Of a DNA stretch of 59,146 nt, positions 1-59,146 are shown in pieces. Location: IMG/VR virus record IMGVR_UViG_2029527005_000013; one strand, written 5' to 3'. Under the pieces are notes generated by a model that was not told where the DNA came from, made no database searches, and saw only the letters and a program-made list of their open reading frames with translations. The stretch's first letter is position 1, and every line of letters begins with the position of its first letter. The position numbers and the translations under genes were made by a program. Source of the DNA: a virus.

Positions 1-11
1 GAACGTGATGA

Positions 12-40
12 ATATTAGTGGAACTCGACCATGTTGTCAA
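12..40 (-). promoter_or_regulatory. sigma70-like promoter for the next gene beyond the left edge
   Basis: TTGACA-17-TAATAT on the minus strand. Confidence 0.5.
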
Positions 41-905
41 CCGATTTGAAAATATTATTTTCATTTCGGCCTTTGAGGTTCTTCATCCACGGATACGCAG
101 AGTAAACCTCGTCGATAACGCCAGTGAACACATCGGCACCGTAAGAGTAAATCCCATGCGTGGTGTACAGGATAACTTCACGGGCACCTTGGGCACGAAG
201 AACTTTACCCAGTTCGATGAATGTACGACCGCCGTCGCAGATGTCATCAATCATGACAACACGCTCACCTTCCACACTCGGGCCGGAGTAAGTGGTATTG
301 GTGATCTCGTTGGTCAGAAGGTTACGGGTCTTGTTGCCAACACCGATTTCAGTATGACCGACCAGTTTTGCCAGCTTACTGACTTTCTTGATTGCCCCGG
401 CGTCCGGTGCGACGATAATCGCATCACCAAAGAAGCCATCACCTAAAATTTCCAGCGCCATCTCATACTGCTCAAAGATGGATACGTTCTTGATGTGTGA
501 CGGAGACACATCGGAGTGCGGGTCATCCACAATCACACGGTCAAAGTTGCACAGGTTCAGGACTTGTCCGAACACTGCCGCCGACAGAGGCTCACCGTTG
601 GTCATCACACGGTCCTGGCGGGCGTATGGGATATACGGTAAGTACAGGACCTTCTTGCACAGGTGCCCGGTGCCGCGACCGATACGGTTCCATGCGTCGT
701 TAAACAGAAGCAGGTCCATCAGGGAATCTGAACTGTCAACGTGGGCATAGACAACGAGGTCTTTGTCACCCGTCAACGGTTTTTCCAGGTTTGCGTCGAA
801 TGGACTTGGGTGTTTGTAGCCCTTGATTCGTACATTGCGTTCACCCCCGGCAAAGCCGGAGACTTCCACGTTCAATGACGAGCCACCGAAAATTGCGTTA
901 ATCAT
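15..905 (-). CDS. prs: Ribose-phosphate pyrophosphokinase-like enzyme (possible ADPR-PP synthetase Adps of the NARP1 pathway)
   Basis: PYIPYARQDR, DPHS, IVAPDAGA and VMIDDICDGGRTF PRPP-synthetase/PRTase motifs; GGAG RBS. Confidence 0.9.
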   Translation of the reverse strand: MINAIFGGSSLNVEVSGFAGGERNVRIKGYKHPSPFDANLEKPLTGDKDLVVYAHVDSSDSLMDLLLFNDAWNRIGRGTGHLCKKVLYLPYIPYARQDRVMTNGEPLSAAVFGQVLNLCNFDRVIVDDPHSDVSPSHIKNVSIFEQYEMALEILGDGFFGDAIIVAPDAGAIKKVSKLAKLVGHTEIGVGNKTRNLLTNEITNTTYSGPSVEGERVVMIDDICDGGRTFIELGKVLRAQGAREVILYTTHGIYSYGADVFTGVIDEVYSAYPWMKNLKGRNENNIFKSVDNMVEFH

Positions 906-934
906 GTTTCTCTCCTCTCAGTTAAAGTACAGCG

Positions 935-963
935 ATCTTACAAAAAGAAAAAGGCCCCGTCAA
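935..963 (-). promoter_or_regulatory. sigma70-like promoter of the prs-like gene, with -35 inside the terminator loop
   Basis: TTGACG-17-TAAGAT on the minus strand. Confidence 0.55.
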
Positions 964-972
964 GGGCCTTTT
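942..972 (-). terminator. Rho-independent terminator after the LamG-like gene
   Basis: AAAAGGCCC/GGGCCTTTT hairpin followed by a U-rich tract on the minus strand. Confidence 0.75.
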
Positions 973-973
973 G

Positions 974-1633
974 TTATTTAAAAGTAATTTTCAAACTCTT
1001 GAGGTATCCGCGCCACCCGGTGGTCCACGTGTATGAACCCCCGACAGACAGCTTCGACCCATTGCCAATGGTGTTGGCAGGGACAGACACGGAGGAGAAA
1101 AGATTCCCGTCTCGGTAGACAGAGATCAAACCGCTGCCGTTTGCATTCCTCTCGAACCTGACCGTTTCCCAAACATAGATGTTCGTTGTGTTCGGTGGTA
1201 ATCCACGAACCCAGTTGCCATCAGTACCCATAAGGAAATACTGGATATATGTTGCAGGATACTGCCCGACAGAAAGGGAGATGCCCGGCGTAGCCGTGTG
1301 ACCGGACGGGAAGTTTCCAGTCTCAAAGATTGACCCTTGACGTGCAGGACCGCCAGTGGGCCACTTGAACACCGCTTCGATGACGGAAGCCTTCCCTGGG
1401 ATGTTCAAATCCTTGACCATCGGCGTTTCGAAATAGCCGCCCCCGGGGAAATAGAAACATTTCCCAACATCAGGGTCATCGACAACTCCACCATCTGTAC
1501 CCAGCGTACCGACAAGGGTGAACGGGTGACCATTCTTGTCCCTGAACACCTTACTGCCGACATCAAGATTTTCAAAATCAATGTCGAGGCCCGCTGCCCC
1601 TTTGTTACCACCAATCATCAACAGTTCATTCAT
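974..1633 (-). CDS. Concanavalin A/LamG-like beta-sandwich protein, probably virion-associated
   Basis: Start MNELLMIGG after CAGGAGGA; Gly/aromatic beta pattern ending LSVGGS..W.GYLKSLKI typical of LamG domains. Confidence 0.6.
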   Translation of the reverse strand: MNELLMIGGNKGAAGLDIDFENLDVGSKVFRDKNGHPFTLVGTLGTDGGVVDDPDVGKCFYFPGGGYFETPMVKDLNIPGKASVIEAVFKWPTGGPARQGSIFETGNFPSGHTATPGISLSVGQYPATYIQYFLMGTDGNWVRGLPPNTTNIYVWETVRFERNANGSGLISVYRDGNLFSSVSVPANTIGNGSKLSVGGSYTWTTGWRGYLKSLKITFK

Positions 1634-1667
1634 GTTTTCCTCCTGCCCCCATTTTAACAAAAATCGG

Positions 1668-2045
1668 TCAGATAGTCATTCCGTACTTCCCGAGGATCAG
1701 TGGGTTGTTGACCACGATGTAAATTCTGGTCCTTATCTCACCATCGGTGTTCATGTTTTCACGTTGAGTAGAGATGTACCCTGCTTTCTCCATCTTCGTC
1801 ATGAACTGACTAATCTTTGGCCTTGAATTTGGTGACAGGCCGAACATGACTGCCAGCTTCTCCTGCGACTCATAAAAGCAGCGCCGGATGTCACGGCCTT
1901 CATCCGATGCAATCTTCGCAAAGAAGTCAAATCTCCAACTAAGCAAAACCATCCTTTTCAGTTCCTCTCCCTTCAGGTCAATGACCCACTCGTAAGGGAA
2001 CTGTACGAAAGGTGCCTCCTTAACATCCAAATCTAAGTTTCCCAC
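1668..2045 (-). CDS. Winged helix-turn-helix DNA-binding protein (replication-initiator-like)
   Basis: SQEKLAVMFGLS...ISQFMTKMEKAGYIS wHTH pattern; GTG start with AGGAGG RBS; next to the AT-rich tract. Confidence 0.55.
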   Translation of the reverse strand: MGNLDLDVKEAPFVQFPYEWVIDLKGEELKRMVLLSWRFDFFAKIASDEGRDIRRCFYESQEKLAVMFGLSPNSRPKISQFMTKMEKAGYISTQRENMNTDGEIRTRIYIVVNNPLILGKYGMTI

Positions 2046-2119
2046 GTACCCTCCTTAACATAACCAACCATCAGTTTTACACGAGTTCAAAAAGGAGTCA
2101 ACCCTGTTGTACCCAAAAA

Positions 2120-2340
2120 GGAACACTATACTATATTATCTTTAAACCCTCGCTACGCTCGCCCTCCGGGTCCGGTTTATTAATCTCATAATTTATTCGT
2201 TACACTCATAAATTATTATCTTTATAATTATTATTCATATCCATTCATAATAATTATTAAAAACAAGAAAACAATAGGTTTTTACTATGGATCTAACAGA
2301 TCTTTATATAGATCTTACATGAAAAATTTGAAATTTAAAG
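2120..2340. other. AT-rich non-coding tract, candidate replication origin
   Basis: Very AT-rich relative to the window; repeated CTCATAA/TTCATAA; three GATCT units at 2290, 2299, 2311. Confidence 0.4.
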
Positions 2341-2342
2341 TA

Positions 2343-2371
2343 TTGACACGAGGATCATTTGATCTTATGAT
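2343..2371 (+). promoter_or_regulatory. sigma70 promoter opening the rightward block
   Basis: TTGACA-17-TATGAT with AT-rich UP region. Confidence 0.75.
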
Positions 2372-2411
2372 ACACCACATCGAAACGAGACAACCATACG
2401 AGGGTTATAGA

Positions 2412-2693
2412 ATGTTATTGAATAAGAGACGCAATAAAATGGATGAACTGGAATTAGCCCACCTGGAAGCTGTGCGTGAGGCATGGCACTCAGCGAAAGC
2501 TGGCCTGAAGGTCTGCATGGTCTCTGTCTACGAGTGTGGGTGGGACACCCTTCTGGGGCAGTATTATGGGGTGATGATCAAATATGTGGAAAAGGGCTTG
2601 ATTTATCATCGTGTGGAAGATAGTATGAAGCCTGAACTCCAGCTTAACGCTGACGACCTCGAAAATGTATTGATTACGATGGAGATGATCTGA
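2412..2693 (+). CDS. Hypothetical protein
   Basis: ORF downstream of the promoter; start moved to ATG 2412 (GAGG RBS). Confidence 0.6.
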   Translation: MLLNKRRNKMDELELAHLEAVREAWHSAKAGLKVCMVSVYECGWDTLLGQYYGVMIKYVEKGLIYHRVEDSMKPELQLNADDLENVLITMEMI

Positions 2694-2818
2694 TGAAACA
2701 GTGTGTGAATGAAGTTGTGGCCTTCGGTATGAACGATACCGAACTCCGTGTGGTAGCTACCGTGGCGGCATTTGCCGCCGTCGTGTACTTCTTTAAACTT
2801 ATCCACAAATACTCATAA
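2693..2818 (+). CDS. Small membrane protein (41 aa), paralog of the next gene
   Basis: MKQCVNEVVAFGMN... plus one hydrophobic helix; absent from the ORF track. Confidence 0.6.
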   Translation: MKQCVNEVVAFGMNDTELRVVATVAAFAAVVYFFKLIHKYS

Positions 2819-2828
2819 GGATCAGATC

Positions 2829-3047
2829 ATGGAACAGTGCGTAAACAATGTTGTGGCATTCGGTCTCAATGGACTGGAGTTCTGTACCTTGGTGGCAGTT
2901 GCACTTGTGTGCCTCTGCATCGCACTCATCAAATATCTAAATCAGGGTATTGGCGAGACCAAGGAGGAGCGCTGGGCGAGGAAGAATCCGTTCTTGGCTG
3001 TGGATATGGATCTGCATCCTCGTGGGAAGAAACGCGATGTGTGGTAA
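2829..3047 (+). CDS. Small membrane protein
   Basis: MEQCVNNVVAFGLN... one TM helix; AAGGA RBS. Confidence 0.65.
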   Translation: MEQCVNNVVAFGLNGLEFCTLVAVALVCLCIALIKYLNQGIGETKEERWARKNPFLAVDMDLHPRGKKRDVW

Positions 3048-3237
3048 CTGTGCTGACGGGTCATACCCGAACTACGGCGTAGGGCCGCACATCTGCTTCT
3101 ACAAGATCCCCGGCGCATCGATTGGACAATCTGTCCCGCTGCCGGAGTTACCGGATAACTATGTCGAAGACCCAGAGTGCCCCGGCCTGGGTGTTTGGTA
3201 TTGTCCAGAGTGCCGGGCAGGTATGAAGGAGACGTAA
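3037..3237 (+). CDS. Small Cys-rich (Zn-binding) hypothetical protein
   Basis: CxxC, CPG and CPEC motifs; coupled to neighbouring ORFs. Confidence 0.55.
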   Translation: MCGNCADGSYPNYGVGPHICFYKIPGASIGQSVPLPELPDNYVEDPECPGLGVWYCPECRAGMKET

Positions 3238-3536
3238 TGGCACTAAATTTTAGTGATGGTGTAGTTGACCGGATGGAGGAAATCTACCGGGCGCAGGAGA
3301 AGCCCCGCTTTTACAAGTGGACGATTGACATGAACGATCAGTTGGAGTACGTCGAGGAGCGGATTAACCGCGCCGGGATTGATCTGACTGTCACGAAGGT
3401 GAAGCAGAACTGTGACAACATGCACCTTACAGTATCCGGCGACCCGGATCACGTTGCATGGATGGACATGGCGCTTCTCGTTTGGTCACACAATAGACGG
3501 TGCGTACACCTGCTGGTGCTGGAGCATACCGGATGA
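3237..3536 (+). CDS. Hypothetical protein
   Basis: TAATG coupling, GGAG RBS. Confidence 0.6.
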   Translation: MALNFSDGVVDRMEEIYRAQEKPRFYKWTIDMNDQLEYVEERINRAGIDLTVTKVKQNCDNMHLTVSGDPDHVAWMDMALLVWSHNRRCVHLLVLEHTG

Positions 3537-3865
3537 CAGAGACAATTATCGCGTATAAGTTGTTTCGTGTGCGAAAGGATGGTACGATAGGCCCTCTGTT
3601 CATCAACAGGCCGCTTGTGGTGGTCCCTGGTGAGTGGATGGAGGCAGAGTGCCACCCGACTAAGGGCTTCGCCTTACGGCCCGGCTGGCACTGCACACTG
3701 GCCCCTGTAGCGCCTCATTTGAAGACGGACCTGAAGTCGGGGGAAGTCCGCAAGTGGTACAAGGTGGAAGTGCAGGGCATAACAACATTCCAGAGGCCGG
3801 AGTCCCAAGGTGGGACGTGGGTCCTGGCAGAAAGACTTCGTGTCGTGGAGGAAATCGATGTGTGA
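3533..3865 (+). CDS. Conserved phage hypothetical protein
   Basis: AYKLFR...PLFIN...GF..RPGWHC...RPESQGG.W.LA motif; ATGA coupling. Confidence 0.7.
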   Translation: MTETIIAYKLFRVRKDGTIGPLFINRPLVVVPGEWMEAECHPTKGFALRPGWHCTLAPVAPHLKTDLKSGEVRKWYKVEVQGITTFQRPESQGGTWVLAERLRVVEEIDV

Positions 3866-4076
3866 GTGCGAAGAGTGCAAACGTAGTCTCCGGGTAGATA
3901 AGATCCGTGACTTCCTGAAGGAGCATGGGCAGAAAGAACTCTTGGAGCACCTTGAGGAGTTGTACGATACATACGCCCATGATAGTATGGATCACGACAT
4001 GCTGAAGGCCATTGTTGAAAACAAGTGGCCCTCTGCTGAATTTCAAATGAAGAAGTGGGGGTGGCGTCGTGGGTAA
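3858..4076 (+). CDS. Hypothetical protein
   Basis: GGAGG RBS, coupled ORF. Confidence 0.55.
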   Translation: MCECEECKRSLRVDKIRDFLKEHGQKELLEHLEELYDTYAHDSMDHDMLKAIVENKWPSAEFQMKKWGWRRG

Positions 4077-4452
4077 GAGCTTATCGGAGAAGTGGCTGGA
4101 AGCCGGGATTGACAAGTGCCTCCAGCCGCCCGTGAATGAAGAGATTCAGATCGTCGATGACGGGGATGAGCCGGAGTATGACTCTCCGCACGGCAGCGTG
4201 TGGATCGTTGCGGTTGATTACGCCGGGAAGGTGACTGTTCTGGAAACCCCGAACATCCATCACGCTTTCCTCGAAAACGGGCCAGAGGCGGAATACCTCG
4301 GCCTGCCGCCGGATGTGGATGACATGGACCCGGGTGTTTATCGCTGGACGTGCAGTTATCATGCAAGCACGGACTGGGAAACCCAAGTCTGTGATGGTTG
4401 GGATTTCCATGTGGAAGAATCGGTGTTGCTCTGGTCTCCAGATAATGCTTGA
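4069..4452 (+). CDS. Acidic hypothetical protein
   Basis: 127 aa ORF in operon context. Confidence 0.6.
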   Translation: MGKSLSEKWLEAGIDKCLQPPVNEEIQIVDDGDEPEYDSPHGSVWIVAVDYAGKVTVLETPNIHHAFLENGPEAEYLGLPPDVDDMDPGVYRWTCSYHASTDWETQVCDGWDFHVEESVLLWSPDNA

Positions 4453-4535
4453 CGCGATCCGATTCCTTGCGGTATTCTTAGTTTCCGGCGGCGTACTTGT
4501 CGCCGGGCTTACAATTGTGGCATTGAGGAGATAAT

Positions 4536-5918
4536 ATGTCTAACGTAACGAGCATTCTCGCAGAACTGGCAGCAACCCGATCCCTGAAGGAGAAGGAAGC
4601 GATCCTGCGGGCCAATGCGGACAACGAAGGTCTTAAACAAGCCTTCCAGATCGCATACTCCAAAGAACTGAACTTCTTTGTCCGTGGGATGAAGAACATG
4701 TACGAAGATAGTGTTGGCCTGCGACCGCTGGCAGACTCTATCAATGATCTGGTCGAGAACATCGCGTCCCGCCGCTTCACCGGGGACGACGCCAAGTCGT
4801 ATATGGAACAGTTGGTCGGCCTGTGTGCAGAGCCGGGCACACTGCTGCGAGTGATCAACCGCGACTTGGAGTGCGGCATCCAGACGACACTGACCAACAA
4901 GGTGTGGAAGGATCTGATCACGGAACCTCCGTATCAGAGCTACACCCTGTTCAAAGAAGATCTGCTGCGTAAGTTCGACTACAAGGGCGCTTTCTCCGAC
5001 GAGAAGATGGACGGCCTGTATGCTGACATCATGGTGTGGCCTGAGCAGGTGATCTACCGCTCCCGCTCCGGCAAGGAACTCAACTTCCGCGCCCCGGAGA
5101 ACGTTGAACGTGCGCTGATGAAGGCGGCAGTTGACGATGACGGCACAGCCAAGCCATATGTGGCACATGGTGAAGGTCTGGTTATTGATCCGAACGGCCT
5201 GCATGGTGTTATGGAACGTGCCGAGGGCAACGGCTACCTGAACCAAGACCCGGCAGACATCGATCGTAATCGTGTCCGGCTGGTGATCTGGGACCGTGTG
5301 ACAATGGACGAGTACATCGCCCGTAAGTCGAAGCGTCCATACAGTGAACGCCGCATGTCGGCGCAGGGCCTCGCCTGGTGGGTTGAAGATCCTGAGCACA
5401 TGCAGTTCGTTAAGGGCCGTCAGATCAATAGCCTCAAAGAGGCGATCGACCACTTTATCGAGATGCGTTTGCAGAAGAAAGAGGGCACCGTCCTCAAAGA
5501 AGCAAACATGCCGTGGGGCGACAACAAGACGAAGAAAGGCGTCAAGTTGAAGAACGAGTTCGATGTGGATCTGGTTGTGATCGGTACGACCCCGCACAAG
5601 AAAGATCCGGCGCTGGTCGGTTCACTGATCTGTCAAACTCGTGACGGCCTGCTGGAAGTCGGTGTTGGTTCCGGGCTTACCGATGCGCTTCGCAAGAAGC
5701 CAGCGGAGTATTTCATCGGGCAGATCATCACGATCAAGGCCAATGACATCACCAAGTCGGAAACCAAAGAGCTTCAGTCTCTGTTCCTGCCACGCCTGAA
5801 CTACAAGTTCGTGGAGATCCGCATGGACAAGACCGTGGCGAACAGCCTGGAAGAAGTGATCGAGGCATCTGATTCGTTGCTGGATCTGCTGCGGGCAATC
5901 GCGGAGGATCTGGAATGA
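4536..5918 (+). CDS. lig: ATP-dependent DNA ligase
   Basis: Motif I EKMDG, HGE, EGTVLK, KLK motif V, C-terminal OB fold VGSG...LFLP. Confidence 0.93.
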   Translation: MSNVTSILAELAATRSLKEKEAILRANADNEGLKQAFQIAYSKELNFFVRGMKNMYEDSVGLRPLADSINDLVENIASRRFTGDDAKSYMEQLVGLCAEPGTLLRVINRDLECGIQTTLTNKVWKDLITEPPYQSYTLFKEDLLRKFDYKGAFSDEKMDGLYADIMVWPEQVIYRSRSGKELNFRAPENVERALMKAAVDDDGTAKPYVAHGEGLVIDPNGLHGVMERAEGNGYLNQDPADIDRNRVRLVIWDRVTMDEYIARKSKRPYSERRMSAQGLAWWVEDPEHMQFVKGRQINSLKEAIDHFIEMRLQKKEGTVLKEANMPWGDNKTKKGVKLKNEFDVDLVVIGTTPHKKDPALVGSLICQTRDGLLEVGVGSGLTDALRKKPAEYFIGQIITIKANDITKSETKELQSLFLPRLNYKFVEIRMDKTVANSLEEVIEASDSLLDLLRAIAEDLE

Positions 5919-6355
5919 CGGGATTCTGGGTTGGGTTTATTCTCTTCCTTGTCCTTGTTGCTGCATGGCTATGGGACAAGTTTGTAACTCCACGGCGGGC
6001 CACCCGGCCCCCGGTGCTGAAGATCATGGAGTTGATTCAGGACGGGAAGACCTTCACCGTCTATGACAACCTATCTGCGGCTGACAGAAAAGCCTGTCCT
6101 ATGGCGGATTACGTTGTCATGGACAACGAGCGGAAGGTGAAGACCTACTTCTTCTGGGAAGTCTTCCACGAGGTCGCTATGGTAGAGGGCGATCTCGACT
6201 GGATGAATCAGCACGAGAAGGATCGTGTGTTCAAGGTTGTGTCCGGCATCTGTAGTGCCCGGTTCCGGGCCTGGCGTAAGGCCAGCGATCTGGAAAAAGC
6301 GGCCCGTGACGATAAGCGTCGTGACGAAGCCAAAAAGATTTACGAAAGTCGTTGA
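5915..6355 (+). CDS. Membrane-anchored hypothetical protein
   Basis: N-terminal TM helix; ATGA overlap with the ligase. Confidence 0.65.
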   Translation: MTGFWVGFILFLVLVAAWLWDKFVTPRRATRPPVLKIMELIQDGKTFTVYDNLSAADRKACPMADYVVMDNERKVKTYFFWEVFHEVAMVEGDLDWMNQHEKDRVFKVVSGICSARFRAWRKASDLEKAARDDKRRDEAKKIYESR

Positions 6356-6379
6356 CAGTGTACCGGGGTCATGTATAAT
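6352..6379 (+). promoter_or_regulatory. sigma70-like promoter, 16-bp-spacer class
   Basis: TTGACA-16-TATAAT. Confidence 0.7.
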
Positions 6380-6409
6380 GGCCCCACTGAAACAGAAAAG
6401 GAGAAGTTG

Positions 6410-6772
6410 ATGTCCCAGTTTATTAAAGATGCCATTCGTACCGAGTCCCACAATTTCTATCTGGACAACGTTGGCCCGCGCCTTATCCACGCCTCTATGG
6501 GCTTGGTAACCGAAGCGGCTGAGTTCCAAGATGCCCTGAAGAAGTCCCTGTTCTACGGCAAGCCGCTGGACACGACTAACCTGAAGGAAGAAATGGGCGA
6601 CCTGCTGTGGTATCTGGCGCTGGCGATGGATGCTCTGGAAACTGACTTCGACGCCGAGCAGGATCGTGTTATCCGCAAGCTGAAGGCTCGTTACCCGAGC
6701 AAATTCGAGAACGACCTGGCGGAAAACCGCGATCTGGCGACTGAACGTAAGATCCTGGAGACCGATAAGTAA
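6410..6772 (+). CDS. MazG-like NTP pyrophosphohydrolase
   Basis: GLVTEAAEF..LKK...LKEEMGDLLWY all-alpha NTP-PPase motif. Confidence 0.85.
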   Translation: MSQFIKDAIRTESHNFYLDNVGPRLIHASMGLVTEAAEFQDALKKSLFYGKPLDTTNLKEEMGDLLWYLALAMDALETDFDAEQDRVIRKLKARYPSKFENDLAENRDLATERKILETDK

Positions 6773-6948
6773 TGCCGCTGTACTCGTACAAATGCCCCGG
6801 CTGCGGGGCTGTCTTTGACCAGAATCGCAAGATTGCAGAACGTGAAACTGCCCCTTGCAAATGTGGCGAGACTGCTGTAAAGTCTTTATCCGCCCCTCGT
6901 GGCATTAAGAACGGGTATTTCGAGCAAGGCCGGATGTTCGTTCGATAG
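6772..6948 (+). CDS. FmdB-family zinc-ribbon protein (58 aa)
   Basis: MPLYSYKCPGCGAVF...PCKCG...LSAP; absent from the ORF track. Confidence 0.75.
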   Translation: MPLYSYKCPGCGAVFDQNRKIAERETAPCKCGETAVKSLSAPRGIKNGYFEQGRMFVR

Positions 6949-6961
6949 TTTCAAAAAGTTG

Positions 6962-6990
6962 TTGACGTACTGAAAATTACCGGGCATAAT
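6962..6990 (+). promoter_or_regulatory. sigma70 promoter
   Basis: TTGACG-17-CATAAT. Confidence 0.65.
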
Positions 6991-7023
6991 GCTCACACAT
7001 TCACTGAAGAGGAGTAACACACA

Positions 7024-7353
7024 ATGGCTAAAGTAGAACTGATCAAAACCCTGCCGTCTGACATCGAAACCCGTAAGCGCCTGGCAAACATCGTTCAGGA
7101 AGGCGTAGAAGCAGTACGTCGCCAGAAAGATGCGGCGCAGGACCTGAAAGATATTCTGGCAATCACCAAAGAAGACCTGAATATCGATCCGAAATTCCTG
7201 CGTACCCTGATCAACGGCGAATACGACAAGCAGGACGCCGCAGAGAAGAAACGTGCGGCGCTGGAAGACCAGATTGAGCAACTGAACGAACTGGACATCC
7301 TGATGGGCCGTGAGCGTGTCGAAGGCGAATCCATCGACGAAAACGGCGAGTAA
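7024..7353 (+). CDS. dsDNA-binding protein, T4 DsbA/GapR-like (tentative)
   Basis: Helical 109 aa protein with LKDIL...KEDLNIDPKFLRTLI pattern; strong codon bias; GAGGAG RBS. Confidence 0.5.
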   Translation: MAKVELIKTLPSDIETRKRLANIVQEGVEAVRRQKDAAQDLKDILAITKEDLNIDPKFLRTLINGEYDKQDAAEKKRAALEDQIEQLNELDILMGRERVEGESIDENGE

Positions 7354-7432
7354 TATTTAGTTCGGACTGTGCAGTAAGCCGCCCCATTAGGGGCGGATAA
7401 CCCTAAAATAATTGAGAAAGGAGATTTACACT

Positions 7433-7717
7433 ATGAATATCAACTTCAACGATGCTACCTTCGAAAAACTGCGTTTCCTGGCTGACCGTGAAGGTCGTTC
7501 CGTAGCCGCTTTCGTCTCCATGCGTATGGATGAACTGGCAGGCCAACTGGTCAACACCACGTTTACCCTGAACGCGGTCCCTGAAGGTGTTCAACTGGCG
7601 CATCTGGACCCGACCCCACGCCCGGCACCGACTGTCACCGACCGCGAGTTCGTTGACTACTCCCGCCTGAATCACCGCAGCGACAACAGCCGCCGCTACG
7701 CTGAAGACCAATACTAA
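7433..7717 (+). CDS. Ribbon-helix-helix DNA-binding protein
   Basis: MNINFNDATFEKLRFLADREGRSVAAFV RHH signature. Confidence 0.65.
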   Translation: MNINFNDATFEKLRFLADREGRSVAAFVSMRMDELAGQLVNTTFTLNAVPEGVQLAHLDPTPRPAPTVTDREFVDYSRLNHRSDNSRRYAEDQY

Positions 7718-7720
7718 AAG

Positions 7721-7748
7721 AACCGCCCTTCGGGGCGGTTTTTCTTTA
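7721..7748 (+). terminator. Rho-independent terminator
   Basis: ACCGCCC-TTCG-GGGCGGT + T tract. Confidence 0.9.
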
Positions 7749-7756
7749 TCTGCCTA

Positions 7757-7784
7757 TTGACTCCTGCCTCCACTCCTGTATACT
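7757..7784 (+). promoter_or_regulatory. sigma70-like promoter, 16-bp-spacer class
   Basis: TTGACT-16-TATACT. Confidence 0.7.
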
Positions 7785-7817
7785 ACTCCCATCAGACAAC
7801 GAAAGAGAGGAAATATC

Positions 7818-8324
7818 ATGTCAAATAATCTGTTCCTGAACCGTTTAGAGAAGTGGATCACCAATGTGTCAGTTTATCCGCCCGCAGAGCTTTACTTCCA
7901 GGCTCCAAAAAGCCAAGAGAAAAAAGAGAAGCGTTGCAAGGAGATCTGTGAGGCCCTGTATAAGTTCAACTGGGAAGGGGCCAAGTATCCAAACCCGATC
8001 GGAACCGTCCGCGAGATAGTCCGCGAGATGTGTGTGCTGGACAGGATGTTTGAGTACAACCCTTTCCCACCGAAGTACGAAAATATTGTAAAACTGGTTG
8101 CAAAGTTTGTGAATAATGCGGATAATCTTGTTGCGGCCTTGGATAAGATGCACGGGCAGAACGAACGGATGAAGGACTGGTACGATCACTGGAAGGTGGG
8201 TCAGTTGCGAATCCAGCTTCTCTCATACCGCTGGGGCGCGGATATTCTCCGTTTGGGGGATGACGACAAAGTGACAACCAAATTTATCGATGATGTTGAA
8301 CAGGCACAAAAGGAGATGAAATAA
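7818..8324 (+). CDS. Hypothetical protein
   Basis: 168 aa, GAGG RBS after the promoter. Confidence 0.7.
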   Translation: MSNNLFLNRLEKWITNVSVYPPAELYFQAPKSQEKKEKRCKEICEALYKFNWEGAKYPNPIGTVREIVREMCVLDRMFEYNPFPPKYENIVKLVAKFVNNADNLVAALDKMHGQNERMKDWYDHWKVGQLRIQLLSYRWGADILRLGDDDKVTTKFIDDVEQAQKEMK

Positions 8325-8545
8325 TGAGCGACACTAAAGCACTGGTTCTTGGTTTTGCACTGGGTTGCCTGATCACTGGCGTCCTGAACTTCTCTGCGGC
8401 ACATGCCGACCAGACGTTGGATCTGGAAGAGTCGTACCGCGACGGTGATTACACCGTCTGCATTTACAGCAACGGGCGTTCGTCTGCGGTGGTATACAAA
8501 GACGGCGCTGGTTCTTGCCCAAGCAAACACATTAAGAGGACCTGA
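8324..8545 (+). CDS. Small exported protein
   Basis: Signal peptide ending AHA|D; two Cys in the mature part. Confidence 0.6.
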   Translation: MSDTKALVLGFALGCLITGVLNFSAAHADQTLDLEESYRDGDYTVCIYSNGRSSAVVYKDGAGSCPSKHIKRT

Positions 8546-8546
8546 T

Positions 8547-8759
8547 ATGACTTACTTCAGACTGGTCACCGTAGACCGCTGCTGGCTTGAGATGGAGATT
8601 GCCAAGGGCACCATCTTCTACAAGCACTACAGCTTCGCCGATCCTGAGTGGGTCCCGTGCGGAGAATACCGTGAAGGACATGCAAGCTATGACCGCATGA
8701 GCGAGTGTGACGTGTTCAACATGATGAAACGAAGCAAAAACGTATACTGGAGGAACTGA
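8547..8759 (+). CDS. Hypothetical protein
   Basis: GAGGA RBS, coupled ORF. Confidence 0.55.
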   Translation: MTYFRLVTVDRCWLEMEIAKGTIFYKHYSFADPEWVPCGEYREGHASYDRMSECDVFNMMKRSKNVYWRN

Positions 8760-9133
8760 TGGCCTATTCAGAAGATAACGTACCAGACAATCTGCCGGAC
8801 GTTTGCTACAAGATCGCAGACTGGTGGGATGGTCGCAAGTTGCAGCGACGGATTGTGTGTGCCGCCAACCGCTTCCAGTTGAAAGACGGTGGTGTGTTGG
8901 TAATCCCAGGCTCTCGCCACTATTCGAAAGATATGGCTTTGGTTCTGGACCAACTTCGTGATAAAGTGGTAAGCGACCACGTGACTGGAGATGATCAAGG
9001 GTTCATCGACCAGTGGGGCGAGTACCACAATCGGGAAGACGCACTCATCATTGCCACTCACGCCGGACAGATTAACACCGTCCGTAAGAAGGGTGGCCCG
9101 GCGGACGAACTGTTCAGTGAGGATCTTTACTGA
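8759..9133 (+). CDS. Conserved phage hypothetical protein
   Basis: RIVCAANR...RHY...QGFIDQWG...R.DA...LFSEDLY motif common in myoviruses. Confidence 0.75.
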   Translation: MAYSEDNVPDNLPDVCYKIADWWDGRKLQRRIVCAANRFQLKDGGVLVIPGSRHYSKDMALVLDQLRDKVVSDHVTGDDQGFIDQWGEYHNREDALIIATHAGQINTVRKKGGPADELFSEDLY

Positions 9134-9327
9134 TGGAAAGAACAATAACCGTCCCGGCGAACCTGATTGCAGAACTTATGCCGTACCTTGAAGAGGGTAT
9201 GCAGGTAGTGGCTGACCGCATGGGTATGGCGGGCCACACACCATCAGAACAAATGGGTGACGACTATGATCGTCTCGAAACACTGAAATCGATGCTCCAA
9301 GAGGAGGATTACAAATGGAAACCGTAA
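9133..9327 (+). CDS. Hypothetical protein
   Basis: TGATG coupling. Confidence 0.55.
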   Translation: MERTITVPANLIAELMPYLEEGMQVVADRMGMAGHTPSEQMGDDYDRLETLKSMLQEEDYKWKP

Positions 9328-9653
9328 GCATTGAAGTATTCGCGGTAGAGATGTCGAAAGCGGTTGGCTTCCGCAAGATGGAACCGACTGGCCCGGCGGG
9401 CCTTCGCTTTGGCCTGTATCTCCCGGCAAGAAGTGAGTCCCTGATCCGTTATGGTCAGTTGGTGGATATTCTCGATACGCACCTGATCGATAGTCCACTG
9501 TTCCCGTGGAAGATTTCTTATGTCCACATCAACGAAGGCGATTATAAAGAAGATTCGAGCATTCTGCTGGCGCAGTATCTCCCGGAACTTCCTTTGGCGG
9601 CAGACTGCCGGATCAGTTGCCCAGCATCACTAATCTATGGGGCCGGACTATGA
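9315..9653 (+). CDS. Hypothetical protein
   Basis: GGAGG RBS. Confidence 0.55.
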   Translation: METVSIEVFAVEMSKAVGFRKMEPTGPAGLRFGLYLPARSESLIRYGQLVDILDTHLIDSPLFPWKISYVHINEGDYKEDSSILLAQYLPELPLAADCRISCPASLIYGAGL

Positions 9654-9850
9654 AAGCGATAATTGTAGGTGGGTTGTATGTACTGTTCATAATCTTCATT
9701 GCCTGCCTTATTCCGGCGGTGATGATCCCAGTGTTCCAAGACCTTGGTCTATATGCCCGAGATGTCGTTGGGTTTACCCTGGTCATAACGCTTATCGCCG
9801 TGATACTCCTGATGGGGTTCGGGGCATTGATCTGGAGTGTGCTGTCATGA
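9650..9850 (+). CDS. Two-TM membrane protein
   Basis: Two hydrophobic helices; ATGA coupling. Confidence 0.6.
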   Translation: MKAIIVGGLYVLFIIFIACLIPAVMIPVFQDLGLYARDVVGFTLVITLIAVILLMGFGALIWSVLS

Positions 9851-10044
9851 AAGTAATCCACCCACTAACCAGCCAGATGGCCCCGATCCAGCATGTTCTC
9901 CGGGATCTCGCAAGTCAAGAGAACTGCGACGGTGAGCCATACGACCAGATGGTCCAAGCGGCTGACCACATCGACGACCTGGAGTACCGCTTAGAGTTCT
10001 TCCGGGAAAAATACAACCGACTTGCAGGGGAGTTTTGCGTATGA
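9847..10044 (+). CDS. Hypothetical protein
   Basis: GGAG RBS, ATGA coupling. Confidence 0.55.
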   Translation: MKVIHPLTSQMAPIQHVLRDLASQENCDGEPYDQMVQAADHIDDLEYRLEFFREKYNRLAGEFCV

Positions 10045-10592
10045 AAGTGACCGACAAGCACGTGTTCTTCTACTCGTACAAGGACATGTTTAGCAACCAC
10101 TTCCGGTCTGACTATAAGTTCGGTCTGCCAAGCCACGAATTGAAAGGCGCATGGTTCAACACCGGGGAACACATGATGATGTATCAGAAAGCGGAATTGT
10201 TTGGCGATGAAGATATTGCAAAACAGATCCTCTCTGCGTACCATCCGCAAGAAGCGAAGATGCTGGGCCGGAAGGTCAAGGGCTTCGACAACGCCATTTG
10301 GGAAGAGAAGCGTTCCAACATCGTTGAGAACGTCTGCTACTGCCGCCTGGTGTACGACACAACTTTGCGTATCGAGGCGATCCAGCACCGCCTTGCGGGC
10401 CGGGGCTTTGTTGAAGCATCCGACCGCGATCGCACTTGGGGCATTGGCCTCAACGAGGATCATCCGATGATTCACGAAGAAGAGAACTGGCTGGGCCTTA
10501 ACCTTCTCGGAAAGGCTTGGGACCGGGCGACTGACGCCCTCATCAACTGCTGCGGCGGTTATGATCGAGTGAGGAAAGATTTTGAAGATTAA
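10041..10592 (+). CDS. NADAR (YbiA/DUF1768) family hydrolase
   Basis: FSN, EH.MM.QKA.LFGD, AK.LGR.V.GFD, VEAS..DR.WGIG, G.NLLG motifs. Confidence 0.9.
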   Translation: MKVTDKHVFFYSYKDMFSNHFRSDYKFGLPSHELKGAWFNTGEHMMMYQKAELFGDEDIAKQILSAYHPQEAKMLGRKVKGFDNAIWEEKRSNIVENVCYCRLVYDTTLRIEAIQHRLAGRGFVEASDRDRTWGIGLNEDHPMIHEEENWLGLNLLGKAWDRATDALINCCGGYDRVRKDFED

Positions 10593-10744
10593 ACTGGAAG
10601 AAGATTACCCAGAATATGCTTATGGACCGAAAGGTGGGGACATCCTCGAAGTGATCGATATTGATACCGACGAGGGCGGCTACATCTGCTGGTACAAAGG
10701 GCAGAAGCATTTCGTCTACGAATATGAGGTAGAGGAGGAGATCG

Positions 10745-11254
10745 ATGATGACGAAGATTAAGCACGGTATCTGCCTTATTCCTCAGACGGCGTGGGACAA
10801 CAACCTGCGATCGTACCTGACCCAAACGTCATGGGATAAGATCCGCCGCAAATGCTATGCAGAGCACAATTACACGTGCCAGATTTGCGGGGGCCAGGGT
10901 GGCAATGGAAGAAAACACCCGGTTGAGTGTCATGAAAGCTGGACATTCGAGAACGGTGAGGTTAAACTGGTCGGTCTCATGAGCCTGTGTCCGCCTTGCC
11001 ATGAGTTCCATCATCCGGGTCTCGCAGAAAAGAACGGGAAGTTGGAGAGAGCAATCAAGCAATTCATGAAGGTCAATGGGATCACTCGTGATCAGGCCAT
11101 CGACTATCTGAAGGGTGAGTTTGCTCTGTGGCGGCAGCGCAGCCAACAGCAATGGTCGCTTAACATCGACTATCTGAGTGAGTACATGGGGCCGGACTTC
11201 AAGTTCAAGCGCCCCCTCAAGGAAGAAGATAACGATTTCGGCGATGCGTTTTAA
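10745..11254 (+). CDS. HNH endonuclease-like protein
   Basis: WDKIRR..Y....CQICG...ECHE...LCPPCHEFHH. Confidence 0.8.
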   Translation: MMTKIKHGICLIPQTAWDNNLRSYLTQTSWDKIRRKCYAEHNYTCQICGGQGGNGRKHPVECHESWTFENGEVKLVGLMSLCPPCHEFHHPGLAEKNGKLERAIKQFMKVNGITRDQAIDYLKGEFALWRQRSQQQWSLNIDYLSEYMGPDFKFKRPLKEEDNDFGDAF

Positions 11255-11266
11255 TAGGAGGTAGTA

Positions 11267-12379
11267 ATGGGTTACCCGGTAGTGGAGAATTTGAAGGACA
11301 TCGTTACGGATAACGTAGAGATTGCATTGGATCTCGACCAGACGTGTTTCGTTGCGGCGGCGGGAGCAGAGAAGCGTACCATCATCGCAAAGCACATCAA
11401 GTCTGGGCGGGAAATGGAGTTTAAGAACCGGACGGAGTTCTGGGGTAAGCAGAAAACGGTGGTCGGCGGTTGGCTGAAGGACCAGAACACCAACATGGCG
11501 GCAAAGATGGCGTCCGCCGGGCGCGAGTTCGTGCCTTGGGAGCGCGACGACTTCATCATCACGGATAAGCAGGAGCCAGAACCAGTCGAGAACTGCCTGC
11601 ACCTGCTGAAGATTAAGATCAACGCGATCCTTGAGCACATGGAAACGACCAACGGTCTTGGCGTACTGGGCGGTAGCGGTAACTTCCGCCTGGCCCTGCC
11701 GATGCCGGAGATTTACAAAGGGAACCGTGAGGACACCATTCGCCCACTGCTTCTGTCTGAGACCCGCGCTTACGTCCAACGTAAATACGGCGCGATCGTC
11801 ATCGACGGGATCGAGGCGGATGACTTCCTGACGATGAAACAGTTCGAAGGCTGGCAGCACTACAAAAAGACTGGTAAATTCAGTCACATTGTGGCATCCT
11901 TCGACAAAGACCAAGTTCAGTGTCCGGGCCTGATCTTCAACACTATGCGTGACTCAACCGAGCGCGACTGGAAGCATCCGCTTCCGTGGCTCATTGACGA
12001 CTCGATGGGCGAGATCTGGATGGAGAAGGGCAAGGTCAAAGGCTGGGGCCAGAAATTCTTTGGCTACCAGATGTTGTTTGGCGATCAGTCGGATAACGTG
12101 AAGCCGTACCAGAACTTCGATAAGATCCGGTTCGGTGAAACGTCTGCGTTCAAGGTCATCTCTCCTTGTTCAAGCGAGAAGGACATGTGGACGGCGATCG
12201 TCAACCAGTACAAAGAGTGGTTCCCGGACGGTGTTGAGTTTGTTGACCACACGGGTGTTGAGCGTAAGTTCAGTGCCGGGCAGTGGGCGTCGGTAATCTT
12301 CCAAGCTGTCTACATGAAGCGGACGCCGAACGACAACACGACTCTGGGCCATGTATTGCGTAATGCGGGGGTTGTTTAA
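11267..12379 (+). CDS. 5'-3' exonuclease / RNase H (FEN-like)
   Basis: DLD, NFR...YKGNR, GIEADD, DKD, GDQSDNV motifs. Confidence 0.85.
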   Translation: MGYPVVENLKDIVTDNVEIALDLDQTCFVAAAGAEKRTIIAKHIKSGREMEFKNRTEFWGKQKTVVGGWLKDQNTNMAAKMASAGREFVPWERDDFIITDKQEPEPVENCLHLLKIKINAILEHMETTNGLGVLGGSGNFRLALPMPEIYKGNREDTIRPLLLSETRAYVQRKYGAIVIDGIEADDFLTMKQFEGWQHYKKTGKFSHIVASFDKDQVQCPGLIFNTMRDSTERDWKHPLPWLIDDSMGEIWMEKGKVKGWGQKFFGYQMLFGDQSDNVKPYQNFDKIRFGETSAFKVISPCSSEKDMWTAIVNQYKEWFPDGVEFVDHTGVERKFSAGQWASVIFQAVYMKRTPNDNTTLGHVLRNAGVV

Positions 12380-12681
12380 TGTCAGCAAGGGCTTTCGATG
12401 AGTCCCTCGAAGACATGATGAAGGCCGATGCGCTTCGGGCAGCGTTTATGCCCGATTCTGCAAAGAACTTTTATCTGATCGAGGAGCCGTGGACGATGGT
12501 GCAGGAACCCTGGCGCTGCCAGTGGTTCGATAAGCGCACCCGTTCTCTGTGTGAGGTTTACGCCGTGGGTAACCCGGAGCAGGGCGAGAAGTACGCCATG
12601 TTCACCGTGTATACCGCCGACGAGGAAGTCAAGAACTACGTCTTCCTTATGGACCAGTACCATTTTGTTGAGGAAAAATAA
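12379..12681 (+). CDS. Hypothetical protein
   Basis: TAATG coupling on both sides. Confidence 0.6.
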   Translation: MSARAFDESLEDMMKADALRAAFMPDSAKNFYLIEEPWTMVQEPWRCQWFDKRTRSLCEVYAVGNPEQGEKYAMFTVYTADEEVKNYVFLMDQYHFVEEK

Positions 12682-13304
12682 TGCGTCTTCTGACGATTGA
12701 CCAGAGTATGGCTTCGTGTGCGTATGTCGTTCTGGATGATGGTGTGCCGATCTTCAAGGAGGTCCTGCATACCACAGGATCGGATAAGAAGGCTGCAACA
12801 TCCTCGGCATGGTGCCTGTTCTTCAAGCACCCGGCAGAACAGATCGCATACATCTCCAGAAAGATTGCGGATGTGTGCGAGTCGTTTGAAGTTGACCATA
12901 TCGTACTGGAGTCACTGAGCTTCGGCTCTGCTGGCAACGCAACCCGTGACCTGGCTGGATTATTTTTCGGAATCCAGTTGACTCTCTTGAGAGACGGGTA
13001 TAGTATGGACAACATCCACACCGTCGCACCGACTTCTGTTAAGTCTTGGGCGCGTAAGTGGCTTCCGGGCGAGGAGCAGGAAGTCATGAATGCCAAGGGC
13101 ACCAAGATGGACAAGGTGAAGATGGGTAAAAACGAAATGATGCGTGTCTGCGAGATCCTGCATCCCGGCTTCTTGAACGGTTACACCAAATCAGGAAAGA
13201 ATGGGGGAGCGACTGACCTCGCTGACGCCATCCTGATTGGAGGGTGTTTCCTTGAGAGAAAGGGAGAAGGACTGGGATTCAATCTTAAAGGTAGCAAAGC
13301 GTAA
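12681..13304 (+). CDS. RuvC-like Holliday junction resolvase
   Basis: LLTIDQS, IVLESLSFG, APTSVK, DLADA RNase-H-fold acidic residues. Confidence 0.75.
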   Translation: MRLLTIDQSMASCAYVVLDDGVPIFKEVLHTTGSDKKAATSSAWCLFFKHPAEQIAYISRKIADVCESFEVDHIVLESLSFGSAGNATRDLAGLFFGIQLTLLRDGYSMDNIHTVAPTSVKSWARKWLPGEEQEVMNAKGTKMDKVKMGKNEMMRVCEILHPGFLNGYTKSGKNGGATDLADAILIGGCFLERKGEGLGFNLKGSKA

Positions 13305-13971
13305 GGTATTGCTCTGTGCCGATAAGTGGGACCGAGACGATTGGTTAAATGCTCTTGCGAGGGCGCTGGCGCGTGATGAGTCGTATGACTACAAGCGCCG
13401 ATCCGCCCACTTTGAGCTTCTCGTTGATGATTTGGCCTTGGGCGTACAGTTCTTGGTCATAACCGTCAACGTTAACCAGTGGTCCTGGCCCAACAAGACA
13501 CGGGGACTTATCTATGATGAGATCCTCGTGACAGGACGGGCAGAAAAGGCGATGGAGAGTCGAGAGGATCTTCCGTCTGCACTTGGAGCCGCCCGGAGGA
13601 CTGGCAATGTCGGCGACAACGCTTTGTTCTATCTGACGCAGAATGATGCTCAGATCAGGGAAGGTCTCGGCGGAGATTTGTCGGAGATTGTCGGAAGAAA
13701 AGACGGATCAATGTCGGAATATTTCGACTTCCCAACCAGCCTCTTCCGCCGGGGAATGCTTCAATACTTCGAGGTCCCGGAGTTCCCTACCCGAGAAGAG
13801 TTCCTCATGGCATTGATGATGGAGAATGTGAATGGCAGTACGGCCCGCGAGAAGGCGGCGATCGAAGCGGCCCAGCTTCACGTCCAAGGTAAAGGCGACA
13901 ACGCCGATCAGGGTGCCTCTGAACAAGGCCCTATGGGTATCTGGCTCAAAGAGTATTGCATCGTACCGTGA
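13237..13971 (+). CDS. Hypothetical protein (start uncertain)
   Basis: Long ORF filling the gap between the resolvase genes. Confidence 0.55.
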   Translation: MEGVSLREREKDWDSILKVAKRKVLLCADKWDRDDWLNALARALARDESYDYKRRSAHFELLVDDLALGVQFLVITVNVNQWSWPNKTRGLIYDEILVTGRAEKAMESREDLPSALGAARRTGNVGDNALFYLTQNDAQIREGLGGDLSEIVGRKDGSMSEYFDFPTSLFRRGMLQYFEVPEFPTREEFLMALMMENVNGSTAREKAAIEAAQLHVQGKGDNADQGASEQGPMGIWLKEYCIVP

Positions 13972-14401
13972 CGAGCTTTTAAAGGCGCAGGGCGGCGTGT
14001 GCGCTATTCTCGGAGAACCAATGGACGATCCATGCTTGGACCATGACCACTTTGACGGTAAATGCCGGGGTGTGATTGGTTCAACACTCAACTTGTTTGA
14101 GGGCCAGGTGCAAAAGCTGTGGTCTAAGCACATGGAAGGTAAAACAGGGTTGACAATGAGTGAGACCCTGCGTAGAATGGCTGACTACCTTGAAGGTGAT
14201 AAGTCAGACATGAAGTTCCACGGGGAAATCGTGGCAGACTTGAAAAAGTCCCTGAAAAGGTGGACAAAGGAAACCATCGCACGGAACGGCTACCTGAACT
14301 TTGGTATCGTTATCGACGAAAGCCAGGACAAGGGCGTGATGATTACGATCTACGTCACGGAATTTGTCCGTAAGCTGGAGGAAAGCTATCTGTATGAGTA
14401 A
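13832..14401 (+). CDS. Endonuclease VII-like resolvase
   Basis: Q.G.CAI...LDHDH..G.CRG......N..EG EndoVII motif. Confidence 0.85.
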   Translation: MAVRPARRRRSKRPSFTSKVKATTPIRVPLNKALWVSGSKSIASYRDELLKAQGGVCAILGEPMDDPCLDHDHFDGKCRGVIGSTLNLFEGQVQKLWSKHMEGKTGLTMSETLRRMADYLEGDKSDMKFHGEIVADLKKSLKRWTKETIARNGYLNFGIVIDESQDKGVMITIYVTEFVRKLEESYLYE

Positions 14402-14627
14402 GATCGACAGGAGTTTGTACTCGGGGATGGACTCCCCACACATTCGGTTCTTCTACCGTAACTGGAAGGGTGAATGCGGTTATCGGACCATTGAGGGCGC
14501 TCCTATGTTTTGGTACGGGGAAAGCGAGTACCATAAAGGTGCCCAGTGGTTCATCAAGGCATACGATGTTGATAAGAAAGACATTCGTGATTTTGCCGTG
14601 GTAGACATTATCGAATTTTGTAAGTAA
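14394..14627 (+). CDS. Stand-alone WYL-domain protein
   Basis: FFYRNWKGE..YR.I...W...AYD..K...RDF....I. Confidence 0.65.
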   Translation: MSKIDRSLYSGMDSPHIRFFYRNWKGECGYRTIEGAPMFWYGESEYHKGAQWFIKAYDVDKKDIRDFAVVDIIEFCK

Positions 14628-14642
14628 AACAGGAGATTTATT

Positions 14643-15725
14643 TTGGCTAATGTGACTTTTACTGTTGAACAGGTTATGGCTCTGATGAAGGGTGGTTTGT
14701 CCCAGCGTGAGGTAGCCCGTCAACTGGGCAAGGAATCTCAAGAGTCAACTGTTCGTAACATGCTGAAGCGCGAACTCGAATCTCGCAACCTGGATTCTGT
14801 CCAAGAGTTGATTGATAGCATCCCAACGCCGGATGAGTACGCTGACTTCATGCAAGAGCAAGTCAACGGCGGTAAGACGCTGGCGGAGATCCAGCAGACC
14901 TTTATCGAAAAGGTTAAGGAAAACAACCCGGGCGCGAAGATCTTCTTGGGCGACGTTGAGACGTCTTACACGATCTCTTATCACTTCGGGCGCTTCAAGC
15001 AGTTTATTTCTCCGAAGCAGGTGATCCAAGAGCCGTACATGCTGACCTTCGCCGGGAAGTGGTTGCATAACCCGTCGATCTTCAGCCGTAAACTGCCGGA
15101 CTACCCGGAAGAATTTGCCCGCGACTTCAAGTCCGATCGCAAGCTGATCGAAGATCTGTGGCAAGTTCTGGACGAGTGTGACGTGTTTGTTGCACACAAT
15201 GCTCGCTTCGACCGTGGTTGGGCAAACCAGCGCTTCGCATACTACGGTATGCAGCCGCCAAGCCCATACATCACGATCGATACCCTCGCGGGTCTGAAGG
15301 AGGCATTCTCTCTTCCTTCCAATTCGCTGGAAGCGGCATGTAACTATTTCGAACTGGATAGCCGTAAACTGTCCAACGGCGGGGCCGAACTGTGGCGTCG
15401 TTGCATGGAAGGTGACCCGGAGGCGTTCGATGAAATGGAATCGTACAACATTGGCGACATCCCTACGCTGGAAGAACTGTACCTGACTGTTCGTCCGTAC
15501 ATGCGTAAGCACCCGAACCTGGCGCTGTTCCACCCGGATCAGTCTGTCATGCGCTGTGTGCGTTGTGGTTCCGATGACTTGGTGGAGGAGAAAGGCAAAT
15601 CAGCCCACACCTACCTGTCCAAGTTCAAGGTGTACCGTTGTCAGGAATGCGGGTCTTGTGCTCGTGACCGCCAGAACGTTCGTGAGAAGGCAGCGATGAA
15701 GAAAACGCTGGCGAACATTCTGTAA
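14643..15725 (+). CDS. DnaQ/RNase H-like 3'-5' exonuclease with N-terminal HTH and C-terminal Zn ribbon
   Basis: DVET, AHNARFD, IDTL, YNIGD exo motifs; CxxC...CxxC; TTG start with AGGAG. Confidence 0.8.
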   Translation: MANVTFTVEQVMALMKGGLSQREVARQLGKESQESTVRNMLKRELESRNLDSVQELIDSIPTPDEYADFMQEQVNGGKTLAEIQQTFIEKVKENNPGAKIFLGDVETSYTISYHFGRFKQFISPKQVIQEPYMLTFAGKWLHNPSIFSRKLPDYPEEFARDFKSDRKLIEDLWQVLDECDVFVAHNARFDRGWANQRFAYYGMQPPSPYITIDTLAGLKEAFSLPSNSLEAACNYFELDSRKLSNGGAELWRRCMEGDPEAFDEMESYNIGDIPTLEELYLTVRPYMRKHPNLALFHPDQSVMRCVRCGSDDLVEEKGKSAHTYLSKFKVYRCQECGSCARDRQNVREKAAMKKTLANIL

Positions 15726-15730
15726 TTTTA

Positions 15731-15759
15731 AGCCGCCCTTCGGGGCGGTTTTTCTTTTT
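15731..15759 (+). terminator. Rho-independent terminator
   Basis: GCCGCCC-TTCG-GGGCGGT + T tract. Confidence 0.9.
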
Positions 15760-15785
15760 GACTTTCTGGAAATTTTAGGTATACT
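15758..15785 (+). promoter_or_regulatory. sigma70-like promoter, 16-bp-spacer class
   Basis: TTGACT-16-TATACT. Confidence 0.65.
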
Positions 15786-15811
15786 GGCATTGTCTTTTAG
15801 AGGAGAGTATC

Positions 15812-16468
15812 GTGATCCTGATTAACTTGAACGCCCCGGCTGGCGCTGGCAAAGATGCACTGTGCGAAGAGATCGAGCAGTACGTCAACACTCCGGGTTA
15901 TGAAGTCATCCACATGGAGTTCAAAGAGCTTCTGTTTGACATCGCTATCCGGGCATCCGGCGTAAGCCGTAAGCTGTGGTTTGCTCTGTATGAGCGTGAG
16001 TACAAAGAAAAGCCGTGTCCGTATTTGCAGATCAACGGCGTGAACGTCAGCCCTCGTGATTGGATGATCCACTGTTCCGAGAACATCATGAAGCCGACTT
16101 TTGGCAATGATGTGTTCGGCAAGGCATTCGCTTCGAAGCTGAAAAAGATCAAGGACGAGGAGCCGGAAGGTATCCATCGCATCGTTGTGGTAAGTGATGG
16201 CGGATTCATTGAAGAATCCATCCCGGTTGTTGAGGTGGTAGGCCCGGACAATTACTTCCTGTGCCGAATCCATCGCATCAAGAAAGATGGTTCTGCGTAC
16301 AACTTCGATGGTGACTCCCGCCGCTACATCAGCGCCGACGAGTTCCCGGCGGATCTTCGTCCACATGAGACGGACATCCTGAACGAAGAAGGTGACCTGA
16401 GCGGCACCGTGGTTAAGATTTTCGATTTCGTACAAGACATTAAAGGAGCCGGATTATATGGTAAGTAA
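15812..16468 (+). CDS. Deoxynucleoside monophosphate kinase
   Basis: N-terminal P-loop NAPAGAGKD; SPRD, VVSDGGF, DSR. Confidence 0.75.
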   Translation: MILINLNAPAGAGKDALCEEIEQYVNTPGYEVIHMEFKELLFDIAIRASGVSRKLWFALYEREYKEKPCPYLQINGVNVSPRDWMIHCSENIMKPTFGNDVFGKAFASKLKKIKDEEPEGIHRIVVVSDGGFIEESIPVVEVVGPDNYFLCRIHRIKKDGSAYNFDGDSRRYISADEFPADLRPHETDILNEEGDLSGTVVKIFDFVQDIKGAGLYGK

Positions 16469-17072
16469 GACCAAAACCCCAATTCTGATCGATGTGGACC
16501 TGACCTTCGTTGACTCCGGCTGGCCTTGGCTTGACTGGATGGTAGATGTCTACCAGTGCGACCCCGATGCACAGGCGATGCAAAAGGATCGTCACGAGAT
16601 CGGGCTGTATAACTACAATCTGTCGAAGTATTTTCCGAACCGCTGTAAGGAAGCTATTCCTCCGTATGAGTTCTGGGAAGACCCGCACCTGTACGACAAA
16701 CTGAAGCCGCTGCCGGGCGCTGTCGATGCTGTTCGCCGACTGCACGAAGCCGGGCATCCGATTCGCTTCGTGTCTTACTGCAAGAAGGGCCACTTCAGCA
16801 GCAAGGTGCGATTCCTGAAGCGCCATTGTCCATTCTTGGATCTGGATGGTGGTTCTGACGGCTCTGGGTTCTATGCGACGAAAGTAAAGGCCGGGGTGGC
16901 TGGCGGTGTGATCATTGACGACCGTCACCAGTTCCTGAACCAGTTTGCGGATGATGTGATCAAAATCAAATTTGACACGCCATTCACTCAGGATGAGGCA
17001 CCTCGTACTCAGTACGACCTGACATCCTCTGACTGGAATGTCATCGCTGAGTGGTTGCTGGAAACCCTGTAA
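16458..17072 (+). CDS. HAD-family 5'(3')-deoxyribonucleotidase
   Basis: DVDLT motif I, PLPGA, IIDDR motif IV. Confidence 0.8.
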   Translation: MVSKTKTPILIDVDLTFVDSGWPWLDWMVDVYQCDPDAQAMQKDRHEIGLYNYNLSKYFPNRCKEAIPPYEFWEDPHLYDKLKPLPGAVDAVRRLHEAGHPIRFVSYCKKGHFSSKVRFLKRHCPFLDLDGGSDGSGFYATKVKAGVAGGVIIDDRHQFLNQFADDVIKIKFDTPFTQDEAPRTQYDLTSSDWNVIAEWLLETL

Positions 17073-17257
17073 TGCGTTGCGGGAAAGGCAGGTGGGTCGT
17101 CAGGTATGGTGACCACACTGAAGTGTATTCCGAGGAGACTGGCGACCTCCTCGCTTCTTTCAGGGTGCCAAAGGACATGTGCAAGGAAATGTTTGACATG
17201 TACTTAGCCGTCCGGCACAATGTTGTTGTTCCTTACCGTTTGCGTAAGTTGAAGTAA
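17072..17257 (+). CDS. Hypothetical protein
   Basis: TAATG coupling. Confidence 0.45.
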   Translation: MRCGKGRWVVRYGDHTEVYSEETGDLLASFRVPKDMCKEMFDMYLAVRHNVVVPYRLRKLK

Positions 17258-17271
17258 TTAGAGGAGATTTT

Positions 17272-18321
17272 ATGGGTCAGGTATTTAGTGGTCGTGGTGG
17301 CATCAAAGTTCAGATCATCGCAGATTCCGTTGGGCAGCAGGGTGGTCGCATCACGACTTTTGAATTGACTTATCCACGCATCATTCACAGTGAGTTCATG
17401 ACTCACCGTCTGTTCAGCCGAAACGCGATGTCATCCCGCGCCGTGCCGATCAAGAAGATGGTTGAACTGGTCAGGACCAACATGGCGATGCCTGTCCGAT
17501 TCGGTGCCAACCAGGCGGGGATGCAGGACAAGGGTGTTGAGCATGATGCTTTGGTTTACCTGCCGCAGTACGAGCAGGGGATGACCGGGCGCGACGCTTG
17601 GGCCGAGGCGGCTGACCGCGCCTGCGAGGTTGCTCTGGCTATCGATGCCGCTGGGTATCATAAGCAGATCGCTAATCGTCTGATCGAACCGTTCCAGATG
17701 ATGAAGACCGTAATGACCACAACGGAAATGGAAAACTTCCTGTGGCTGCGTGTCGATGCAGACGCCGACCCGACGATCGAAGTTCTGGCTAACCTGATGA
17801 AGGAAGCGTTGGACAATTCCGACCCTGAGTGGCTGCAACCGGGAACCTGGCACACGCCGTATGTGGACCACGTGTACGGCTTCGGGCCGGAGGGTGACGC
17901 CCACATCTTCGAAGGCTACTGCGTTCTTGATGAGAACGATCGTCCGGTAATGCTGACTGAGGAAGAGGCTTTACGTATCTCTGCATCCTGTTGCGGACAG
18001 GTTAGCTATCGTCGCTTAGACAGCACCAAGGACAAGGCGCTGGACATCTACACCCGTCTGGTTGCCGGGAAGAAGGTTCATGCTTCTCCGTTCGAGCATC
18101 AGGCGGTGGAAATGGAAGAAACGATCGAAGATTGCGAGTACCCGGAGAGTCAGTTACTGAATGCCGCATGGTGCCCGTCTTCTTGGGAGAAAGGGATCAC
18201 TCACGTGGACCGTGAAGGTAACTTCTGGTCAGGCAATTTCAAGGGCTTTATCCAGCATCGCCAATTAATTCCGGGCCATGTTGCTGTTGGTGGCTACAAC
18301 CTGAGTAATTTTGCGAAATAA
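17272..18321 (+). CDS. thyX: Flavin-dependent thymidylate synthase
   Basis: THRLFSRNAMSSR ThyX motif; HKQIANRL.EP, HASPFEH. Confidence 0.88.
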   Translation: MGQVFSGRGGIKVQIIADSVGQQGGRITTFELTYPRIIHSEFMTHRLFSRNAMSSRAVPIKKMVELVRTNMAMPVRFGANQAGMQDKGVEHDALVYLPQYEQGMTGRDAWAEAADRACEVALAIDAAGYHKQIANRLIEPFQMMKTVMTTTEMENFLWLRVDADADPTIEVLANLMKEALDNSDPEWLQPGTWHTPYVDHVYGFGPEGDAHIFEGYCVLDENDRPVMLTEEEALRISASCCGQVSYRRLDSTKDKALDIYTRLVAGKKVHASPFEHQAVEMEETIEDCEYPESQLLNAAWCPSSWEKGITHVDREGNFWSGNFKGFIQHRQLIPGHVAVGGYNLSNFAK

Positions 18322-18322
18322 T

Positions 18323-18351
18323 TTGACAAAGCGGCTACCCTAGCCTATTCT
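18323..18351 (+). promoter_or_regulatory. sigma70 promoter
   Basis: TTGACA-17-TATTCT. Confidence 0.6.
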
Positions 18352-18405
18352 GATATGACCGGGGTAACTTGCCCCGGGAATCTTTTGTACGAGGAGAAGT
18401 AATAA

Positions 18406-18900
18406 ATGGCATTCGGTAAAAATGTGAAGTATGGTTCTGTGACTCTGGATTTCATCATGGAATGTGCGAAAGTTCTGAGCCTCAACCCCAAGGAAGAAAC
18501 AACTCTGCGTCAGGTTCTTCACCTGATTGGTTTTCAGGTCTCCATCCTGAATGAAGAAACAGGCGAGTATACGCCGTGCCGCATTGACCGCATGAACAAC
18601 GTCAATATTCGTTGTGCGGACAAGCCATACATGTGCCGTCAGACCACAGTTTTCTCCGGTCGTCTGCGTGATGAACGCGACTTCCCGTTTGTGGCTATTT
18701 ATGATAAAGTAGACATCCTCGATGTGGATAGTGCAGTGGGTAAATCCTTTGTGAACGCGATGGCATTTGACATCCCGTCCGTTGAAAAGGTGAACACCCG
18801 CAAGTACACCAAGAAAGAGGATCGCAGCGACGTTGTTATCATGGATCTCCCGGAAGTGGAAGACATGGATGACCTTTTCAACCTGGTTAAAGGAGCGTAA
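18406..18900 (+). CDS. Hypothetical protein
   Basis: GAGGAG RBS, 164 aa. Confidence 0.7.
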   Translation: MAFGKNVKYGSVTLDFIMECAKVLSLNPKEETTLRQVLHLIGFQVSILNEETGEYTPCRIDRMNNVNIRCADKPYMCRQTTVFSGRLRDERDFPFVAIYDKVDILDVDSAVGKSFVNAMAFDIPSVEKVNTRKYTKKEDRSDVVIMDLPEVEDMDDLFNLVKGA

Positions 18901-18902
18901 TC

Positions 18903-19130
18903 ATGAGCAAGAAAAACACTGTCCCGGATGAGCAGACCAAATGGTTCCAACGTGGCTTTGCGAGCAAGCACGAGTACATTGGCTGGTTGCAGTTCAACGA
19001 TCTGGTAGATGAGTCGTTCGGATACGATGACACCTACTACGATGAGTATTCAGGCCGCACCATCAAAATCGGCGCAGCGCCGGAAGAAGATGTTGAGCAG
19101 TACGAGCCAAAGGTTGTTGAAGCTAAGTAA
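18903..19130 (+). CDS. Acidic hypothetical protein
   Basis: AGGAG RBS. Confidence 0.6.
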   Translation: MSKKNTVPDEQTKWFQRGFASKHEYIGWLQFNDLVDESFGYDDTYYDEYSGRTIKIGAAPEEDVEQYEPKVVEAK

Positions 19131-19150
19131 TTCATAATAAGGAGATCCAC

Positions 19151-21406
19151 TTGACCAGCATTAACGTTGTAAAAAATTCCGGCGCATCTGAGCCGTTTGT
19201 CGCCGAGAAGGCTAACCGTGTGGTCGAATGGGCCTGTGAGGGTCTCGATGTAAGCGCATCAGAGATCCTTATGAAAGCACAGATCCAAGTATTTGATGGC
19301 ATCACTACCCGGGCCATCCACGACACGCTGATTAAGGCCGCTGCTGACCTGATCTCCGTGAAAGAGCCGGATTACCAGTACGCCGCCGCACGACTGCTGC
19401 TGTTCAAGATCCGTAAAGAGGCATACGGTGAGTTTGAGCCTCTGCCGCTGTTCAACCAGATTTATCTGAACGTTGGCAACGGTAAGTACGACGAGCATCT
19501 GCTGAAGGACTATTCGAAGGAAGAGATGGACTTCCTCAACGGCAAGATTGTGCATGACCGTGACTTCGACTATACTTACGCTGCGATGCGCCAGTATGAA
19601 GACAAATATCTGGTTAAAAACCGTGTGACCGGGGAGATTTACGAATCCCCTCAGACGGCACTGATGCTGATTGCGATGGGCCTGCTGTCTGATGAAGACA
19701 AAGCAACCCGTCTGGAAAAGATCGTTGACCTGTACGATAGCGTGTCCCTGATGAAAGTGTCCTTACCGACCCCGATCATGGCAGGCGTCCGTACCCCGAC
19801 CCGTCAGTTTAGTTCCTGTGTGCTGATCGAGTCTGGTGATGACATCAACCAGATCTTTAACGCCAACATGGCTCAGGGCAAGTATGCGGCGCAACGCGCT
19901 GGCATCGGTCTGAACTTTGGTATGATTCGTGGTCAGGATGCCCCGATTCGTAATGGCGAGGTGAAACACGCTGGCACCGTGCCGATTGTCCGTATGTACC
20001 AAGAATCCTTGGGGTGGACATCTCAGGGCGGCGTCCGTAAGGCATCGGCGAACTATTTCTACCCGATGTGGCACTGGGACTATGAGAACCTGATCGTTCT
20101 GAAGAACAACCGTGGCACCGAGAACACCCGTGCCCGTCACGTTGACTACGGTCTTCAGATCAACAAGTTCCTGTATGGTCGCCTCCAGCAGGGCAAGAAC
20201 ATTAGCCTGTTCCACCCGAACGTGGCGAATGGTGAGTTGTACAAGGCGTTCTTTGCGAATCAGGATCGTTTCCAGGAGCTTTACGAGAAGCTGGAAGCTG
20301 ACCCTTCTGTTCCGAAGAAAACTATCACGGCGGCTGAAGCATTCTCTGTCTTTGGGCAGGAGCGTTCTCAGACCGGGCGTATTTATGTGCAGCACGTTGA
20401 CCACTGTAACACCAACAGCCCGTTCGACCCTGAAGTGGCCCCGGTGAAACAGTCCAACCTGTGCATGGAGATCGCACTGCCGACGCATCCGATCAGTGAC
20501 ATCAATGACCCGCTGGATGCTGGTGAGATTGCGTTGTGTACTCTGTCTGCCATCAACCTTGGCAAGATCGAGAAGCTGGAAGACCTCCGCGCCCCGGTAC
20601 GGACTTTGGTTCGCGCTCTGGACAATCTGCTGGACTATCAGGACTACCCTGTTCTGGCGGCAGAGAAGACCAAGGATCGTCGTACTCTGGGTATTGGCTG
20701 GACCAACCTGGCGTATTATCTGGCGAAACGTGGCCTGAAGTACAGTGACCCGGCGGCGGCGAATGCCGTACACGAACTGGCTGAGGCATTCCAGTATTAC
20801 CTGCTGGAAGCGTCGAAGGACCTGGCTAAGGAACTGGGCAAGTGTGCCTATTACGACCAGACAACGTATTCGAAAGGCATTTTGCCGATTGATCGTTACA
20901 AGAAGGAAGTGGATAACCTCCACACTGCTGAACTCCGTATGGATTGGGAGGCGCTCCGTCTTGAGATTGCACTGCATGGCTTGCGTAACTCTACGCTTTC
21001 CACTATGATGCCGTGTGAGACCTCAAGTCAGATCACCAACTCAACTAACGGGTTCGAGCCGCCACGTGATGCGATTTCCTACAAGAAATCCGGCACGGGT
21101 ATGCTGCCAGTGTTGGTGCCGGGCGTTGGTGACCCAAGTGTGGTTTACGAGTTCAAGTGGGATATGGAATCTCCGATCCCTTATCTGGGCCTCGTGGCAA
21201 TCATGCAGAAGTTTATCGACCAGTCTGCGTCTGCTAACACCTTCTACAAGCCGTGGGACTTCCCCGGCGGCAAGTTGCCGATTAAGGTGGTTCTGCGTGA
21301 CATCATGTGGGCGTATAAGCACGGCCTGAAGACTCTGTATTACCAAGAGACGAAGGACGGCAACGACCAGGATGACGGCTGCGAATCAGGAGCTTGTAAA
21401 CTTTAA
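19151..21406 (+). CDS. nrdA: Ribonucleotide reductase class Ia alpha subunit
   Basis: ATP cone, PTPIMAG.R..QFSSC, SNLC.EI, KTLYY, C-terminal CESGAC. Confidence 0.97.
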   Translation: MTSINVVKNSGASEPFVAEKANRVVEWACEGLDVSASEILMKAQIQVFDGITTRAIHDTLIKAAADLISVKEPDYQYAAARLLLFKIRKEAYGEFEPLPLFNQIYLNVGNGKYDEHLLKDYSKEEMDFLNGKIVHDRDFDYTYAAMRQYEDKYLVKNRVTGEIYESPQTALMLIAMGLLSDEDKATRLEKIVDLYDSVSLMKVSLPTPIMAGVRTPTRQFSSCVLIESGDDINQIFNANMAQGKYAAQRAGIGLNFGMIRGQDAPIRNGEVKHAGTVPIVRMYQESLGWTSQGGVRKASANYFYPMWHWDYENLIVLKNNRGTENTRARHVDYGLQINKFLYGRLQQGKNISLFHPNVANGELYKAFFANQDRFQELYEKLEADPSVPKKTITAAEAFSVFGQERSQTGRIYVQHVDHCNTNSPFDPEVAPVKQSNLCMEIALPTHPISDINDPLDAGEIALCTLSAINLGKIEKLEDLRAPVRTLVRALDNLLDYQDYPVLAAEKTKDRRTLGIGWTNLAYYLAKRGLKYSDPAAANAVHELAEAFQYYLLEASKDLAKELGKCAYYDQTTYSKGILPIDRYKKEVDNLHTAELRMDWEALRLEIALHGLRNSTLSTMMPCETSSQITNSTNGFEPPRDAISYKKSGTGMLPVLVPGVGDPSVVYEFKWDMESPIPYLGLVAIMQKFIDQSASANTFYKPWDFPGGKLPIKVVLRDIMWAYKHGLKTLYYQETKDGNDQDDGCESGACKL

Positions 21407-21408
21407 GT

Positions 21409-21432
21409 AAACCGCCCTTCGGGGCGGTTTTT
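21409..21432 (+). terminator. Rho-independent terminator
   Basis: ACCGCCC-TTCG-GGGCGGT + T tract. Confidence 0.85.
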
Positions 21433-21445
21433 GTGTCTTAGGGTA

Positions 21446-21473
21446 TTGACAGTTGTCGTGGCTTCCGTATAAT
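21446..21473 (+). promoter_or_regulatory. sigma70-like promoter, 16-bp-spacer class
   Basis: TTGACA-16-TATAAT. Confidence 0.7.
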
Positions 21474-21503
21474 GGACCACAAGTTAACAGAAAGGAGAAA
21501 ACA

Positions 21504-22601
21504 ATGTCTTACAGCACTTTCAACCAGAACGATTTCGACTTCATGACTCAACCGATGTTCTTTGGTGAGACACCGAACGTTTCTCGCTATGATAAGCAGA
21601 AGCATAAGAAATTTGAGACACTGATCGAGAAGCAACTGGCATTCTTCTGGCGTCCTGAAGAGATCAACGTGTCAAAGGACCGTATCGACTATCAGAACCT
21701 GCCGGAACACGAGAAGCACATCTTCATCAGCAACCTGAAGTATCAGATCCTGCTGGATTCCGTACAAGGCCGTGGCCCGAACGCAGTTCTGCTGCCGATT
21801 GTATCCGACCCGACACTGGAGACGTGGGTAGAAACGTGGGCATTCAGTGAGACGATCCACAGTCGTTCTTACACCCACATCATCCGTAACATTCTGGCAG
21901 ATCCATCGATCGTATTCGATGACATCATGCAATCGCCGGAGATTATCGCCCGCGCCGAGGCGGTTACCGGGATGTACGACACACTGTACGAACTGAACTG
22001 CAAGAAGGCCCTCGGGATGAAGGTGGACGAGTACACCCACGCCCGCGCCCTGTATCTGTGCCTGCACAACATCAATGCACTGGAGGCAATCCGCTTCTAT
22101 GTGAGCTTCGCCTGTTCCTTTGCGTTCGGTGAGCGCGGTCTGATGACCGGGAACACCAACATCATTGAGTTAATTGCTCGTGATGAAGCCTTGCATTTGT
22201 CCGGCACTCAGTATATGCTGAAAGAAATGCAGAACGGTAACGAGGGTGACCTCTTTGCCCGTGTTGCGGAAGACTGCTACGACGAAGCCCGCCAGGGATT
22301 CATTGATGCAGCCAATCAAGAGAAAGATTGGGGCGGCTTCCTGTTCAAGGACGGCTCCATGATTGGACTGAACGGCGGTATGCTGAACGGCTATGTGGAT
22401 TACATCACTGACCAGCGTATGCGAGCAGTTGGTCTGGGGCCGTTCACCGAGAAGCCGGGTAAAAACCCGATCCCTTGGATCAACAGCCACCTGTCCACTG
22501 GTAACGTTCAGGTAACACCGCAGGAAATTGAGAATGGACAATATCTGTCTGGTCAGGTAGACTCCTCAATGACTGCTGCCGATTTCAACTTCGACCTGTA
22601 A
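21504..22601 (+). CDS. nrdB: Ribonucleotide reductase class Ia beta subunit
   Basis: [36 protein letters not shown] di-iron motifs. Confidence 0.97.
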
Positions 22602-22611
22602 GGGGATAAAG

Positions 22612-22833
22612 ATGACGATTCTGAAATGTAAGACTGTCGGTGCCGGGTACGAAAGTTTCTTCACCGTCGGGAAGCATTACCCGGCTGACTCTGACTTCGC
22701 TGTTTGCGATGACGACTCAGAGGGTGACGACTGGTTCCATTGGGATCTGGAGGCTGACGGGGTTACTGTCATGTCCTCCTGCGGTGACGAGTTCAGTCAA
22801 GTTGTGGCTACTTTTGAAATTGTGGAGGAATAA
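22612..22833 (+). CDS. Acidic hypothetical protein
   Basis: 73 aa, RBS, coupled to glutaredoxin. Confidence 0.6.
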   Translation: MTILKCKTVGAGYESFFTVGKHYPADSDFAVCDDDSEGDDWFHWDLEADGVTVMSSCGDEFSQVVATFEIVEE

Positions 22834-23114
22834 TGTACTTTACGGTCTTCGGTAAGGAAAATTGCCCGTACTGCGTGAAGGCAAAGGCGCTGCTCCAGTC
22901 CCGTATGCTGGAGTTCACGTACAAGGACGTGAAAGAGGACGAGGTGTTCTTCATGCAGATGAACACTTGGGTAACGGAAGCGACGGGCGCTCCGGCGCGA
23001 ACCGTCCCGCAGATTTTCGTTGACAAAGAGTACATCGGCGGGCATGATGATCTGGTTGAATACCTCAACCAGCCGGAAGAAATTAACCCTTCCGACTATT
23101 TTGGCGAACTCTAA
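22833..23114 (+). CDS. grx: Glutaredoxin
   Basis: CPYC, TVPQIF, IGG. Confidence 0.93.
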   Translation: MYFTVFGKENCPYCVKAKALLQSRMLEFTYKDVKEDEVFFMQMNTWVTEATGAPARTVPQIFVDKEYIGGHDDLVEYLNQPEEINPSDYFGEL

Positions 23115-23124
23115 GGAGAACTGA

Positions 23125-23505
23125 ATGTCAGAGAAACGCACTGAATTGCTGCACGATATTGCCATCCGCACTGCAAATCGTAACATCGAGGAGCAGTTGG
23201 ATGTAGGCATCCAGTTGCTGGAGTTCTACAAGGACATCGAGGGTAAAACCGCCGATGACCTCCGAAAGATCAAGGAGCAGGAAAAATTCATCGACCTGCT
23301 GAATGGAACGGAGTACCGTGACCGTCTCCAAAACGTGATCACCGAGCAGTTTGCCAAGCTGTCTGACGAACATCTGGCGCTGTTTCATAGTGAACTGGTG
23401 TATCAGGACGCCCTGTCCGACCTGAACATCACACTAATCCCTGCGCTGGAAGAAGTGCAGCAGGAGCTTCTGTACGGCGTGTTTGAAAAGCCAACCCTGC
23501 AATAA
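23125..23505 (+). CDS. Hypothetical protein
   Basis: AAGGAG RBS. Confidence 0.65.
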   Translation: MSEKRTELLHDIAIRTANRNIEEQLDVGIQLLEFYKDIEGKTADDLRKIKEQEKFIDLLNGTEYRDRLQNVITEQFAKLSDEHLALFHSELVYQDALSDLNITLIPALEEVQQELLYGVFEKPTLQ

Positions 23506-23514
23506 GGAGCATTA

Positions 23515-23898
23515 ATGGCATTTGTACTGGGCCAACGTAGTATCGATCGTCTGAAAGGGGTCCACCCGGACCTCGTTAAGGTGGTCAAACTTGCACTGAC
23601 TAAGGTAGACCGGGACTTCACCGTTGGGGAGGGTCTTCGGACCATCGAAACCCAGCGTAAGTACGTTGCCGAGGGCAAGAGCAAGACGATGAATAGTCGT
23701 CATTTGACAGGCCACGCCGTGGATCTTTGGCCCCTGGTTGATGGTAAGGTCTCGTGGGACTGGAAGTATTACTACCCACTGGCTGATGCCATGAAGGCAG
23801 CGGCTAAGGAACTCGGTGTACCGCTGGAATGGGGCGGCGACTGGACCAGTTTTAAAGATGGTCCTCACTTCCAGCTTCCGTTCAAGCAATATCCCTAA
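23515..23898 (+). CDS. Endolysin, M15 L-Ala-D-Glu peptidase
   Basis: GLRT..Q, SRHL.GHAVD, WGGDW..F.DGPHFQL. Confidence 0.9.
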   Translation: MAFVLGQRSIDRLKGVHPDLVKVVKLALTKVDRDFTVGEGLRTIETQRKYVAEGKSKTMNSRHLTGHAVDLWPLVDGKVSWDWKYYYPLADAMKAAAKELGVPLEWGGDWTSFKDGPHFQLPFKQYP

Positions 23899-23913
23899 TA
23901 TTTAGGAGGTACT

Positions 23914-24660
23914 ATGCGTCGTAACAATCGTCAGGAACGTCAGAGTCGTCGTGAAGAGAAAAGAGCACGTGGTCGCGTTGTAACAGAACGCGCTCATGAT
24001 GAGGTTCAGTTGGCCCGGAAGATCAGTCCGAAGACCGAGTTCCAACATGATCTTCTGTTTGCTCTCAATCATAAGGACGCCGTATTTGCTAACGGCCCGG
24101 CGGGCACTGGCAAGACATTCGTTGTGATGAGTACCGTAATCGACTGGTTGAAGTCTGGACAGATTAAGAAGATCATTCTGTCTCGACCAACCGTTGGAAT
24201 GGGTGACAGCCTCGGCCTGCTGCCGGGTGGGATTCGTGAAAAATTCGAACCTTACCTGGCGGCGCTGGTTGATGTAATCAAAAAGCGCTACGGACCGGGC
24301 TACTACGAGACCCAACTGGGCAACGGAAACATCGAGTTCGTCCCTCTGGAATACGTCCGTGGTCGTTCGTTCGAAGATGCTGTGGTAATTATCGATGAGT
24401 TCCAGAACACCGATGAGGACACGGCGTACACCATCATGACCCGTCTCGGAGAGGGCACAAAGATGGTTTGCTTGGGTGACATCACACAGAACGACATGAA
24501 GGGCCGGGAATCTGGCTTGGATTGGGCAATCGACTTCATCGACCGTCATGAACTGACGCACTTGGCGGAGTTTGTCGAGTGTACCAGTGACTCGATCGTT
24601 AGAAGCCCGTTCTGTAAGGCTGTTGTTAAAGCACGTGAAAAGGATCTGGGGGTTCGTTAA
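23914..24660 (+). CDS. phoH: PhoH-like ATPase
   Basis: GPAGTGKT, G.LPG, RGRSF, DEFQN, TRLG, GD..Q.D. Confidence 0.95.
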   Translation: MRRNNRQERQSRREEKRARGRVVTERAHDEVQLARKISPKTEFQHDLLFALNHKDAVFANGPAGTGKTFVVMSTVIDWLKSGQIKKIILSRPTVGMGDSLGLLPGGIREKFEPYLAALVDVIKKRYGPGYYETQLGNGNIEFVPLEYVRGRSFEDAVVIIDEFQNTDEDTAYTIMTRLGEGTKMVCLGDITQNDMKGRESGLDWAIDFIDRHELTHLAEFVECTSDSIVRSPFCKAVVKAREKDLGVR

Positions 24661-25253
24661 TGGCAGCATATTCCGGGATTGGGTCGAGAGAAACACCACC
24701 GGAAGTTATCAGCATCATGGAAGATGCTGGTTTCCGTTTGGCAAGAATCGGGTTTACTTTGCGTTCTGGCAAAGCCGCTGGGGCGGATGCGGCATTCCAA
24801 CGGGGTGCCCAAAGGTTCGAGGGTGCCAAGTGTGAGATCTACATTCCGTGGAAGGGATTCAAGGGCGGCGAGGGTCTCCTTGATCGGTACGACATAACCT
24901 TGGACTCGATTGATCGTCAGTTCCCGGAGAATGCAGAGATGCGTTGGGAGTGGGTGAAGGAAGTACACGGCGGCTGGGAGAGACTCTCACAGGGCGCTCG
25001 TAAGTTGCACGAACGCAACATTCACCAACTGTTTGGTCAGGATTTGGGCGATGCTTACTTGAACCAGAGTAAGTTTGTGATATACTTCGCCCTCGAAACA
25101 AAGAAAGGTGATCCAAAGGGCGGTACTGCCACCGCAGTTAATCTTGCGAAGAAACAGGGTATTCGTACCCTTAACCTCTTGCACGAGAGTAACCGGGAGG
25201 TACTGGAGAAGTTTCTGGTGAGTATGGAGCAAAAACGTGGCCTTAAACAGTAA
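24660..25253 (+). CDS. SLOG/DprA-like Rossmann-fold protein
   Basis: YSGIGSRETP, LRSG.A.GAD.AF, RN, GGTATAV..A. Confidence 0.7.
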   Translation: MAAYSGIGSRETPPEVISIMEDAGFRLARIGFTLRSGKAAGADAAFQRGAQRFEGAKCEIYIPWKGFKGGEGLLDRYDITLDSIDRQFPENAEMRWEWVKEVHGGWERLSQGARKLHERNIHQLFGQDLGDAYLNQSKFVIYFALETKKGDPKGGTATAVNLAKKQGIRTLNLLHESNREVLEKFLVSMEQKRGLKQ

Positions 25254-25551
25254 CAACCTTAACAGCGCCTTTGCGTTGGGTAAGGACAAGAAGACCGGGC
25301 AGTGGAAGCTGGGCCAGTGGACCAATCAGGCTTTGTGGACCGTGGATGGCTCCAATAAGCGAATCTGTTCCGTGAAGGAGATGACCCATTGGCGTTATTT
25401 CCGTGAAGCGGTAGAGCACGTCTCTGACGTGGAATTGAATCCGGGTGACCGGGTGGGTGTTACAGTTAAGCGAGGTATCAATGAGTGGTACTACGTTATC
25501 AGTACGCTTCCGTCAAATGATGGAAAATTTAACTATCTCGTCGGGATCTAA
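25237..25551 (+). CDS. Hypothetical protein
   Basis: GTG start, GGAG RBS. Confidence 0.55.
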   Translation: MALNSNNLNSAFALGKDKKTGQWKLGQWTNQALWTVDGSNKRICSVKEMTHWRYFREAVEHVSDVELNPGDRVGVTVKRGINEWYYVISTLPSNDGKFNYLVGI

Positions 25552-25561
25552 AGGGGAGTTT

Positions 25562-26035
25562 ATGGACAAGGGTATTTTTGCGACGGTAGAGCACCGTAAA
25601 TTGATGGAACTGAAGAACTGTGGTGCCGTCCATCCAGAACGCCTCGAAGATTTGGCCCGGCTGGCCTTTGTTGGCCTGAAGGGTCACATCAAGAACGTCC
25701 GTAGCCAAGGGAAGAAAGAGAAAGGCTTCTTTGGTCGCCTGTTCGACACCTCAATGTCGATCGACACAGAAGTTGACCTGATGTTCACGACCCGCGACGA
25801 ACTGATTGAGCACTTGGATGGGATTACGGTCCCTACCGACCTGTGCCCGATCACTGAAGAACAGAAAGATCAGTTGATCTTTCTCGACCGGGCGGCGCGT
25901 TACGCTGCCGAGGCCAGTAAGATCCTCGACATGTTCAAGCGCCACCATGAAGTAATTGTCGATTCGGATCGTTCGCTCGTTGTCGAGTGGGTGTTACTGA
26001 ACAGCAACCGCATCCGCGCCGAACTGGCTGAGTAA
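25562..26035 (+). CDS. Hypothetical protein
   Basis: GGGAG RBS. Confidence 0.65.
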   Translation: MDKGIFATVEHRKLMELKNCGAVHPERLEDLARLAFVGLKGHIKNVRSQGKKEKGFFGRLFDTSMSIDTEVDLMFTTRDELIEHLDGITVPTDLCPITEEQKDQLIFLDRAARYAAEASKILDMFKRHHEVIVDSDRSLVVEWVLLNSNRIRAELAE

Positions 26036-26044
26036 GGGGGTTTT

Positions 26045-27028
26045 ATGGAGGAAGAAGTTATGGCTATCGATCCAACCTACCGTGGCAACATCTGGTGTAC
26101 CCCGCAGGAACGCATGGACTGGCGTCTGTACCTGACAGAACTTAGCGATGACCCGAAGAATCACTTCGAGGCCGTTGATATGATCCGTGAGGCCAAGGAA
26201 GAGGACGTGATTGAAATCCTGATCACTTCGCCCGGCGGGCGGGTGGACATTGCCGATATGTACATCGCGGCGATGGCTGACAGTAAGGCAAAGATCATCA
26301 CCCGTGTCACCGGGGAGTGTTGTTCCGCTGCCACGTCGATCTTCCTCGAAGGTGACGAGCGCGTATGCGACAATGGAAGCTACTTTATGTTCCACAACGT
26401 CCAGTTCGGCGGTATGGGCGGGGACTCCGCGAATGTCTATGCCCGTACCAAATTCTATGAACGTATGTTCAAAGAGAAATTCTACGGTCAGATGGCAGAG
26501 GTGCTGACCGAAGAGGAACTGGCAGAACTGTTCGAACGCGCCGGGGAAGTGTATCTGACGGCGGACGAGATGCGTGGTCGCCTGGTGAATGCGGAGAATG
26601 CCTCTCCGGGACCTGCCGACTGGGACGGTGAACCCCGGATCAGGTTCGACTTCGGCGATATGCGGGTGATCCGCAACGGGGCAACCAAAGGAGACAGCCC
26701 GGAGGCTATTGCTCTGCGTGAGGCGGTGAATGCACCGACCATCGAGGCGATGAAGAAAGCCGGGTTTGTCGATTTGCCATTCCCGCCGACGCCAGTTGCG
26801 TTCGCCGGGGACTTCCCACAGGGTGATGAGTTCGACATCACTCTTGACGAAGGGTACAAGAAGACCTTCCGCCTGAGCACCTTGGGCAAAAAGGACTTCG
26901 ACGAGTACAACACCGAAGAACTCGAAGAGATTGGCTTCGCATTCGGTATTGGCCTGTCCGGCATGACCCGCGACCAGATGCTGGAAGCACTGATTGATGA
27001 GATTCAGAACGGTGGGGGTGAGCAGTAA
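26045..27028 (+). CDS. ClpP-like serine protease with acidic C-terminal extension
   Basis: I.SPGG, CCSAATSIF (catalytic Ser), FMFH (His), YLTADE. Confidence 0.8.
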   Translation: MEEEVMAIDPTYRGNIWCTPQERMDWRLYLTELSDDPKNHFEAVDMIREAKEEDVIEILITSPGGRVDIADMYIAAMADSKAKIITRVTGECCSAATSIFLEGDERVCDNGSYFMFHNVQFGGMGGDSANVYARTKFYERMFKEKFYGQMAEVLTEEELAELFERAGEVYLTADEMRGRLVNAENASPGPADWDGEPRIRFDFGDMRVIRNGATKGDSPEAIALREAVNAPTIEAMKKAGFVDLPFPPTPVAFAGDFPQGDEFDITLDEGYKKTFRLSTLGKKDFDEYNTEELEEIGFAFGIGLSGMTRDQMLEALIDEIQNGGGEQ

Positions 27029-27540
27029 TGGCGGCATTGAAGCCGAAGGGCGAGCGTAAGGCATTCGACGTTTACGAAACTCCAGAGTGGGCCGTAAAAT
27101 GCCTGTTCGACCTGATTCCTGTACGTAAGGACTGGACTTACATTGAGCCGTGCCGCGCCTCCGGGCGCTTCTACAATGAACTACCTATCGGTTCAGCGTG
27201 GGGAGAGATTCGGGAAGGGATCGACTACCTGACTACGAAGTATGACCGGGTTGACTGTATGGTAACCAACCCGCCGTACTCTTTGGCACAGGAGTTTGTG
27301 GAGAAGGCCCACGAGGACGCTGATGTGATCATCATGCTCCTCCGCCTGGGGTTCTTAGAGAGTATGCGCCGGGAGGAGTTCTGGAAACAGTACCCTCTCG
27401 ACCATCTTGTCACCTTGTCTAAACGCCCATCCTTCACGGATGACGGAAAGACTGACGGTGCCGGGTACGCATTCTTCATCTGGGACAAAAAGAAAAAGCT
27501 GGATCTGGACCGCCCGTTCTACTGGGTGTCTCCAAAATAA
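27028..27540 (+). CDS. DNA amino (N6-adenine) methyltransferase
   Basis: D.YETP.W, EPC.A.G motif I, TNPPY motif IV, LLRLGFLES. Confidence 0.85.
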   Translation: MAALKPKGERKAFDVYETPEWAVKCLFDLIPVRKDWTYIEPCRASGRFYNELPIGSAWGEIREGIDYLTTKYDRVDCMVTNPPYSLAQEFVEKAHEDADVIIMLLRLGFLESMRREEFWKQYPLDHLVTLSKRPSFTDDGKTDGAGYAFFIWDKKKKLDLDRPFYWVSPK

Positions 27541-27541
27541 C

Positions 27542-27570
27542 AAAAAGGTCACCTTCGGGTGGCCTTTTTT
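27542..27570 (+). terminator. Rho-independent terminator (bidirectional)
   Basis: AAAAAGGTCACC-TTCG-GGTGGCCTTTTT. Confidence 0.9.
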
Positions 27571-27571
27571 A

Positions 27572-27599
27572 TTGACTCCAGTTTCTGGTCGTGTATACT
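27572..27599 (+). promoter_or_regulatory. sigma70-like promoter, 16-bp-spacer class
   Basis: TTGACT-16-TATACT. Confidence 0.7.
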
Positions 27600-27624
27600 G
27601 GTCCACATTGAAGAGGAGGATACT

Positions 27625-27972
27625 ATGTTAACTTATCACATTTTGTACAGCCCGGTGTTCCACACCCGGAGCAAGAAGTTGGCTGGATATAACGTGGAAG
27701 TGACGTTGACTCCAGACTTCGAGAAGTTCAAAGACTACCAGACGATCGCTGTGAGCCACGATGACTCAGGAAAGACACTGGAAGAGTTCAATCGATTCAA
27801 AAAGATGTTGTCCGGCGTGTATGACCCGTTCGATGACATAGCTTTTGTTGACAAGCATCCGATGAATATCATAAAATATCTCCGTGGTGAGAAAGAACAG
27901 GCCAAGAAGACCGACAACTGGCAAGACCAGATCGGAAACTGGAAACTGAACGTGAGGGGAGAAAGGGCATGA
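27625..27972 (+). CDS. Hypothetical protein
   Basis: GGAGG RBS after the promoter. Confidence 0.65.
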   Translation: MLTYHILYSPVFHTRSKKLAGYNVEVTLTPDFEKFKDYQTIAVSHDDSGKTLEEFNRFKKMLSGVYDPFDDIAFVDKHPMNIIKYLRGEKEQAKKTDNWQDQIGNWKLNVRGERA

Positions 27973-28127
27973 ATTACTACTACAGCAAAGAGTTTGCCGA
28001 GGGCCGGGACCACGGATACCGGGAGAGCATGTTTGACAACAAGAACCCATACATTCCTGGAACAGAAGAGTTTGAAGACTGGGAAGCAGGTTTTAAGAAG
28101 GGCAGTCAAGAGAGGGAGTGGTTATGA
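27969..28127 (+). CDS. Small Rmf/CrpP-like motif protein (52 aa)
   Basis: F.EG...GY...NPY..G.EE...W..GF; ATGA overlaps on both sides; absent from the ORF track. Confidence 0.5.
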   Translation: MNYYYSKEFAEGRDHGYRESMFDNKNPYIPGTEEFEDWEAGFKKGSQEREWL

Positions 28128-29434
28128 AAGTTTATTTGGTAGGCGGCGCAGTCCGCGACGAACTGATGGGTGTTGAGAGCAAGGATCGGGACTATGTGGT
28201 CGTCGGATCGACCCACGAAGAGATGATGGCCCTCGGTTACGAGCAGGTCGGTGCGTCCTTCCCGGTTTACCTCCACCCAGAGACGAAGGAAGAGTACGCC
28301 CTGGCCCGAACTGAGCGTTCAACGGGGCCGGGGTATCACGACTTCGAGGTGGTGTTTGGGCCGGACGTTACTCTGGTGGAAGACCTCCGCCGCCGGGACC
28401 TGACAATCAACGCTATTGCGAAGGATCTGGATACCGGGTTGTACATCGACCCGTTCAACGGGATCTCCGACATTGTGAACAAGCGGCTGGCCTGTGTTCT
28501 GGACACAACCATGCGTGATGATCCGTTACGTATTTATCGCCTCGGTCGCCTGCTGGCCCGATACGGTGGTGAGTTCACTGTGGAAGAGTCCACGTTCTTC
28601 TCCTGCCGCCATGCAAGAGAAAACTTGGCTTCTCTCCCGAAAGAGCGTAAGATGGCAGAGATCCGCAAGTGCTTTGAGGATCAGTCCTCCAAGAACAAGC
28701 CGTCTCTGATGGTTGAGTTCCTGTGTGCGATGGACGAGATGCCGGAGGTGAACAACCTGAAGGGTGCATTGCAGCCTGCGGCTCACCACCCGGAGGGCGA
28801 TGCTTACGTCCACACGCTGCTGTGCTTGGATTATGCCCAGAGCCTGATGTCTTCGCCAGAAGTTAAGTGGGCGGTTCTGTGCCACGACTTGGGGAAGGTG
28901 CAGTTCTTTGAGTATGGCAACTTACACGGGCACGAAGAGGGTGGATTGCCTTACGTTCAGGCAATGAACGAACGTTTCGGAGTTCCAAACCTGTGGGCAG
29001 ATCTCGCATGGCGCGTCTGTGCAGATCATACCAAACTGCACCGGATCAACGAAATGAAGCCTCGTAAAGTCTTCGACCTGATGACCCGCATCAAGGCCAA
29101 CAAGGACGATAAGTTTGCGATGAAGTTCATGGAAGCCTGCCTGTGCGACGCCCGGGGCCGGGGGCCAGAGAAAATGTTTGACAACTACGACCAGGTACAT
29201 GTATTATGGGCGGGTGTTGTTGAGTTACATAAGCATCGTGCTGAAGTATCTGAGCAGTGCAAAGAAATTGCCGAGCGCCTGAAAGGTCGCCGGGAACTGA
29301 TTGCCCAAGAGGTTCGTTCGGTGAAAATTAAGTACGTGTCCCGCGCCCTGACCCGAGTCAAGGCTGAAATCAAAAAGTTAAGAGAGGAGGAAGGTTATGA
29401 CGGTAACGATTTACCTGTGTGGCGTCTTTATTAG
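28124..29434 (+). CDS. cca: Multifunctional tRNA nucleotidyltransferase (CCA-adding enzyme) with HD domain
   Basis: YLVGGAVRD.L.G..KD.DYVVVG, FPVYLHP, EYALARTER, DL.RRDLTINAIA, DPLR, HHPE.D...H, HDLGK. Confidence 0.93.
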   Translation: MKVYLVGGAVRDELMGVESKDRDYVVVGSTHEEMMALGYEQVGASFPVYLHPETKEEYALARTERSTGPGYHDFEVVFGPDVTLVEDLRRRDLTINAIAKDLDTGLYIDPFNGISDIVNKRLACVLDTTMRDDPLRIYRLGRLLARYGGEFTVEESTFFSCRHARENLASLPKERKMAEIRKCFEDQSSKNKPSLMVEFLCAMDEMPEVNNLKGALQPAAHHPEGDAYVHTLLCLDYAQSLMSSPEVKWAVLCHDLGKVQFFEYGNLHGHEEGGLPYVQAMNERFGVPNLWADLAWRVCADHTKLHRINEMKPRKVFDLMTRIKANKDDKFAMKFMEACLCDARGRGPEKMFDNYDQVHVLWAGVVELHKHRAEVSEQCKEIAERLKGRRELIAQEVRSVKIKYVSRALTRVKAEIKKLREEEGYDGNDLPVWRLY

Positions 29435-29726
29435 TGCTATTGTCTGGTTCTTTGGGATCAAAATCCGCCAGCGAGGGTATTACATCCCGATGCCACGTAA
29501 GTATGATGGTAACTTACTTGACCCGCTGGATAAGCCGGAACGTATAGACTGGACACTGCTGATGCTGGGTTGGTTTATCATATCGGTGGCGTGGCCTTTC
29601 TGCTGGACAGTCCTCATACTGTTCTACGTTGTGGCGTGGGTAGTTACCATTACAGGATGGGTCTGGACAAAGACAATCGGGAGCGAAACTTTCGCTCGTA
29701 AAGTTTTCGGTGTAAAAGGAGAGTAA
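29397..29726 (+). CDS. Membrane protein
   Basis: Hydrophobic helices, GGAGG RBS. Confidence 0.6.
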   Translation: MTVTIYLCGVFISAIVWFFGIKIRQRGYYIPMPRKYDGNLLDPLDKPERIDWTLLMLGWFIISVAWPFCWTVLILFYVVAWVVTITGWVWTKTIGSETFARKVFGVKGE

Positions 29727-29727
29727 T

Positions 29728-30027
29728 ATGTTGGCATTTTTAATTTCGTTTGTTAATACCGTGGCGGACTTTGCGTTCATCCCTTGGGTCTGGGTCCCGC
29801 TGGGCATCCTGACCTGGGTCGGGACGATTTACCTGTCGGCTAAAGGTTCAAACTCGTGGAACCGAGACGAGCATATCATGCTTGGTGCTATTATCGGGGT
29901 GATCCTCGGGTTTATCTCCCCGGCACTCTTGGCATTTTCCCCGGTGATTATCTTGGTAGTCCTTACTTTGGCTATCATTGTGTTTGCAGGGTCGTGTGTT
30001 GCTAAACTCTTGGGGGTTGACAAATGA
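29728..30027 (+). CDS. Membrane protein
   Basis: Three hydrophobic segments. Confidence 0.6.
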   Translation: MLAFLISFVNTVADFAFIPWVWVPLGILTWVGTIYLSAKGSNSWNRDEHIMLGAIIGVILGFISPALLAFSPVIILVVLTLAIIVFAGSCVAKLLGVDK

Positions 30028-30431
30028 CCGTATGGGAACTGATCGGCCTGTTGTCCCAATGCCAGCCCGGCGACCGGGTGTCTGTTCCGGTTGAGGTTGG
30101 ACACGTAACTATCGGCGGGACCCCGCGCCGGGATATTGAAGGGGTTGAACGTGGGTTCGACTGGGACAGTAAGAACGTCTTTTTGCACATTGGTGATCAA
30201 GACCGCTTGACAGTGATGTCCAAAGAAGAGTATATTGAACTCATCCGATACAAACAGTTGGTCAGCGGAGTGCGTGGCAAGCAGGACATTGAACATCTGT
30301 CGGACGTGTTTGTGAAGAAGGACTTCGTTATCGAACGTTTACGAGACATCTCGTCCCGTTTGGTTGAAGGAAAGCTGGAATCTTTCGAGATCTCGGATCT
30401 CATTACCGATATTACTGAGGAGAAATTATAA
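30024..30431 (+). CDS. Hypothetical protein
   Basis: MTV.ELI..L N-terminus common in phage proteins. Confidence 0.6.
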   Translation: MTVWELIGLLSQCQPGDRVSVPVEVGHVTIGGTPRRDIEGVERGFDWDSKNVFLHIGDQDRLTVMSKEEYIELIRYKQLVSGVRGKQDIEHLSDVFVKKDFVIERLRDISSRLVEGKLESFEISDLITDITEEKL

Positions 30432-30832
30432 TGGCGGCACCAACTTGGCAGTTCATCACCATCCTGGTATTTTTCTCACTGGGCGCGGTTCTTAACTTCG
30501 TCAGTATCGGCCTGATGTTGTTCCTGGAGAAGCTGAAGCCGGAGGCCCTGTCCTTCCCGCAGAAAGACCTCGGGTTCGGTGGGCTGTTATTCAAAACGTT
30601 GATGACTGGATTCGCCGCATACTTAACGTGGTCTCTGTACCAGTTTGCGCCGGGCGCTCTGAGTTTGGGTATCCTCGTTGTGCATTGGGCATCCCTGGTT
30701 GTCGGTTACATCATGAGCGTCAAGAACGCAGGTAAGATTAAAACGTACAGCTACGGTCAGCACATCTTCGGAACTCTGTACTGCTCCGCGATGCTTGCAG
30801 CGTTGATCACTTACGGTGTACAATGTCTGTAA
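30431..30832 (+). CDS. Four-TM membrane protein
   Basis: Four hydrophobic helices. Confidence 0.65.
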   Translation: MAAPTWQFITILVFFSLGAVLNFVSIGLMLFLEKLKPEALSFPQKDLGFGGLLFKTLMTGFAAYLTWSLYQFAPGALSLGILVVHWASLVVGYIMSVKNAGKIKTYSYGQHIFGTLYCSAMLAALITYGVQCL

Positions 30833-31056
30833 CGAAAGACTGTACGAACTGTGCGAACTTCACCCGGGTCAAAAAGCCCGGGTGGGTAGGACTTTGTGAA
30901 CTGCACGATTGGAGGATTAACGGTGGAAAATACCATTGTGAGCAGTGGAAGGGTAAAAAGCATCGTCGAGAAGCTGGAAAGTCACAAAGACGTATCGAAG
31001 GTGCTGATGCTATGTCTCGCCGGATCTCATGCGTATGGGACGGCGACGCCGACTAG
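30823..31056 (+). CDS. Small Cys-rich protein
   Basis: CxxC...G.C...C..W; its tail overlaps the next gene. Confidence 0.45.
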   Translation: MSVTKDCTNCANFTRVKKPGWVGLCELHDWRINGGKYHCEQWKGKKHRREAGKSQRRIEGADAMSRRISCVWDGDAD

Positions 31057-32047
31057 CGACACAGACATCCGTGGCATCATCGTGGCCCGCCCCGGGGTTA
31101 TCCGCGCCCCGTTCCGAACTCTCCGTGAAATGGGGATCGAGGACGAAGAGGACGGTAAGGTTTACGAACTGAACAACTTCATGGAATTGTTCTGCGACAT
31201 GAACCCAAACATCATTGAACTCGGCTTCACTGATGACCAAGCGACTCTGTACAAACACCCGGCGTGGGATGACCTGCGGTCTTTCCTGCCTCAGTTGCTG
31301 AACAAAAACGTTGCTTACCGCTTCGGTGGTTATGCAATGGCGCAGTTGAAGCGAATCAAGGGCCACAACAAGCACATCAACAACCCACTGCCGGAAGAGA
31401 AGCCTACCCAACTGGAGTTCTTCCGTTTGGTGCAGAGCTATCTGGATGTGAAGGTGCTGAAGCACGAAGACTTCATGCGTAAGCTGAACAATATGTCCGG
31501 CGTATGCACTCTGGTCCCATTCGGCGCAGACATCTACGGAGTGGTGCCGGATCATCGTGATGATGTGCAGCCGATGTTCAACCCGGATGGTTCAATTCGT
31601 AAATTGCAGTACGAAGAGATCCCGGATGCCGTCAAAAAGCAACCGCCGCTGTTCATCGTGAAGTATCTGCGTCAGGATCACGTTGTGGCGAAGGACAAAC
31701 ACCACAACTACTGGCAGTGGGTGAAGAATCGTAACCCGGCCCGTCATGAACTGGAAGAGAAGTACGGTTACGACACCAAACACGCTATGCACCTGGTCCG
31801 CCTGCTTCGCATGGGACAGGAAATCATGGAGACTGGTCAGGTTATCGTCCGTCGCCCGGACGCAGAGGAACTCCTCGGCATCCGCAACGGCACCCATGCT
31901 TACGAGGACATCGTGGAGTGGGCCGCTGACAAGGACAAACTGATCCGTGAGGTTCTGTACAAAGAGAGCAAGTTGCCGAAACACAGCAACAAGCAATTGG
32001 CGGAGGAACTGATCCTTTCCGTGCAGGACGCCGTATGGTCACAATGA
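30923..32047 (+). CDS. Pol-beta superfamily nucleotidyltransferase (RlaP/Nuc-transf-like)
   Basis: GSHAYG...SD.D.RG, NPN..E, YDTKHAMHLVRLL.MG.E; GTG start with GGAGG. Confidence 0.85.
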   Translation: MENTIVSSGRVKSIVEKLESHKDVSKVLMLCLAGSHAYGTATPTSDTDIRGIIVARPGVIRAPFRTLREMGIEDEEDGKVYELNNFMELFCDMNPNIIELGFTDDQATLYKHPAWDDLRSFLPQLLNKNVAYRFGGYAMAQLKRIKGHNKHINNPLPEEKPTQLEFFRLVQSYLDVKVLKHEDFMRKLNNMSGVCTLVPFGADIYGVVPDHRDDVQPMFNPDGSIRKLQYEEIPDAVKKQPPLFIVKYLRQDHVVAKDKHHNYWQWVKNRNPARHELEEKYGYDTKHAMHLVRLLRMGQEIMETGQVIVRRPDAEELLGIRNGTHAYEDIVEWAADKDKLIREVLYKESKLPKHSNKQLAEELILSVQDAVWSQ

Positions 32048-32532
32048 CGAACGGCAGGATGGCGTATCTCCTGTCTCTCGACACAATTCGGGCCAAGTGC
32101 CCGATTGTTCGGTGGATAGAGGAAAATATAAACACCGGGAAGGCAAACACCGACTACGGCGAGGGTTGCAAGGACGTTATCCAAGAAGTGAGCGTCAGGT
32201 TTGTAGAGACCGTCGATTTCGACGTGGTTGATGGAAAGGTTACCCGAGTGAACACCGGGTGGAAGTCAGAGCCTTATTTTGCTGATAGTGCGAAACCAAC
32301 CAAACAAGAGATTGACTTGCTGGAGGTGTGCGAGTATAGTCACTTTAAATGGCTGAGGACGTATTGCTTCGAGATCCTCGCCATAATTGACCACCCGCAT
32401 TCATGCAGCATTGACTACCACATCATGGAGGAGCCATGCGTCGGATGTGAGAAACAAGGCCCAGTCAACTATTTCCACAGGAAAGGTGTCTGGTCACATT
32501 ATTGTGGTGGTAGCCCTCGCTGCTGCCCGTAA
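32044..32532 (+). CDS. Hypothetical protein with Cys-rich tail (weak member of the C-terminal-motif family)
   Basis: YFADSAKPTKQEIDLLEVCEY; C-terminal C..C...CGGSPRCCP. Confidence 0.6.
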   Translation: MTNGRMAYLLSLDTIRAKCPIVRWIEENINTGKANTDYGEGCKDVIQEVSVRFVETVDFDVVDGKVTRVNTGWKSEPYFADSAKPTKQEIDLLEVCEYSHFKWLRTYCFEILAIIDHPHSCSIDYHIMEEPCVGCEKQGPVNYFHRKGVWSHYCGGSPRCCP

Positions 32533-32541
32533 GGAGGAGTG

Positions 32542-32802
32542 ATGTCTGATAAACCAGGTTATCATCTCGACAAGATCGAGAAACGCCGTTTCGGGTCTTT
32601 CGGCAAGATCCAAGAGGAAGTCGAGGAAGCCCTCGATGCTCATCGTCAGGGTAGCCACATCATGATGCTGGTCGAACTGTCGGATCTGTACGGGGCAATG
32701 GAGGGTTTCCTGAATGAGAACTATCCTGGCTTCAAGATGGAAGATCTGAAGAAGTTCGCAGGGATCACCCGCCGGGCATTCGAGAACGGTCACCGTGGAT
32801 AA
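32542..32802 (+). CDS. MazG/HisE-like NTP pyrophosphohydrolase
   Basis: KIQEEVEE..DA...ELSDL. Confidence 0.65.
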   Translation: MSDKPGYHLDKIEKRRFGSFGKIQEEVEEALDAHRQGSHIMMLVELSDLYGAMEGFLNENYPGFKMEDLKKFAGITRRAFENGHRG

Positions 32803-33184
32803 CCGCCGACTGATAAAGTGGCTGGATGTTCGTTACCATGCAAACTTCCCGATCTTCAAGCGGACGGTGGAACCCCTCATGGCGATGAGCCAGAAGTTGA
32901 GGGTCATTCACCGTCGCCCGGACGGGTCAGAACGTCTCTTGATTGAGTACGTCGAGCCAACAGGTGGTTGGGAGTGGGAAGTTAGCGTCGGGAAGAAAAA
33001 GATTGACCTCGGAAACATTTCCCGGTACTTTGAAGATACGAACAATATCAGCGACGAGGAGTGGGACCTGTTCGCCATGTGTGAACCGGAAGCAAATGCA
33101 ATGCTGGGCCAGATTACCCTTCAGGCAACCGATGCGGAGCTATTCCTGACTGGGAAAACACCAGCTTACGTGGAGAAATACTGA
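32795..33184 (+). CDS. Hypothetical protein, C-terminal-motif family
   Basis: YFEDTNNISDEEWDLFAMCEPE. Confidence 0.65.
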   Translation: MDNRRLIKWLDVRYHANFPIFKRTVEPLMAMSQKLRVIHRRPDGSERLLIEYVEPTGGWEWEVSVGKKKIDLGNISRYFEDTNNISDEEWDLFAMCEPEANAMLGQITLQATDAELFLTGKTPAYVEKY

Positions 33185-33777
33185 TGAAGTACCCAATGAG
33201 CATCGATGTGATTGCCCAAGCCCACCGTTGGTGGGGTCTGTGGTTCAAGGATAAGATGGTTCCAGCACTGGTTGACCCGGATGTCATGGCCCACACCTGC
33301 CCGCCGGGCGTACACGATGGTCGTCTGTACGGTGCAGGGACAGATACCGTTGTGGCCTCCGCCGAGCAGTCATTCCTCCAACTGGAGAAGGACGGGCAAC
33401 TGGAACCGGGAAACTGGATGGCGCTTACGCCGTGTTACCGAGATGAGCCTGTCATGGATGAAACTCACCTGCCAGTGTTCCTCAAGCTGGAACTGATGAA
33501 GCTGACGGACGATGTGAATTTCTACACCCGGACAGAGGCTCTGTGGGTGGCGACCAAGATGCAGAAGTTCTTCATGGAGTTCTATGCCATGCCGACGACC
33601 ATTTTAGAGACGGAAGACGGGTGGGATGTGATGTATGAAGATCTGGAACTCGGATCGTTCGGTGTGCGTCGAACCATGCGTGGTCACTCGTACATTTACG
33701 GCACCGGATTGGCAGAGCCGAGAGCCTCGATCGCATTGTTGCGTTTCAAGGAAAAGTGCATGAACACTTTTGACTAA
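33184..33777 (+). CDS. Stand-alone class II aminoacyl-tRNA-synthetase-like catalytic domain
   Basis: VASAEQSF, motif 2-like PCYRDE...DETH...F.K.E, ELGSFG, motif 3-like GTGLAEPR; no anticodon-binding domain. Confidence 0.65.
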   Translation: MKYPMSIDVIAQAHRWWGLWFKDKMVPALVDPDVMAHTCPPGVHDGRLYGAGTDTVVASAEQSFLQLEKDGQLEPGNWMALTPCYRDEPVMDETHLPVFLKLELMKLTDDVNFYTRTEALWVATKMQKFFMEFYAMPTTILETEDGWDVMYEDLELGSFGVRRTMRGHSYIYGTGLAEPRASIALLRFKEKCMNTFD

Positions 33778-33977
33778 AAATTCATTGTAAGGAATTGCCT
33801 ATTGACCAGATCCCGACGATAGGCATTTTCGATGTATTAAAACGGATTTTAACGATTTAATGTAAAGTGGAGAAAATTGTTGTGTAAAACGATAACATGA
33901 CAACTTTGTCAAGTGTCTCCTGTTGTATTTTTGCATAACATGGTAAAATAGGTTTTGCGGAAACCAACAACGGGAGA

Positions 33978-34427
33978 TTGGCTATGTTCTACACATACGT
34001 TTATCAACTTCCGATGGTCGAGGGCAACCTCGAACTGACCCGAGGTGATCGTCTTGAGTATACCTGCGGATCGATCCGGCGTTCAAAGGCCGACGATTGG
34101 GGTAACCGGGCGTTCGTCCTAACGGACCATGTTCGTGAGGTGACCTATCGCGTGACGAAAGAGGGAATGCTCGTGGAGTACCACGATGGCCCGTACTTCG
34201 TCAGGAACCCAGAGGTGTTGAAACACACTCCATTTGCCGTAACTGGGGATGAGGCGGAGATCAATTCCTTCCTTCTGCTCTGCAATCGGATGTCCGAGGA
34301 GCACAAGTACAGGAAGTCTTTCCGTGCCCGTTTGCGGTACTTTACAAGAGAGCCTGTCGGCAAGATCATCATTGCCGGGGCGATCATTTACGCCATAGCC
34401 ACAGCCGTAGTGCTGGTGCTTGGATAA
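33978..34427 (+). CDS. Hypothetical protein with C-terminal TM helix
   Basis: GGGAG RBS, upstream TGGTAAAAT extended -10. Confidence 0.6.
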   Translation: MAMFYTYVYQLPMVEGNLELTRGDRLEYTCGSIRRSKADDWGNRAFVLTDHVREVTYRVTKEGMLVEYHDGPYFVRNPEVLKHTPFAVTGDEAEINSFLLLCNRMSEEHKYRKSFRARLRYFTREPVGKIIIAGAIIYAIATAVVLVLG

Positions 34428-34476
34428 TCGGGTCGATCGTCGAAAGGCGGTCGGCCCTTTCTTTTTGGAGGTGACT

Positions 34477-35001
34477 GTGGCAGCAAATTTCAACAAGACG
34501 AAAGGTTTTGACCCCTCTATGCTCCCAGTGGGGATGCGGTTTGTTGGGACGATACACGGGATAACGTACCTCCCTAGCAACCCCATGTCTGGGGATGTGG
34601 TGTATGTGCAAGACCAGGATAAAATATACGCTTGGAACGGTGTCCACTGGTCTCAGGTCCGAATACAGCGTGGGCCTAACCAGGTTGTGACCGGGATAGA
34701 TGGGAGACCGTACTCCGTCAAAGGGTCCTCGTGGTACACCGTGGACGAAAACCCCATGACGTTCGAAAACAAGTTGACGTACAAGGGGATTTCCTCTACT
34801 ATCGTCTCTGAGCACAACATTGCCGAGCTTTTCTTCCGCCAGCACGACCTGACGAGGGAGGATATGGCCTTCTTCAAGATGACGTATCCGGCGGAGTTCA
34901 AAGAGTTCCGTGAGCAATGGGCTAAAAAGTGGGCCATCGAAAGGGCCAAAGACGAATTTGACGAATGGGAGGACGATCCATATGAGAAAAAGCGACGTTG
35001 A
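34477..35001 (+). CDS. Hypothetical protein, C-terminal-motif family
   Basis: LTYKGI...LTREDMAFFKMTYPAEF...W; GTG start with GGAGG. Confidence 0.65.
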   Translation: MAANFNKTKGFDPSMLPVGMRFVGTIHGITYLPSNPMSGDVVYVQDQDKIYAWNGVHWSQVRIQRGPNQVVTGIDGRPYSVKGSSWYTVDENPMTFENKLTYKGISSTIVSEHNIAELFFRQHDLTREDMAFFKMTYPAEFKEFREQWAKKWAIERAKDEFDEWEDDPYEKKRR

Positions 35002-35500
35002 AATCATGCGCGAGGTGTTTGGGCAAGGGGCACGTTGGATAGGCTGGAACCATTGGCTAAAGCACCAACCGATCTTTAAGTTCATCGAGCACAAGGTTGA
35101 GCAGGGGTTGGATGTACTGTCCACTAAGGACTTCTTCGTCCGCCTGACGAAGGAGGGGCACAGCAACTCCGAAACCATGATGTACGCCCACATCAACAAG
35201 CAGACCGGGGACCTGGATTCTGTGTTTGTCCCAACGTACTACGGGAAAGGCGCTGGCCTCACGGTTTGGGCTAACCGCTGCCGTTACAATGACGGTGAGC
35301 CGGGCAAAGGCCCGGTAGACATGAATGAAATGTTTGATGACCCGTGGCGTCCAACCGAGGACGAACTGGATCTGTTCTCCATGCTCTACGGTAATGAGCA
35401 GATCCTGATCGATATGAACAAGGAACTCTACGGCACGATCATGAAGTACAATCGCGCCGCCGGGGCAAATAATGTAGCAATCTTCTACCCTGTACAATGA
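34982..35500 (+). CDS. Hypothetical protein, C-terminal-motif family
   Basis: MFDDPWRPTEDELDLFSMLYG. Confidence 0.65.
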   Translation: MRKSDVEIMREVFGQGARWIGWNHWLKHQPIFKFIEHKVEQGLDVLSTKDFFVRLTKEGHSNSETMMYAHINKQTGDLDSVFVPTYYGKGAGLTVWANRCRYNDGEPGKGPVDMNEMFDDPWRPTEDELDLFSMLYGNEQILIDMNKELYGTIMKYNRAAGANNVAIFYPVQ

Positions 35501-35507
35501 GGAAAAC

Positions 35508-35966
35508 ATGAGCGAAATCAAAGACACAATTGAATTACTCTCCAGAGAGTGGACGTGGAATGCGGTGAAGGATCACCCGCAGCGTAAGATTCTCCTGACG
35601 AAAAAGACGATGGGTGGGATTGTGACGCAGGTAGCCACGGGGCCTAAATTCACCCGGGAGTTCAAGGTGCAGCACAAGCCAGAGAATAAGGATCTGCGTG
35701 TGTGGACCAAAACCACTGCCGGGCTTATTCAGTGGCGTACTTGCCCGGTGAAAGGGGACCGTCTGGTGTATCAGCCGTTCGGAGGGAATCGCCAGTCTGA
35801 GCGCCTGTCCTTGGAGGAAATCTTCATGGACCCGACCTGCGTCGAAGAGGATGAGGTGGAGATGTTCAAGATGTTGTATAGTGAACTGGAGCCACTGATC
35901 CCGTTGTTCAGTACAGCCATGTCGCAGTTTGACCACGTGTTGGAGGGTATTCATGGCAATAAGTGA
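35508..35966 (+). CDS. Hypothetical protein, C-terminal-motif family
   Basis: IFMDPTCVEEDEVEMFKMLYSE. Confidence 0.65.
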   Translation: MSEIKDTIELLSREWTWNAVKDHPQRKILLTKKTMGGIVTQVATGPKFTREFKVQHKPENKDLRVWTKTTAGLIQWRTCPVKGDRLVYQPFGGNRQSERLSLEEIFMDPTCVEEDEVEMFKMLYSELEPLIPLFSTAMSQFDHVLEGIHGNK

Positions 35967-36381
35967 AACTGCCGCACAAAAGTTGATAAGGGCACAGATC
36001 GAGATGCGGCGGGCGCGTCATGAGATGGACCAAGCCCTTATTCAAAGCGCTGTCACGGGTGTCCAGGGTTACAATCCCAACGCCTTTAGTGGTATGCAAG
36101 GTCCAAAGGGAGTGTGTGGAGAACCTGGCCCGCCGGGCCGTGACCGATACACCCTAACGTACTGCGGAATCCACTTCCTTGTGGAACTCCTGCCGTCAAC
36201 GTTCGATATGATCGAGGATGCCACCAACGTCAATGGTGATGAACTGGCATTCATCAAGGTCATCAATGAGGACGAGTGGAAGAGAATCCGTGGCGCATGG
36301 GCGCACAAATGGCAGCAGAATAAAGCCTTCGAGGCATTTGAAATGGGAGATCCTTGCAATGGGGAAGACTGGTTACAATGA
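35953..36381 (+). CDS. Hypothetical protein with short collagen-like linker, C-terminal-motif family
   Basis: GMQGPKGVCGEPGPPGRD then LTYCGI...IEDATNVNGDELAFI. Confidence 0.65.
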   Translation: MAISETAAQKLIRAQIEMRRARHEMDQALIQSAVTGVQGYNPNAFSGMQGPKGVCGEPGPPGRDRYTLTYCGIHFLVELLPSTFDMIEDATNVNGDELAFIKVINEDEWKRIRGAWAHKWQQNKAFEAFEMGDPCNGEDWLQ

Positions 36382-36826
36382 CTTGGCTGATGCGATTAGT
36401 GTGGGGATCTTCGCCAAAGATATGGCGAACACCTCCGACTCGACTGCATCGATATACACAACCGGGACAGGCATTGATTACTCAAAAATCAACAGTTTGC
36501 CTAACCCGGCGGGTCCGTGGACAACCACTAGGGAGAATCACATTTTCGATAAAGAAATGATTGAGAAAATCCTCAATATGCCTGCGAAGGGTGACTCTCT
36601 TGCCGGGAAGTTTGTGACGAAAAGGACCTTGAAATACAAAGGGATAACCTTCATCGTCAATTTGGAGGAGGAGGCAATGGAGTTCTTCGAGGACCCCAAA
36701 AACATCTCCAAAGAGGAACTCCAGGTCCTGAACGTGACGTTCCCGGAGTATTACAAAAGGATCGAGTCTGTCTGGACTGACGCTTACATCAAGGTGCAGG
36801 CCAAAAAAGTTTTCGAAAGTGATTGA
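36359..36826 (+). CDS. Hypothetical protein, C-terminal-motif family
   Basis: LKYKGI...FFEDPKNISKEELQVLNVTFPE. Confidence 0.65.
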   Translation: MGKTGYNDLADAISVGIFAKDMANTSDSTASIYTTGTGIDYSKINSLPNPAGPWTTTRENHIFDKEMIEKILNMPAKGDSLAGKFVTKRTLKYKGITFIVNLEEEAMEFFEDPKNISKEELQVLNVTFPEYYKRIESVWTDAYIKVQAKKVFESD

Positions 36827-36850
36827 CTCTGCCGTGGGCTGCTGTATAGT
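36823..36850 (+). promoter_or_regulatory. sigma70-like promoter, 16-bp-spacer class
   Basis: TTGACT-16-TATAGT. Confidence 0.65.
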
Positions 36851-36879
36851 AGCCCTATCGAAACGCAACGGAGAACAAA

Positions 36880-37056
36880 ATGAAAAAGGTATCAATCGGT
36901 GAGAAATTATTCGTCCTGTTTATCATTGGCTTACTGAGCTTCTTGACCACCTACCTCGGTGGATTAGGGATGGCAGGTGCAGCACTGAACGGACTTGGTT
37001 GGGGCCTCTTTGGTGCGGCATTCCTGTACTTCCGTAAGGCATCTCTCAATGGCTAA
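36880..37056 (+). CDS. Small membrane protein (58 aa)
   Basis: GGAG RBS after the promoter; two hydrophobic segments; absent from the ORF track. Confidence 0.55.
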   Translation: MKKVSIGEKLFVLFIIGLLSFLTTYLGGLGMAGAALNGLGWGLFGAAFLYFRKASLNG

Positions 37057-37345
37057 GTACACACGGTGGTCACCGTTACTGGTAATCATGATGAGCAAAG
37101 AATTGAAGGCGGAGTTCTTTGCTGATGATGAGGAAGATTTCGATGCCGGGTGGGATCTCTTCGAGACGATCCACCCAGACAAGGCAGAGGCCCTGTACAG
37201 CCTGCTGGCTCCAAAACTCAAAGAGATTGAGGAGTACATGGAATACCAGCGAGTAATGCAGGTCTTCTTGGCGAAGGGCGAAGCAGGAAAACGTGACGCA
37301 GCGATGGCTACCGTCAATTATCGAGCTAAACAACTGAATTGGTGA
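37049..37345 (+). CDS. Hypothetical protein (start uncertain)
   Basis: ORF in operon context. Confidence 0.55.
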   Translation: MAKYTRWSPLLVIMMSKELKAEFFADDEEDFDAGWDLFETIHPDKAEALYSLLAPKLKEIEEYMEYQRVMQVFLAKGEAGKRDAAMATVNYRAKQLNW

Positions 37346-37352
37346 GGAATAT

Positions 37353-37616
37353 ATGGAACTGCAAATGCACAAAGAAATCACAACTGAAGCACTGACGGCA
37401 GCGGCGCAGCCTATCCAGACTGGTCTGTTTATGGTGTTCGCTTACAACACCTACTACCCGGCGGGCGGGATGTCTGACTACATCGGGATGGCCCTGTCTC
37501 TGGACCAAGCCCGTGCTATGGTGGCGGATGTTGGTATTTACCGTGGTGGATACCAGATCGTTAACCACCGGAACATGGAGATTGTCGAAACTAAGCAGAT
37601 CGGGTGGGATAACTAA
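37353..37616 (+). CDS. Hypothetical protein
   Basis: FAY..YYP.GGM.D motif; GAGG RBS. Confidence 0.6.
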   Translation: MELQMHKEITTEALTAAAQPIQTGLFMVFAYNTYYPAGGMSDYIGMALSLDQARAMVADVGIYRGGYQIVNHRNMEIVETKQIGWDN

Positions 37617-37617
37617 G

Positions 37618-37911
37618 ATGAACAGATCTCGTTTCGGCGGTGTAGCTCTGATGGTAGTCCTCCCGGGGACGACATTCCAGGCTTCAAACTGCGGCTTTGC
37701 CCGGAACTGCCGGGACATGATCGTCACCATGTTCCCCGGTATTGACCGCTCCATCTTTGAACGCCCAGACATCATGCAGATGATGGACGAGGTTGACAAC
37801 GTGACCGGGGCCGTGTACATTTTAGACCCCGTGGAAGGACAGCCTGTTATGGCCCATTCCACTCTCGAAGGCTTGCAGAAGGAGTATGAGGAATGGTTGG
37901 ACCGTACATAG
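37618..37911 (+). CDS. Hypothetical protein
   Basis: ORF in operon context. Confidence 0.5.
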   Translation: MNRSRFGGVALMVVLPGTTFQASNCGFARNCRDMIVTMFPGIDRSIFERPDIMQMMDEVDNVTGAVYILDPVEGQPVMAHSTLEGLQKEYEEWLDRT

Positions 37912-38125
37912 CCGCAGGGCTGTTTTCTATCGTGTGGATCGGCGGATGTATCTACATCGGATACATGCTCGGAAAGGCACGTAACTCATAAACGCGCTGT
38001 AACGCTTTCTGAGAGCTTCTGTGATGGGGCAAGGCGATTTATCATCTTCGTCCAGAAAACCTCTCAGAATCGTTCCTGTGCATCCTGACGGGCATTCCCG
38101 TCCCAAACTTTATCGGAGAATACAA

Positions 38126-38449
38126 ATGAAGGTAGAAGGCGCTCTCTGGAAGCTGTTTTACACCGACGAGGATTACTGGAAGGACTACTTCCATGACGAT
38201 ACGCTAATCCTCTTTGATGGTGTCGAAGTTGAAGAGTATGACAGCCCGAACCCGGACACCGTTGTTAAGGTTGAGTCCGGGTATGTCTACACAGGGGCCT
38301 ACGAGAACCAGATGAGTTTGGCAACTTTCTTCCGTCGCTGGAAGAAGATCCAGACCACAGAGGTGATCGTTGTTACTGTGGACAAGGACTACGCTGAGTC
38401 TGTCCGTGATGAAATTGACCGCCTTGATGGCGTAGTGGGGATCAAATGA
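38126..38449 (+). CDS. Hypothetical protein
   Basis: GGAG RBS. Confidence 0.6.
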   Translation: MKVEGALWKLFYTDEDYWKDYFHDDTLILFDGVEVEEYDSPNPDTVVKVESGYVYTGAYENQMSLATFFRRWKKIQTTEVIVVTVDKDYAESVRDEIDRLDGVVGIK

Positions 38450-38637
38450 TCGAATTACTTGGCATTTTGTTTGGACTTATCGTAATCGCTTTGCCTTGGT
38501 TAGTCTGGGCCAAGATCCTCGCCATGTCTTTTGATGGGCAGGTTGGCATTACGGTTACCCTCGGATCTTTGCTCATCGGCGTACCTATGTACTACGCCAT
38601 CGTGATGAAGGTCTTAGAGGCCGCAGGTCATGGATAA
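38446..38637 (+). CDS. Two-TM membrane protein
   Basis: Hydrophobic; ATGA coupling. Confidence 0.55.
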   Translation: MIELLGILFGLIVIALPWLVWAKILAMSFDGQVGITVTLGSLLIGVPMYYAIVMKVLEAAGHG

Positions 38638-39133
38638 GCGGCCTGATGTAATTACCGCACTGGCGGAGATCCTTTCCGATCAAGGATACCCGGTACACTC
38701 GGCGGATGTTTTCGGGGCCATTCATGGAGTGTCTTTGGCGGCTATCCATTCCAACATGCCGCAGCAGGGCGCTCCTGGCGCTATGGGGCCTATGGGTCAG
38801 AACGGCAGGGACGGGAGGGATGCGTTCGATAAGTACGCATGGCACCCTATGGAAGAGTCTCTGATGGAGTGCTCTTGGAAAGGAATCAAGTTCCAGTTCC
38901 CGCTGATGAAAGCCTTCTTCGAGGGATTCCCCGAGGGAGAGCTTACCTATGGGGACATCGGCTACATCCGCACCATCTATGGCAACGCCGTAGTTGAACG
39001 TATGGCAATGTTTTGGCGCAGAGAGTATGAGTATCTTACTGACATGCAGGTATTTCTTAACCAAGAGGACATCACATGCTTGAACCTTATCAGCAAATCA
39101 AATTTGTCTCCGGCCCCTTTGAAGGACTCTTAG
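38630..39133 (+). CDS. Hypothetical protein with short collagen-like linker, C-terminal-motif family
   Basis: GAPGAMGPMGQNGRDGRD then SWKGIKF...LTYGDIGYIRTIYG. Confidence 0.65.
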   Translation: MDKRPDVITALAEILSDQGYPVHSADVFGAIHGVSLAAIHSNMPQQGAPGAMGPMGQNGRDGRDAFDKYAWHPMEESLMECSWKGIKFQFPLMKAFFEGFPEGELTYGDIGYIRTIYGNAVVERMAMFWRREYEYLTDMQVFLNQEDITCLNLISKSNLSPAPLKDS

Positions 39134-39292
39134 GGAAGAGTCTCTCCAAGGCCAGCGAGGAGACTTGGTACGTCCAAGTAATGATCGCGGGTAATCCTGT
39201 GACGCGAGAAGTGAAGAACGAAGAGATCGCTGCCCTCCGGTGATGAATTTCACAGGGATGTGTGATAAAATTGTGTTTTCACAGGAGGATTT

Positions 39293-40444
39293 ATGATCGA
39301 AATGATGCTGGGTGGTGGAAAGAGACCAACACCGAAAGGCAATATCGTCAAGTTCGAGGCGCAGTCCGCTGGTATTGCTGCCCTGTCTGCATCAGGAAAG
39401 CTCTACGTAATAGGTGATCAGTACATCAGCGGTGCGGGCGCTGGTAACTCTGTGACCACATGGACATTGCTTGCCGATGGTGTAGAGACATTTGCGATGG
39501 GTTACAGGAGCACGATCATCAAGATGAAGGATGGTCGGTGGCTTTTCTTGGGGACAAACAACATGTTCCCGACAGGCTTGGGGACGAATGTTTTTACCCT
39601 TACCGATGTCACCCCGTATATGCAATATCCTGAAGGGCTTGTCGTTAGTAGTGTGGCTATCGGATTTGCCAGTCTTGCTGTGGTGTTTACGAACGGTCAG
39701 TACGCTATGTGCGGAAGGAACGGTTTTGGCGGGCTGGGAGTAGGGAACACCACAAACGTCAGGACCTTGACGATGAGGACTGACTTTACCGATGTCAGGA
39801 AGGTGGATTTCGACAAAGGTGCTCTTGACACATCCTACATGATCAGGAACAATGGTTACATGTACGCTTGTGGTGCCTCAGATTCCGGGCAGACGGGTGT
39901 TATCTCCACCGCCCAAGCACTGTGGAAGCTCCAACCGAACGTAGGGAAAGATTTTTACCCAGGGTACTCCGGCTGGTTCTTTACGGTGGACACCGGAACT
40001 CTCTACCTTACCTACGCACAGGGTCGCCAGTTTGACGGCAGTCTTGGAACGGGGTCGGTTGCGGCTACAAACTATACGACGCCACAGGCCGTATTCCAGA
40101 ATGTCAGGGACAGAACCCAAATCCCTGTCATCCATGTAGGACTATACTCCGCCCGTGTAACAAACCCAGACACCGGGGTTCTTTACTACACCGGGACAAG
40201 TAGTGGAGCAATTCAAGGTAGTGGGGTTACCCAGTCGGTACGGTACGCTTTCACGGCGCTACCTGCTGCAACCCTTCAAGGAGAGTATCATGCCTTGAGG
40301 TCGTCTTACACTGCGTCATACCTGCTGATAAACGGAACTTTGTTTGGCACAGGGCAGGACTCCGGTGGACTAGGATTCTTGCCGGGTCTCGGGACCACAA
40401 GATCGAACGTGTATGTAGAACTCGACACAACCGCCGTAACTTAA
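39293..40444 (+). CDS. RCC1/BLIP-II-like beta-propeller protein, probably virion-associated
   Basis: Repeats YAMCGRNGFGGLG, YACGASDSGQTG, YAQGRQFDGSLG; N-terminus MIEMMLGGGK. Confidence 0.65.
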   Translation: MIEMMLGGGKRPTPKGNIVKFEAQSAGIAALSASGKLYVIGDQYISGAGAGNSVTTWTLLADGVETFAMGYRSTIIKMKDGRWLFLGTNNMFPTGLGTNVFTLTDVTPYMQYPEGLVVSSVAIGFASLAVVFTNGQYAMCGRNGFGGLGVGNTTNVRTLTMRTDFTDVRKVDFDKGALDTSYMIRNNGYMYACGASDSGQTGVISTAQALWKLQPNVGKDFYPGYSGWFFTVDTGTLYLTYAQGRQFDGSLGTGSVAATNYTTPQAVFQNVRDRTQIPVIHVGLYSARVTNPDTGVLYYTGTSSGAIQGSGVTQSVRYAFTALPAATLQGEYHALRSSYTASYLLINGTLFGTGQDSGGLGFLPGLGTTRSNVYVELDTTAVT

Positions 40445-40465
40445 ACCGCCTTCGGGCGGTTTTTT
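40443..40465 (+). terminator. Rho-independent terminator
   Basis: AAACCGCC-TTCG-GGCGGTTTTTT. Confidence 0.9.
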
Positions 40466-40470
40466 ATTGC

Positions 40471-40498
40471 TTGCAATCCGAGAACGGTCGTGTATACT
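40471..40498 (+). promoter_or_regulatory. sigma70-like promoter, 16-bp-spacer class
   Basis: TTGCAA-16-TATACT. Confidence 0.6.
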
Positions 40499-40568
40499 GG
40501 TTATGTCGGTTATCCCTTGTGGGGGATAAGTCATTGATTATCCTCTGAAGGGGATAGAAGGAGGGTCT

Positions 40569-40799
40569 ATGTCTGAAAACATCCCTGCGGGGAAGGTGCT
40601 TGACAACTACGAGCGCCAACAACTGAAGGTGGAGCTTTCGCTCCTGAAGGATTGGCTGGACAAGCTGAACAGAACTGACGTTTACACGGACGAGTACACA
40701 CCGTGGCAACGTGTTGAACATTCAGCAAATATCACTGCTGCGTCGCATGACATTGATGCGATCGAGCTATCACTGGAAACAGGCCGGAGGGTATACTGA
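40569..40799 (+). CDS. Hypothetical protein
   Basis: AGGAGG RBS. Confidence 0.6.
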   Translation: MSENIPAGKVLDNYERQQLKVELSLLKDWLDKLNRTDVYTDEYTPWQRVEHSANITAASHDIDAIELSLETGRRVY

Positions 40800-41146
40800 T
40801 GGCAGCACTGGTAACAAGAGGCCACGAGTCCATGCACTGGTTCTTGTGGGAGGCAATAGTGATGCAGGCTGACGATATGTTCAGCAAAGGCATCATCGGG
40901 AAAGAACTGTCTGAAGAGGTGGACCTCATCACCCGGCGCACCCAAGAGTTGGGTGTATTTTCTACCAAGTTGCGGATCATGGCTTGTGAAGTTGAAGCCA
41001 AACTGATCCCGTTCGAAGCTGAGTGGCGTATTGCCGTAAACAAAGAGGAAGAGGAGCTTAACAATGCAATTGAAGTGTACGAACGTGATCGCGGACTTCA
41101 ACAAGGTGTTTCCGAAGGGCCAGATCTTCACAGCTTCGGAGCTTAA
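40799..41146 (+). CDS. Hypothetical protein
   Basis: GGAGG RBS, TGATG coupling. Confidence 0.6.
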   Translation: MAALVTRGHESMHWFLWEAIVMQADDMFSKGIIGKELSEEVDLITRRTQELGVFSTKLRIMACEVEAKLIPFEAEWRIAVNKEEEELNNAIEVYERDRGLQQGVSEGPDLHSFGA

Positions 41147-41351
41147 AAACGGATTCTGCGACGTAGAGGGCCTGCGGCCTAAACGTAACGGGACGCCGTG
41201 GACTGGGGTTGTATCGCTGGGCCACATCGTGGTGCTTGGCGTTGCCAAATTTGAAATTGTACCGGAGGAAGGTGATGATACCACGACTGACAAAGACGAC
41301 GCTGCACAAGCTGTTCAAGGAGTGGCAGTGGAAGCAACTGAACAGGCGTAA
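41064..41351 (+). CDS. Hypothetical protein
   Basis: GAGGAG RBS; overlaps neighbours. Confidence 0.5.
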   Translation: MQLKCTNVIADFNKVFPKGQIFTASELKNGFCDVEGLRPKRNGTPWTGVVSLGHIVVLGVAKFEIVPEEGDDTTTDKDDAAQAVQGVAVEATEQA

Positions 41352-41760
41352 GCATGTCGGCAGGTTAATCTGGACTGATAACGGCGCGGCCCGTAAGGAC
41401 AACCGGACAACCGTTCGTGTCGGCAAGCCGATCATCAAGTTCAAGTTCGAGATTGGCTCGTACTTGGGCGGGACGGTTACCAATACCCCGCGCCACTTCT
41501 GCATAGAAACTACAAGCAAGCAGGATCGTATCTCGTGGATGGCGACACCACAAGACGAGGTGTTCCTGAAGCGCAGGATTGGTAAAGTGTGGCAGGCCCC
41601 GGTGAAGCTGACAGGCTTCTTTGAAGATCCTTATGAGATCACCAACGAAGAACTTGAGTTTCTGGAGCTACTGTACCCGGGAATCTGTTCGCAGGTGGTA
41701 GAACTGCTGCCGGGTTTGCACGGCATCGATGACGCACTGAAGGAGAAATTCAATGGGTGA
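41275..41760 (+). CDS. Hypothetical protein, C-terminal-motif family
   Basis: FFEDPYEITNEELEFLELLYPG; GGAGG RBS. Confidence 0.65.
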   Translation: MIPRLTKTTLHKLFKEWQWKQLNRRKHVGRLIWTDNGAARKDNRTTVRVGKPIIKFKFEIGSYLGGTVTNTPRHFCIETTSKQDRISWMATPQDEVFLKRRIGKVWQAPVKLTGFFEDPYEITNEELEFLELLYPGICSQVVELLPGLHGIDDALKEKFNG

Positions 41761-41992
41761 TTGTTTACCGAAGTGCTACGACTCTAAACGGGTCCCGTCC
41801 CAGTGGAAACAGGATCAGCGTGTGCGTATCCTGCGTGGGAAAAATAAGGGCCGGATGGCCCTCGTTTCCTACGAAACAGAGCCGCACCCGCTTTCCAGTA
41901 AGCGTCGATTTTACCTGTGGCTTGAGTCCCGGCATAACTTCTGGGCACCAAATCACGTACTGATGAACGAAGATGGGTTCGTTGCCGTATGA
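41753..41992 (+). CDS. Small KOW/SH3-like hypothetical protein
   Basis: QRVRILRGKNKGRMALV KOW-like pattern. Confidence 0.5.
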   Translation: MGDCLPKCYDSKRVPSQWKQDQRVRILRGKNKGRMALVSYETEPHPLSSKRRFYLWLESRHNFWAPNHVLMNEDGFVAV

Positions 41993-42312
41993 AACCACCA
42001 AAGTTTATCCACGAAAAGTCGGTAAATTACCTGTACAAGGGCCACGAGATCTCGGTTTCGTTGCCCGCAGAGATTATCGACTACCTCTCTCAGGCCGAAA
42101 TAGGTGACTTCACAGGGGAGAGTGATGACTTGGCTCTGTTCGAGATGGTGTACCCGGAGTGGTTCGAGTACGTGAAGACCCACATGGAGGCCCAACTGGA
42201 GATAAAGCGCTGGCAGAAGAGATTCTTCGGCGATGACTTCAATTTCCCCAAAACGGACGAAATTGTTGACGCCGGGACAAATTTCCGCTATTCTCGACCA
42301 GAATTGACGTAA
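41989..42312 (+). CDS. Hypothetical protein, C-terminal-motif family (minimal member)
   Basis: YLYKGHEISVSL...DDLALFEMVYPEWF. Confidence 0.65.
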   Translation: MKPPKFIHEKSVNYLYKGHEISVSLPAEIIDYLSQAEIGDFTGESDDLALFEMVYPEWFEYVKTHMEAQLEIKRWQKRFFGDDFNFPKTDEIVDAGTNFRYSRPELT

Positions 42313-42375
42313 AACTGCAAAATATCTGCACTTTTGGGCCAAAAACGACAAAATATTGACACTTTGGAGGTAAAA

Positions 42376-42723
42376 ATGGTTACAACTCAAGACGTTAAAA
42401 ACATGGTCCTTTTTGCCGAGGGCAACCCAGAGATGATGAAAACTCTGAAGAACCTGAACATTTTTGACTACTGGGTCAACAAATACCGGGATTTCGAAGA
42501 GATGTTGAACTGTGAGTACCCGGCACTGGTGAAGCTGTGGGATATTGACCTGCACTGTCTCCGTCTGTACACTCGTATGGAGAAAGAGATGGAATTTTAC
42601 CCGGGTAAAGCAGTAATGTTCAAGACCCTGGCGGAAGCACACAAGGGTTCCATTCTGAAGGACATGGAGACCATCTCTGAAGTCCTCCATATGGAGTACG
42701 ACGACTTCTTTGGGTTGGAGTGA
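42376..42723 (+). CDS. Hypothetical protein
   Basis: GGAGG RBS. Confidence 0.6.
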   Translation: MVTTQDVKNMVLFAEGNPEMMKTLKNLNIFDYWVNKYRDFEEMLNCEYPALVKLWDIDLHCLRLYTRMEKEMEFYPGKAVMFKTLAEAHKGSILKDMETISEVLHMEYDDFFGLE

Positions 42724-42725
42724 TT

Positions 42726-43133
42726 ATGGCTAAGTACCTGAAAGACATGTCCGATTTCGACATCAATCTGAAACTGGTCCGTGGCCTTCGCCTCGGGAGC
42801 AGTGAAGGACCAGCCGAGCGCGGGTCACGCGACTGGGGAGATTACGGGTGTGGGAGTTCTGTGGTGTACTACGAGCGAGTCTTCGAGGAGGTCAGTGGAC
42901 TTCCAGGCATCCACACGATGGCCCGGCTGGTGAAGCGCACCGTTGATTTCTGCAACGACCCGGCGAAGGCATTTCCGCTGATCGAGGCGAATAAGATCGA
43001 CCTGCGATATAACCACTCAGACGTATCCTGGGAGGCTTCTCGCGGAACCCTATGGACGACTCATGTTAACCCGTTGCGGGCCGCTATGGGCCTCCTGGCC
43101 GTGTTATTGGACGAAAAGGAGAAGGGCTTATGA
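42726..43133 (+). CDS. NinX/DUF2591-like phage protein
   Basis: DFCNDPA.AFPLI....I.L....W.A...NPLRAAM. Confidence 0.65.
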   Translation: MAKYLKDMSDFDINLKLVRGLRLGSSEGPAERGSRDWGDYGCGSSVVYYERVFEEVSGLPGIHTMARLVKRTVDFCNDPAKAFPLIEANKIDLRYNHSDVSWEASRGTLWTTHVNPLRAAMGLLAVLLDEKEKGL

Positions 43134-43405
43134 AGATCCTGATTGAGAAGAACGTCAAGACGTACTCTAACGGCAAGGTCGTCGAGTATTACCGGGTGAA
43201 GTACAACCGGGGCTTCTGGTGGCCCTTCTGGCAGTACGTCCAGCAGAATTACTGCCACGCTGACCCGGACGTAAAGGAGTTTGATACTCTGGAGGAAGCG
43301 AAAAGGGTTGCAAAGAAACTCCGGGACGAGTATATTGGACCTGACCACAAGATAACGGACCTCGACATCAACGGGGACCCTATACTCAAATATTGCGGAG
43401 GATAA
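43130..43405 (+). CDS. Hypothetical protein
   Basis: ATGA coupling; F.TLEEAK motif. Confidence 0.6.
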   Translation: MKILIEKNVKTYSNGKVVEYYRVKYNRGFWWPFWQYVQQNYCHADPDVKEFDTLEEAKRVAKKLRDEYIGPDHKITDLDINGDPILKYCGG

Positions 43406-43406
43406 T

Positions 43407-43640
43407 ATGATCGGATTTGGTATTCGTAAGGACGTAAAAGGTCTCACCGACGAGCGCCTTGAGGAAGAAATTCAATGGGTTAACGGCTATCTTCGCCGTT
43501 TCCCAGAGCCTGCGGCTATCCGTGGGAAGAGTTATGTCCGCCGCTGGGCTGAGGAGTGCCGCCGGGAACTGGACCTGCGGGCAGGAAAGTTGGCTGACGA
43601 TCTGGCGGACCCAAGTGCAGAGTTTGTGGAGGTACACTGA
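43407..43640 (+). CDS. Hypothetical protein
   Basis: GGAGG RBS. Confidence 0.55.
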   Translation: MIGFGIRKDVKGLTDERLEEEIQWVNGYLRRFPEPAAIRGKSYVRRWAEECRRELDLRAGKLADDLADPSAEFVEVH

Positions 43641-43840
43641 TGGGTGGCTACCATGAGGCTTACGCCATCTCCCGTAAGGGTAACGACTCAATCTGCAATA
43701 TGGATGGTCAGTATATGATCTACACTTCCATGCACGTTGCGGCACATAATCTCGGGGTTGTGGCGAAGATGAACCCTGGGGTGGAATTTACTATCAGGCC
43801 GTTCAAAATGAAACTGCCGTGGACTAAACAAGGGTGGTGA
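43640..43840 (+). CDS. Hypothetical protein
   Basis: TGATG coupling. Confidence 0.5.
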   Translation: MGGYHEAYAISRKGNDSICNMDGQYMIYTSMHVAAHNLGVVAKMNPGVEFTIRPFKMKLPWTKQGW

Positions 43841-43841
43841 T

Positions 43842-44321
43842 ATGTATACAGTGATTTCTTACCGGGCCAACGGTGCCGTGTTTTACGGCGGATACTGCGA
43901 GGGCCGAACGGAGAGCGACTTCCACATGGAAACCATGCGTGAGCGCCCGGATGCGGTCTGGGCATTGGCTAACGTGATGTTTAAGGACATGGTGGCGCAG
44001 AACCGGGACCTGAACCCCGACTACACTTTCACCGAGGCGGCTGAAATTTCCCTGGGGATCAACGGCTACTTCGGTTCCGAGTTCGCCATTGCCAGTATTG
44101 ATGATGAAGAGTACGATCGGTACTGTGAGGAAAGGGATGCTATTCTTGCAGAGGCGAAAGAGAAGGCAGACTCCTTGTACAGCAATCACATCAACAACCG
44201 TGCAGCGGAGAAGGCCCGCATTCGACGAGAGAACGAGGAGGCAGCAAAGCGCCGGGAAGAAGCGGCGGAACGCGCTCAACTGGCTAAACTTCAGGCAAAA
44301 TACGGGGTAATCAATGGCTAA
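43842..44321 (+). CDS. Hypothetical protein with C-terminal coiled coil
   Basis: ERAQLAKLQAKYG tail common in phage proteins. Confidence 0.65.
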   Translation: MYTVISYRANGAVFYGGYCEGRTESDFHMETMRERPDAVWALANVMFKDMVAQNRDLNPDYTFTEAAEISLGINGYFGSEFAIASIDDEEYDRYCEERDAILAEAKEKADSLYSNHINNRAAEKARIRRENEEAAKRREEAAERAQLAKLQAKYGVING

Positions 44322-44562
44322 GATGCGCTCAGGTATGCACAGTTCCGGGCTGTTCTGCCCGATGGTGTTCCACGACCAGATCCAGAAAGGTGAGATCTTC
44401 GTTGAGTCAACTGACCACCCTCATGTGGTTGAAGTGACGCATAAGGACTGCTTCGTTGAGTATGCCTTCTGGGACGAGGCCGGGCTGGCCTGCCCTGGCG
44501 GAGCTACTTTCGAAGAGGCAGTAAAGAGCTTTGACGATTACTGCAAGTATGTGCTGGGGTGA
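44314..44562 (+). CDS. Hypothetical protein
   Basis: FWDEAG...TFEEA...Y motif. Confidence 0.55.
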   Translation: MAKMRSGMHSSGLFCPMVFHDQIQKGEIFVESTDHPHVVEVTHKDCFVEYAFWDEAGLACPGGATFEEAVKSFDDYCKYVLG

Positions 44563-44639
44563 TCGATGGCAGGTTACATCTTTATGGGCCTGCTCATCTT
44601 CATGATGGTTGGCCTCTTAATTGTCTTGGGGGATAACTG

Positions 44640-44855
44640 ATGAAAGCCTATGTGTATCAACTGTTTCACGTGAGTATGCGTGGTGAAGACACGCAGGCTG
44701 ATGCTTTCTGCGGCCTGTTCACGAGCTTACCATTCGTCCGGGAGTATATCGCCCAGTCTAACGACGCGCCGGAAGAGTTTGACTGCTACAGGCACCCTCT
44801 GAACCCGAAAGGGGCGTACTACGTCCCGGCACCTGTGCAGATTTTCCGCAAGTAA
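44640..44855 (+). CDS. Hypothetical protein
   Basis: ORF ending just before a terminator. Confidence 0.55.
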   Translation: MKAYVYQLFHVSMRGEDTQADAFCGLFTSLPFVREYIAQSNDAPEEFDCYRHPLNPKGAYYVPAPVQIFRK

Positions 44856-44863
44856 GCCTCTGT

Positions 44864-44884
44864 TAACCGCCTCCGGGCGGTTTT
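44864..44884 (+). terminator. Rho-independent terminator
   Basis: AACCGCC-TCCG-GGCGGTTTT. Confidence 0.75.
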
Positions 44885-44929
44885 CATGTTTAAGAAATGA
44901 ACTTTTTTCGACAAATGCCCCGAAACATG

Positions 44930-44958
44930 TTTACAGCATAAACATATGGGTGTATATT
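44930..44958 (+). promoter_or_regulatory. sigma70-like promoter
   Basis: TTTACA-17-TATATT. Confidence 0.5.
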
Positions 44959-44984
44959 GGTCACATAAATCGAGGAGGGGAAAG

Positions 44985-45170
44985 ATGACCGATGAAGAAC
45001 TGAACCGTACACGTGAAAAGATCAAGAGTATGAGTAACGGGCACCTGTGCCTGTCGATTCAACTTACCCGGGCAAGCCTTTCTTGGGGACGGCAGACTCA
45101 AGACGGTAAGCCGGAAATTATATTGATTGAGCTTCTTCGTGAAGCCGGAGAGCGAGGACTTGTGGAATGA
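44985..45170 (+). CDS. Small helical protein, paralog of the next gene
   Basis: GAGGAGG RBS; ELLREAGERGLVE. Confidence 0.6.
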   Translation: MTDEELNRTREKIKSMSNGHLCLSIQLTRASLSWGRQTQDGKPEIILIELLREAGERGLVE

Positions 45171-45349
45171 AAACCGAACCAACTATCGAACAAATCCGTG
45201 AGACGGTCAGCCGTCTTGACGACAGTTCCATCCTGTCAACCCTGCCACTCATGCGGGAGATGGCGCTGATGCTGGGTGAACGTAGCTCTGCTGCGGTCAT
45301 GGTTGTGGAATTGTGCCGTGAAGGCGTCAAGAGGGGTATCCTGGAATGA
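45167..45349 (+). CDS. Small helical protein
   Basis: ELCREGVKRGILE; ATGA coupling. Confidence 0.6.
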   Translation: MKTEPTIEQIRETVSRLDDSSILSTLPLMREMALMLGERSSAAVMVVELCREGVKRGILE

Positions 45350-45455
45350 CGGCCTTGTTGGGCATTGCCTGTTTACTTTTTATCGTCGGGATGTTACTGT
45401 ATCTTGGTTGGACATACCTCGAAGATGAAGTCCTTCCCGACAGAGGGGTGTTCAA

Positions 45456-45656
45456 ATGAAAAATTACCGTATTGCGATCGTTGAGTACGACAACTTTTTC
45501 GTCGGAAAGAAGAAGACGTATGCCCTACAGAAGCGCATCGGATTTTTCTTCTGGTATACCGTCACGTATTGCGATAGTGTTACGCAATGCCTGACTTATT
45601 ACGATAACACAAAAAACAAAAAGGAGACTATTATCAATGTCTTACGTACCTTCTAG
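45456..45656 (+). CDS. Hypothetical protein
   Basis: YRI...Y.LQKR..FFFW pattern. Confidence 0.5.
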   Translation: MKNYRIAIVEYDNFFVGKKKTYALQKRIGFFFWYTVTYCDSVTQCLTYYDNTKNKKETIINVLRTF

Positions 45657-45843
45657 TGAAACACTGAACGTCCCTCACGTTGTTGAGGACATCAACGGAA
45701 ACATTCTGGCGATGACGTACAACTGGACGAAGGCCCGTGACTTCGCCAAGTACCAGGATCGCTTCATGATGAACGTCTGCACTGTCCGCCCGGCGGACGA
45801 AGATGATGTCGCCAGCTTTATGCGCCGACTGGGGGATTGCTAA
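45637..45843 (+). CDS. Hypothetical protein
   Basis: AGGAG RBS. Confidence 0.5.
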   Translation: MSYVPSSETLNVPHVVEDINGNILAMTYNWTKARDFAKYQDRFMMNVCTVRPADEDDVASFMRRLGDC

Positions 45844-46037
45844 TGGAGCCGCCAAGCCGCAAGAAGGATTGGGTGCTGACGTATTGGTATCAGTACACCG
45901 AGCGCTCAATCCCGAAGACCCGTGCTATCCGGGTGGCCCGTGAAGGGCTGAAGGAAGAGGAGCACGTCATAACCGGGCACCTCGATGCGATGGGCCTGAT
46001 GGACCTTTTACAATGCGACCTGCCGAGGAGCCGATAA
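45843..46037 (+). CDS. Hypothetical protein
   Basis: TAATG coupling. Confidence 0.5.
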   Translation: MEPPSRKKDWVLTYWYQYTERSIPKTRAIRVAREGLKEEEHVITGHLDAMGLMDLLQCDLPRSR

Positions 46038-46390
46038 TGGAAGACGATCGCAGCCCGTATGCCGGGTACAATCCTATCCTGCCGAACAGTGAAGAGGAGG
46101 CTGTCTTAGAGAAGCGAGTCTTTGACATGCTGTACCACGGCAGGAACAACCTGCAAAACCGGGGCCAGTGGGAACATCGAGATCTGCTGCAAGACCTGTG
46201 GCGAGAGTTCGTGTTCCGTGAGTCTTGGTACACGAACCAGGACAAACCTAAAGACTGGTATTTTGGGTACGTCGATGCCCTGAAACACCACGAGGGCGAC
46301 TGCCCGCCGGGCGGGTACAAAGGCCCTAACGGTAATCCTAAAACCGACTATGACTTCGGCTGGAACGCCGGATGGAAGGCATCCTCATGA
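46037..46390 (+). CDS. Hypothetical protein
   Basis: GAGGAG RBS; Y.FGY...Y.FGW..GW tail. Confidence 0.55.
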   Translation: MEDDRSPYAGYNPILPNSEEEAVLEKRVFDMLYHGRNNLQNRGQWEHRDLLQDLWREFVFRESWYTNQDKPKDWYFGYVDALKHHEGDCPPGGYKGPNGNPKTDYDFGWNAGWKASS

Positions 46391-46590
46391 TTGATGATTA
46401 CGAAGAGTACCCGCAGTACGGCTACACGCAGAAAGAACTGCGGTTCCTGTACGTAGACGAAGGGGCAAGGATGCTCAGTGACGACAACGGTGAATACATC
46501 ATCCGGGCAGACGGCCCGATTAACCCGCTTCGCCCTGATTTGTCTGGATTCTGGCTCTTTAAACTGGAGTACAAAAATGCTGATTACTGA
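46387..46590 (+). CDS. Hypothetical protein
   Basis: ATGA coupling. Confidence 0.5.
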   Translation: MIDDYEEYPQYGYTQKELRFLYVDEGARMLSDDNGEYIIRADGPINPLRPDLSGFWLFKLEYKNADY

Positions 46591-46744
46591 GGTTGCACCG
46601 CCGTCCCGGCGTGAACTGTTTAATGATTACTTCGAGGAGCACACGGGCTGGGACCCGTCTGAGTATCCGAACAAAGGCTACGTCGAGGATTTGTGGGACT
46701 TCTTCGAGAAAGGTTGGGAAGAAGCGCAGAGGACGTTCGAATGA
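46577..46744 (+). CDS. Hypothetical protein
   Basis: GGAG RBS. Confidence 0.5.
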   Translation: MLITEVAPPSRRELFNDYFEEHTGWDPSEYPNKGYVEDLWDFFEKGWEEAQRTFE

Positions 46745-47058
46745 CCAGGGTAAGACCTCAGCGAATCGCCCACAGATGGTCCCCGGTGTTGGCAGATGCC
46801 AAGGAGCGCCGTCAGGACAGGGAGTTTTCTGAGCTTGCTATGGCAGAGGCCCACACCGATATGGACCGATACACCATGTTCCTGGAGGTGGCCCAATACG
46901 GTATTTGGGCGAGGACCCGAAAGACCCAGAACGCCGGGTACTACCAACTGGTCAAAGAACATACTGGGAGGTTCCACACGAGGTACGGCAAGTTTACCGA
47001 CCAGGAACTCCACAGGCTTCGCATGGCCCTCCGCTTCAACAACCTCGCCTACCTCTAA
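46741..47058 (+). CDS. Hypothetical protein, last rightward gene
   Basis: ATGA coupling, followed by a terminator. Confidence 0.55.
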   Translation: MTRVRPQRIAHRWSPVLADAKERRQDREFSELAMAEAHTDMDRYTMFLEVAQYGIWARTRKTQNAGYYQLVKEHTGRFHTRYGKFTDQELHRLRMALRFNNLAYL

Positions 47059-47060
47059 TC

Positions 47061-47082
47061 AGCCGCCTCCGGGCGGCTTTTT
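47061..47082 (+). terminator. Rho-independent terminator ending the rightward block
   Basis: AGCCGCC-TCCG-GGCGGCTTTTT. Confidence 0.85.
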
Positions 47083-47169
47083 GTTATGTTCGCTCCACAA
47101 TATTGACTGCCTAAAGAGTCCCACTTGAGCCTTGCCTGAAGTGGCGAACCTGTTCATAACTCCCTCCGC

Positions 47170-47178
47170 TTATCCACA
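47170..47178 (+). promoter_or_regulatory. DnaA box (perfect TTATCCACA)
   Basis: Exact R1/R4 consensus in non-coding DNA; near-matches at about 47190 and 47240. Confidence 0.4.
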
Positions 47179-47506
47179 GTACGACATCCCTTTCCACAGT
47201 TTAAAGTCTAACCTATACCTTCACCCAGAGTGAATCTTTTTCCCCACACAGGTAAACCAGACAGCCTATGAGGCGACCCTGTTAGTAACTCCACGGGTTT
47301 CTTGCCCACGATACAGCCTTTGCCCTGCCGGAGGCGACCCTCTTTTTCTTCCCGAAATACCTCCCGCCAAAATTTTTGGAACGTGATCAGGGGTGGGGTG
47401 TCTTGCCCAGAAACCAGAAAAATATCCCAGCGTATGGATACTGCTGCCAGGCATGGCGAACAGGGGGAGGGAGGGGCACCTGTTATTTTCCCCAAATATC
47501 CATAAG

Positions 47507-47519
47507 AATCAATGAGTTA
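47507..47519 (+). promoter_or_regulatory. IHF consensus site
   Basis: AATCAATGAGTTA matches WATCAANNNNTTR. Confidence 0.55.
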
Positions 47520-48071
47520 GCCTTTCCGGCTCCTTGCTCTTTGCGTACAGGATCGGCCCTCCTGGGATGTGACCTTGCCCACACTTTATGATGAATGATC
47601 CATAACTTTACACTTCCACCATTGACAACCTGCCCCCGGTGTGCCTCTCCCACTGATACCCATTTAACATAATACACCTTATACGCACTGACTGGAATGA
47701 TAATCATTCGCATCAGGCCAGCCGGGCCGGGGCTTGGTCCCACATGAGAATGCTTCTCGTTTACGCTTGCGAGTGAGACGCATTACCCCGTTGTTGGGAA
47801 TCATTCGCAGATGAGAACGGTTCTCGTTTGGCACAGCAAAAAGCAAAATAAAAATAAAATTGTCTTGACAAGGAGACCGTATTTTGTCTAGCAATTACAT
47901 GCTTTTCTGTACACTTTGCGAACGATAATCATTCTCGTTTGGGGACACTCCCCCTACGGGGTCGCCTCTTCAGGTGATTTTCTATGCAGATAAAACACGC
48001 CTTTATGCAGATAAGAATCATTCTCAACAACTAAAAAGTTGTTGACAATAGCGCTTTTATTACTACGTAAT

Positions 48072-48237
48072 GACCAATAGAAAACAGGTGAAAAACGGTT
48101 AGGGATAGCGTAGCGGTCATCCCTTGACCGTGGGAACGTGAGCAAAAACCGTTGCGAGTTAGCAACGGGGGTTGATCCGTTACCTGTTTTCTATTGGTCG
48201 CGCCTCCGGCGCGCCCTCCCTTGATCCGTGGGAACGT
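48072..48237. ncRNA. Candidate structured ncRNA or DNA secondary-structure element
   Basis: Perfect 18-bp inverted repeat (48072-48089/48182-48199) enclosing two hairpins; direct repeat CCCTTGA(T)CCGTGGGAACGT. Confidence 0.45.
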
Positions 48238-48270
48238 AAACCCGGCTTTTGTCAGAAGTCAATAAAAAGA

Positions 48271-48283
48271 TAAGTTATTGATT
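48271..48283 (-). promoter_or_regulatory. IHF consensus site
   Basis: AATCAATAACTTA on the minus strand. Confidence 0.55.
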
Positions 48284-48618
48284 GTAAATGAGAATCATTC
48301 TCGCATTATGCAGATAAATGAATAAATAGTGTCAAGTTATGTAAAGAAAATGGATGATTGACCGGATCGGCCTGATACACGTTTGCAGATAGAAGTCAAT
48401 AGGGGCTAAAAGCTCCTGTAAGGCCCTATGCGGGCCGCTACTCTCAACCCTGGCTAGTGGGTTAGCGCCTCGTTTATTCAATTATGCGCTTTAAAGTGAA
48501 TAAAATTAGATGTTGATTTCCACAATTGGAAGTGATAAGGGGGGATATGCTGGGGGGAGTCAGACCGATACCGGGAACGGGTAGCGCCTGCCAGGCTTGC
48601 CACGTTAGGATCTGCGGG

Positions 48619-48645
48619 CAAAGAAAAGCCCGGACTATGCCGGGC
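48619..48645 (-). terminator. Terminator ending the leftward early block
   Basis: GCCCGG-CATAGT-CCGGGC + TTTTCTTT on the minus strand. Confidence 0.8.
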
Positions 48646-48660
48646 GGTCATTTGGTTGGC

Positions 48661-48867
48661 TCACATTAGCCGGAAGTCGTCAACGGTCATTTCTAATCGG
48701 TGAATTAGGTATTCCAGGCTATCGGCATGGAATGATTCGGTGTAACCATCGTTCCCGATCTGCACAGTGGCAAGGATCAGGCCGTTTTCCTGCTCTTTGA
48801 TTTGGACGGCTAAACGGTTTGCCTTTGCATCATTCAGGACGGAGATCAAGCGGTTGGCGGTTGTCAT
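48661..48867 (-). CDS. Early hypothetical protein
   Basis: AGGAG RBS, own promoter at 48898-48925. Confidence 0.65.
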   Translation of the reverse strand: MTTANRLISVLNDAKANRLAVQIKEQENGLILATVQIGNDGYTESFHADSLEYLIHRLEMTVDDFRLM

Positions 48868-48925
48868 CTTACTGGCTCCTTTTGTGAGTGAGTAGGCATT
48901 ATAACAGATTGACCGGATAAGGCAA

Positions 48926-48965
48926 CAAAAGAAAAGAAAAGAAAAGCCCGGATTATTCCGGGCTT
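48926..48965 (-). terminator. Rho-independent terminator
   Basis: AAGCCCGG-AATAAT-CCGGGCTT + long TTTTC tract on the minus strand. Confidence 0.75.
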
Positions 48966-49210
48966 ACGCTATGCTCTGTTTGTGGGAATGAGTAGATCCG
49001 ATCTTGCCAGTCTCTCACATGATAACCTAAGTTACCGATCCATACTCCGGGCGGGCTAGTGTAGGAATCGGCGGACCAGCAAGCGGCTAAATTGTTGCCG
49101 GGGATCGGCTGTTTTTGGTAGGCGTAGATCATGCCGTCCAGGTCAACCGCTACATGATAGCAGTCATCCGGGACCGGGTATAAATTGCCGTCTATTGTGA
49201 TATGTTTCAT
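48953..49210 (-). CDS. Early hypothetical protein
   Basis: GGAG RBS; VAVD.DG.IYAY...P motif. Confidence 0.65.
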   Translation of the reverse strand: MKHITIDGNLYPVPDDCYHVAVDLDGMIYAYQKQPIPGNNLAACWSADSYTSPPGVWIGNLGYHVRDWQDRIYSFPQTEHSVSPE

Positions 49211-49213
49211 TTG

Positions 49214-49450
49214 TTAGGCTCCATATAACCCATCATGATCGAAAGTTTCAGGATGAGGAAAAACGTTTTCCATCCCGTGAAAGTGGCTGATAGTGTGGCG
49301 CAGGTGATCCGGGTCGTTAAAATCCTTGACATCCATCAAAAATTCTTCGTCGTACAGGTCGAAAACGCGAACATAAGGCCCGGCCTTTTCTGCCTTGATT
49401 GTATTTGCTTTGTTGTCGGCAATGGTGATCACTTTTTTCATTTGGTACAC
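49214..49450 (-). CDS. Early hypothetical protein
   Basis: ORF in cassette context. Confidence 0.55.
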   Translation of the reverse strand: MYQMKKVITIADNKANTIKAEKAGPYVRVFDLYDEEFLMDVKDFNDPDHLRHTISHFHGMENVFPHPETFDHDGLYGA

Positions 49451-49486
49451 TCCACAAAGGAAAGGCCCCGGCGGGGGCCTGTTTGG

Positions 49487-49798
49487 TTAGTTGGCTGCTT
49501 TGTATTCTGCGATCCAGCGGCTGAAAGTTTTGTTTTGCTTTTCGGCGGCTTCAGCGGTTTTGTGCTGGGTTACTTCAACGTGCCAACAATCGGCCAGGGT
49601 GAACCCGGCGGCGTGGGCGGTCCAAGGATAAGCCGGATCTTTTGCTTTGTATGCTGCCAGTTTTGCCGGATCTTCGTGGAATACATACGGCTCAATCAGG
49701 GCGGCGGTGTATTTGTCGTTTTCGGTCTCGAACTTTGCCCACTCGTTATGGGAAGAAAGATATTTGTCTAACATTGCGAAAAATTTTGCTTTGGTCAT
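49487..49798 (-). CDS. Early hypothetical protein
   Basis: AGGAG RBS, own promoter. Confidence 0.65.
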   Translation of the reverse strand: MTKAKFFAMLDKYLSSHNEWAKFETENDKYTAALIEPYVFHEDPAKLAAYKAKDPAYPWTAHAAGFTLADCWHVEVTQHKTAEAAEKQNKTFSRWIAEYKAAN

Positions 49799-50186
49799 TT
49801 TACTGGCTCCTGATTTGTGGGCTTGCCCCATTGCTTGCCCTACGTGATGAATATTATGCTTTTCCCGGCGTTGCGTCTAGTCCCTTTACGTTTCTTTACA
49901 AAACTAACCAAGACGGCGATACTGTATAAATGTACATGGCTTTTAAACGCTCTGTAAGGCCCTCTAAGCGCTTTTAGGCTGAAAGTGTACCCTAACCCGT
50001 TTTAAGGGAGATCTCACTAATGAGAATTTTTCTCACCTACGTTTTGGGGCTTTTTGATAGGTAAATGCTATCATCCTGAATAGCGGGCAGGTCCGGTGGT
50101 TGTCTCCCCCTGTCCCCAGGTGCCCGCCGTCCAAAAAGAATAACAAAAAAGGGGCGAACAAGTCAACCCCTGTAAACACTGTTAAT

Positions 50187-50501
50187 TCATCCAGCATTTC
50201 GACTGTTTGCCCGTGTCCAGGCCCTGGCGATCCGGTGTCCTGTTATTCGGTGCGGTGGTTGCATTGTGCGGAGTGATTCCAGGGTGAGGCGTTGACGCTT
50301 GCGCCGTAAACTTAAAAGCGCTAACGTGTTGCCCATGTTGTAACCCTGGCCGGGGGTGTAGACCTTGCCCCCGGCGTTAAGGTTGATGATCTCATGAATT
50401 GAGATCCGGCGGCGCTTGTCTGCGGCTTGCTTAAAGATAGCCAGCGGCGGCGCGATCTGCTGCTGATACCATTCTAAAACGGTGGAGGTAAGCGCGATCA
50501 T
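50187..50501 (-). CDS. Early basic hypothetical protein
   Basis: ATGA coupling. Confidence 0.55.
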   Translation of the reverse strand: MIALTSTVLEWYQQQIAPPLAIFKQAADKRRRISIHEIINLNAGGKVYTPGQGYNMGNTLALLSLRRKRQRLTLESLRTMQPPHRITGHRIARAWTRANSRNAG

Positions 50502-50695
50502 GGTTTGGCCTCAATTGGTACGATGTAACGAAAATAAACTAGTGCGCCGTTATCCGGGCGGCGTAACTGGTACTCATTTTTCCCCGTGTTGACGTATTCC
50601 AGTTTGCAAGCGTTGCACACGTCATAGGGTGGATCGGTTGGATAGTCAAAGGCCCAGACCAGATCCCCAGGATTTAAGAAAATGGGCTTGCTCAT
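50498..50695 (-). CDS. Early hypothetical protein
   Basis: ATGA coupling. Confidence 0.55.
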   Translation of the reverse strand: MSKPIFLNPGDLVWAFDYPTDPPYDVCNACKLEYVNTGKNEYQLRRPDNGALVYFRYIVPIEAKP

Positions 50696-50886
50696 ATTTC
50701 GCCCCCTATGAAGTCGGATCGGTCGCTGTTGCTCATGCGGTCCGCTAAATCCTTCAGGGTGGCGATCCCCTCGATGGTGTCCGCCTCGAAAGATGAATCT
50801 TTGTACCCTGGGGCCTGCTCGGATCTTAAACGGTGATGATAGCGCAGGGCGGCTAACGTTTGGCGGATCTCGGATTCGGTGATCAT
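50692..50886 (-). CDS. Early hypothetical protein
   Basis: AGGAG RBS, ATGA coupling. Confidence 0.55.
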   Translation of the reverse strand: MITESEIRQTLAALRYHHRLRSEQAPGYKDSSFEADTIEGIATLKDLADRMSNSDRSDFIGGEI

Positions 50887-51059
50887 TTGGTGGCGGCTCC
50901 TGGGTGGCTCATGTTTACCCCAATGAATGGGAAGTGTGCTAAATCACACGGCTTTAAGGTCTCATGCCTTGCCCACATACCAGAACCACGGCGGAATAAT
51001 ACCCGGTTGCGGCTTATGCGGTAAAAGTTCCCGTTTTCTAAATTCTGATACCAGATCAT
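50883..51059 (-). CDS. Early hypothetical protein (58 aa)
   Basis: MIWYQNLENGNFYR...; AAGGA RBS; absent from the ORF track. Confidence 0.5.
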   Translation of the reverse strand: MIWYQNLENGNFYRISRNRVLFRRGSGMWARHETLKPCDLAHFPFIGVNMSHPGAATK

Positions 51060-51099
51060 GATTGCTTTCCTTGTTTGGCCCCTTTCGGGGCCTGCTGCC

Positions 51100-51348
51100 T
51101 TATTCGATGATGTCGATCAGGTTGATCCCGGCGGCGTATTCGACACTTTTAACAGAATCGATCCGACCATACCCGGCCCAATCTTTCCCGGCTGGGTCCC
51201 GGTAGATGTATGAGACGGCGTTCTCTTCGCAGATGTCGATCTCTACTTCCAGGATCTCGACGGTCTCGCCATCCTCGATCATTTTCATGCCTGCTTTAAG
51301 GTCACGTGCGAAAAGTTTTACAATGGAACCAATAACGGGCTTGATCAT
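51100..51348 (-). CDS. Early hypothetical protein (SH3/KOW-like)
   Basis: ARDLKAGM.....G..V.I..V pattern; GAGG RBS. Confidence 0.6.
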   Translation of the reverse strand: MIKPVIGSIVKLFARDLKAGMKMIEDGETVEILEVEIDICEENAVSYIYRDPAGKDWAGYGRIDSVKSVEYAAGINLIDIIE

Positions 51349-51434
51349 TTCGTTTTTCCTCTTTGACCGGGGAACCGCTCCCCGTCCTATGTGTGAAAGT
51401 ATAGGGCAAGGGCGGCGCGGGTGTCAATCAAAGA

Positions 51435-51734
51435 TTAGTGATCATCGTCACAATTGCAGCACGGCGCAGGCGTTAAGGTCTCTTTGATCGTGTCCTGTAT
51501 GGCGTAGATAGTTTCTAACTCCTGGCGGTGTTTCATCAAAAATTCAAAGTTGCGCTGTTTATCCTTGAATAGGTTCCCGGTGTTTTCCCCCGTTAAGCGG
51601 TCCACAAAGGCCCCTAGCAGGTTTTCGCCGTGTTCCCTTAGTGCCTTATCCCCTTTAAGCTCGATCACGCCGTGGGCGCTTTTAAGGGTGTATACAGTCA
51701 CCGCCGAAAGGCTGAATTTTTCCGCACTCATCAT
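51435..51734 (-). CDS. Early hypothetical protein
   Basis: GAGG RBS, ATGA coupling. Confidence 0.55.
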   Translation of the reverse strand: MMSAEKFSLSAVTVYTLKSAHGVIELKGDKALREHGENLLGAFVDRLTGENTGNLFKDKQRNFEFLMKHRQELETIYAIQDTIKETLTPAPCCNCDDDH

Positions 51735-52120
51735 TCCACCTCGATCAGGCCGTTTTCGTTAATGTAAATGTGTTTTTCGCCGAACTGCTCCGCCACTTTG
51801 TGCAATGCGTCACCGATAGCGCCTAAACCACGATCCCAGAATCCGACGCCGTGCCCCTGGCGGCTAAACCAAAAATCTCGGCCCGCTTGAGTGTGATCAT
51901 AATCGCCGCTCAATGTTGCCGCCTTGAGTAACAGCGGCGCAAGGTCCATAAACTGGGCGCACTCCTGGCGGCATTCTTCGCGGGCCGTGTCGGTCATCTC
52001 GACCCCGGCTAAATTGTCCACCTCTTCTCCGTCGCTGTTGGTGGCGGTCTCTGCAAAATACAGGGCCTCAAAGTAGCCCATAATGAAAGCGTTTAAGTGT
52101 TTAGCGTTGAAAGTAGTCAT
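51731..52120 (-). CDS. Conserved phage early protein
   Basis: QAG.DFW.SR.GHG.GFWDRG motif recurrent in phage hypothetical proteins. Confidence 0.75.
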   Translation of the reverse strand: MTTFNAKHLNAFIMGYFEALYFAETATNSDGEEVDNLAGVEMTDTAREECRQECAQFMDLAPLLLKAATLSGDYDHTQAGRDFWFSRQGHGVGFWDRGLGAIGDALHKVAEQFGEKHIYINENGLIEVE

Positions 52121-52283
52121 TTTATTACCATCCCAGGACGATAGAAAGTGCGGTTGCGGATACGATAGCGATAACAGTTGAAATGATTGCGATAGTGAAC
52201 ATAATTTTTACCTTTGCTTGTTTGTGTTGGCCTTTGTTGGCCCGATGAAAAGAGTATAATCATTCGGGCCGGACAATGCAACT

Positions 52284-52652
52284 TTATTTTTTAGCAATTC
52301 GTGCTATCACGTTATCTTTTGCATCGTTGATAAGGTCGCGGATCTCTTCGAAAAGGTCGCCCTTTGTGCGGCAATAGCGCCCGTCAACGTCTGCGATCCG
52401 GTCGGCGTCGTAGTCGTCAGCCATTGGATCGGCCCCTTCCGCCAATTGCAGGACGTAGGCATCAAGTTTATAGCCGTGTTTACCAGTGGCAAGCGAAAGC
52501 AAGCGGCCCGGTACAACGTCGATCACTAACTCGAACTTTTGGCACTTTGATAAAACCGTCTCAAAGGCGGTGTAGGATGGGTGCCCGTATTCGCTGATAT
52601 TGTAAAGATCTTCAGCCATTTTCTTTTTCAGGTCGGTGATGTTAAAAATCAT
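52284..52652 (-). CDS. Early hypothetical protein
   Basis: GGAG RBS downstream of promoter 52698-52727. Confidence 0.65.
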   Translation of the reverse strand: MIFNITDLKKKMAEDLYNISEYGHPSYTAFETVLSKCQKFELVIDVVPGRLLSLATGKHGYKLDAYVLQLAEGADPMADDYDADRIADVDGRYCRTKGDLFEEIRDLINDAKDNVIARIAKK

Positions 52653-52744
52653 TTTGACGGTCTCCAGTTTGTTTTGGTGTTTTGCTGCTATGGCTGTATT
52701 ATGGGGCCTAACCCGGCCCCGTGTCAATGGTAGAATTGTAAAGA

Positions 52745-52957
52745 TTACACTCCCAACGTGTAAGACGTGGAAAACGCCACGCCAACGGCTAACGGCTTGA
52801 TCTCCTCCAGGGTCCAATCTTCCCGGCGGAAAATTATTTTCCTGTACTCCTCCAGGATCTGCCAGGCTTGCGCCTCATCGGCGGCGATGATCGCCACCTC
52901 CTCAACTTCTCCCCAGGATCTCCCGCCGTCGTGTGAACCAAAAACAAAAATTTGCAT
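52745..52957 (-). CDS. Early hypothetical protein
   Basis: IIAADE.QA motif. Confidence 0.6.
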   Translation of the reverse strand: MQIFVFGSHDGGRSWGEVEEVAIIAADEAQAWQILEEYRKIIFRREDWTLEEIKPLAVGVAFSTSYTLGV

Positions 52958-52966
52958 AGTGTGCCC

Positions 52967-53185
52967 TTACTTGATCGGGTATTCGTAATTGTCGATAGCG
53001 ATCACGATTTTAACAGCGCCAAGCCCGAAAACAACCGCTAACACTCCCAGACCAGCGGACCAGGCGTAAAAGCCGATAAACAACCCGCCGAAAGCGGCAA
53101 CGGCGGCAAGCGCGGCGATCAGCATGATCATGGTTGCTGCAAAATTGGTGATAGCCAGGATGATTTTCTTTTTGGTGATTTTCAT
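52967..53185 (-). CDS. Early two-TM membrane protein
   Basis: Hydrophobic; own promoter. Confidence 0.6.
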   Translation of the reverse strand: MKITKKKIILAITNFAATMIMLIAALAAVAAFGGLFIGFYAWSAGLGVLAVVFGLGAVKIVIAIDNYEYPIK

Positions 53186-53256
53186 TTGTTCAATCTCGTT
53201 TCTGTTGGTGTGCGGGCATTATGGGGCCTAACCCGGCCCGCCGTCAACAACTATTT

Positions 53257-53514
53257 TCAATTGTGTGAAATTAAATAATCGACGCTTTGCAGGTAGTCCC
53301 GGATCTGCCTTATGCTTTCGACGTGGCGATCATGTCCTGCTTTGCCATCCTGACACGTTGCCTTTGTGACCTGGTAACGGTCAAGCAATGCCAGATACAG
53401 ATCCGGCGCGATCCGGTTGGCTATCGGTGCCGGGTGCTGCTGTAAGCCCGCCAACATGTAACACGGGGCAAATCGGCGCGATGTGTTGACGTGGTTTCTT
53501 GTATTGCGGCCCAT
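53257..53514 (-). CDS. Early hypothetical protein
   Basis: GAGGG RBS. Confidence 0.55.
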   Translation of the reverse strand: MGRNTRNHVNTSRRFAPCYMLAGLQQHPAPIANRIAPDLYLALLDRYQVTKATCQDGKAGHDRHVESIRQIRDYLQSVDYLISHN

Positions 53515-53557
53515 CTTGTAACCCTCAATTGTGGGGCCTATCCGGCCCCCGGCTGGC

Positions 53558-53719
53558 TTACTTGAACTCGTAAATAATTACGTTGTTTTCGTCGATGATT
53601 TGGGCTTTATAATAGCCACCTTTCGCCAGGCGATAAGCCGCACAAAGATCTTCAAACGTGCGGCGCGTTGCCTTTGTGCTGCTTTCGTGTTCCCATGTCA
53701 TCAGTGTAAACATTTTCAT
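53558..53719 (-). CDS. Early hypothetical protein (53 aa)
   Basis: GAGG RBS after promoter 53766-53794; absent from the ORF track. Confidence 0.55.
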   Translation of the reverse strand: MKMFTLMTWEHESSTKATRRTFEDLCAAYRLAKGGYYKAQIIDENNVIIYEFK

Positions 53720-53795
53720 AACCTCTTAGATAATGCCGGGACTCATTCCCGGCCCTATGTGAGAGATTATCGGCCCTTTCGGGCCGGGCGTCAAG

Positions 53796-53951
53796 CTAAT
53801 TTTTACCAAATCTTAAACGCTTTTTAGCCAGGGCGCGGGCGGTTGTCTTATTGTGCCCGGCCTCCTGATAATAGCGGGTTAAGCGGTCCAGCGTTTCACG
53901 GCGATCCGCCTTTGTTGGGTAGGCGGTGATTAAAAGTTTATGCGGATTCAT
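53796..53951 (-). CDS. Early basic hypothetical protein (51 aa)
   Basis: GGAGG RBS, ATGA coupling; absent from the ORF track. Confidence 0.5.
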   Translation of the reverse strand: MNPHKLLITAYPTKADRRETLDRLTRYYQEAGHNKTTARALAKKRLRFGKN

Positions 53952-54244
53952 TGCGCCACCTCCGCCGGGATCGTATCGTTGGCGATTTCTGCGATCACTT
54001 GCTGCACCATGTCACCGGGGATCGGGTCGCTGTTGCCTTGCGTGATCTGTTTGCCGTTGTACTCGGCATCATAAGACACAATGAAGTGTTTTCCGGTGCG
54101 GGTCACCTGCACTTGTAAGCGATTCGGCGCGGCGTCCTGCTCGTGGCGGAAATTGAAAATAACAGTATTGTCAAAAGTGCGGAAATTTGCCAGGATGTGA
54201 TCCGCAACTTCAGAGAGAATAAAATAAGTGTTTGCCTTTTCCAT
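53948..54244 (-). CDS. Early hypothetical protein
   Basis: GAGGG RBS, own promoter. Confidence 0.65.
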   Translation of the reverse strand: MEKANTYFILSEVADHILANFRTFDNTVIFNFRHEQDAAPNRLQVQVTRTGKHFIVSYDAEYNGKQITQGNSDPIPGDMVQQVIAEIANDTIPAEVAQ

Positions 54245-54317
54245 TGTGTAACCCTCGTTTGGTCGTTTCGTTTGGTGTGGTGGTATTGTAAGCCGGGACG
54301 GTGCCCGGCGTCAACAA

Positions 54318-54500
54318 CTATTTTGCAGCGTTGCGGGCCGGGTGTGGCTCACGGAAATAGCGGCGGATCTGTGCGGCGGTTAACCGGGCGTCAGCCTGCA
54401 ATGATTTGAGCGGATAAGGGCGGTTAGCAATGAAAGTATGTTGACCGCAACCATTGCCGATCACGATGTCTACCAGGGCGAAAAGTAAGGATGATTTCAT
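54318..54500 (-). CDS. Early hypothetical protein
   Basis: GAGG RBS, own promoter. Confidence 0.55.
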   Translation of the reverse strand: MKSSLLFALVDIVIGNGCGQHTFIANRPYPLKSLQADARLTAAQIRRYFREPHPARNAAK

Positions 54501-54569
54501 TTTGTGGCCTCGTATGCCGTTTGTTTGTGTCTGGGTATTATGGGGCCTAGCCCGGCCCCGTGTCAACTT

Positions 54570-54947
54570 TTATTTTGCATTCTTCACACGATAGAAAATG
54601 CGATAGGCGCGGGCCTTGCCGGGGCCGTACTGGGTGGTTATGTATTCCAGTTCATAGCCCAATTGGCCCAGGTGGTAAAGTGCGGCGCTTGCCCCGTCCT
54701 GGTGTGACTGTTCCCGGCGATATGGGGAAGTAAGCACGGGCTTTTCACTTGCGGCGGCGTACCAGTTCAAAACGGCTTTTTCGTCGCCTGATACCAGGGC
54801 GGCGCGGTATTTGTTGATCGTGTTCCCGTTGGCATCCCGGCTAAAATCGAAAGTCTCCAGGGTAAGGAAAAGATCCCCACGGGTTAACAGGTCGCTACGG
54901 TCTGCAATAGCTTGCGCCAGGGTGATTTTGATTTGTTTGTGTTTCAT
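54570..54947 (-). CDS. Early hypothetical protein
   Basis: D.NGN motif; GAGG RBS, own promoter. Confidence 0.65.
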   Translation of the reverse strand: MKHKQIKITLAQAIADRSDLLTRGDLFLTLETFDFSRDANGNTINKYRAALVSGDEKAVLNWYAAASEKPVLTSPYRREQSHQDGASAALYHLGQLGYELEYITTQYGPGKARAYRIFYRVKNAK

Positions 54948-55030
54948 GGTGTGCCTCGTTTGTTGGCTTGTTTCGTTTGTCTATAGGCCCCCATTGTAAG
55001 GGGACCTATAACCACACGTCAACATTTATT

Positions 55031-55174
55031 TTAAAAATCGTTGTCGTACATGTCCGCTAATTCGTCGCCGTCCACATTGTACCGGGTAACGGCTTTTGTG
55101 TGGGCGTCGGGGTATTCCATACCCTGGGCGATAAGGTTTACCATGTACAGGAAAGCGCGATCGATGTTACTCAT
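55031..55174 (-). CDS. Early hypothetical protein (47 aa)
   Basis: G.EYPDA...L...YD; GGAG RBS; absent from the ORF track. Confidence 0.55.
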   Translation of the reverse strand: MSNIDRAFLYMVNLIAQGMEYPDAHTKAVTRYNVDGDELADMYDNDF

Positions 55175-55356
55175 GGCATCGGCTCCACTTCAGGCGATGG
55201 GATACACGCCGGATTAATCCACTTGGGATCTAAACGATAATCATTCGCAACAATCTCACAGGTCAATTGATCATCGTATGATTCGATCACGTAGTCATCG
55301 CAACGTGTCGCCATACCTGCAACATATAAGCACATCCCGGCGAAAACTTCAAACAT
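55171..55356 (-). CDS. Early Cys-containing hypothetical protein
   Basis: GAGGG RBS. Confidence 0.55.
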   Translation of the reverse strand: MFEVFAGMCLYVAGMATRCDDYVIESYDDQLTCEIVANDYRLDPKWINPACIPSPEVEPMP

Positions 55357-55357
55357 T

Positions 55358-55513
55358 TTATTTACCCTCTTGAATGTAAAATTTTGTACCTTTTGGGAGG
55401 CGCGATCCGTATCCTTCCCGGTCACGTAGGCGCTTTCTTGCGTCCTGCTCATCATAACCGAAAACTTTTAGCGGGCCAGCCACGCCAGGGATGTTTACTA
55501 AGTAATGTTTCAT
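55358..55513 (-). CDS. Early hypothetical protein (51 aa)
   Basis: GAGG RBS after promoter 55543-55572; absent from the ORF track. Confidence 0.55.
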   Translation of the reverse strand: MKHYLVNIPGVAGPLKVFGYDEQDARKRLRDREGYGSRLPKGTKFYIQEGK

Positions 55514-55581
55514 TTGTTAGCCTCGTTTGCTTGTCTGGGGTCATTGTAAGCCGGGACGGTGCCCGGCGTCAACGTTTATTT

Positions 55582-55860
55582 TTAGTTTTCTTCAGTCGGG
55601 CCGTATGCGGAGTGGATCACGTCGTTACAATTGGCGCAGGTCTCTTCACCTTCCCAGAAAACGTCTAATTCTGCGGCGGTCCATTCGGTGGCCCAGCCGT
55701 GGCGGCTATCGGATAGGATAAGTTTAAAATTTTCTTTTGCACATTTGTGACATACGCAACCGCCATCGATCATTACCAGTAAAAGCGGGTAGCCCATTTC
55801 GTGTGGTTGGCGAACAAATTTTTTAACCTTCTCATTAATGGCGCGGTTTAAAGTAATCAT
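55582..55860 (-). CDS. Early Zn-binding conserved phage protein
   Basis: GYPL....DGG..C..C...W.....WEG...C..C...I.SAYG. Confidence 0.7.
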   Translation of the reverse strand: MITLNRAINEKVKKFVRQPHEMGYPLLLVMIDGGCVCHKCAKENFKLILSDSRHGWATEWTAAELDVFWEGEETCANCNDVIHSAYGPTEEN

Positions 55861-55964
55861 TTACGGTCTCTCTTCAGTTAGTGCGGCGCGGTGTGCGTCG
55901 CTATGGGTTAGATTATGGGGGAAGCCGGGCAAGCCGTCAACCCCCTAAACGAAAATAATCTAAA

Positions 55965-56192
55965 TTATTTTACGGTGACTTTGACCGCCTCAATTGTGGC
56001 AAGCGTCGCCGGGTCAACGGCTAGGATCTTGCTTGCGCTTATCGTTAGCCCTTCCCGGTGTGCGGTCGCCACCAGGCCCCGGCAAGTTGAATCGTAAGAC
56101 TTGCCCGCCGGGACCAGGTACACGCCGGAAAAGCCCAGCGGGCGGATCTTCAGTAGCCGGATAAATTCGGTTAGGCTGTATAGGTTTTGCAT
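55965..56192 (-). CDS. Early hypothetical protein
   Basis: GGGAG RBS. Confidence 0.55.
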   Translation of the reverse strand: MQNLYSLTEFIRLLKIRPLGFSGVYLVPAGKSYDSTCRGLVATAHREGLTISASKILAVDPATLATIEAVKVTVK

Positions 56193-56279
56193 GTCTCCCC
56201 CGTAGATCAAAAATAAGGGACCTATGCGGCCCCCTGTGCGGTTTAAATCCGTTGGCCTTGTGTTGGCCTGCCTGCTGGC

Positions 56280-56414
56280 TTACTCCCAGTTGTAGCGCGT
56301 TTTGCGGCGCTGCTGTTTGTTTGCCTTTTCCCGTGGTAGGCGGTCCGCCGCTTCACTGTAAGCCAGGCGGGCGCGTGGTGCTGCTTTGATGCGGTTTGTG
56401 TTGGTGTGGATCAT
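56280..56414 (-). CDS. Early Arg/Lys-rich peptide (44 aa)
   Basis: ...REKANKQQRRKTRYNWE; GAGG RBS; absent from the ORF track. Confidence 0.5.
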   Translation of the reverse strand: MIHTNTNRIKAAPRARLAYSEAADRLPREKANKQQRRKTRYNWE

Positions 56415-56728
56415 TTATATTTTCCTCTTTGCTTTGCCTTATCGTGCATGAATTGGCGCATGTCGATCAATTCGTGGATCTCTTCGATGTCGGTGGAATA
56501 CTTTTCAAAGGTGATCACGGCTCCCAACTGTTGACGGTAACCCATCGCCCCTACGGCGTCGATCTCCTCCATTGGTCCATAATCGCGGGACGTTCCGATC
56601 TCCCCGTTGTACTCATATTCAAAGTAACAAAACATTTTGTTAAGTTTCCGCCAGCGTCGTTTATTGTAGGCAGCGGCAAGCCAGCCCGCCGCCACGATTA
56701 ACAGGAAAATCCCTGCAATGGCTATCAT
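56411..56728 (-). CDS. Early membrane-anchored hypothetical protein
   Basis: N-terminal TM helix. Confidence 0.6.
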   Translation of the reverse strand: MIAIAGIFLLIVAAGWLAAAYNKRRWRKLNKMFCYFEYEYNGEIGTSRDYGPMEEIDAVGAMGYRQQLGAVITFEKYSTDIEEIHELIDMRQFMHDKAKQRGKYK

Positions 56729-57096
56729 TCAATAACCCCATGTTTACGGCCCATGATGATCAGTGAACCCGCCAGGCGCGTCCAGTATTGATCAAGCTCC
56801 CATTCTTCCTGGGCTTCGCTTGTCATTACATGAATGTAACCCCATTCAGTTAAAAGATCAATGATTTCGTGATTCATGAAAGCGTGATTGATGGATGACG
56901 GCAAGCCCCGGAGATATTCAGTGATAGCGCGTTGCGGCCCCAGGCGGCTTACTTCGTGCCCGTATTCAGATTGCAGGGTATCAAAGAAAAATTTCAGCTT
57001 TTCGGCGTCGGTGCCTTCAAAGTCGATGACGCTCACAACGTAGGCGCGAACGGCTTGAGTAGCGGCGGTGTTTTTGGTGTTGGTGGTCTTAGTCAT
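56725..57096 (-). CDS. Conserved phage early protein
   Basis: F...EYG...A..EYL.GLPS.IN..F.N.EI..L..WG motif; own promoter. Confidence 0.7.
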   Translation of the reverse strand: MTKTTNTKNTAATQAVRAYVVSVIDFEGTDAEKLKFFFDTLQSEYGHEVSRLGPQRAITEYLRGLPSSINHAFMNHEIIDLLTEWGYIHVMTSEAQEEWELDQYWTRLAGSLIIMGRKHGVIE

Positions 57097-57178
57097 TTTT
57101 ACGGTCTCTCTATGGTTTGTGGTGTTTCTCTTAATCAGTCCCGCTATTGTGCCAGCGGGACGGGGTAAGAGTCAACAA

Positions 57179-57388
57179 CTATTTTAAACTTTTTGCGAGT
57201 CGGTCGATCCCGGCGCTCAATTTAGGGTAGCGGGTGGCCTCCAGTAAAACGGATACCTGCATCAGAATATTTTCCGCCTGCTCTGGGTACAACTCAACAA
57301 CCAGGATAAAGGCGGCGCGGGAACCTTCACGGATCGCCACGTGATAAGCCTCGTTTTTGATTTCGTCGATCTGCTGTTCGTTGATCAT
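57179..57388 (-). CDS. Early hypothetical protein
   Basis: Own promoter. Confidence 0.55.
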   Translation of the reverse strand: MINEQQIDEIKNEAYHVAIREGSRAAFILVVELYPEQAENILMQVSVLLEATRYPKLSAGIDRLAKSLK

Positions 57389-57455
57389 TTGGTTTGTCTC
57401 TTCTGTGGGTGTCTGGGTATTCTATGCCGGGACGGTGCCCGGCGTCAACAACTAA

Positions 57456-57839
57456 TTACAAATCTTTTTTACGGCGTACATCATAAACGTTTTCACTGTA
57501 TGGCACGTTTAAGGCCGCAGCCGCCTGGCAGATGTAGCGGTATTCTTTGGCCCATTCAGGACGGTTAACCGCTTGCGCTAACAGTTCAAGCGCGGTAAAT
57601 TCGAAATGCCTTTCGTAGCCGTAGACCATCCAATCAAAAGCCAGATCGATCCACACGTCGCCGCATGTCTTGCCGTATTGGTTACCGTTCACACGGTCCG
57701 CCACTGCTACCGGGACCAGTGCCGCCACGCTTACAGAATGATAAGTATTGCCCGCGCTATCTACCCAACGTTTGCCAGTGATTGAAATTTCTTTGATCTC
57801 TGAAGCGTCGATGTGTGCAAAAATGGTTGGTTTGTTCAT
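57456..57839 (-). CDS. Conserved phage early protein
   Basis: KRW....GNTYHSV...YGY..H...TA...V.RKKDL motif; own promoter. Confidence 0.7.
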   Translation of the reverse strand: MNKPTIFAHIDASEIKEISITGKRWVDSAGNTYHSVSVAALVPVAVADRVNGNQYGKTCGDVWIDLAFDWMVYGYERHFEFTALELLAQAVNRPEWAKEYRYICQAAAALNVPYSENVYDVRRKKDL

Positions 57840-57912
57840 AATGTACTCTCTTTGTTTGGTTTGTGCTTTCGTTTGCCTATGCCGGGTATTATGTACCCGG
57901 CAGAAACCAACG

Positions 57913-58143
57913 TCAAGCGGTTTTTACTAACTCATTGAAAAAAGATTGTGGGCGGGTGTCGCAACCTTTCCCGGCCCAGGCGTTAACGTGGCGGGTGGTG
58001 GTGTTGCTGTGCTTCTCTTCTGTTACCACGTAGCCCACACCAGGGAGGCAAGCCGCAACCGGGGTATTGTAAGAAAAGAAAATCTGTGCGCCGTTTGCGG
58101 TGGTGATCATGGTTTGGTTAGCGCCGATAGTGGTTAAGTTCAT
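57913..58143 (-). CDS. Conserved phage early protein
   Basis: FSY.TPVAA...S.TT.RH.N.W...PQ.F motif; own promoter. Confidence 0.7.
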   Translation of the reverse strand: MNLTTIGANQTMITTANGAQIFFSYNTPVAACLPGVGYVVTEEKHSNTTTRHVNAWAGKGCDTRPQSFFNELVKTA

Positions 58144-58243
58144 TCTACTGTTACCTTGTTTTAGTGGGCGGCGTTGTGTCGCCCTATGTGTTGTATTATG
58201 GACCCATTCGATCCGGGGGTCAATACCCTAAATGAAAATAATT

Positions 58244-58585
58244 TTAAATATTCCAGCCGTGATCTTTTGGGTCAATCTGCCCGCCGTTTTCCTGGATACA
58301 ACGGATCACGGCGTCGCCCATCGCTTTACAAGCGGCCCAGGTTGGCGCGGTTATCTCAATGTAAGGGAAACAGGCCGCGCCGCCTGGGAAGTGTTCCACG
58401 TCCGCCACGTTTGCCGGGTCGGCGTCACTTGCTGCACGGCTAACGAGAATATTTAATTCTTCCCATTCAGGCCAGGGCGTTTTATTGTCATCGTCGATCC
58501 ATTCCCCGGCTTGCGGGTGGCAATCGTAAAAGAGATGGCAACGGAAAAGCGGCGTGATCTGTAATGCTGGGATCTTCTGGGTCAT
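58244..58585 (-). CDS. Early acidic hypothetical protein
   Basis: GAGG RBS. Confidence 0.6.
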   Translation of the reverse strand: MTQKIPALQITPLFRCHLFYDCHPQAGEWIDDDNKTPWPEWEELNILVSRAASDADPANVADVEHFPGGAACFPYIEITAPTWAACKAMGDAVIRCIQENGGQIDPKDHGWNI

Positions 58586-58603
58586 GGTGTGCGCCTCGTT
58601 TGT

Positions 58604-58717
58604 CTGTTATGTTAGCCCGGCGGGGATCGAACCCGCTCACACATCGCCCCGCCTGGAAAGTCTGCCGGAATTGAACCGGGTAGCAAATGAGGATCGCCGG
58701 ACGGGCTAACATAACAG
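58604..58717 (-). ncRNA. tRNA-like structured RNA with two T-arm motifs
   Basis: Perfect 16-bp closing stem (58604-58619/58702-58717); GCGGG-TTCGATC-CCCGC stacked on it; second CCGG-TTCAATT-CCGG arm; intergenic. Confidence 0.6.
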
Positions 58718-58741
58718 GCCCCGCCAGGGGCCTGGCTATGA

Positions 58742-58963
58742 TTAGCGGTGAGTGTTACGGGAAAGTGTGCCGCCGCTATGCTTTGCGCCAACGTGCCAGC
58801 CGTCCGCCTTTTTGGTTGGGGTGGTTGGGGTCACGCCAGCGGCGCGGAGACGGTTGGCAACGGCGCGGGCGTCGTCACGGGTACGGTAAGCCGGAAGGGT
58901 GGCAACCGCCGCCAGGTTAACAGAAGATACACCGCGAGATTTTTTATAAGTTACTTTAGCCAT
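58742..58963 (-). CDS. Early basic hypothetical protein
   Basis: TRDDAR...K...GW.V motif; own promoter at 59014-59042. Confidence 0.65.
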   Translation of the reverse strand: MAKVTYKKSRGVSSVNLAAVATLPAYRTRDDARAVANRLRAAGVTPTTPTKKADGWHVGAKHSGGTLSRNTHR

Positions 58964-59146
58964 TGTCTTTACTCTCTTTGTTTAGCCGGGCACCATTTGC
59001 CGGGCTTGTGGGTATTATGGGGCCAGGTGGCCCCGGTGTCAATCAATTATTTGTAAAGTTTTGAGGAAATTTTCCCAACGTTGCTACACCATGATGATCC
59101 GTAGACCTCCCCGATCCCGATCTCCATTGCAGCCGCTAGGATCTCA

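Follow-up and report, generated by a model that had tools for sequence, protein, structure and literature searches.

Arrays of Putative Fur Operators in a Conserved Gene-Free Hub of Certrevirus-Like Phages

The Gene-Free Zone and Its Surroundings

The window, i.e., the whole stretch of 59,146 nucleotides analysed here, corresponds to bases 52843-111988 of a virus record that is 152,940 bp long and has a G+C content of 51.8%. The closest sequences found by megablast are those of the Certrevirus phages (Vequintavirinae) phiTE, CR3, CR8, CR9, DU_PP_I, POP15, F1M1E, and KaOmega, with around 84% identity in the conserved parts; the hosts of these relatives belong to four genera, i.e., Pectobacterium, Cronobacter, Enterobacter, and Klebsiella. 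The source is a large virulent enterobacterial phage, Certrevirus-like. The gene layout was taken from the annotation of the relatives, the greedy ORF map being too noisy at 52% G+C. An earlier note on this DNA had claimed that the phage encodes NrdB, and we indeed found the gene at positions 21597-22445 of the window.

The array (47693-48308) is located inside a 1.5-kb gene-free zone (approximately 47130-48660), between two convergent gene blocks. At its left edge, small plus-strand genes end, with a terminator at 47061, and at its right edge, small minus-strand genes end, with a terminator at 48645. The region containing the array is somewhat AT-richer than the genome (47.7% G+C). The same note saw no credible protein gene after the sites, and this agrees with our results: neither the five ORFs of 63-95 aa in 47208-48145 nor the 57-aa ORF at 48478-48651 has a PHROG match, the flanking gene at 48661-48867 does match PHROG, and the homologous gap is likewise annotated as empty in phiTE, CR8, CR9, DU_PP_I, and POP15, most annotators being in agreement. 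A tRNA search returned nothing, and the sole Rfam match at a permissive threshold was a spurious Trp-leader at a terminator. A pseudo-ToxI at 47966 was considered and set aside as a 9-base resemblance; by eye, the homologous phiTE stretch carries no ToxI-like repeat. The phiTE paper deals with ToxI without giving coordinates (PMC3475682). The features of the zone and the two sites downstream are collected in Table 1.

Table 1. Features of the gene-free zone and downstream Fur-like sites (window positions; scores in bits by the Fur matrix)
Feature	Position	Strand	Sequence or structure	Score and remarks
dif-like XerC/XerD core	47662..47689	-	AGTGCGTATAA-GGTGTA-TTATGTTAAAT	XerC arm toward the Fur boxes
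Putative Fur box 1	47693..47717		core GATAATCATTCGC	15.8, and second match of 9.8 at 6 bp offset
Putative Fur box 2	47740..47764		core GAGAATGCTTCTC	17.2 and 11.4; position kept in relatives
Weak palindrome	47795..47809		TGGGAATCATTCGCA	core with 2 mismatches; <8
Putative Fur box 3	47807..47831		core GAGAACGGTTCTC	14.2 and 14.4
Candidate promoter P1	47836..47895	+	A-tract then TTGACA (47866-47871)	weak -10
Putative Fur box 4	47918..47942		CCAAACGAGAATGATTATC on the - strand	21.1 and 16.5
Putative Fur box 5	48007..48031		GCAGATAAGAATCATTCTC	17.3
Candidate promoter P2	48042..48072	+	TTGACA/TTGACT	weak -10
Conserved structured element	48069..48260		long outer stem, inner covarying stem, direct repeat CCCTTGAYCCGTGGGAACGT	
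Putative Fur box 6	48284..48308		GTAAATGAGAATCATTCTC	21.6
Solitary putative Fur box	50016..50040			15.5 and 11.3
Weaker Fur-like site	55230..55254		CTAAACGATAATCATTCGC	12.7; not kept in CR8 or phiTE

Scoring of the Fur-Like Boxes

We trained a 19-position Fur matrix on 12 Fur-controlled promoters of E. coli K-12 (fepA-fes, fepD-entS, fepB-entC, fhuA, cirA, fiu, tonB, exbB, fur, fhuF, fhuE, and fecA), which were picked before any phage sequence was scored. The consensus of this matrix is GCAAATGAGAATAATTATC, and GAGAAT is the normal central hexamer in real E. coli sites. The left-one-out scores of the 12 true K-12 sites range from 8.9 to 21.8 bits, and six further known operators (sufA, mntH, ryhB, sodA, gpmA, and fecI) score between 14.8 and 21.1 bits. 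The earlier note had listed seven Fur-like palindromes in the array and an eighth site near 50019, and all of them lie where it placed them. By the matrix, six of the seven hold up, at 14.4-21.6 bits, which is the range of validated operators, and the third falls away. The match of the first site to the classic box is indeed 14/19, and the eighth site is real, its position being conserved.

Scored by the same matrix against shuffled controls, the array stands out: the 1.5-kb region contains 6 sites where 0.04 are expected (1000 dinucleotide shuffles, largest count 1). In the whole genome, 15 loci reach at least 14 bits, versus 1.44 +/- 1.2 in 100 dinucleotide shuffles, and their density is 4.2 sites/kb across two hubs (the second one is described below) versus 0.04/kb in the rest of the genome. 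When up to 2 mismatches are allowed, the core GAGAATNATTCTC is found 13 times in the window versus 2.5 +/- 1.5 times after shuffling (largest 6), seven of these 13 matches falling in 47699-48302; genome-wide there are 17, and the extra ones cluster at genome positions 113931-114007, outside the window. Reciprocally, a search of K-12 for TGAGAATNATTCTCA, the consensus of the phage boxes, retrieves 32 sites at up to 2 mismatches versus 5 for a reversed control, among which are the annotation-confirmed sufA, mntH, ryhB, sodA, fecI, and gpmA operators.

The architecture of the boxes was also informative. Each box of the array consists of two matrix matches placed exactly 6 bp apart on opposite strands, and such overlapping matches 6 bp apart are the known architecture of Fur clusters (Chen 2007, PMC2189734). 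In six phage genomes, sites were also chosen solely on their 13-mer core, and the outer hexamer of these sites was found to fit matrix positions 1-6 (GnAAAT), far exceeding the fit of sequence lying 24-30 bases away (Mann-Whitney p = 3e-12). The phage boxes favour the symmetric form GAGAAT-N-ATTCTC, a C at position 17 being present in 1/12 of the E. coli training sites. The phage genome carries no Fur-family gene (PF01475). Together with the selection and the recurrence in unrelated phages that are described below, the scores and the outer hexamer strongly support the reading of these palindromes as Fur boxes.

Outside the hubs, the solitary matrix matches at genome positions 47542, 102269, 108072 (the site at 55230 of the window), 111070, and 124738, none of which is conserved in CR8 or phiTE, may be due to chance.

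Other Elements of the Hub

Immediately left of box 1 lies a dif-like core, which matches the E. coli dif site at 24/28 positions, with an XerD arm at 11/11 and a 6-bp centre (the dif reference sequence was verified in K-12 at 1590750). This 28-base block is invariant in 8/8 Certreviruses. In the equivalent gaps, the dif-like site has perfect arms in rV5 and 1 mismatch in PVP-SE1. The distance from the XerC arm to the start of the box is 4-10 bp for box 1, 57-93 bp for box 2, and 124-134 bp for box 3; the best match of box 1 starts at 10 bp in the present phage and at 4 bp in CR8 and phiTE. The boxes of PVP-SE1 are likewise on the XerC side, and the nearest box of rV5 is located around 4 bp from the dif-like core, on the XerD side. 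The adjoining dif-like site suggests that these lytic genomes are also substrates of the host XerCD.

Two TTGACA motifs were considered as canonical sigma-70 promoters and rejected, their -10 not being conserved. At P1, the A-tract and TTGACA are kept in 8 genomes while the -10 varies (TAGCAA or AGGCAA), and at P2, the -35 is conserved in the alignment and the -10 is TACGTA or TAACAA. The structured element downstream displays compensatory variants of its stems (cgttgc/gcaacg, ctttgc/gcaaag, cggcgc/gcgccg, and attttgc/gcaaaat). Its RNAalifold values are nearly equal on both strands, i.e., -69.1 on the plus strand and -66.4 on the minus strand, and it has no Rfam match. The hub also contains repeats of TATGCAGATAA. 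The only consensus DnaA box near the hub is at position 47170 of the window, and there are no pairs of DnaA boxes.

A second hub, also gene-free, is found outside the window, at genome positions 113261-114590. In it, a TTTGTAAAGAAACGTAAAGG motif is followed by a good sigma-70 promoter and then by a hairpin, after which come three boxes (24.0, 16.8, and 19.4 bits, arranged as 29-bp tandem units) and, last, iteron-like GATC-rich repeats.

Conservation within Certrevirus

All seven Certrevirus relatives (7/7) carry four to seven boxes of at least 12 bits in the homologous gap, and the solitary downstream box is present in most of them; CR8, F1M1E, CR9, POP15, and DU_PP_I have a 21-23-bit box between the homologous genes, which is the counterpart of the site at 50016. 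In the 8-genome alignment, the positions of boxes 1, 2, 3, and 6 are kept, and boxes 4 and 5 turn over, new boxes replacing lost ones from one genome to another. The core of box 1 is invariant, and the position of box 3 scores 15.0-17.9 bits in all relatives. At the place of the weak palindrome, the relatives show GAGAATGGTT(A/G)TC. At the place of box 5, 6/7 relatives possess a box of differing sequence (14.9-19.6 bits), CR9 having none of at least 12 bits there. Box 6 is included in an 80-nt nearly invariant block and overlaps promoter-like hexamers, read from the sequence as TTGTAA-16-CATTAT on the plus strand and TTGACA-19-CATAAT on the minus strand.

Box 4 is lineage-specific, phiTE and DU_PP_I carrying an insertion with a different box of 24.6 bits. 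It matches the mntH operator of E. coli at 19/19 bases. We considered that it could be a captured host mntH operator and rejected this, the flanks being unrelated (11/60). We read the identity instead as convergence on a binding site, not as captured host DNA.

Identity between the window and CR8 is 79% in the box cores and 50% in the spacers (Fisher p = 3e-4). Purifying selection acts on the Fur-box motif.

Arrays in Other Phages

We also compared the whole genomes of phiTE, CR8, rV5, PVP-SE1, and phi92. PVP-SE1 possesses five boxes in a 2.27-kb gene-free convergent gap. In phi92, which belongs to another subfamily and has a G+C content of 37%, an 815-bp convergent gap contains five boxes grouped within 115 bp, and each of the 343-bp terminal repeats carries two boxes of 22-23 bits. 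The order promoter-hairpin-boxes is common to the phi92 gap and to the second hub of the present phage. A blastn search with the phi92 array retrieved 426 of 50,697 phage records, including T5-like phages and the jumbo phage RaK2. In T5, six boxes of 13.8-22.1 bits are found at 9549-9718 (170 bp), inside the annotated injection stop signal, where a perfect LexA box and DnaA boxes adjoin them. In RaK2, five boxes are grouped within 115 bp, and a further three, of up to 24.3 bits, are found in and just beyond a 1.5-kb gene-free gap.

No convincing dif-like site was found in the whole phi92 genome, nor near the arrays in the T5 and RaK2 segments examined. The genes beside the arrays that were tested in phi92, RaK2, and the present phage have no DNA-binding domain. 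A search of IMG/VR for exact double or triple MetJ boxes returned, T5 relatives set aside, only five unrelated single operators.

Comparison with Known Systems

The phage boxes share their motif, their 6-bp pairing, and their score range with chromosomal Fur operators (ryhB, mntH, fhuF, fepA-fes, and fecI). They differ from them in being located in gene-free DNA of a virulent phage, mostly off recognisable promoters and with no iron gene downstream. For the whole of K-12, Chen 2007 lists 42 clusters in which a site exceeds 17 bits, and 83% of the E. coli Fur clusters overlap a -35 or a -10 (PMC2189734). On the contrary, the phage array packs six boxes in 615 bp, of which box 6 alone coincides with promoter-like hexamers; neither P1 nor P2 has a conserved -10.

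In their setting, the boxes also resemble those of rV5 and T5. The rV5 genome map presents a 'non-coding' box between genes 163 and 164, shown as ORF-free and without comment on iron (Kropinski 2013, PMC3606486). It is the homologous hub within the subfamily, with its perfect-armed dif-like site and Fur-like boxes, the latter being fewer and weaker than those of the present phage. The 'Repeat Region 3' of T5 contains the same Fur-type array in a conserved gene-free region with other host-factor sites. However, the terminal repeat of T5 carries its array at the first-step-transfer boundary, next to DnaA boxes, whereas the Certrevirus genome is circularly permuted and has its hub at a convergent junction, next to a dif-like site. 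The hub thus shows neither the terminal-repeat location nor the DnaA-box pairs of the T5 injection stop, and the Fur-box array alone is shared. The circular permutation of phiTE-type genomes (PMC3475682) speaks against a function of the array in DNA entry in this lineage.

A third likeness is with cer and psi, whose accessory sequence of around 180 bp, on the XerC side, is bound by ArgR or ArcA together with PepA. The core of the hub likewise presents an XerC arm, a centre within the 6-8-bp range of cer/psi-type sites, and an XerD arm, and its putative host-regulator sites, like the regulator sites of cer/psi, extend over around 150 bp on the XerC side. While cer and psi use ArgR/PepA and ArcA/PepA, respectively, the candidate regulator in the hub is Fur, its boxes lying on that side at +4 to +134 bp; the rV5 arrangement differs. 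To our knowledge, Fur is not an accessory factor of Xer recombination.

Finally, in FURTA, many strong boxes per cell are expected to pull Fur off the host operators, as they would in the phage. FURTA copies come from laboratory plasmids, and the phage copies would come from replication. For this assay, a single box is enough if its plasmid is multicopy.

The Ligand and the Role of the Array

We consider it very probable that the boxes of the array are Fur operators, bound by Fur. The strongest argument for a host protein as the ligand is that the array-bearing lineages share little beyond hosts with a conserved Fur. It is exceedingly improbable that the sites are chance or promoter debris, i.e., AT-rich -10-like sequences without selected function: GATAAT and GAGAAT do resemble -10 hexamers and the region is at 47.7% G+C, but the excess over dinucleotide shuffles, the motif kept over diverged spacers, and its recurrence across lineages already refute this reading. 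It is also very unlikely that the ligand is another protein with Fur-like specificity, from the phage or from the host, such as an iteron replication initiator or an early repressor. The phage consensus is more symmetric than that of E. coli, a form that may reflect a protein of Fur-related specificity; the boxes of the second hub are 29-bp tandem units beside iteron-like repeats, and small early genes near the arrays are common to rV5, phi92, and RaK2. However, the boxes score up to 24 bits by a Fur matrix that was trained independently of them, their outer hexamer fits as well, and the motif is identical in otherwise little-related phage families whose G+C content, locally or genome-wide, goes from 34 to 52%. 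Moreover, such a ligand finds no candidate in a Fur-family gene or in a DNA-binding domain of the neighbouring genes tested, and Fur would bind such sites anyway.

Granting that Fur binds, the array could act simply by titration as the genomes multiply, the position of the boxes relative to promoters being irrelevant. The derepressed host iron uptake, the iron sparing by RyhB, and nrdHIEF would then feed the iron-dependent ribonucleotide reductase of the phage, whose NrdB is encoded in the window. Several observations suit such a sponge: the boxes are at the top of the predicted affinity scale and packed 17-50 bp apart, mostly away from promoters; their number is kept while single sites turn over; and each lineage has its arrays in such gene-free DNA as it offers, which for T5 and phi92 includes terminal repeats that are duplicated. 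The E. coli Fur pool is around 5,000-10,000 monomers, and around 100 genomes with 13 boxes and 2-4 monomers per box give a number of the same order. We nevertheless regard pure titration as rather unlikely. Four of the six boxes keep their exact positions across 8 genomes, among conserved elements, which a sponge does not need; one infecting genome cannot titrate Fur, so that any effect would be late; and derepressed TonB-dependent receptors could invite superinfection. Alternatively, Fur, or any abundant host repressor, could have a structural use and convey no iron signal. On the XerC side, boxes 1-3 would then be accessory sequences, in the manner of ArgR/PepA at cer and ArcA/PepA at psi, or the array, as a roadblock or insulator, would serve the convergent junction or, in T5, the injection stop. 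The genus-invariant dif-like core (24/28 to dif), with boxes at 4-134 bp from its XerC arm, the boxes of PVP-SE1 on this same side, the location of the hub where two transcription blocks converge, and the inclusion of the T5 array in the annotated injection-stop signal, near DnaA boxes and the LexA box, all speak for this architectural use. But it is unlikely in our opinion, since the phi92 genome and the surroundings of the T5 and RaK2 arrays are without a convincing dif-like site and since the nearest box of rV5 is on the XerD side.

The explanation that we tentatively prefer is that of a hub with genuine high-affinity Fe2+-Fur operators, whose selected role would be an iron-dependent gating. 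It predicts that the boxes are neither relics nor sites for a phage protein; as far as their letters tell, they are at the top of the validated score range, conserved as a motif, and confined to hubs. The boxes would be part of a conserved gene-free control hub, together with the dif-like XerCD site, the promoter-like elements, and the structured element. In an iron-replete cell, Fur dimers would occupy the array, and the activity of the hub, i.e., non-coding transcription from its promoters and access to the abutting XerCD site, would hence depend on the iron of the host. With around 10-13 strong boxes per genome, the replicating genomes should also draw Fur off the host operators, and this sequestration would be a consequence of the gating, possibly itself useful to the phage. 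We favour gating because the promoter-hairpin-boxes order is shared by the phi92 hub and the second hub, because box 6 is inside promoter-like hexamers in an invariant block, and because a box abuts the dif-like core, at 4-10 bp in Certrevirus and around 4 bp in rV5. Against it, most boxes are off any recognisable -35 or -10, and P1 and P2 have no conserved -10. Blocking the activity of the hub when iron is plentiful has no obvious benefit for the phage. DNA modification in these phages, if any, could alter the binding.

Novelty and Significance

Fur boxes are textbook elements. The array is a known cis-element in a new, apparently undescribed setting. A literature search returned no paper linking Certrevirus and Fur, and no description of Fur boxes, whether single or in arrays, in a lytic phage genome; its sole match with a box in a phage was an ordinary Fur box upstream of the sitABCD cargo operon of temperate lambdoid phages. 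The earlier note, which knew of no such array in a lytic phage, agrees with the literature on this point; it missed that palindromes with the same motif have long been published for the T5 injection stop, their function being unexplained. Indeed, the palindromes palE-palJ and the DRC repeats of T5 are described as conserved and unexplained in the Davison preprint, where Fur and iron are never mentioned (10.1101/866236).

If Fur binds these arrays, phages would read or alter the iron status of their host by DNA alone, without any protein. This would be a new mode of viral interference with host regulation, relevant to phage therapy in iron-poor tissues. In its broadest form, which we hold doubtful, the proposal is that at least four lineages (rV5-, phi92-, T5-, and RaK2-like) carry arrays of top-affinity Fur operators as a weapon or sensor at the DNA level, i.e., as a Fur sink rewiring iron and ribonucleotide-reductase supply, as the site of the missing host factor of the T5 injection stop, or as that of an Xer accessory factor at a phage dif site. 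As the unexplained palindromes in the injection-stop region of T5 consist of this same motif, an old question has now become experimentally simple.

Sequence elements accompanying the predicted Fur boxes

Several other elements lie close to the predicted Fur boxes. The sequence of the dif-like XerC/XerD site is invariant across the eight Certreviruses compared (this phage included), the rV5 copy has both arms perfect, and the PVP-SE1 copy carries one mismatch. To find such a putative site, recognized by its sequence, in strictly lytic phages is surprising. The (T)ATGCAGATAA repeats are also kept in relatives, and the inner stem of the structured element, for which no Rfam family was matched, shows four compensatory variants. 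In phiTE, an HNH endonuclease gene is inserted beside its copy of the stretch left of the array.

Elements found around the predicted Fur boxes (w, window; g, whole phage genome)
Feature	Position	Strand	Remarks
Stretch ccagaaa...ctgccaggcatggcgaa...ggggagggagggg	w 47400-47480		Left of array; conserved with phiTE (segment L001, 3755-3835)
dif-like XerC/XerD site	w 47662-47689	-	24/28 identity to E. coli dif; XerD arm perfect
(T)ATGCAGATAA repeats	w 47984, 48005, 48308; variant, 48385		Flanking boxes 5 and 6
Conserved structured element	w 48069-48260		Long outer stem, inner stem, direct repeat CCCTTGAYCCGTGGGAACGT
Motif TTTGTAAAGAAAYGTAAAG	w 49883-49901	-	
Motif TTTGTAAAGAAAYGTAAAG	g 113821-113839	+	Beyond window
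Motif TTTGTAAAGAAAYGTAAAG	phi92, about 137205-137222	-	
LexA-box-like CTGTATAAATGTACAT	w 49922-49937		CTGT-N8-ACAT; ~80 bp from solitary Fur box
Second gene-free hub	g 113261-114590		Outside window (equivalent w 60419-61748)

The copies of TTTGTAAAGAAAYGTAAAG, a motif that this phage has in common with phi92, stand immediately upstream of sigma-70-type promoters close to predicted Fur boxes, and a degenerate copy (TTATGTAAAGAAAATGG, window 48333-48349) follows box 6. The second hub contains three predicted Fur boxes with 29-bp spacing (24.0, 16.8 and 19.4 bits with the Fur matrix), followed by GATCGAGAAC, GAATACGAT and ATTTTGAAAATGA repeats, as well as two perfect inverted repeats of 12 bp each. 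By its sequence, this hub looks like an origin, and the convergent gap of phi92 has the same layout.

Likeness to T5

In this phage a LexA-box-like site lies near the solitary Fur box; in T5 a perfect LexA box adjoins the predicted Fur array (segment L068, about 1785-1804). The T5 injection-stop DRC and palE-palJ repeats were already published, without explanation (10.1101/866236). At 9549-9718 of T5 (AY543070), these repeats score 13.8-22.1 bits with the Fur matrix, i.e., at Fur-box level.
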